From contig JAGGYF010000007.1 of assembly GCA_021162685.1 (NCBI GenBank), positions 1-29,521 on the forward strand: a stretch of DNA of 29,521 bases, read 5' to 3'. This document shows, in pieces, positions 1 through 29,521 of this stretch (its first letter is position 1; each line of letters starts with the position of its first letter). Below the pieces are notes generated by a model. The model was not told the origin of the DNA. It did no database searches and saw nothing but the letters and a program-made list of their open reading frames with translations. Source of the stretch: Candidatus Iainarchaeum sp. (lineage in GTDB: Archaea; B1Sed10-29; WALL01). Made by a program: the position numbers and the translations under genes.

Positions 1-1976
1 GACCCTGGGCGCCATCCCTTCAATGTTTTCTTGTCCAGCTCCCAGGTGAGTAAAATAGGGTAGCCATGTTTCGCAATTGCTTCTTCATATCTTTCCCTTA
101 CTCTCCTATTCCAAAATGCCCCTCTGTCCACCTTTTTCATGTCCTCTCTCATTTCTAAAACCCTTCCATAATTCACAGGAAGGAGATGTATAGGCAATTG
201 TGTGCTCCTGTTACGGATCTCTAACAAAAGGTCCATGTGGTTATCCACAAGATAATTAAATAATTTCTTCTCATCCTCTATCTTCTTGGCAACATCTTTA
301 TTGAGAACCTCTGAGATGGCTTTTTCTCTTTCGTCTTCTGGTAATCTCTTTATTATCTTTTTCGCGCCACTTAGATTGTCAATAGTATCACGGTAGAACA
401 TGGACAGGAACAGTCCTAATTTTATATTTTGCAGGGCTGGTGTTGCTTCATAGACATTCTTCAAAAAAACAGTATGTGAGTGCCCACTACGCAGGAGTTC
501 TTCAGCATATTCCTTTGGTGAGTTGATCTCCCCTCTCAAAAATTTTTTCATCGTATTTATCTCTGCATTAATATCCTTTTCATACCTTTCCTTGTCTATC
601 CCTGTATGGTGGATGAAGTCTAGCATTTTGGCAACATCCATTCTACTGACATTCAGTCTGTTTTTCCTCACAAAGTCAATGGCTTTGCTCGCTAATTCAA
701 TTTCATAGAATAATTTTGCTTCTATTGTGCTTCTATATCTCTCCATTTCATCCCAATCAATATCTGGCACATTCTCTTGTTTCTTTATCTTGGTCTTAAA
801 TGGCTTCTTTTTTTGTGGTTGTGGCTCTGGTTCCTCTTCCCCTTGCCAGAAGTCGGCAAACATTCGCTCTGCTTCTTCAACAAGTTGCTCCTGTTCTGCT
901 CTCCTCTGCTTTCGTCTTTCAACAGTGGTTCTTATATCCGAATCCTCTTCCCATGTAGACACTACCAATCCAGATGTATCAAACCCTATCCTCTCAAGTT
1001 CTCTCTTAAACCTGCCTGGTGTGCTTGCATCTGTTCTAACGAGATGTTTTGATAAGGAATAATGCCTCGGATTTTTCTCCTTGAACTCGCCTGGCCTTGC
1101 CTCTATCTCCTTTATGTCATTTATTCCAACAACCACTGTTTGGTCTTGTTTCTCCTTTATCCTCTTTCTCAACAATGTCTCTATCTCTCTCATCGCTGAC
1201 TTTGGTGCCCTCCATTTCCCACCTGCTCCAATGCTCTTTCCACTCATCTTGGCTATGTATGCCATGAGTGCCGCTCTTCTACCAGACCAATACTCGCCCG
1301 CATCTTTAAGATTTGCAAGCTCTTCTATCTCTGGGTCGTTCAATGCCTTTGCAACCTCCCTTAGTGTCTCTATCTTATCTGGCATGGTTACATTGCCCTT
1401 GAGCCAGTGTAGGAGCATTTCAGAACTGGGCCGTTTCTCCTCAGGAATCTTATTTCGTATGTATTTACTTATCTCCCTGTATACCTTCTTAGAGAAATCC
1501 TCTCCATCAACCTTAAACAATTTCTCATAAAATTTGTCTTCTTGTTTCAATTCTTCTGGTACCCATTCAGATTCAAGAGCATTTGGATCAAAATGTCTCA
1601 ATATAAGTTTTCTTAGCACAGGAATTTCAGCCTCAAGTGGAAGGCCAGATCCTTTGCTGGGATGGTCATGGAGGAGTTTATGAGCAACCCTATATTTTGC
1701 CGCATCTATGTCTTTAGAGTTCATCAGGTCGTTATGTACATCTTCTAATGTCAGGTGTGAGAGTATTTCTTTATGACATACTACGTGCATATCTGGGGTC
1801 AGTTCCTCAACTGGAACTGTTGTTATTCTGTTATGAATCCTTACTGCTATCCTCTCTCCTTTTGTGGCGAACATGGGTCCAACAGCAGTAGATATCACAT
1901 ATATCTTTCGTTTTTTTCCATATTGCTGGTCTAACCTTCGCTCTCGTTTCTTACGTTTCCCTATTCGTTTTCCCAT
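1..1976 (-). CDS. Large hypothetical protein (>658 aa, runs off the left edge); basic N-terminus and a possible HTH segment
   Basis: Absent from the ORF track because it has no stop in the window. Manual translation from the ATG at 1976 gives MGKRIGKRKKRERRLDQQYGKKRKIYVIST... and is open to base 1. Confidence 0.8.
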   Translation of the reverse strand, partial: MGKRIGKRKKRERRLDQQYGKKRKIYVISTAVGPMFATKGERIAVRIHNRITTVPVEELTPDMHVVCHKEILSHLTLEDVHNDLMNSKDIDAAKYRVAHKLLHDHPSKGSGLPLEAEIPVLRKLILRHFDPNALESEWVPEELKQEDKFYEKLFKVDGEDFSKKVYREISKYIRNKIPEEKRPSSEMLLHWLKGNVTMPDKIETLREVAKALNDPEIEELANLKDAGEYWSGRRAALMAYIAKMSGKSIGAGGKWRAPKSAMREIETLLRKRIKEKQDQTVVVGINDIKEIEARPGEFKEKNPRHYSLSKHLVRTDASTPGRFKRELERIGFDTSGLVVSTWEEDSDIRTTVERRKQRRAEQEQLVEEAERMFADFWQGEEEPEPQPQKKKPFKTKIKKQENVPDIDWDEMERYRSTIEAKLFYEIELASKAIDFVRKNRLNVSRMDVAKMLDFIHHTGIDKERYEKDINAEINTMKKFLRGEINSPKEYAEELLRSGHSHTVFLKNVYEATPALQNIKLGLFLSMFYRDTIDNLSGAKKIIKRLPEDEREKAISEVLNKDVAKKIEDEKKLFNYLVDNHMDLLLEIRNRSTQLPIHLLPVNYGRVLEMREDMKKVDRGAFWNRRVRERYEEAIAKHGYPILLTWELDKKTLKGWRPG

Positions 1977-1995
1977 GCATTAATTATTGCAATTG

Positions 1996-2451
1996 CTATT
2001 TAAATTGCTTTTTGATATAGAGACTCCCATCCATAAAGATGACAAGGTTCCTCACATTCCAGCCTATGCGGTCTTTCTCCTTATCCATTGTTTTGATGGC
2101 GTTAGCAAGATTATGCCATGCGGGCGTTCTATACAAAAAGGCGAGTTTTCCTATATCGCTCGGTAATGCTGAAAAACCATGCATCTTTACAACCCTTACT
2201 GCAGCTTCAAATGCCTCTGGGTCCCTTTTTCTGTAAACAGAGAGGTTGTATATGGAAACAGGATGTGTCTCCAGATGTATGTCGCGCAATACCTCTATTG
2301 CTCTCTTGACATGCTCCTCCCCAGCATCCCTATATGCATCTATCAGGTGCTTTAATTCTCTTTCTGGTCTTTTGAGCTGCCTTAGGGTAGTATATGCCTT
2401 ATCAGCAAGCCCTCCATATCTCCATTTATATAGTGCCTTTCTGAATCCCAC
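1996..2451 (-). CDS. Hypothetical protein (~151 aa)
   Basis: 3' part of track ORF 1996..2886. The upstream part overlaps the + strand flippase gene, so the likely start is GTG at 2451 (MGFRKALYKWRYGG...), about 20 nt after a TATA-like box. Confidence 0.6.
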   Translation of the reverse strand: MGFRKALYKWRYGGLADKAYTTLRQLKRPERELKHLIDAYRDAGEEHVKRAIEVLRDIHLETHPVSIYNLSVYRKRDPEAFEAAVRVVKMHGFSALPSDIGKLAFLYRTPAWHNLANAIKTMDKEKDRIGWNVRNLVIFMDGSLYIKKQFK

Positions 2452-2471
2452 ACCATAGTTGAGGTAGGTAT

Positions 2472-2481
2472 TATTTAAAAA
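2472..2481. promoter_or_regulatory. Putative TATA box shared by divergent genes
   Basis: TATTTAAAAA with a palindromic TTTAAA core, in a 43-bp gap between divergent starts. Confidence 0.4.
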
Positions 2482-2494
2482 CAAAGTCGTAATT

Positions 2495-3376
2495 ATGCGT
2501 ATGAGAATTGACAATGATATTATTGGGATTGGACTGCTGTTAGTGATGTTCATTGTGGCGAATCCAATAAATGTATTTGAGGCACTGATGGGCGCAAATG
2601 TGCTGCTTATTGTAGCATCAATTATTGTTGGAGCCATTGCATCATGCATAGATGCATACACTACGCAACTATTTCTGAAAGAGACAGCAAAAACAACATT
2701 TGAATACACGCAAAAAACGTTCTTTCCTGTTGTGTCTGGGACAGGAACTATGCTTTTATCCAGACTATTTGAGAGGATGATGTTTGACATAAGTAAAACC
2801 GTTGGGAAGGGTATTGTACTATTTTCCAAGTTGATCAATGCTGCAGTGAAGGGTAGTGCAATCCTCTCTGCTGTGCTGCTTCTCATATTTAGTTTTTTTG
2901 TGAAAGATTATAGGCCATTTATTGGTCTGTGGATTGTTCTAAGTACTATATCTCTTTGGGCAATACTAAAAACATCAAGCTTTTTTGGTTTATTTGCTCA
3001 GGCGTTCATGCCATTCAGGTTTTCTGAGTTTTCAAGGAAAACGAAACTTTTGATAACAGTGGTGTGCGCCTCCAATATTGTTGTATGGTTGTTGTATGCT
3101 ATGATGATATGGGCTCTGCTGTTTGCTTTTGGTAAAGGGACAAGTGCCATAGCTATTTTCCTTTTGTATCCTCTTTTCATGTTGCCTGCTTTTCTACCAT
3201 TCTTCACAAACAGCATTGGCTTTGTTGAGCTCATTGGTGTCCTCTCTCTTCTTATCTTGGGGATACCAATACATGTCACTTTCCTTGCTTTGGTTGTATG
3301 GCGAGCAGTAAAAACAATCAGTGATTTCCTTTTTCCAGTAGTCTTGGTGGGGAGAAGCACTAAACAGTTCAGGTAG
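2495..3376 (+). CDS. UPF0104 / lysylphosphatidylglycerol synthase TM-domain (flippase-like) membrane protein
   Basis: Multi-pass hydrophobic protein; C-terminal IGFVELIGVLSLLILGIP...LALVVWRAV fits the family pattern G.G.VE......LG.P...A....WR. The start may be the ATG at 2501. Confidence 0.7.
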   Translation: MRMRIDNDIIGIGLLLVMFIVANPINVFEALMGANVLLIVASIIVGAIASCIDAYTTQLFLKETAKTTFEYTQKTFFPVVSGTGTMLLSRLFERMMFDISKTVGKGIVLFSKLINAAVKGSAILSAVLLLIFSFFVKDYRPFIGLWIVLSTISLWAILKTSSFFGLFAQAFMPFRFSEFSRKTKLLITVVCASNIVVWLLYAMMIWALLFAFGKGTSAIAIFLLYPLFMLPAFLPFFTNSIGFVELIGVLSLLILGIPIHVTFLALVVWRAVKTISDFLFPVVLVGRSTKQFR

Positions 3377-3387
3377 AGTAGCTGATC

Positions 3388-4695
3388 CTAAGTCCCTTTT
3401 TGTTTTACCTTGCTCAAGACTTCCCTCAGTTCTTTAAGTGCCTCTTCCTTGAAGAGGGGATTTCCCTTCTCTTCTTTCAAGGCCTCATACGTTTCTCTTG
3501 AAAGGCAGTTCGTACATGATACGCCCAATTCATTGCATGCCTCCTGCAACGCAATATAGGATTCTGCGGAATACTTAAAAAAACAGAAATAGTGGTCATA
3601 TTTGTGATGTTTTAGATAATCAAATATACGTTTTTTAGTTACCTTTATGTACTCCTTCTTTATTTCAGGTGTCTCCAGTCGCTCATCCCACTCATATGCG
3701 TTAAAGGGGTAGAAATCATTGAACTCAAAAGGAACAACGCCAGGGGTAGAAATAACCAACCTATGGATGTTCTTGAATATCGGCAGTGTCTTTATTGTCT
3801 TATAGATAAGAGTATGGGTTTTTGATTTTGAATATGGCTTCTTTGCAGAACATGGAAGAAACAACGCAATTGTTTTGTCCTTTGGTTTCTCATACCAATC
3901 ACATAGGTACTCCTGCCACACCCTAAAATGAGGATGGTTAAGTATCTCAGAAGAAACCCCTTCCAGGTTCGCTCTTTTCTCTGGAGGGAATCTCGGCACA
4001 AACCTAAACGTTTCAACATCCAACTCAATCTTTGGGTTGTTTGCATAAGGTCTTGTTATCTCAAAAAATTTCTCTCTTGTTAGAGGTTTCCATTTTCCCT
4101 CAACCCACAAGTCAAACAGTGGCGCATTTGCATGGGGTAGAAGATTAATCAAAACAATAGAATCAGAATGCTGTAAAGCAAATGACACAGACCTGTCCAA
4201 ACTCTCTTTGATGTCATCAACAAATGGAGGATTTACAAGGAGATATGTTCTCACCTTAAACCCTTTGGAATGTATTATATCTGCTGCTCTGGTATAATCC
4301 TCTACTGTCATACCCTTTCCCAATTTCTTTAGTATATCATTATCAGCAACTTCAAGACCTATTGCAACAGTTAAGTCAATCCCATCAAAATCTAATAAGG
4401 TATCCTCTGTTATAAACTCGGGTCTTGACTCAATTGTCAAGTGTTTTATGCCCTTCTTCTTACATTTCTCAACAAGGTATCTCCTAAATTCCCTGGGGAA
4501 TTGTTTATCATCAAGAAAAGAGCCAGACCCGAATATTTTTAGGGTATCTCCTTCAAACCCAACAAGTTTTCTATCAAGATCAACCTTCATTCGCAATAGG
4601 TTGGGTTCTGGGTAATTCTCTCGTGAATATCCACAGAATATACATCTGCCCCATGCGCATCTTCCTATATTCAGTATCAAAACCTTTTCCTTCAT
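3388..4695 (-). CDS. Archaeosine-biosynthesis radical SAM enzyme (RaSEA/TIGR01210-like) fused to an ArcS-type (DUF5591) domain
   Basis: N-terminal half has CAWGRCIFC (Cx4Cx2C), GSGSFLD, IESRPEFI and IGLE. C-terminal half has LFLPCSAKKPYSKSKTH, the ArcS PCx3KPYx2Sx2H motif. Start is ATG 4695 or GTG 4710. Confidence 0.8.
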   Translation of the reverse strand: MKEKVLILNIGRCAWGRCIFCGYSRENYPEPNLLRMKVDLDRKLVGFEGDTLKIFGSGSFLDDKQFPREFRRYLVEKCKKKGIKHLTIESRPEFITEDTLLDFDGIDLTVAIGLEVADNDILKKLGKGMTVEDYTRAADIIHSKGFKVRTYLLVNPPFVDDIKESLDRSVSFALQHSDSIVLINLLPHANAPLFDLWVEGKWKPLTREKFFEITRPYANNPKIELDVETFRFVPRFPPEKRANLEGVSSEILNHPHFRVWQEYLCDWYEKPKDKTIALFLPCSAKKPYSKSKTHTLIYKTIKTLPIFKNIHRLVISTPGVVPFEFNDFYPFNAYEWDERLETPEIKKEYIKVTKKRIFDYLKHHKYDHYFCFFKYSAESYIALQEACNELGVSCTNCLSRETYEALKEEKGNPLFKEEALKELREVLSKVKQKGT

Positions 4696-4719
4696 AGGTA
4701 TATGTTTCACATAACAATG

Positions 4720-4727
4720 TTTAAATA
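4720..4727. promoter_or_regulatory. Putative TATA box between divergent genes
   Basis: TTTAAATA is the only TATA-like element between the starts at 4695(-) and 4761(+). Confidence 0.4.
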
Positions 4728-4760
4728 CTTTCTTTGGGTTATTAGGTTTGGGTGTGCAAC

Positions 4761-5351
4761 ATGTTGGAGATATTCACACCAGAACAGAGTGCAAGCATAG
4801 GTATACTTCTTGTCCTGCTTCTGTTTGTCGTCTTGTATCTGGGGTGGAACTTTGTTATCAAGAAAAGAAAAATCCATAGGGTCGCAATATCGGATAGGGA
4901 GTTATACAAAAAGAAAAAGCACAACAAGGAAGTCTTTGAGGAAATCATGTTAGTATTCAGCACAACGCCACAAGTCATAGGAGAGATAACTGGATTTGCT
5001 GTTGCAACAGTCGTACTAGCAATAACATTGTTAAAAGGTATGCCTGTTGGAACAGGGAACTACATAATAACAAGCGCAAGTTTGTTGGCATTCAGCATCG
5101 CTGGGTTATGCTACCTCATGACAATGGAGCAACTAACAACTGCGATTTCTCCATCACTTACAGATGCTGAGCGTTTTAGGTTATATGAGGAAGCAATAAA
5201 TCTGAAAACCTTGGCATTTGCGGGGTTGTGGGCTGGTGTCCTCCTACTCATGGCCCTTGTCAATATGTATGCTGTACTTATAACCGCGATATACACTGCT
5301 GGCCTGATATATAGGCATTTTGAACTGCGTTGGGTGAGGAAAGAGAGATGA
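4761..5351 (+). CDS. Unknown multi-pass membrane protein, paralogue A
   Basis: About 5 TM segments; motifs WNFVIKKR, TTPQV.GEITG and MEQL.TAISPS are shared with the next two genes. Confidence 0.8.
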   Translation: MLEIFTPEQSASIGILLVLLLFVVLYLGWNFVIKKRKIHRVAISDRELYKKKKHNKEVFEEIMLVFSTTPQVIGEITGFAVATVVLAITLLKGMPVGTGNYIITSASLLAFSIAGLCYLMTMEQLTTAISPSLTDAERFRLYEEAINLKTLAFAGLWAGVLLLMALVNMYAVLITAIYTAGLIYRHFELRWVRKER

Positions 5352-5917
5352 GCACATATATTGAATACATGATAGGGGTTGCAGAACTGGTCTTAGGAGC
5401 AATCATTATTATTGTTTATCTAGCATGGAATATGATTGTCAAGAAGAGGAAGATAAAAAGCCTTGTTGAAAAAACTAAAAGGAAATTAAGATATGGCAAA
5501 GGAAAGGAGGAACTAGATTACCTTTTGGAGACAACGCCACAAGTTACGTGTGAGATAACTGGTATATCTGTATCCATTGTTGTTCTTGCCATAACTATGT
5601 TCTCTGGTATTGTAAAATGGAGTTTTGAATATGAGCTTGGTGTCATTGGTATGATAAGCATTGCAGTTGCTGCGCTTTGCCTATTGATGATTATGGAGCA
5701 ACTCCTGACTGCCATATCCCCATCTACCTCACTTGGAGAAAAGATGAGATTATACGAAGAGGCTGCAAGGCTGAAGATTATAGGATTTACCTCACTATGG
5801 GTTGGTATCCTTTTCCTGATGGCAACTGTTGACATTTACGTGCTAACTATTGTTGTCATATTGACAATATACATCGTAATAAGATATATAGAGATGAGGT
5901 GGGAAGATGCTAAGTGA
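5348..5917 (+). CDS. Unknown multi-pass membrane protein, paralogue B
   Basis: ATGA overlap with paralogue A; same motifs (WNMIVKKR, TTPQVTCEITG, MEQLLTAISPS, RLYEEA). Confidence 0.8.
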   Translation: MSTYIEYMIGVAELVLGAIIIIVYLAWNMIVKKRKIKSLVEKTKRKLRYGKGKEELDYLLETTPQVTCEITGISVSIVVLAITMFSGIVKWSFEYELGVIGMISIAVAALCLLMIMEQLLTAISPSTSLGEKMRLYEEAARLKIIGFTSLWVGILFLMATVDIYVLTIVVILTIYIVIRYIEMRWEDAK

Positions 5918-6485
5918 GCATGAGATAGGTATTGCCGCCATATTGATGACATTCGCATACTTTGTTGCATATCTCTTCTGGAATTTGGTTATAAAAAAGA
6001 GGAGATTGAATAGAGTCGCAGAGGGCGACAGGAAAATCTATCAGAAGAACAGAAAGAAGTACAAGAAGGCATTACTCAATGTATTCAGCACAACGCCACA
6101 GGTAGTAAGTGAAGCAGCAGGTGTCTCTGTCGCAACTGTTGTACTGGCTGTAACACTCCTCATGACAATGCAACCAGGTACATTTGAATACAACATAACA
6201 TCTGCCGTACTTGTAGCACTTGCTATTGGGAGCATCTCTTACCTCATGTCAATGGAGCAACTGAATGTTGCCCTATCACCATCAATAACAGAGGGTGAAA
6301 AGTTTAGGCTGTATAGGGAAGCAATTGACCTAAAATTCGTCGGATTTTTTATGCTGTGGGGCGCAGTACTCGTGGCAATGCTTCTAACAAATGTATATGC
6401 TGTGCTTATAACATGTGCATTAACACTGATTGTTATAAGAAGACATTATTCAAAACGGTGGTTGAGAGAAAATGACGAACTTTGA
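5907..6485 (+). CDS. Unknown multi-pass membrane protein, paralogue C
   Basis: Overlaps paralogue B; motifs WNLVIKKR, TTPQVVSEAAG, MEQLNVALSPS, RLYREA. Confidence 0.8.
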   Translation: MLSEHEIGIAAILMTFAYFVAYLFWNLVIKKRRLNRVAEGDRKIYQKNRKKYKKALLNVFSTTPQVVSEAAGVSVATVVLAVTLLMTMQPGTFEYNITSAVLVALAIGSISYLMSMEQLNVALSPSITEGEKFRLYREAIDLKFVGFFMLWGAVLVAMLLTNVYAVLITCALTLIVIRRHYSKRWLRENDEL

Positions 6486-7209
6486 GATTGTAGGCCACAG
6501 AGGAGCACCACATCTCGCACCAGAGAACACAATGGCCTCATTCAGGAAAGCCATTGAAATAGGTGCGGATGCTATAGAATTTGATGTCCACCAGACCAAA
6601 GACAAAAAACTTGTTGTTATGCACGACAGGGGGCTATGGAGAACGGCAGGCCATCCTGGGAACATCTGCCACTATACCTTAAAAAAACTTAAAACATTGG
6701 ATGTTGGCTTCTGGTTTGGTAGCAAGTTCAAAAATGAGAGAATACCATCAGTTGAGGATGTCTTGAACCTTGAAAACATACGATTCTATATTGAACTAAA
6801 AGATGGTTCACCTGTTTATCCCAATATTGAGGAGAATCTTGTTGATATGATTAATGGCCTTGGTGTGAAGAGGAGATGTGTTGTAATCTCATTTGACCAT
6901 GATGCAGTGCACAAGGTAAAAGAACTTGACAGGAAGATGAGAACAGGAAAATTATTCATAATGAAGTTATCTGGAACATGGGATTCTTTATGTGAGAACA
7001 CAGACTATTTATGTCCGTTTTGGCCTTCCATTGATTATGGTTTTGTGGAGGAAGCACACAAAAGGAAAAAGAAGGTGAACACGTGGACTGTGAATAATGT
7101 TCAGGCCATGAGATACGTGATAGGCTGTGGTGTTGACTCCATAACCACTGATGTTGTAGATGTATGTGTTGCTCTGAGGGAGGAATATGGACATAGAAAA
7201 AGACATTGA
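6472..7209 (+). CDS. Glycerophosphodiester phosphodiesterase (GDPD/UgpQ family)
   Basis: GHRGAPHLAPENT, IEFDV, VVMHD, IELK, WTVN and GVDSITTD motifs. Confidence 0.93.
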   Translation: MTNFEIVGHRGAPHLAPENTMASFRKAIEIGADAIEFDVHQTKDKKLVVMHDRGLWRTAGHPGNICHYTLKKLKTLDVGFWFGSKFKNERIPSVEDVLNLENIRFYIELKDGSPVYPNIEENLVDMINGLGVKRRCVVISFDHDAVHKVKELDRKMRTGKLFIMKLSGTWDSLCENTDYLCPFWPSIDYGFVEEAHKRKKKVNTWTVNNVQAMRYVIGCGVDSITTDVVDVCVALREEYGHRKRH

Positions 7210-8350
7210 AAGGGTTACAAAGATTGTTGAACAGCCAATTACTCTTGTGTTTCACAATGATGCAGATGGGTTATGTTCTGGTGCAATAGCGAAAAGAGCA
7301 TTAGAAAAGATTGGAATAAAACCAAAGATGTTTTGTATTGAAAAGATGTATCCGGAAGTTATAGAGAGAATACACGAGGAGGACAGGTTGATAGTGTATC
7401 TGGATATAGGAGCAGGTCAGATAGGGCTAATTGAAAAATTTGCAAAAGGCAACGTAATCATATTGGACCACCACAAGACAAGAAAACCAACAAAGCCAAA
7501 TATCTATAATCTGGATCCAGAACTTTACGGATATTCTGGAGATTCTGATGTGTGTGGGAGCTGCATATCATACATGTTCTTCAGCAAGATTGCTGACATA
7601 AAAGAGATGAGGGATGCAGTTGTTGTAGGTGCGATGGAAATCCCTGGAAACATAAGAGGGCTGAACAGAAAATTTGTTGACAAAAGCAACATTATAAAAA
7701 GGGGCGAGAGAGAGTCATATAAAACAAGGTATGGAAAAAGAGCGAGAAGCGTATCAAAAGACCTGACAATACTGGGGGCAGTAGGATATTATCAGAAAGG
7801 TCCTATCTTAGGATTAAGGTTGTTGTTCAATGGATATGATGATGAGATAAAGCAGAAAATAAAACTATTAGAAGAAAGGAGAAAGGAGATAAACAGGAGA
7901 CTCCTCACAAGGATTAAAATCAATGAATCAAAGCATTTCCAGTGGTTCTTTGCTGGTGATGCATATAAGGGAATGGGAGTAAAGGTTATCGGAACATTCT
8001 GCTCGTATTTGACACATAGGAACATTGCTCCTGACAAAGTTCTTTTGGGATTTATGAATGTTGAACCAATTATCCCAATGTTTGAAGGAATGCCATGGCA
8101 TATGAAAGGGAGTTATGTAAAGGTTTCGGCAAGAGCGCCGTACGCAGTTGAAGAATCCATAAAAACTGGTGAGTTTCCATCTCTGGGTTTGCTTATGCAT
8201 AATGCATGTGAAAGCATTGGAGGGTTTGGCGATGGTCATGACGTTGCGGCATCTGGTGTTATACCAAGAGGTAGAGAATCAGAACTGATAGAGGAGATGG
8301 AAAGCATTGTAGAAAAGGGCCATGGAAAAACATTAGTAAGCTACATCTAA
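7187..8350 (+). CDS. DHH-family phosphoesterase (archaeal RecJ-like) with DHHA1 domain
   Basis: HNDADG, YLDIG, ILDHH, KVSAR and GGFGDGHDVAASG motifs. Confidence 0.88.
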   Translation: MDIEKDIERVTKIVEQPITLVFHNDADGLCSGAIAKRALEKIGIKPKMFCIEKMYPEVIERIHEEDRLIVYLDIGAGQIGLIEKFAKGNVIILDHHKTRKPTKPNIYNLDPELYGYSGDSDVCGSCISYMFFSKIADIKEMRDAVVVGAMEIPGNIRGLNRKFVDKSNIIKRGERESYKTRYGKRARSVSKDLTILGAVGYYQKGPILGLRLLFNGYDDEIKQKIKLLEERRKEINRRLLTRIKINESKHFQWFFAGDAYKGMGVKVIGTFCSYLTHRNIAPDKVLLGFMNVEPIIPMFEGMPWHMKGSYVKVSARAPYAVEESIKTGEFPSLGLLMHNACESIGGFGDGHDVAASGVIPRGRESELIEEMESIVEKGHGKTLVSYI

Positions 8351-8925
8351 CGCTTTTTCTTCTTTGGGATGAGCTTTCTTGGAATGCCTGGCACCTTGCT
8401 TATCTTATCAATTTCTTCTGGAGTTAATGCAGTTGTCCCTCTGAGCCTTTTCGTACCTGGAGAGGTAATGCCCAATGCCCTCTTCATCTGATTAACAATG
8501 GATCTTTCTGCTTTGGCGCGTTCAAGCGCTCTCTTAACAATGTTGTATGCCTCTTGTCCCAATTCTACCTCAGCAATAGGATTTGAAAAGAAGTGGTTTA
8601 TCTCACCATTCTTGAGTCTATTTAGTTCATTTCTCTTTGCTAATTCAGTAACAAGTGCCATATTCGCAGTGTCTTTTACAACCTGTGGTATTGTTGGTCC
8701 TTCTCTCATCTTCCTGAGGGTATCGAGTCTGCCTTTTTCTAATGAGCGTCTTATCAACTCATTACCAAAGAATACCTTTTGCTCGGAGGGGATATTTGGG
8801 TCATTCATCATCTCCCAAAGCTTCTCTTCTGGAAGTTTTCTTATATCTCTAACTGGCGCTTTTCTCTCTACTCTCTTCTCTGGCCTCCTTCTTCCGGGAT
8901 ATCTTTCATATGGGTCTTTTGGCAT
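8347..8925 (-). CDS. Hypothetical basic protein
   Basis: 192-aa ORF with typical codon use, preceded by GGTGA; no recognisable motif. Confidence 0.75.
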   Translation of the reverse strand: MPKDPYERYPGRRRPEKRVERKAPVRDIRKLPEEKLWEMMNDPNIPSEQKVFFGNELIRRSLEKGRLDTLRKMREGPTIPQVVKDTANMALVTELAKRNELNRLKNGEINHFFSNPIAEVELGQEAYNIVKRALERAKAERSIVNQMKRALGITSPGTKRLRGTTALTPEEIDKISKVPGIPRKLIPKKKKR

Positions 8926-8965
8926 TCGCTCACCATACCTAATATAATTTTTGCAATTTATAATA

Positions 8966-9187
8966 CTACTGCTTCTTTTTCTTCCTCAAATCCTTCCCGC
9001 AATATGGGCATTTCCCCATAACTGTTTTAACAAATACCCTGCAATTCGGACAGAATACCTTTGCCTCAGGATGCAACTCAAGCTTCCGCTTTTTCCTCCT
9101 CTGGAGAATACTCTTTATCAACTTTATGAGTATTCCCAAAACAACAATGCCTGCAACAACTGCTATGGTTATGTATATGAAATCCAT
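8966..9187 (-). CDS. Small membrane-anchored zinc-ribbon protein
   Basis: N-terminal TM helix, a basic stretch, then CPNC...CPYC. Start is ATG 9187, or 9250 overlapping the mdh stop. Confidence 0.7.
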   Translation of the reverse strand: MDFIYITIAVVAGIVVLGILIKLIKSILQRRKKRKLELHPEAKVFCPNCRVFVKTVMGKCPYCGKDLRKKKKQ

Positions 9188-9246
9188 GTTCCAAACACAT
9201 TCTCCTGTTTCAGATACCTTTTGAATTAACGCAATACATCCTTCCA

Positions 9247-10092
9247 TCACATCACCGATAACGCTTTTTCAACTCCTCTCCTCACCTTCTCTACTGATGC
9301 ATCAAACATCTTTTTATGTTGTTCTGTCATCTCCTCCTCAATAATCTGCTCAACACCGTTTCTTCCAATCCTGGCTGGTACACCAATTGCCACATCCTTA
9401 ACACCATATTCCCCATCAAGAATACATGAACATGGGAGTATTTCTTTTGTGTCATCAAGCACTGCTTTTACTTGGTGAGCAACGCATGCTGCTGGTGCAT
9501 ACACTGTTCCCTTCTTCAAAGCAATAACCTTATCATTAACCTTGCTCACTTCCTCTGCAACTGTAACTGGATTATCAACAAGTGGGACCTTTGTTCTTCC
9601 ATGTTCCCCAATGACCACGCCTTCGTAACCAATACTATGCAACCTAGCAGTATCTAATAGACCACCCATACCAAAGACCCTGTGTCTTGGTAATCCAGAT
9701 GCTTTCCATGCTACATATGTCATAACATCCATAGGGTTTGTGACCACAACGATTATGCCATCTGGATTATGTTCCACAATGTTCTTTGCTATCCCAGATA
9801 CAATCTTTGTATTTATCTCAATCAATTGCATTCTGTCCATGTCTGCTGTTCTTGGCTTTCCTGCTATAATTACACTAACATCAGAACCACTTACGTGTGT
9901 GTAGTCGTTGCCTCCATATGTAACAACGGGATTTCCAAGTGCATATGATGCTTGCTTTATATCCAATGCCTCACCTTCTGCAAGGTCCTCTATGATATCT
10001 ATCAGGACAAGTTCATCAAGATTCAATTGGTGAAGCATGGAAAATGCTGCTGCGCTTCCTACCCTTCCTGCTCCAATAATACTAACCTTCAT
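9247..10092 (-). CDS. mdh: LDH-like malate dehydrogenase
   Basis: GAGRVG Rossmann motif; AGKPR..MDR with Arg at the specificity position; TNPMD, LDTAR and GEHG; GGTGA SD before ATG 10092. Confidence 0.88.
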   Translation of the reverse strand: MKVSIIGAGRVGSAAAFSMLHQLNLDELVLIDIIEDLAEGEALDIKQASYALGNPVVTYGGNDYTHVSGSDVSVIIAGKPRTADMDRMQLIEINTKIVSGIAKNIVEHNPDGIIVVVTNPMDVMTYVAWKASGLPRHRVFGMGGLLDTARLHSIGYEGVVIGEHGRTKVPLVDNPVTVAEEVSKVNDKVIALKKGTVYAPAACVAHQVKAVLDDTKEILPCSCILDGEYGVKDVAIGVPARIGRNGVEQIIEEEMTEQHKKMFDASVEKVRRGVEKALSVM

Positions 10093-10101
10093 ATGAATCA
10101 C

Positions 10102-10848
10102 CTACAACTGTTGGTATGGTGGACGTGGTGATGGAATTATAGGACATATGCATGTGCCATCCGATATCTCAACTGTTTTCTCGCTGTATGCAACAGCAGA
10201 ACCCTTTGAATCTATTGCCTCTACGCGATATGTATGTGTACCGCTTCCAGGATTATGTTCAAATGTAGTTGATGTTGTCTCTCCTACTTTACTTCCATCC
10301 ATAAGTATTCTATAGTAACTGAAACATCCGCCTATATCCGTTACTACTGGGTTCCAGCTCAATGAAACATATTGGTCTGTATAATAACACTGTCCTGTTT
10401 GTGGTCTCAGGCATCTCTTAATTCCTTTTCTTGAGAGTACATCTGCACTCAAGCCACTGATAGAAAGTGTTGGGCAAACTGCTTCAAGTTGAATGCCAGA
10501 ACCTCCTCCGCCAGTATAATAGTAGACTCCAAATCCTCCTCCACTGGGTTTTGTTCCTATCTCAACAATCTCCTCCCCTGAAGCATTGCCTTCTGCAACA
10601 AGTTCTGGTTCGTATTCATCCCCTTTATACACAACCTTCTCTGGTGCTGTCTGTGGAGTGCCATCATATGGTTCGTCATACCCAACAAGTTCCACACCCT
10701 TCAGACTCGCTCTATATTTGTCGTATGTAACAATAGATATCTCTTGAGGGGGCTGTGCTGTGCGGAAGATGAGTATAGAGACAATAACAGAGAATATGAG
10801 AATACCTGCAAATATTAGTATATGCTCCAATGCTGCTTGTCCCTTCAT
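10102..10848 (-). CDS. Class III signal peptide (pilin-like) surface protein with a C-terminal FN3/Ig-like domain
   Basis: MKG|QAALEHILIFAGILIF N-terminus; C-terminal VSLSWNP...YYRI..DG..VGET...TYRVEAID resembles FN3. Confidence 0.7.
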   Translation of the reverse strand: MKGQAALEHILIFAGILIFSVIVSILIFRTAQPPQEISIVTYDKYRASLKGVELVGYDEPYDGTPQTAPEKVVYKGDEYEPELVAEGNASGEEIVEIGTKPSGGGFGVYYYTGGGGSGIQLEAVCPTLSISGLSADVLSRKGIKRCLRPQTGQCYYTDQYVSLSWNPVVTDIGGCFSYYRILMDGSKVGETTSTTFEHNPGSGTHTYRVEAIDSKGSAVAYSEKTVEISDGTCICPIIPSPRPPYQQL

Positions 10849-11570
10849 GCACGCACCTCAAACAGATGTATGAACTCTTCAACAGATAGTTGTTCGGGTC
10901 TTTTTCCTACACCTTCCACCTTTTTCCTCCTGTGCCTGAACAACTCTGTAACAAATCTTTCGAATGCGTTATTTTTATCCCTTGCCCTTTTAAAAAGGAG
11001 GGCTTTTGAGTGTATTGGCGGTTCTGGAAAGAAATCGCTCTTGTATAGGTCTGCTATAACGCTAATATCAGCATAGTACTGAGCAATAACAGATATCCTG
11101 GAGTATTGCTCTGTATTCGGCTTTGCCATCAATTTGTTAGCAAACTCCTTCTGACATATGATTGCACCTAACTCAAAGTTAGTTCTGAGAAGTTTTAGTG
11201 TTAATGGCAGAGAAAGTGAGTATGGGATATCTGAAAAGAATTTGTTTGCATCTGGGAATGTTATCTTACGTGCATCAGCCATAATAACCTCAACATTTCC
11301 TGGACACTCCTTCCTAAGGATTGATACCATTCTTATGTCCTTTTCTATTGCCACAACCTTCTTTACTCTCCGTGCTATAATGCTTGTTATGATACCTGGG
11401 CCAGCACCAACCTCAAGAACCACATCATTATTATTGAGCTTTAATGCATCCAATACCTTCTCAAGAACATCATCGTTCACAAGGAAGTATTGATCAAAAC
11501 GTTTGCTTGGTTTTATCCCATATTTGTTCAAATAATAAGCGACTAGTGTCCTCAAACTCATGCGCTCCAT
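10845..11570 (-). CDS. rsmA: 16S rRNA m6(2)A dimethyltransferase RsmA/KsgA
   Basis: PSKRFDQYFL, VLEVGAGPG, AIEKD, SDIPYS, QKEFA, FFPEP and RRKK; conserved position after DUF655. Confidence 0.92.
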   Translation of the reverse strand: MERMSLRTLVAYYLNKYGIKPSKRFDQYFLVNDDVLEKVLDALKLNNNDVVLEVGAGPGIITSIIARRVKKVVAIEKDIRMVSILRKECPGNVEVIMADARKITFPDANKFFSDIPYSLSLPLTLKLLRTNFELGAIICQKEFANKLMAKPNTEQYSRISVIAQYYADISVIADLYKSDFFPEPPIHSKALLFKRARDKNNAFERFVTELFRHRRKKVEGVGKRPEQLSVEEFIHLFEVRA

Positions 11571-12145
11571 CACATTCTCCTTCTCTCTTCTCTTCTCTTA
11601 GAAGGCGGAGCAGTAAAAAGATAATATTTTACATCATCTCCTTTGAGTTCCTCCAAAACCCTCTCCTGAATAACGCGAACAGGATTTGGCATGAGGTGAA
11701 CCCTCTTTGAGATATCCTCAAAACTCTCAAATGGTTTCTTTTCCCTCTCCTCTAATATGCTCTGCATGTGTTTCTTTCCTATGCTTGGAAGCAACTCCAA
11801 TGAATGCTTTCTTATGGATATTGCTCCTGCTTTGTTGAAGAACTCAACGAACTTTTTCTCGTTTGCTTTTATCAACTCTTCAACAACGCCTTCAAGCTCT
11901 GCCTTTGCAGTGCTTGTAAGTTTGTCGTAGGACAATCTGCCCTTTATGAACTTTATCTCCTTTCTTTCGCCTGAACCGATGTACACCTTTTGCCTGAGAT
12001 TTAGGAATACATTTTCTCTTGGAACCAATTCAAGGAGAGTAAAAAATGACGTGCCCACAGCTTGCGCTATCGGTTCTCCTGCATACGAGGACGAATATCC
12101 CCGTGAGAGGTAATCCAACACAATTGCATACTCTTCTTTGTACAT
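11570..12145 (-). CDS. DUF655 putative RNA-binding protein (COG1491)
   Basis: EEYAIVLDYL, AQAVG..FFTLLEL, HSLELLPSIGKK and PFESFEDI; located between rpo4 and rsmA. Confidence 0.92.
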   Translation of the reverse strand: MYKEEYAIVLDYLSRGYSSSYAGEPIAQAVGTSFFTLLELVPRENVFLNLRQKVYIGSGERKEIKFIKGRLSYDKLTSTAKAELEGVVEELIKANEKKFVEFFNKAGAISIRKHSLELLPSIGKKHMQSILEEREKKPFESFEDISKRVHLMPNPVRVIQERVLEELKGDDVKYYLFTAPPSKRREERRRM

Positions 12146-12151
12146 CCTTCC

Positions 12152-12490
12152 TCACTTTCTATATTTATCAACAAGGGACAATACCTTCTTTATGTCATCA
12201 TCACTTAGTTTGTATCGCTTTTTCTCCATGATTACTCTAAGGTCGTCTTTGTCCATAGGCATGTTATCAACAATCATAACTGCAATGTGTTCATCTATCT
12301 TTCCTATCTTCTTGAGTTCCTCTACGAGCTCTGCTGCCTTCGTGGGAGCAAGCTTCCCAAACTCAGATACATGTTCATAAGCAAGTTTCTGTTCGTATGA
12401 TAGCTCTGCCTCTCTCTTTCTTTTCTGGAGCAATGCTTTTGCCTCGCTTAGTGTTATCTCTCTTTCATCAATAACTTCTTTCCCAATCAA
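12152..12490 (-). CDS. rpo4: RNA polymerase subunit F (Rpo4)
   Basis: MIGKEVIDE..ITLSEAK, LSYEQKLAYEH and IVDNMP; TTG start with GGAGG SD; follows rpl21e. Confidence 0.92.
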   Translation of the reverse strand: MIGKEVIDEREITLSEAKALLQKRKREAELSYEQKLAYEHVSEFGKLAPTKAAELVEELKKIGKIDEHIAVMIVDNMPMDKDDLRVIMEKKRYKLSDDDIKKVLSLVDKYRK

Positions 12491-12501
12491 GAATATCCCT
12501 C

Positions 12502-12792
12502 CTACTTTATGGGTTTTAGGTGTACTGGGGACACCAATAAAACCTTCTGCTTTCCTCCGTCTCTTATCTCAACAAGATACGCGCTTCCCTGCTTGCCTTT
12601 TACCACACCGCTTCTCCCCTGGAATCGTGGGTGCGGCATCCCTGAATTCTCTGAACTATCAATAGCAATACTCACCCTCTCTCCTTTTTCAAAGGTTTTG
12701 AGGTACCTATTTATAGCACGTAGGCCCTTCTCTCTGTGGCTTTTCTTCAATTTCCTAGAGTGCTTACTTATCTTTCCTCTGCTCTTTTGCAT
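12502..12792 (-). CDS. rpl21e: 50S ribosomal protein L21e
   Basis: GMPHPRFQGRSGVV.GKQG.AY.VEI.DGGK.K....PVHL motif. Confidence 0.96.
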   Translation of the reverse strand: MQKSRGKISKHSRKLKKSHREKGLRAINRYLKTFEKGERVSIAIDSSENSGMPHPRFQGRSGVVKGKQGSAYLVEIRDGGKQKVLLVSPVHLKPIK

Positions 12793-12915
12793 TTCAAACA
12801 ACTCCGTATCTAACTCAAATCCTTAGGGGATTAGTTTATGCACATTGGTATTTATAAACAGAATGGGGAAACATATATATACTTGTTACTACTAAATAGT
12901 TACAACAGTGGTAGC

Positions 12916-13248
12916 ATGAATGATCAAGAGCTGCTGGAGTTCACGTATCTACTGTTTGGGGTAGGTATAGTCATGCTTGTGTATTATCCCAACCTATTTA
13001 CTGCCCTATTGCCATATGTTGCATTACTTGGTGCATTCTACTTTGTATGGGGGATTATCTCGCGACTAACTGGTGGCTTGCTTGGCGTCCACTTTGCCAG
13101 AAGAAACGACTGGTGGAACGGCATTGTTATACTGACAGTGATTATCCTAGTATATGGCCAGAAAAACACGGCAATAGCCTCTATATATGCCATCATAAAC
13201 ATTATCTGGAGCATATTTACAGGGGTCTTCTCCTTAATTCATGTATAG
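12916..13248 (+). CDS. Small hypothetical multi-pass membrane protein
   Basis: About 110 aa with 3-4 hydrophobic helices; ATG 12916 lies downstream of the TATATATA box near 12880. Confidence 0.65.
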   Translation: MNDQELLEFTYLLFGVGIVMLVYYPNLFTALLPYVALLGAFYFVWGIISRLTGGLLGVHFARRNDWWNGIVILTVIILVYGQKNTAIASIYAIINIIWSIFTGVFSLIHV

Positions 13249-13296
13249 GCTTTATAAATAAAAAGACATCCAATATAAAGCACGCGGGGTGCTTTT

Positions 13297-13566
13297 ATGG
13301 AAGCTAAATTCAAAATAGAGAATATTGTCGCATCAGCGAGTCTGAATGTAGAGCTTGACCTCTACGCCATTGCAAGAAAATTGGATAATGTAGAGTATGA
13401 GCCAGAGCAATTCCCTGGTGCAATCCTAAAGCTCAAGAATCCAAAAACCTCTCTACTGCTTTTTAAGAACGGAAAGCTCATATGCACAGGAGCAAAATCA
13501 GAGGCAGAGGTACATCAGGCCATAGATAAGGCTGTTTCGCTCATAAAACCCTATATAAAGGGTTAG
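13297..13566 (+). CDS. tbp: Single-repeat (half-size) TATA-box-binding protein
   Basis: KIENIVAS..L...LDL, YEPEQFPG, LLLFKNGKLICTGAKS: exactly one TBP repeat (89 aa), then TAG. Has its own TATA (TTTATAAA at ~13251) and a GGGGTG SD. Confidence 0.88.
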   Translation: MEAKFKIENIVASASLNVELDLYAIARKLDNVEYEPEQFPGAILKLKNPKTSLLLFKNGKLICTGAKSEAEVHQAIDKAVSLIKPYIKG

Positions 13567-13567
13567 G

Positions 13568-13575
13568 TTTAAATA
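13568..13575 (+). promoter_or_regulatory. TATA box of the 5S rRNA gene
   Basis: TTTAAATA ending 24 nt upstream of the 5S 5' end. Confidence 0.6.
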
Positions 13576-13599
13576 GAGAATTATACAAAAATATAGGTC

Positions 13600-13720
13600 G
13601 CTGACGGCCATAGCGGAGGGGAAACACCCGGACTCATACCGAACCCGGAAGTTAAGCCCTCCAGCGTTGCAAGTGGTACTAAACTGCGAGAGCGTTTGGG
13701 AAGCTTGCGTCGCTGTCAGC
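13600..13720 (+). rRNA. rrf: 5S rRNA (stand-alone)
   Basis: 121 nt; terminal helix GCTGACGGC/GCTGTCAGC; conserved CGGCCATAGCG, CCGAACCCGGAAGTTAAGCC and GTACT...GGGAA. Confidence 0.96.
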
Positions 13721-13727
13721 ACTTCCT

Positions 13728-13900
13728 CAGCTCCTTTCTTTTTAGAAAAAAGAAAGTGGTTGGCAGTCAAAGAAAAACTATTTCTCTTCTCTCCGAGAAG
13801 CATATTACTGTGGTGCAGCTCCTTTCTTTTTAGAAAAAAGAAAGTAGTTGGCAGTCAAAGAAAAACTATTTCTCTTCTCTCCGAGAAGCATATTACTGTG
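13728..13900. repeat. Tandem direct repeat, 2 x 85 bp (period 88), hairpin-rich
   Basis: 13728-13812 vs 13816-13900 with one mismatch; each unit contains the inverted repeats CTTTCTTTTT-aga-AAAAAGAAAG and CTTCTC-tcc-GAGAAG. Confidence 0.93.
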
Positions 13901-13943
13901 TGCTTTCAGTCCTGCTATTAGGGGGGTGTGGAATCCGAGGGTA

Positions 13944-14200
13944 CGCAAAGCGAAGCAAGGGAGTATATTCCCGTAGTATGCTCTGCGCTTCGCATTGCGC
14001 AGGGGAAACCGCAGGTGTCCCCCAAGACGCTCTTGCATATGGGCGTTCGTTGTGGGATACAAGACCCCACTATTAGAAACTGTTGAGAGGAAGGGGGATG
14101 AATCCCAGGGTTCGCAAAGCGAAGCAAGGGAGTATATTCCCGTAGTATGCTCTGCGCTTCGCATTGCGCGGGGGAAACCGCAGGTGTCCCCCAAGACGCT
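13944..14200. repeat. Two copies of an 88-bp GC-rich palindromic (REP/MITE-like) element
   Basis: 13944-14031 vs 14113-14200 with one mismatch; stems CGCAA.GCGAAGC/GCTTCGC.TTGCG, GGGAGTATATTCCC and GGGGAAACC-gca-GGTGTCCCC. Confidence 0.9.
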
Positions 14201-14454
14201 GCTACGGAGACTATGGGAGAGATTGCTTTTTGCATGAAGATATAACACCATAGAAATATAAAAACATTGAGAAAAGAGGTGCGCCGAAGCGCAACATGAA
14301 AAAATAAAAAACAGTTGCGGAAGTTCGCAACTGCTGTGGCGACTTGTAGTGTTTTCTACATGGTCATTTATAAGCGTTACGCTTGATTGCAATTAGTCTT
14401 CATTTTCCTATTGACACATAACGAAGTGTATCTTGACTAAAAACGAAATAGAAA

Positions 14455-14504
14455 AAGGAGGTGGAGAGATTTCTCCGATTGTGGCAATCCTTTTTCTCTG
14501 TTAA
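14455..14504. other. Isolated copy of the pilin 5' region (SD plus mature N-terminus), lacking the leader codons
   Basis: AAGGAGGTG (14455-63) equals 21174-82, and ATTTCTCCGATTGTGGCA (14469-86) equals 21200-17. Confidence 0.6.
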
Positions 14505-14623
14505 TATATTAAATAATGTCTTGGAACAAATAGAAACAATGTTTTTTTATAGTAAGATATATGGACAGATTAGAGAAATACACTTGGACAGAATTGCAAA
14601 TTGTTCCAACAGCGTGAAATATC

Positions 14624-15505
14624 CTATTTAAGCGAAATTATGTTTGTTTTTCCCTTTGTTTCCTTTTTTATTATATTTCTTTCCTCCATGCTCCTGAGTA
14701 ACCTACTGAGTTTTGCCTTTGAGAAATTTGTTTTCCTCAGTAATTCTGCCTGGGTTATATGCTTGTGTTTTGAGAGAATATCCACGATGTTCTTCTCATC
14801 CTCATTAAGCTGAACTGGGATTTGTCTAATTTTCTGCATTAATGCACTAAGAGCACCTGCTGCCAGAAAATACCCAAAAAGGAATGAGAGGATTATTCCT
14901 GGGATTGCCCATTTTATATCCTTTGTAGGTATGCCTATTATTGTTCGCTCCTTCCTTATCACACTCTCAAAGATGATGAACGTCTCAATGTACTGGTTTG
15001 GAGAAAGATTTGTATCTCTCCATCTTAATATGATATGCCTGCCATCAGACGAGTATTCTGGAGTAGGATAAACAGGGTAGGTCTCTTCCTTTTCATTTGC
15101 AACTACATATCCAACCGGAAGAGACACGTCAAGAGAAAAATGCTCTGTTGCATATGGTATATGTGTCATCAAAAATAACGCCTTTCGTCCTCTTATTTCT
15201 CCAACAACCTGCTCAGATGTGAGCAACACATCAACTGTCACGTTCTTATGCTGAAGCAGTGGTTCATCAAGTACAAGTGCATTATTTGAGTATCTGGCGT
15301 GTTTGACCTCTTTCACTGTGCCATAGGGGAGAGAGATGTTTAACTCCTTTATGGGCCTGGTATCATTATTCATTATATTTAACCTAATGTTCTGCTCTGC
15401 GGACAAATCCTGATTTATGTGTATTGAGACAGCATACTCCAAAAAAACAACTGCATTTGCTGCACTCATAAATAGAACCAACGCAAGAAATAACGGAACA
15501 CGCAT
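14624..15505 (-). CDS. Membrane-anchored winged-HTH regulator (COG2512-like) with an extracellular N-terminal domain
   Basis: Signal peptide MRVPLFLALVLFMSAANA, a beta-rich ectodomain, a TM helix, then LNEDEKNIVDIL...ITQAEL..TNFSKAKLSRLL..MEERNII.KE.KGKTNII. Confidence 0.85.
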   Translation of the reverse strand: MRVPLFLALVLFMSAANAVVFLEYAVSIHINQDLSAEQNIRLNIMNNDTRPIKELNISLPYGTVKEVKHARYSNNALVLDEPLLQHKNVTVDVLLTSEQVVGEIRGRKALFLMTHIPYATEHFSLDVSLPVGYVVANEKEETYPVYPTPEYSSDGRHIILRWRDTNLSPNQYIETFIIFESVIRKERTIIGIPTKDIKWAIPGIILSFLFGYFLAAGALSALMQKIRQIPVQLNEDEKNIVDILSKHKHITQAELLRKTNFSKAKLSRLLRSMEERNIIKKETKGKTNIISLK

Positions 15506-15548
15506 ATTATTATATTGGATACTGGAATATTTATAGGTGGTGCTAACA

Positions 15549-16730
15549 ATGAGCGAGAAAGAGCTTCTCAAAAGGATCAAAACTGGGAAGATAAAATTAC
15601 ATGAAGTTGAAAAGTATGTTCCCATTGAAAAGGCGGTTTATCTCAGAAGAAAAGCATTGGGGAATCTTCCAAACATTGGAACATATTCCATTGACGTAGA
15701 AAGGGCAATGAAGAAGAATGTGGAGAACATGATAGGAGTTGCACAAGTTCCAATGGGTGTTGCAGGACCTGTAAAAATACATGGAAGGTATGCAAAAGGC
15801 ATGTTTTATATTCCGCTTGCAACAACAGAGGGGGCGCTAGTTGCAAGTGTCTCAAGAGGATGCAAGGCAATAAATGAGAGTGGGGGAGCAGATACTTTTG
15901 TTTTGGATAATAAGATGACGAGAGCACCTGTGTTCAGAGCAGATAGCATAAAGAAAGCGCACAAATTTGTTGAGTGGGTAGGGAAACACTTTGAGGAGAT
16001 AAAAAAAGAAACAGAAAAGGGTTCTCGTTTCCTAAAACTTAGACACATAGAACCATGGGTTGCGGGGAGGAATATATTTCTGAGATTTGAATGCACAACA
16101 GGAGATGCAATGGGAATGAACATGATCACAATAGGTGCTCAACAAGCTTGTGACTTCATAGAGAAAAAAACAAAAGTGAGATGCATTTCGGTTTCTGGAA
16201 ATATGTGCGTGGACAAAAAACCTGCGGCATTGAATTTCATAACAGGAAGAGGAAAAAAGGTTGTGGCAGAGGTTGTTCTCAAGAAGAAAGCTGTGAAGAA
16301 TACCCTCAAAACAACACCAGAGGACATGGCTGAGTTATGCTATAGAAAATGTCTAGTAGGATCTGCACAGGCAGGTGCTCTTGGATTCAATTTACATGTT
16401 GCAAACATCCTTGCAGCAATGTATATTGCGACTGGACAAGATCCAGCGCATGTTGTTGACGGAAGCCAAGCCATAACCCTTGCCGAAAATGGGAAAAAAG
16501 GTCTACACGTTAGTGTTACATTGCCTTGCATAGAAGTTGGTACTGTTGGGGGAGGAACAGGACTAGGAACACAACATGAGGCGTTGAAAATTTTGAAATG
16601 TGAAGGCAGTGGAAAAGCATTAAAACTCGCTGAGATTATAGGGGCTGCTGTCCTCGCTGGAGAGATATCATTGATGGGTGCAGAAGCAGCACATCATCTA
16701 GCAAAGGCGCATAGGGAGTTAGGCAGATGA
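15549..16730 (+). CDS. hmgA: HMG-CoA reductase (NADPH, class I)
   Basis: ENMIG, PLATTEGALVAS, TGDAMGMNM, SGNMCVDKK, GQDPAH, VGTVGGGT and the C-terminal catalytic His (LAKAH). Confidence 0.97.
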   Translation: MSEKELLKRIKTGKIKLHEVEKYVPIEKAVYLRRKALGNLPNIGTYSIDVERAMKKNVENMIGVAQVPMGVAGPVKIHGRYAKGMFYIPLATTEGALVASVSRGCKAINESGGADTFVLDNKMTRAPVFRADSIKKAHKFVEWVGKHFEEIKKETEKGSRFLKLRHIEPWVAGRNIFLRFECTTGDAMGMNMITIGAQQACDFIEKKTKVRCISVSGNMCVDKKPAALNFITGRGKKVVAEVVLKKKAVKNTLKTTPEDMAELCYRKCLVGSAQAGALGFNLHVANILAAMYIATGQDPAHVVDGSQAITLAENGKKGLHVSVTLPCIEVGTVGGGTGLGTQHEALKILKCEGSGKALKLAEIIGAAVLAGEISLMGAEAAHHLAKAHRELGR

Positions 16731-17458
16731 AAAAGGGGTTCATTGAGAAGTGGGAAAAAGATGAGGAATTTAGGTACAAAACAACGAGGTTTATCGCTAT
16801 TGTCATTATTGTTGGAGTTATTTTAGGTATAATTGCCTCTATGGAACCGGATATCCCTCCTCTACAACGTGCTATTGCAAAACAGACCGCACTTGTTTTG
16901 GATATACTTGGCATTCCAGCAGAGTCTTATGATTATTGGGTCGAAGTACACACGCCTACCCTAACAAAAGAGGAAAGGAAGGAGGTTGAGATCTCGCTTG
17001 CAAAACTGATGCTTGAAGTAAACGAAACGGAAACAAAGTTAATAGGGTATAACAACTTCCTTGGAAAAGCAGAGGAGGACGCTCTCCCTGTTTACATCAG
17101 AAGTTTGCAGAGTAAAGGAATATCAGCAACATTCTACCCTGCAACAATCGTAACGCCCGCAGTAACAGTAAACATAATCCCAGGATGTAGTGCGTGGCTT
17201 GGAATTGCAATAATAACTGCCCTGATATTAGCATACCCTGGTGCAACAAAGAAGGAGAAATTAAATGGGTTAGTAATCTCCTGGGCATGCTTGTACATAA
17301 TAAATATAGTACGTTTAGTATCTACAATCGCAATGACAAATTGGATTGGGAAGTGGGTGTGGCCAATTCTTGAGCCGTTGCTATGGAGATGGGGGATGAT
17401 AGTTGTAGCCTTACTTCTATGGGCTTTCTGGCTTAGATACACGAAAAAAAGGAAATAA
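16727..17458 (+). CDS. Exosortase/archaeosortase-family membrane transpeptidase
   Basis: VNIIPGCSAW (catalytic Cys), ILAYP and INIVRLV (catalytic Arg); multi-TM; ATGA overlap with hmgA. Confidence 0.75.
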   Translation: MKKGFIEKWEKDEEFRYKTTRFIAIVIIVGVILGIIASMEPDIPPLQRAIAKQTALVLDILGIPAESYDYWVEVHTPTLTKEERKEVEISLAKLMLEVNETETKLIGYNNFLGKAEEDALPVYIRSLQSKGISATFYPATIVTPAVTVNIIPGCSAWLGIAIITALILAYPGATKKEKLNGLVISWACLYIINIVRLVSTIAMTNWIGKWVWPILEPLLWRWGMIVVALLLWAFWLRYTKKRK

Positions 17459-17493
17459 TTTATATGTGAAGGGAGTTATTAGGTTTGATTGGG

Positions 17494-18690
17494 ATGGATA
17501 AAAAGGAGATTAGGTCAAAATTGGAGATGCTAAAGAGCGACCAAGAAGAACTTAGGAGACAGCTTAACGAGCTTGACACATATCTAACAAAAAAGAGAGC
17601 AAGATTACCTCCCAGAAGAGAAGAGAGACCCAGGTATGAACCACGATATAGAGAGCCCTATCCATACACACGATATGAAGAAAGGGAAACAGATGAATTG
17701 CTTAGACAGAACATAGAGCAGAGTAGAAAACTTATGGATAAATTTGACTACCTTTTAGATACACTCATCTCAAGCATGGAAGAAGTTGAAAGTGAAAATA
17801 TTGATGAACTCATAAGGACATTAGCAAAAACGCAGGTTCATATGATAGACGTTCTCGGCTCAATACGAAGCGCAGTTGAAGAATCAAAAACAACAGAAGC
17901 AAAAAAAGAGGAACTTGAGAGACTGAAAGAAGAACAGGCAGCCCAGTATGCTGAACTTAGTAAAAAGATAAACGCTCTTATGGAGAAAATTGAAACTCCA
18001 AGTTATCTTGGAGAGCTTGATGCAATACGCGTAAGCATAAGTAGTCTTGATTCTGAACTCAAAAAATTAAAAAATAAAATAGGAGAAGGCACACCAAGTG
18101 GAGGAGGGGTTTCACCAGATGAAATAGAATCATTGAAGAATAGATTGGCTGCCCTGGAGGAGCGACTTTCTGCACTTGTAAGCACAATGGATAAGATAGG
18201 CACGCATATGAACATGATAAGCGCAACAACTGCACAAATCGCGAATATGAAGAAGGAACTTGAACGATTAAGTTCTACTGTGAGTATTCAGGGAGAACAG
18301 CTTCTTGCTGAAACAGACAAGAGAACACAACAGATAGAATCTGAGATTGCTGCACTATCCGCATCAGTAAAGGCACTTTCTGACCTAGAAGCAAAACTTA
18401 ATGAAGCAAACAAGAGATTTGAACGACTGGATAAGCTCCTATCAAAGATGCCACAAACATCCAATACGTCCGAAATTGCAGATATAAAAAGGGTAGTATC
18501 AGAAATAAAAGAGCAACTATCAAAAACTCATTCTGCTGAAGCCATAGAATCTCTAAAGAGAAGGATAGATGAAATGAACAAATCCCTCAATGAGATAAAG
18601 AAAAAGGTAGATAGCAGTAAAATCAACGAATTGGAGAAAACACTTGTTAGGCTGGAAAAGGAAATCTCGGAACTAAAAAAAAAGCAATAG
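17494..18690 (+). CDS. Long coiled-coil protein, N-terminal part (0 frame)
   Basis: E/K/L-rich heptads; ends one codon after an A9 run. Confidence 0.85.
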   Translation: MDKKEIRSKLEMLKSDQEELRRQLNELDTYLTKKRARLPPRREERPRYEPRYREPYPYTRYEERETDELLRQNIEQSRKLMDKFDYLLDTLISSMEEVESENIDELIRTLAKTQVHMIDVLGSIRSAVEESKTTEAKKEELERLKEEQAAQYAELSKKINALMEKIETPSYLGELDAIRVSISSLDSELKKLKNKIGEGTPSGGGVSPDEIESLKNRLAALEERLSALVSTMDKIGTHMNMISATTAQIANMKKELERLSSTVSIQGEQLLAETDKRTQQIESEIAALSASVKALSDLEAKLNEANKRFERLDKLLSKMPQTSNTSEIADIKRVVSEIKEQLSKTHSAEAIESLKRRIDEMNKSLNEIKKKVDSSKINELEKTLVRLEKEISELKKKQ

Positions 18691-21122
18691 ATGAGAAAGA
18701 GATTGAGGACACTCTTCTTGTTTTTGACAAACAACTTGAAGAACTAACTAACACTTATGTTAGTAAAGAGCAAATCGAACAACTGAGGGCGCAATTTAAC
18801 GAGATAATGAGAGAATACCCAAAAGAAAGTGAGAGGATACAGAGACGATTTGATGAATTATACACAAAAATGAAAAAGGATGAGGAAGAGTACAAAAAAC
18901 TGAAAGATGAACTAGAAAGGACTGAAGAAAAACTCGGCTTTGTTCTCAGTGTAGATGAGAGGATACGTAGAATAGAAAAGAGTATTGCTGACATGGAAGA
19001 AAAGATAAGGAAAGCGGAAAAAGTAAGAAGGGAACAGTTGCTGAGAAGGTTGGATGAACTTCAAAGAACGCTTAACAGGAAACAGATGGAGCATGATACA
19101 ACATATAATGGAAAGATTCGCAAACTTTCTGGTGATATCTCCAAAATTTCTGCGAATATTGAATCGTTTAGGAAGGAGCTAGAATCCTTAAAGCTTGATG
19201 AGTCTATACTAAGGAGTAAGTCTAAAAGCATAGAGAGGATAAAGCAAAAGATTGAAGGCATTGACAAGCATCTTGAAGAAATTGATAAAAAATCAAGAGA
19301 AGTAGCACTACAAACACATTCGCTAAATAGTGAATTAGTAAGCAACAAAAAGGGTTATGCGACCCTCATGCAAAAGATTGAACACATAGAAAAGGCTATT
19401 GAGAAGGTATCGCGCTCAGATGCTAGCGATAAAGACGCAATTGCTCTGCTAAAAAGTGAGATTGAATCCTTGCACAACAAGATTGAAGAACTTGAAAAAA
19501 CTGAAAAGATAGCTGAGGTTGAAGAAGAGATCAAGCGTATGGAAAAGAAAACAAAAAGGGAAATACTGGAAAGTTTATCAAGGCAGAGAGAAGAGATGGA
19601 AAAAGCAATTGAAGAACTTGAAGCAGGGGATAAAACAGCAATACAAGAACTAAAAAGCCATATTGAAAAAATGGAAGAAAGAATAGCACATGATAGAAAA
19701 TCATTCAAGGGTATAAACAATACACTGCTTGTCCTAGATAGGATGCTCACATCCATAGAGAAAAAAGAGGCATTGGACAAAGAGGATATAGAAAGGATAA
19801 AAAAACAACTCGGACTTTTCAAGAATATGATAGAAACACAGCGCAGAATGGAAGGTAAGATCGCATCGCTTAAAAGCCTGATTGAGCAATTAAACAATAG
19901 GATGAGTGAGATAGAGAGCATTATGAAACATGTGGATTCTGCAAGCTACCTTCTGCCCTCCATAAAACTCCTTAGAATGGAATTATTCAGGACAGAACAT
20001 GCGTTGAAAAACAGCACAGATGAATTCCGCGAATATTCTGAAAGGTTTGCAGAATTAAAAAGAAGGGTAGATGAACTAGCGCGCAACATTGAGGAGAAGG
20101 ACATAAAGAAGGTGTTCAAAGAATTAGAAGAGATACAACACGAGATTAAATCACTCTCAGAAGAGTTATTAGAAATTGAAAAGGATTCGGCAGGCATGGC
20201 AAAAGTTGAAGATGAGATAAAAGGGATAAACAAAAAGATTGACGAACTGTACAAAAGATTGGAAAAAGGAGAAACTGAAAAAGAGAACGCGTTGTCAGAA
20301 ATAAATGCATTATACAACAGACTCTATGATGTCTCACTTCTGCTTGAGAGGGAAAATGAGAAACTGAAAAGGTTCAGAAGAAGTATAGAACATGTTGAAC
20401 AGATGTTGAAAGAGATTGAACCAATTGTGGTATCAGAAGAAGTCAAAAGAGAGATAAATGAGGCACTACAAGAGGAGAGCATTGGAGGGATTGCTGAGCG
20501 TGTAAGCAGAGTAAAGAAAAACATTGAGCCAATAAGCCCACATGTTGAAATCGCAGAAAAGGCAGTTAGACTTATGAAAGCAAAGGAGATACCAGAGAAG
20601 GAGATAAGAAACGAAGTAGAAAAGGAGAGGAAGATAACAACGGAAGAACTTGAAGAAACATTTAACCAACTCAAAAGAACGTTAGATGAGATGGAACGCA
20701 CAAGAAAAAGCATTGAAAGAACAGCAACTGATGTTAAGGAAGGTAAAGAAATAAAACCAAAAGAAAATGTTGAAGACTTACAGGAACAGATTGAATCGCT
20801 AAAAAGACAACTTGAATCACAGGAAGAGATGAGTGAAGAACTTCTGAAAAAGGTTGATGAACAGATAGAGAAGATTGAGGCAGAAACAAAAAGTGCGGTG
20901 CCTATTGAGAGGAATGTCGTGGAAAAGACGATGAAGGAAACGGAAAAAGCTAGGAGGGTAAGTGAAGAAACAAAAAAACGATTGAAAACCATGAAGGAGT
21001 TAGTTAGAGAACATCCTGAAAATGAGGAATTGGTTAGAGCCATAGAAGAAAGGGAAAATAAAGTAGAGATGGCAATGGAGCGTTTAAAAAGCATAGAGAG
21101 GGAATTAAAGGAATTGTCGTAA
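18684..21122 (+). CDS. Long coiled-coil protein, C-terminal part (-1 frame, reached across the A9 run at 18675-18683)
   Basis: The frame of track ORF 18807..21122 is open back to 18651 with coiled-coil sequence (AIDEKEIEDTLLVFDKQLEELT...) but has no ATG/GTG/TTG before 18807. Confidence 0.8.
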   Translation, partial: AIDEKEIEDTLLVFDKQLEELTNTYVSKEQIEQLRAQFNEIMREYPKESERIQRRFDELYTKMKKDEEEYKKLKDELERTEEKLGFVLSVDERIRRIEKSIADMEEKIRKAEKVRREQLLRRLDELQRTLNRKQMEHDTTYNGKIRKLSGDISKISANIESFRKELESLKLDESILRSKSKSIERIKQKIEGIDKHLEEIDKKSREVALQTHSLNSELVSNKKGYATLMQKIEHIEKAIEKVSRSDASDKDAIALLKSEIESLHNKIEELEKTEKIAEVEEEIKRMEKKTKREILESLSRQREEMEKAIEELEAGDKTAIQELKSHIEKMEERIAHDRKSFKGINNTLLVLDRMLTSIEKKEALDKEDIERIKKQLGLFKNMIETQRRMEGKIASLKSLIEQLNNRMSEIESIMKHVDSASYLLPSIKLLRMELFRTEHALKNSTDEFREYSERFAELKRRVDELARNIEEKDIKKVFKELEEIQHEIKSLSEELLEIEKDSAGMAKVEDEIKGINKKIDELYKRLEKGETEKENALSEINALYNRLYDVSLLLERENEKLKRFRRSIEHVEQMLKEIEPIVVSEEVKREINEALQEESIGGIAERVSRVKKNIEPISPHVEIAEKAVRLMKAKEIPEKEIRNEVEKERKITTEELEETFNQLKRTLDEMERTRKSIERTATDVKEGKEIKPKENVEDLQEQIESLKRQLESQEEMSEELLKKVDEQIEKIEAETKSAVPIERNVVEKTMKETEKARRVSEETKKRLKTMKELVREHPENEELVRAIEERENKVEMAMERLKSIERELKELS

Positions 21123-21135
21123 TACAATCGTAACG

Positions 21136-21145
21136 TTTATAAATA
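21136..21145 (+). promoter_or_regulatory. TATA box of pilin 1
   Basis: TTTATAAATA. Similar boxes precede pilin 2 (~21668), pilin 3 (~22158), pilin 4 (~22667) and aglB (~23154); TAACGTTTATA is shared by pilins 1 and 2. Confidence 0.55.
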
Positions 21146-21187
21146 AAATCTTACTAACCTTGTTTAAACACTTAAGGAGGTGAATAG

Positions 21188-21619
21188 ATGAGGAAAGGAA
21201 TTTCTCCGATTGTGGCAGTCGTGTTGCTCATAGCAATCGCAGTTATAGCAGCAGTTGGTCTATACTTCTGGGTTGGAGGTCTTGCAACAAAGCAGCCAAC
21301 ACCAAGTACACCAGCAACAATATCTGCATATGCGGTTAAATGTGGTTCTGGCGCATCAGACATAACAACGATAATGATAGCAAACACAAGTCCGCCAGGA
21401 ACAACTGTTGATATAACAACAATGTATGACAGCCTTGGAAACGACTTTGGGAACAGCAGTAACACAGACGGGTGGATGTGTACAGCCACAAGTTTGGATA
21501 GTGGAGAACAAACGTCATGCCAATTGAATAACTCTGCATCAACATATGACTTCTATCAAGGCGTAGGTACAATCAGCATATACGGTACAAGTATTGCATC
21601 AGCAACTGTAACATGCTAA
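21188..21619 (+). CDS. Archaeal type IV pilin 1 (probable major pilin)
   Basis: Class III signal MRKG|ISPIVAVVLLIAIAVIAA; strong GGAGGTGA SD; own promoter and terminator; 4 Cys; N-glycosylation sequons. Confidence 0.88.
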   Translation: MRKGISPIVAVVLLIAIAVIAAVGLYFWVGGLATKQPTPSTPATISAYAVKCGSGASDITTIMIANTSPPGTTVDITTMYDSLGNDFGNSSNTDGWMCTATSLDSGEQTSCQLNNSASTYDFYQGVGTISIYGTSIASATVTC

Positions 21620-21623
21620 ACCC

Positions 21624-21659
21624 AGAAAGGCCTTTGGCCTTTCTCTATTTTTGTTTTTT
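21624..21659 (+). terminator. Hairpin plus T-tract terminator after pilin 1
   Basis: AGAAAGGCC-ttt-GGCCTTTCT followed by TTTTTGTTTTTT. Confidence 0.7.
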
Positions 21660-21705
21660 GCATAACGTTTATATACTCTAGTTGTGAAAGGGAATATGTG
21701 GTACT

Positions 21706-22155
21706 ATGAAAAAAAGCGTCCTTATTGCTGTATTGCTTGTAGGGGCTGTAGCTGTTATGCTATTCATAGCAATCGCAGTTATAGCAGCAGTTGGTCTATA
21801 CTTCTGGGTTGGAGGTCTTGCAACAAAGCCGCCAACAGTAAGTGCACCAGCAACGATATCTGCACATGCGCTTATATGTGGCTCTAGTGCATCATATAAA
21901 ACTACCATAGCTGTTGCAAATACAAGTCCGCCAGGGACAATAATAGATATAACAATGATGAAAGACTCTCTTGGAAACGATTTTGGAGGCACTAGTAACA
22001 CTGATGGATGGATGTGTGAGAAGACAAGGTTGCATAGTAGAGAACAGACTGTATGTCAATTAGACAATTCTGTATCAAAACATAAGTTTTATAGGGGCAA
22101 GGGTACAATCAGCATATATGGGGAGAACACTGCATCAGCAACAATAACATGCTAA
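21706..22155 (+). CDS. Type IV pilin-like protein 2 with an atypical N-terminus
   Basis: Body closely resembles pilin 1, but it begins MKKSVLIAVLLVGAVAVMLF instead of KG|ISP. Confidence 0.8.
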   Translation: MKKSVLIAVLLVGAVAVMLFIAIAVIAAVGLYFWVGGLATKPPTVSAPATISAHALICGSSASYKTTIAVANTSPPGTIIDITMMKDSLGNDFGGTSNTDGWMCEKTRLHSREQTVCQLDNSVSKHKFYRGKGTISIYGENTASATITC

Positions 22156-22194
22156 AATTTATATAGTCCTGCGATAAAAGGTTAGGGTGATATC

Positions 22195-22659
22195 ATGCAA
22201 AGAGGTATTTCCCCGATTGTTGCCACTGTCCTGCTTATAGCAATTTCTGTGATAGCAGCAGTAGGTATATACTATTGGGTTGGGGGTTACGCAACAAAGC
22301 AGCCAACACCAAGTACGCCCAGAACACTTACAGCATATGTTGTTACATGCGGGGATAGCAGCACGTATGCATCAACAGTTATGATAGCAAACACGAGTCC
22401 GCCAGGAACCAGTAGCATAACTGGGCTATCAACAAACACAACGGGCAGCACAGGCCTATCAACATCAAGTGGAGCATTAATATTTAATTGTGGTGCCTCA
22501 AGCATTGGCGCAGGGGAACAGACTGCATGTAGGGTGGGGTGCAACAGTTCAAGCGGAACAAACTGTGTCTCTGGTGCGAATGGGACATCATTTATACAAG
22601 GCAGTGGAACCATTGAGATATATGGGACAAACGTAGCAGGCGCACTGATAACGTGCTAG
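22195..22659 (+). CDS. Archaeal type IV pilin 3
   Basis: MQRG|ISPIVATVLLIAISVIAA; NTSPPGT; S/T/G-rich; 6 Cys. Confidence 0.87.
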   Translation: MQRGISPIVATVLLIAISVIAAVGIYYWVGGYATKQPTPSTPRTLTAYVVTCGDSSTYASTVMIANTSPPGTSSITGLSTNTTGSTGLSTSSGALIFNCGASSIGAGEQTACRVGCNSSSGTNCVSGANGTSFIQGSGTIEIYGTNVAGALITC

Positions 22660-22705
22660 CAAAACATTTATAAATGGTATATTGCTAACTATTCTTGGTG
22701 AGCGT

Positions 22706-23143
22706 ATGGATAAAGGTGTCTCTCCGATTGTGGCAGTCGTGTTGCTCATAGCAATCGCAGTTATAGCAGCAGTTGGTCTATACTTCTGGGTTGGAGGTCT
22801 TGCAACAAAACAGCCAACAGGCGCTGCACCAAGAACAATTACAGTATATGCTATTGCATGCGGACAACTTGAAGACAGCAATGCTCAAAACTATAATTAT
22901 ACAAGTATCATGATTGTGAATACAAGTCCACCAGGAACGCAAGCAATTGCACCTGCTTATGACCTAGCCATTGCTGGTGTATCCGGAGCAGTATTCAACA
23001 GTAGCTCCTGTGGTTCAACAACAACACTAGACCCGGGGGAACAAGCAGTTTGTAGGATATACGGATACAACAAAGGTGATGGTGCCCTTGTGGTATACGG
23101 AAAAGCAAATAAGAAGATATCGTCCGCAACTATAGAATGCTGA
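22706..23143 (+). CDS. Archaeal type IV pilin 4
   Basis: MDKG|VSPIVAVVLLIAIAVIAA after a GGTGA SD; NTSPPGT; C-terminal Cys. Confidence 0.87.
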   Translation: MDKGVSPIVAVVLLIAIAVIAAVGLYFWVGGLATKQPTGAAPRTITVYAIACGQLEDSNAQNYNYTSIMIVNTSPPGTQAIAPAYDLAIAGVSGAVFNSSSCGSTTTLDPGEQAVCRIYGYNKGDGALVVYGKANKKISSATIEC

Positions 23144-23192
23144 GGCAAACTATTTATAAATAGTGATTTCCAATATAGAAGAAGGTGTTCTA

Positions 23193-25403
23193 ATGGAATT
23201 TATACAGGTCATAAAGAAGTATAAATTAGATGTTATCCTCATGCTTGCCCTTTTTCTCTTTGCTTTTGGCATACGTATTATTCCATCAGAAACTTTTCCA
23301 GGGATATATGCATTTGACCCGTTCTATCATGCAAGGGTGGTTAGAACATTATTATTAACAGGTAGTATCCCTGACAGAGACCCATTGTCATATTGGCCTG
23401 AAAGTGTTCCATACTATTCCACTTATCCTCATTTTTATCATTACTCTTTGGCTGGTGCATATGAACTTGCCTCACTAGTTACACAAGGAAACCTGAACTA
23501 CAATGAATCCCTTTTTGTCCTGGCTACATGTTACTTCACGCCATTTATCGGTGCACTAACAGCAGCAGCAATGTATCTACTGGGCAAAGAAATAAGAGGA
23601 AGAAAGGCTGGCTTGTTTGCTGGATTGCTTCTCTCATTACAACCTACCCACTTGTTTAGAACAATGTACGGATTCGCAGAAGAGGATGCATTTGGTATCT
23701 TTTGGTTGGTCTTCTCTGCGTTCATATATCTATGGGCACTTAGAAAAGGAAAATGGAAACATGGGCTAATTGCAGGATTTGTCTTTGCGCTATATCAGTT
23801 AACATGGAGAATGGCTGTTTTCTCTTCTGCAATTCTCTCTGCATACATCTTCTTACAATCCCTAATCGCAATCTACAACAAGAACTACAAGGAACTTGAA
23901 CGTATGACTGTTGTCTATGCATTTAGTTTTATACCGATTGTGCTACTAGCACTTCCGCTTGACCCTGTTGTCACATTTACCCATATGAGCCTTGCTTTCA
24001 TGTTTCCAACACTCCTTTTTATGGGCTTAGCAACATACTGGTTCAATTATAGGACAAAAGAAGGCAACATTATTCCAAGGATAAACATCACGCAACAGAA
24101 AGCATTTCAAATATTTGTAGGATTGCTTTTGATTATTGCTGTCATAGGCATAGCATGGAAAGGACCTTGGGCGTATAATACAGCACAAGGACTATTATCC
24201 AGTATAGGACAGTCCTCAAAGGTGATGAAAACAGTTGGTGAAGAGCACCCAAAAACATTCCCTGGTGTGATAAATGAGATGAACATACTTGCTCCATTCT
24301 TTTTGCTTGGTTTGATTTATCTTCCAATCCGAAGATTAATTGAGATAAAAAAGTTGGAAAACAAAGACTTGCTGATATTTTTGTATGCTGCTATAACCTT
24401 CTTTTTGTATATAAACAAGGCAAAAATGGGGTATGTATTTGGCCCTCCTGAGATGCTGCTCATTGGAATTGTGCTGGCAGATGGAATAAATCTCGCAAAG
24501 AAGGTTGGTGAAAAAACAACGCATTTTGCATTCTTTATTGCCTTCCTCATCCTGTTTGCTCAGATCCCCATGGGTGTAAACATCATGGAAGGATACAAAG
24601 TGAACTATTCTGTGGATCCTGGCTGGGAGGCTATGTACACCTACCTGAAAACTTTACCATACAATCCGGTACTGATGACTTGGTGGGATTATGGACATTG
24701 GACTGCATGGCATAACATAAGAACAACATTGGACAATACAAACCAAAATCAGACAAAGGTTATACAAACAGCCAAGATATTCACAGAGTTTAGAGGCAAC
24801 ACCTCCCAGGAGATAGAGGAGAGATGGTTGGATAGAGTGAAATCGTGGCAAGTAACCCATGTTGCTATAGACAGAACACTACTCACAAACAAATGGGGTG
24901 CCCTAACATTTTTAGGTGACAACCAGTGCATACCAACAAAAGAGCTCAAAGCATATGGGCTCAGTTTCCCAGAATTACAGGATAGGTATTGTGGGTATGG
25001 CTACACATATGCTGGTGACATAGGAATCGCCCCATGTTACCCAAAAACTATTGTCTCATCTGTTGGCACTGAAAAATATGTTGAATGTAGATTGTTCAGT
25101 AGTGGGCCTATAAGATTTACTGAGGAAGAATGGAAAAGAATAGTTAATACGGCATGGCCAGGTTATGACCTTACAGTAGGCAGTGATAAAGGAACAATAA
25201 CTATGAAAGTGTATGGACAACCCGACTATAAGTTAATGTTTTTCAAGGTTGGAAACAGAATCGTGAGGGATGCGCCTGTAAATTACATGCTGGGTTTACG
25301 GCTTTTCTTTAAGGACCCGAATCTGAAACATTACAAATTGGTAAGAAATCAATATGTACCGAACAAAGAGGTAGTGTTATATAAAGTAGATTATGGTGAG
25401 TGA
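23193..25403 (+). CDS. aglB: Oligosaccharyltransferase AglB (STT3 family)
   Basis: FDPFYHAR, a multi-TM region, GFAEED, TVGEE (TIXE-like) and the WWDYG motif. Confidence 0.93.
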   Translation: MEFIQVIKKYKLDVILMLALFLFAFGIRIIPSETFPGIYAFDPFYHARVVRTLLLTGSIPDRDPLSYWPESVPYYSTYPHFYHYSLAGAYELASLVTQGNLNYNESLFVLATCYFTPFIGALTAAAMYLLGKEIRGRKAGLFAGLLLSLQPTHLFRTMYGFAEEDAFGIFWLVFSAFIYLWALRKGKWKHGLIAGFVFALYQLTWRMAVFSSAILSAYIFLQSLIAIYNKNYKELERMTVVYAFSFIPIVLLALPLDPVVTFTHMSLAFMFPTLLFMGLATYWFNYRTKEGNIIPRINITQQKAFQIFVGLLLIIAVIGIAWKGPWAYNTAQGLLSSIGQSSKVMKTVGEEHPKTFPGVINEMNILAPFFLLGLIYLPIRRLIEIKKLENKDLLIFLYAAITFFLYINKAKMGYVFGPPEMLLIGIVLADGINLAKKVGEKTTHFAFFIAFLILFAQIPMGVNIMEGYKVNYSVDPGWEAMYTYLKTLPYNPVLMTWWDYGHWTAWHNIRTTLDNTNQNQTKVIQTAKIFTEFRGNTSQEIEERWLDRVKSWQVTHVAIDRTLLTNKWGALTFLGDNQCIPTKELKAYGLSFPELQDRYCGYGYTYAGDIGIAPCYPKTIVSSVGTEKYVECRLFSSGPIRFTEEEWKRIVNTAWPGYDLTVGSDKGTITMKVYGQPDYKLMFFKVGNRIVRDAPVNYMLGLRLFFKDPNLKHYKLVRNQYVPNKEVVLYKVDYGE

Positions 25404-26390
25404 ATGATAGAGTATGCCTTAATAGCTGGTTTCATTGTTGCATTTATAACAACAATAGTGGCTACTCCAAAGATAATAAAACACGCCAGGGAAAGAAATT
25501 TCACAAGCAGGGATGTACATAAATACAAAAGGACATTTGCTGCTGAACTTGGAGGCATAGCCATTGCATTGGGTTTTGTTTTGGGGGTTTCAGCGTTCAT
25601 CGCAGCATTTAACATGCTGGGTATGAAAGCAGAATTCATAACAACACTTGCTGCAACAGCATCAGTGTTAATCGTTTTTATTGTAGGCATCATAGATGAC
25701 CTGTTCTGGATAAGATGGAGGAGCAAGATATTATTGCCAATGATCGCAGCAATACCTTTAATGGCAATAAAGGCAGGAAATACAGTCATGACATTGCCAG
25801 TCATAGGAACTGTAGACTTTGGTCTGTTCTATATTTTTGTGCTTATCCCCATTGCAATAACTGGTGCTGCAAACGCAATGAATATGGTGTCTGGATACAA
25901 TGGTTCTGAAGCAGGATTAGGTATCTTGATTATAGGTACACTGCTCATCATTGCAATACACTCCGGTGCTCTTCCCGCAGCAGCATTGCTAGTCTCTATG
26001 CTTGGTGCGCTATTCGCGTTCTTGAAATATAATTGGTATCCCGCAAAGATATTCATGGGTGATGCTGGCACGTTACAGATCGGCGCTGTGATAGCCAGTG
26101 CTGTGATAATAGGAAACATGGAAAAATTTGGAATATTACTACTTTTCTGGTATTTTGTCAATTTAATCCAATTTGCGTGGGGTGTCCTTATAAAAGCAAA
26201 ACACGTAAAGTTCGCGTCCCCTACAAAAGACGGGACATTAAAAGAACCAAAGACATTTTGGAAACATTACTTGCCATTCACCATTATCCATTATGTCCAT
26301 CCAACTGAAAAGGGTATTGTTTATATTTTATTAGGTATGCAATTGCTTGTTTGTATTGCAACCCTGTTGCTTTACTTTGGAGGGTTCTGA
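25404..26390 (+). CDS. MraY/GPT-family UDP-GlcNAc:dolichyl-phosphate GlcNAc-1-phosphotransferase (AglH-like)
   Basis: DVHK, ELGGIAI, GIIDD, NAMNMVSGYNG.E and YNWYPAKIFMGDAG motifs. Confidence 0.88.
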   Translation: MIEYALIAGFIVAFITTIVATPKIIKHARERNFTSRDVHKYKRTFAAELGGIAIALGFVLGVSAFIAAFNMLGMKAEFITTLAATASVLIVFIVGIIDDLFWIRWRSKILLPMIAAIPLMAIKAGNTVMTLPVIGTVDFGLFYIFVLIPIAITGAANAMNMVSGYNGSEAGLGILIIGTLLIIAIHSGALPAAALLVSMLGALFAFLKYNWYPAKIFMGDAGTLQIGAVIASAVIIGNMEKFGILLLFWYFVNLIQFAWGVLIKAKHVKFASPTKDGTLKEPKTFWKHYLPFTIIHYVHPTEKGIVYILLGMQLLVCIATLLLYFGGF

Positions 26391-27334
26391 TGGAAACACT
26401 TAAAACAGCAGTTATCGGCGCAGGAAATATGGGTAAGAACCATGTTAGAGTGTATTCACTACTAAAAAACTCAGAATTGGTTGGGATATCAGACGTTGAC
26501 ATTGAAAGAGCGAAAGCACTATCAGAGCAGTACGGTGGAAATGCATACAAAGATTACATAGAAATGATAAAAAAAGAAAGGCCGGATGCTGTCTCAGTAG
26601 TTGTTCCAACTGCACTTCACGCAAAAATTGGTTGTGATGTCTTAGAGTATACAAATGCGCTTGTAGAAAAACCCATTGCGCTCACAATAAAGGAAGCAAA
26701 TCAACTTGTAAAAACATCTGAAAAAAATGACAGGAAGCTCATGGTCGGACAGATAGAGCGATTTAATCCAGTAATACAGAAGCTTATAGAATATGCACCA
26801 AAAGAGGAATACCTTACGTTTAGTATCATGCGGTTGGGTCCTTATGTCCCCAAACTTAGAACCACGGGGGTGATTATTGACCTAGGGATACATGATATTG
26901 ACCTTGTTAGATACCTAACAGGCGAAGAACCTGAACAGGTACATGCAACATGTAGACACATAACAGTAGAGGATGTTGAGGACCACGCACACGTATTCCT
27001 AAAAATGCCTTCATCAACTGCTTCTCTCGTAACAAACTGGATCTCACCAGTAAAGATAAGACATATGTACGCAACATTTAGGGATGTTTTCCTCTATATT
27101 AACTTCATAGAACAAACAATACAAATATACAAAAAAGAGGATAGAGAAACTGTAAAACAGGAGACACTTGATGTTGAAAAGGAGGAACCACTGAAAATAG
27201 AGTTAAATGCCTTCTTAGATTGTATTGCTCATGATAAACCCTCTCCTGTCTCTGGGGAAGACGCAACAAAATCCTTAGAGATTGCATTGAGGGCAACACG
27301 GATTGCATATGAAAGCGACCCTAACCTCATATGA
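26390..27334 (+). CDS. Gfo/Idh/MocA oxidoreductase (WbpB-like UDP-GlcNAcA 3-dehydrogenase)
   Basis: VIGAGNMGKNH, LVEKP, ERFNP and DLGIHDID; ATG overlaps the upstream TGA. Confidence 0.88.
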   Translation: METLKTAVIGAGNMGKNHVRVYSLLKNSELVGISDVDIERAKALSEQYGGNAYKDYIEMIKKERPDAVSVVVPTALHAKIGCDVLEYTNALVEKPIALTIKEANQLVKTSEKNDRKLMVGQIERFNPVIQKLIEYAPKEEYLTFSIMRLGPYVPKLRTTGVIIDLGIHDIDLVRYLTGEEPEQVHATCRHITVEDVEDHAHVFLKMPSSTASLVTNWISPVKIRHMYATFRDVFLYINFIEQTIQIYKKEDRETVKQETLDVEKEEPLKIELNAFLDCIAHDKPSPVSGEDATKSLEIALRATRIAYESDPNLI

Positions 27335-27343
27335 GGTGGTGAT

Positions 27344-27832
27344 ATGAAAATAGGAAAAAACACAAAGATATGGGATGAAAAGGGCCTATGGGGTGACTAT
27401 GAGATAGGTGACAACTGCACCATTGGAAAATTTGTAGAGATAGGTGATAAGGTAAAGATTGGAAATAACTGCAAGATAGAAGCATTTGCTTTTCTGCCAC
27501 CAGGTGTGATACTTGAGGATGATGTTTTTGTTGGGCCACATGTGTGCTTCACAAATGATAAGATCCCAAGGGCTGTAAATGATGCATTTGATCTGATCGG
27601 CACAAGAGTGAAAAAAGGTGCTTCAATAGGTGCTAACTCTACTATAATCTGTGGAGTGGTTATAGGAGAGTATGCAATGGTTGGCGCGGGTTCTGTTGTA
27701 ACAAAAGACGTCCCAAAGCACACATTAGTTTTGGGTAATCCGGCAAAACCCGTTGCGAAGGTTTGTTACTGCGGAGAAATATTAGATGAGAAAAACTATT
27801 GCTGGAAATGCCAGAAAACGGTGGACATATGA
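27344..27832 (+). CDS. Hexapeptide-repeat N-acetyltransferase (WbpD-like)
   Basis: Left-handed beta-helix repeats; [36 protein letters not shown]; C-terminal Cys cluster. Confidence 0.88.
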
Positions 27833-28863
27833 TTCCGATTGCTAAACCTATGCTTGGAAAAGAGGAACTAAAAGCAGTAAAGAAAGTGTTTGATAGTGGA
27901 ATGCTTGCGCAAGGAGACATAGTAGAAAAATTTGAAGAAAAATTTGCTAAATATATTGGTGTAGATTATGCAGTTGCAACCACAAATGGCACACAAGCGT
28001 TAATAATGGCAATGCACTGTCTAGGAATAAAAGGAAAGGTAGCAATGCCTTCCTTCTCATTTATATCAACAGCAACCAGTGCACTCGCTGTTGGTGCAAA
28101 ACCCTACTTTATAGATATTGACGAGAGAACATTTAACATAGATGCATCTAAGATAAAAGGCAAATTTAACGCAATTATTCCAGTACATCTCTATGGTCAA
28201 GCATGCGACATGGACACAATCGTGAAAAAAGCTGGTAGAGCAAAGGTTATAGAGGATGCGTGCCAAGCACATGGGGCATTATGGAAGAAGAAAAAGGCGG
28301 GATCATTCGGCGATGCTGCTGCATTCTCTTTTTATCCAACAAAAAATATGACAACTGGAGAAGGGGGGATGGTAACAACAAATGATAGAAAGCTGGCAGA
28401 GCGTATGAGATTATTTAGAAACCATGGCCAAAAAAGAAGGTACTTACACGAATATGAGGGATATAATTTCAGAATGACAAACATTGCAGCTGCCATTGGC
28501 TTGGTTCAACTAAAAAAACTGCCAAAATTTAACAAACAGAGGCAAAAAAATGCCAAGTACTACGACAAGCACTTGGAAGGTGTTGAAACGCCCTTCGTCT
28601 TAAAGGGCGCAACACACGTTTACCACCAGTATACTATAAAAGCAAAGAGAAGAAATGCACTACTTAATCATCTTCGTTCAAATGGCATAGGAGCAACTGT
28701 CTACTATCCAATACCCATACACAAACAGCCCATAATCCATTCAAAACAGAAGTTACCAGTAACTGAAAAGGTATGCAAGCAAGTACTTTCATTGCCTGTG
28801 TATCCTGGGCTGAAAAGGAGTGAATTAAGGCATATCGTAGAGACCATAAGCACATTTTGGTGA
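27829..28863 (+). CDS. DegT/DnrJ/EryC1/StrS aminotransferase (WbpE-like)
   Basis: [32 protein letters not shown] (PLP Lys) and GYNFRM. Confidence 0.93.
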
Positions 28864-28867
28864 GTTA

Positions 28868-29521
28868 ATGAAAATCTGGTTTGACATGACAAATAGTCCA
28901 CATGTTATGACGTTTATGCCATTCATAAAACTGTGTAAAAAATTTGGTTATGAAGTAAAGATAACTGCAAGAAAACTGGGACAAACCACTCAAATGCTTG
29001 ATGACTTGGGTATTACATATGAAGAAATAGGGGAGTACGGTGGGAAAACACTATTCGGTAAGATCATAAATGTTATAAAAAGGACTTACTCACTCATGAA
29101 GTACGCTAAAAATAAAAAGGTTGATGTATGCTTTACTAAGGCGCCATCTTCATTATTGGCTTCCTGGATGTTAGGAATTCCTGTCATACTTTTTTCTGAT
29201 AATGAATATTCAAAAGTTAATTACTTGAGGCCCCTAGCAACATTAGTTGTATGTCCAAAATGTCTGCCTTTTAAGGGAAAAAATGTCCTTAAATATGAAG
29301 GAATTGAAGAGGGGCTCTATCTTCTTACGTTTAGGCCGAAAAAAGATGTGATGAGGTATTTTAAAAAGGGTGTGAAGAATATAGTTATAAGGACCGCTCC
29401 TTCTTCTGCGCATTATTTGAAAATCAGGTATGACCCAATAATAAAATTGATCAAATTACTTAGAAATGAACAAGATATAAACATGATAATTATAAAAAGA
29501 GACTATGGTAAAATACCAAAA
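28868..29521 (+). CDS. DUF354-family GT-B-like protein (partial, runs off the right edge)
   Basis: Manual translation MKIWFDMTNSPHV..F.......GYEVKITAR...T..MLD..GI.Y..IG.YGG...GK, with a later DNE motif; not in the ORF track. Confidence 0.8.
   Translation, partial: MKIWFDMTNSPHVMTFMPFIKLCKKFGYEVKITARKLGQTTQMLDDLGITYEEIGEYGGKTLFGKIINVIKRTYSLMKYAKNKKVDVCFTKAPSSLLASWMLGIPVILFSDNEYSKVNYLRPLATLVVCPKCLPFKGKNVLKYEGIEEGLYLLTFRPKKDVMRYFKKGVKNIVIRTAPSSAHYLKIRYDPIIKLIKLLRNEQDINMIIIKRDYGKIPK

Follow-up and report, generated by a model that had tools for sequence, protein, structure and literature searches.

A One-Repeat TATA-Binding Protein at the Standard TBP Locus of a Candidatus Iainarchaeum Genome and Its Probable Role as Half of a Dimeric Saddle

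Introduction

Throughout Archaea and eukaryotes, transcription initiation requires the TATA-binding protein (TBP), and the canonical archaeal or eukaryotic TBP consists of two repeats in a chain of about 180 aa. In the textbook view, the two-repeat saddle arose by an ancient duplication of a homodimeric ancestor. To our knowledge, such an ancestor has never been available for study, and a lineage living on one-repeat TBPs would make the idea of a dimeric ancestor testable.

Proteins with a single TBP domain are already known, and two kinds are described in PMC3597702. Halobacterial TbpA consists of one repeat and groups with genuine TBP repeats; according to that source, it is very similar to, and coexists with, the full-length TBPs of the same species, and is not essential (PMC3597702). 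The monopartite TBP-domain proteins of the Thermococcales, such as P. furiosus NP_578195, are stand-alone proteins of about 95 aa with the TBP-domain fold, which are described as strongly diverged, forming separate clusters and occurring beside a normal TBP (PMC3597702). In the open PubMed Central and bioRxiv literature, no paper was found in which an archaeon has a one-repeat protein for its only TBP.

The one-repeat protein analyzed here, the product of gene A, differs from both kinds. TbpA coexists with a full TBP, whereas no full TBP was found in the organism of the window, in which gene A occupies the TBP locus; and the gene A protein is a near-consensus repeat (105 bits), unlike the diverged proteins of the Thermococcales. 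With the canonical archaeal TBPs of S. acidocaldarius (1MP9), M. jannaschii (2Z8U), and P. woesei (1AIS/1PCZ), it shares the repeat fold and the DNA-contact and stirrup motifs, and it aligns to both halves of these chains (80.2 bits to the N half and 70.1 bits to the C half of 1MP9; 73.4 and 66.3 bits, respectively, for 2Z8U). Its identity is 43–60% to the repeats of outgroup two-repeat TBPs and 44–47% to solved archaeal TBP chains in Foldseek alignments. However, canonical TBP carries two fused repeats per chain and the protein of the window only one, so that a saddle must come from two chains. The clade to which gene A belongs is also set apart by the residues F5, an aromatic residue at position 23, A42, K57, N58, and A79, where canonical repeats have I/V, E/D, L, S/R/G, S, and L, respectively. 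Two-repeat TBPs inside the clade, from records titled Micrarchaeota or from the phylum of the window, share its locus and carry the signature residues in both halves, but are fused chains.

The One-Repeat TBP Gene

The window is the whole stretch of 29,521 nucleotides that was analyzed, and it constitutes contig 14 of a 1.11 Mb genome in 45 contigs that is 98.41% complete. Gene A (13297–13566, + strand) encodes 89 aa followed by a stop codon. Its product gives one match to PF00352 (E 1.6e-30; 105.2 bits against a cut-off of 22.9) that spans profile positions 1–83 of 85, and it contains the motifs NIVAS, EQFPG, and LLFKNG, in agreement with a preliminary description of the locus in which it was read as exactly one TBP repeat. 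Against the full-length NCBIfam TBP models, the protein reaches 69–96 bits and misses all cut-offs (181–347), because it aligns to one half, either one, of each model.

Gene A does not encode two tandem repeats in one chain; its single repeat is followed by the stop codon TAG (13564–13566, + strand), a single G (13567), the promoter of the 5S rRNA gene, and the 5S rRNA gene itself. As previously noted, the TATA box of the 5S gene, TTTAAATA (13568–13575, + strand), recognized by its sequence, starts one base past the TBP stop codon and lies at −32 to −25 relative to the 5′ end of the 5S gene (13600–13721, + strand; Rfam RF00001, 101.2 bits against a gathering score of 38). The interval from the stop codon to the 5S gene is physically too short to accommodate another repeat, and a six-frame search of the locus and the whole genome, which yielded two one-repeat ORFs only, found no second TBP repeat at the gene A locus in any frame, as the preliminary description had maintained.

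Gene A also appears to have a promoter and a ribosome-binding site of its own. The candidate TATA box TTTATAAA (13251–13258, + strand) lies 39–46 nt 5′ of the ATG, and a Shine–Dalgarno-like motif, GGGGTG (13286–13291, + strand), lies 5 nt 5′ of it; as sequence matches, both fit the elements proposed earlier. TTTATAAA boxes are also found 5′ of the second one-repeat gene of the genome, paralogue B. Past the 5S gene by 14 nt, the T-rich tract TTTCTTTTT (13735–13743, + strand) is a candidate terminator for 5S transcripts and for any read-through from the TBP gene.

Purifying selection on gene A is strong, with pN of 0.13–0.17 versus pS of 0.76–0.96 in comparisons with nine orthologues; pN/pS is given in place of the dN/dS that had been called for, because synonymous sites are saturated and the latter ratio cannot be computed. 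Among 68 one-repeat sequences, 27 columns are invariant, both phenylalanines and the stirrup included.

The TBP Locus

A 136-aa hydrophobic ORF without a Pfam family (12838–13248, + strand) lies immediately 5′ of the TBP gene, and in loci of the order to which the window belongs, homologues with 35–61% identity are found at the corresponding place. Divergent from the TBP gene is a cluster recognized by Pfam matches (10845–12801, − strand), in which KsgA (10845–11573), DUF655 (11570–12145), Rpo4/RpoF (12152–12490), and ribosomal protein L21e (12502–12801) are all encoded on the − strand. The L21e–Rpo4–DUF655–KsgA cluster is located 5′ of the TBP gene, on the opposite strand, in most related loci, and it adjoins one-repeat and two-repeat TBP genes alike (two-repeat genes at L009, L022, L027, L040, L048, L051, L055, L060, L074, L107, and L108); it was not seen at TBP in seven outgroup loci. 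The shared cluster identifies gene A as the positional orthologue of the ordinary TBP of the lineage, residing at the standard TBP locus.

Gene B is located away from this cluster and adjoins a KaiC-like ATPase: a KaiC/RadA-like gene (L002:1791–2531; PF06745, 101 bits) begins 32 nt past paralogue B. A 76-aa ORF lies 5′ of B and is kept next to B-type genes in three relatives.

TBP Content of the Genome

When the entire genome was searched with Pfam in six frames, two TBP-domain ORFs were returned, each with one repeat: gene A and paralogue B, a gene of 90 aa on contig 20 that is unlinked to A and whose product is 66% identical to that of A. Both are intact, and both carry the phenylalanine pair and the stirrup. 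A custom repeat HMM, run over all stop-to-stop frames with filters off (--max), likewise returned only A and B, the next match having an E-value of 0.1. Neither the six-frame Pfam search nor the custom HMM found a two-repeat TBP in the 98.4%-complete genome, although a draft of 45 contigs could conceal a gene. The suggestion that gene A might encode a regulator of a full-length TBP located elsewhere is therefore left unsupported. The genome encodes one TFB, a canonical protein of 302 aa with a Zn-ribbon and two cyclin repeats.

The junction between the TBP gene and the 5S gene is reproduced in two public contigs that bridge the stop codon into the 5S gene with 0 differences (X1, 13352–13757; X2, 13484–13690). 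These contigs argue only against a local assembly error, since they stem from a single study, may derive from the source sample, and are not independent. Among the public runs listed with the locus, there are no RNA runs; the five matching runs are DNA runs from two studies.

Taken as one reading, it is probable that gene A encodes a genuine TBP, that one-repeat proteins are the only TBPs of the organism, and that two such subunits pair into a saddle.

Distribution among Related Archaea

The closest titled records are Candidatus Iainarchaeum MAGs, followed by many records of Micrarchaeota, and TBP-domain proteins were searched for in both groups, as had been proposed. In a sample of 30 other genomes from the phylum of the window (G001–G030), 21 have one-repeat genes only, one (G002) has one-repeat genes together with a weak two-repeat-like frame (27 and 44 bits), four have a two-repeat gene (G014, G016, G018, and G019), and the remaining four (G012, G020, G024, and G029), which are 61–89% complete, give no match or fragments only. 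Within the order of the window, the one-repeat form is the norm, occurring in 12 of the 12 genomes that give a match. Orthologues of 88–90 aa are present in the same family and order as the window, and family f3 of this order comprises three genomes (87–96% complete) with an A-type gene only. It had been stated that a two-repeat gene at this locus in close relatives would speak for a recent truncation; close relatives, from the same family and order, have one-repeat genes there, and two-repeat genes at the locus appear in more distant relatives. The short form is thus old and conserved, and not a recent truncation.

A second phylum, that of genome G041 (locus L065; record titled Micrarchaeota), was sampled evenly with 71 genomes, for which a completeness of at least 90% was requested, and the tallies were counted by hand from frame length and the adjacency of matches. 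One-repeat genes only are found in 45 of the 71 genomes, 17 with a single gene and 28 with two unlinked genes (44/70 if G074, a two-gene genome flagged as unpublished, is dropped), although eight single matches in this phylum lie in frames of 164–274 aa, in which a degenerate second repeat is possible. A two-repeat gene alone is found in 24 genomes, both kinds in one (G072), and neither in one (G100). A homodimer would be needed in lineages whose TBP complement consists of one such one-repeat gene. Across species-representative genomes, 80 loci comprise 69 with a one-repeat ORF and 11 with a two-repeat ORF, and the protein database contains 842 matches of 48–156 aa (E ≤ 1e-3), some on contigs longer than 1 Mb.

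Among the two-gene genomes of the phylum of G041, ten were sampled, and every one of them combines one copy from a first paralogue clade, alpha, with one from a second, beta. In nine of these ten, it is the alpha copy that resides at the L21e locus; in the tenth, the cluster is found at neither locus. These alpha/beta pairs of half-TBPs (L115–L134) form a second, independent conserved pair, with beta located away from the L21e locus.

The lineage displays every relevant state, namely single genes, unlinked pairs of paralogues, re-fused two-repeat genes, and a four-repeat frame. The last is a 726-aa frame with four consecutive TBP repeats in G014 (= G045; C8:9538–10695), from the phylum of the window, and four entries of the representative database (P0121, P0122, P0126, and P0194; 272–702 aa) contain three or four matched stretches. 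Several other unusual frames were observed. In two genomes of one genus, a B-type one-repeat TBP constitutes the C-terminal end of a 230-aa frame (L138 in G005 and L143 in G002), the N-terminal 120 residues of which show a negative-scoring repeat trace and may represent either the remnant of a first repeat that has decayed or an extension of unrelated origin. The weak frame of G002 (C1:23919–24398) encodes a divergent two-repeat TBP-like protein of 218 aa beside three one-repeat genes; G002 belongs to the family of the window, and both of its congeners are without this frame. At L042 (3377–3457), a partial second TBP-like frame, cut at the contig end, lies about 110 nt 3′ of a one-repeat gene, and the two might represent distinct one-repeat genes arranged in tandem.

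Relation to the Canonical N and C Repeats

A comparison of gene A with the N and C repeats had been proposed earlier, and a tree was built from 256 repeats over 83 columns, using a quick search with weak resolution. Canonical repeats fall into two clusters, of which one is mostly C (57 C and 5 N rows) and the other mostly N (62 N and 3 C rows), and a third cluster contains all 74 one-repeat rows together with both halves of 12 related two-repeat genes. In a reduced set of 90 rows, the third cluster forms one side of a branch with an SH-aLRT of 98.8. By our own criterion, 2 of 83 columns separate N from C, and these split 1:1, favoring neither an N-like nor a C-like assignment of the one-repeat proteins. 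The one-repeat stirrup resembles that of the C repeat: at column 34, E is shared by all one-repeat rows (100%) and by 82% of the canonical C repeats, as compared with 29% of the canonical N repeats, and the Y-E-P-E-Q-F-P-G motif is invariant in the 74 rows and matches the C-repeat consensus. Forcing all N repeats into one clade costs 48.65 lnL units, with an AU test p of 0.073, which is no formal rejection of orthology between in-clade and canonical N repeats, and the constrained grouping was chosen after inspection of the tree.

Inside the third cluster, the N and C halves of a given lineage group together. The halves of in-clade two-repeat genes are 57–80% identical to each other, versus 46–63% in seven outgroup loci, and A42, K57, and N58 are present in 12/12 N halves and 12/12 C halves of the related two-repeat genes, at columns where canonical repeats have mostly L, S/R/G, and S, respectively. 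Such near-identical halves suggest that, within the clade, the repeat was duplicated anew or the halves underwent gene conversion. In our reading of these sequences, the repeat number would have changed repeatedly in the clade, through tandem duplication, through gene conversion followed by deletion, or through both.

The likeness to a pre-duplication state that had been suggested for gene A holds as an analogy of function. It is conceivable that the one-repeat TBPs of both DPANN phyla (that of the window, with Iainarchaeum titles, and that of G041, with Micrarchaeota titles) are direct and never-reduced descendants of the pre-duplication homodimeric TBP; the N/C duplication of all other Archaea and eukaryotes would then postdate the split of the lineages, and in-clade two-repeat genes would be independent later fusions. 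Direct descent is compatible with the repeat tree, since the one-repeat clade stands as a cluster of its own, outside both the N and the C cluster of canonical repeats. However, repeats differentiated into N and C are common to other Archaea and eukaryotes, and the secondary reduction of the clade founder is thus a more economical inference than a founder that was never duplicated; direct descent seems improbable.

Structure and Proposed Mechanism

The AlphaFold2 monomer of the gene A protein (pLDDT 95.3) has the topology S1-H1-S2-S3-S4-S5-H2. A Foldseek search with this model returned 44 matches at E ≤ 1e-3, all of which are TBPs, and the model superposes on one half of solved TBPs (TMq 0.81–0.93; TMt about 0.45). 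Each of the 35 PDB sequences that match at E ≤ 1e-10 aligns to the query in two stretches and therefore has two repeats. Phe39 and Phe56, which we take to be the phenylalanines that insert into and kink TATA DNA, occupy columns that are F in 96–100% of canonical N and C repeats and in 74/74 one-repeat rows. In canonical TBP, the C-terminal stirrup is the contact for TFB (1AIS), and the one-repeat stirrup, with its Y-E-P-E-Q-F-P-G motif, may serve likewise.

The homodimer model of the gene A protein scored 0.57, and the best of three controls scored 0.00; the mark set for this score is reached by 20 of 30 proteins solved as one-chain pairs and by 1 of 23 single-chain proteins. The homodimer runs have at least 95% contact agreement and a partner pLDDT of 90. 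The modeled interface is composed of residues 3–16, in a symmetric S1–S1 pairing, residues 61–63 of S5, and residues 69–80 of H2, and the clade-specific F5 packs on the partner chain. Because the halves of every solved TBP pack alike, the pass may derive from solved structures that the predictor has learned; what the model indicates is likeness to solved TBPs and not binding. Among the arrangements suggested beforehand, a symmetric homodimer is the reading best supported, by the single-gene relatives and by this model, which passed its controls.

In the proposed mechanism, contacts between S1 strands and between H2 helices would join two one-repeat subunits into a ten-stranded saddle, to which each subunit would supply one DNA-kinking phenylalanine pair (Phe39 and Phe56) and one TFB-type stirrup (EYEPEQFPG). 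The gene A protein can most likely act as a homodimer, and may also pair with paralogue B; as B is kept in 8/8 genomes of families f1 and f2, an A:B heterodimer could be the working form in the organism of the window instead of A:A. We infer TATA binding and the nucleation of the pre-initiation complex by the one-repeat TBP from its being the sole TBP type, from the presence of one TFB, and from TATA-like boxes near stable RNA genes; dimerization and the recruitment of TFB would accompany these activities. Archaeal promoter orientation is set by TFB on the BRE. The one-repeat saddle would be two-fold symmetric, and the direction of transcription would hence be set by a single TFB reading the BRE. 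The proposed saddle raises the question of whether a perfectly symmetric saddle can support directional initiation with TFB and the BRE alone, what is gained from fusion and from the asymmetry of the N and C repeats, and how easily one-repeat and two-repeat forms are interchanged.

Alternative Explanations

An obligate heterodimer, in which A works only with B and two unlinked genes replace the two repeats so as to restore the asymmetry of the saddle, would account for the persistence of two intact, 66% identical proteins that both retain the phenylalanine pair and the stirrup. It would also fit the presence of B-type genes in 8/8 genomes of families f1 and f2, where B-type genes, together with a third paralogue type, are split from all A-type rows by a branch with an SH-aLRT of 98, as well as the one-of-each composition of the ten two-gene genomes in the phylum of G041. 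Lineages with an A-type gene only (the three f3 genomes and 17/71 genomes in the phylum of G041) argue against such an obligate pairing, as an A homodimer must suffice there. The idea of a split heterodimeric TBP, which had been raised beforehand, is in keeping with the presence of paralogue B; however, both A and B lie in the one-repeat cluster, and they do not correspond to the separated N and C halves of a canonical TBP. Dependence of A on B is therefore rather unlikely, and pairing of identical subunits is preferred.

Homodimeric function as an only TBP would be called into question if gene A encoded an accessory protein similar to halobacterial TbpA, modulating or competing with a full-length TBP that the assembly has missed. 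Single TBP-domain proteins do coexist with full TBPs in Halobacteria and Thermococcales, according to PMC3597702, and the genome is a 45-contig draft; however, a two-repeat TBP is missing at 98.4% completeness and likewise in dozens of relatives, some with contigs of 0.8–0.95 Mb, and gene A is a near-consensus PF00352 match that resides at the standard TBP locus, making an accessory role very unlikely. Even less credence can be given to a recent truncation, a pseudogene, or an assembly artefact: although two-repeat genes occupy this locus in more distant relatives, the 88–90 aa orthologues in the same family and order, the 842 database matches, the strong purifying selection, and the contigs that show 0 differences across the junction of stop codon and 5S gene render this exceedingly improbable.

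Linkage of the TBP Gene to the 5S rRNA Gene

The 5S gene of the window is the single RF00001 match in the whole genome, and the placement of its promoter at the TBP stop codon is a conserved arrangement. Of 93 unique related loci, 30 have a 5S gene 3′ of the TBP gene and on its strand; among these 30, 29 have a one-repeat gene and one (L111) a two-repeat gene. In one further locus, the 5S gene is 2 kb away on the other strand. The linked loci span records titled Iainarchaeum and Micrarchaeota. The spacer between the TBP and 5S genes measures at most 89 nt in 17 of the 30 linked loci, and a TATA-like box is found about 25–35 nt 5′ of the 5S gene in each of the 30. In an Rfam check, the 5S gene was confirmed in 18/18 flagged loci and in 0/2 unflagged loci. 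Every f1 and f2 genome (8/8) has its A-type gene linked to the 5S gene; no linkage was observed for family f3, for 20 loci of two-gene genomes in the phylum of G041, or for seven outgroup loci, and it is absent or loose (243–1060 nt) in many relatives.

No run of four or more T residues is found between the TBP stop codon and the 5S start, the first T-rich tract lying past the 5S gene, and TBP transcripts, judged on this feature, probably run into the 5S gene. The seating of the only 5S promoter of the genome on the TBP stop codon suggests a possible link between the supply of a basal factor and ribosome synthesis, and it may be speculated that a TBP-bound 5S promoter, seated where the TBP gene ends, serves in co-expression or feedback. 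If the adjacency is functional, either co-transcription would tie the supply of TBP to ribosome synthesis, or a TBP-nucleated complex on the 5S promoter would block read-through and thereby feed back on TBP. The recurrence of the linkage across both groups of records, with its short spacers and TATA-like boxes, the presence of a sole 5S gene, and the lack of a T-rich terminator before it are consistent with such a role. However, the linkage is missing or loose in many relatives, including all of those in family f3 and the 20 loci mentioned above, and a conserved gene order need not have a function in small genomes that seldom rearrange; a functional adjacency is therefore possible but doubtful.

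By visual inspection of 28 upstream regions, TATA-like boxes are also located 5′ of several tRNA genes of the genome. Aragorn finds 28 tRNA genes in this genome (G000) at 98% completeness, and intron-containing or split tRNAs may be missed. Past the 5S gene, the window contains dispersed repeats (13722–14400), among which an 88-nt unit occurs twice in tandem (13728–13900) and a unit of about 100–170 nt occurs twice (13931–14031 and 14100–14200). Copies of these dispersed repeats, with 80–98% identity, are found on at least 11 other contigs, several of them beside tRNA genes (C12, C15, C20, and C25).
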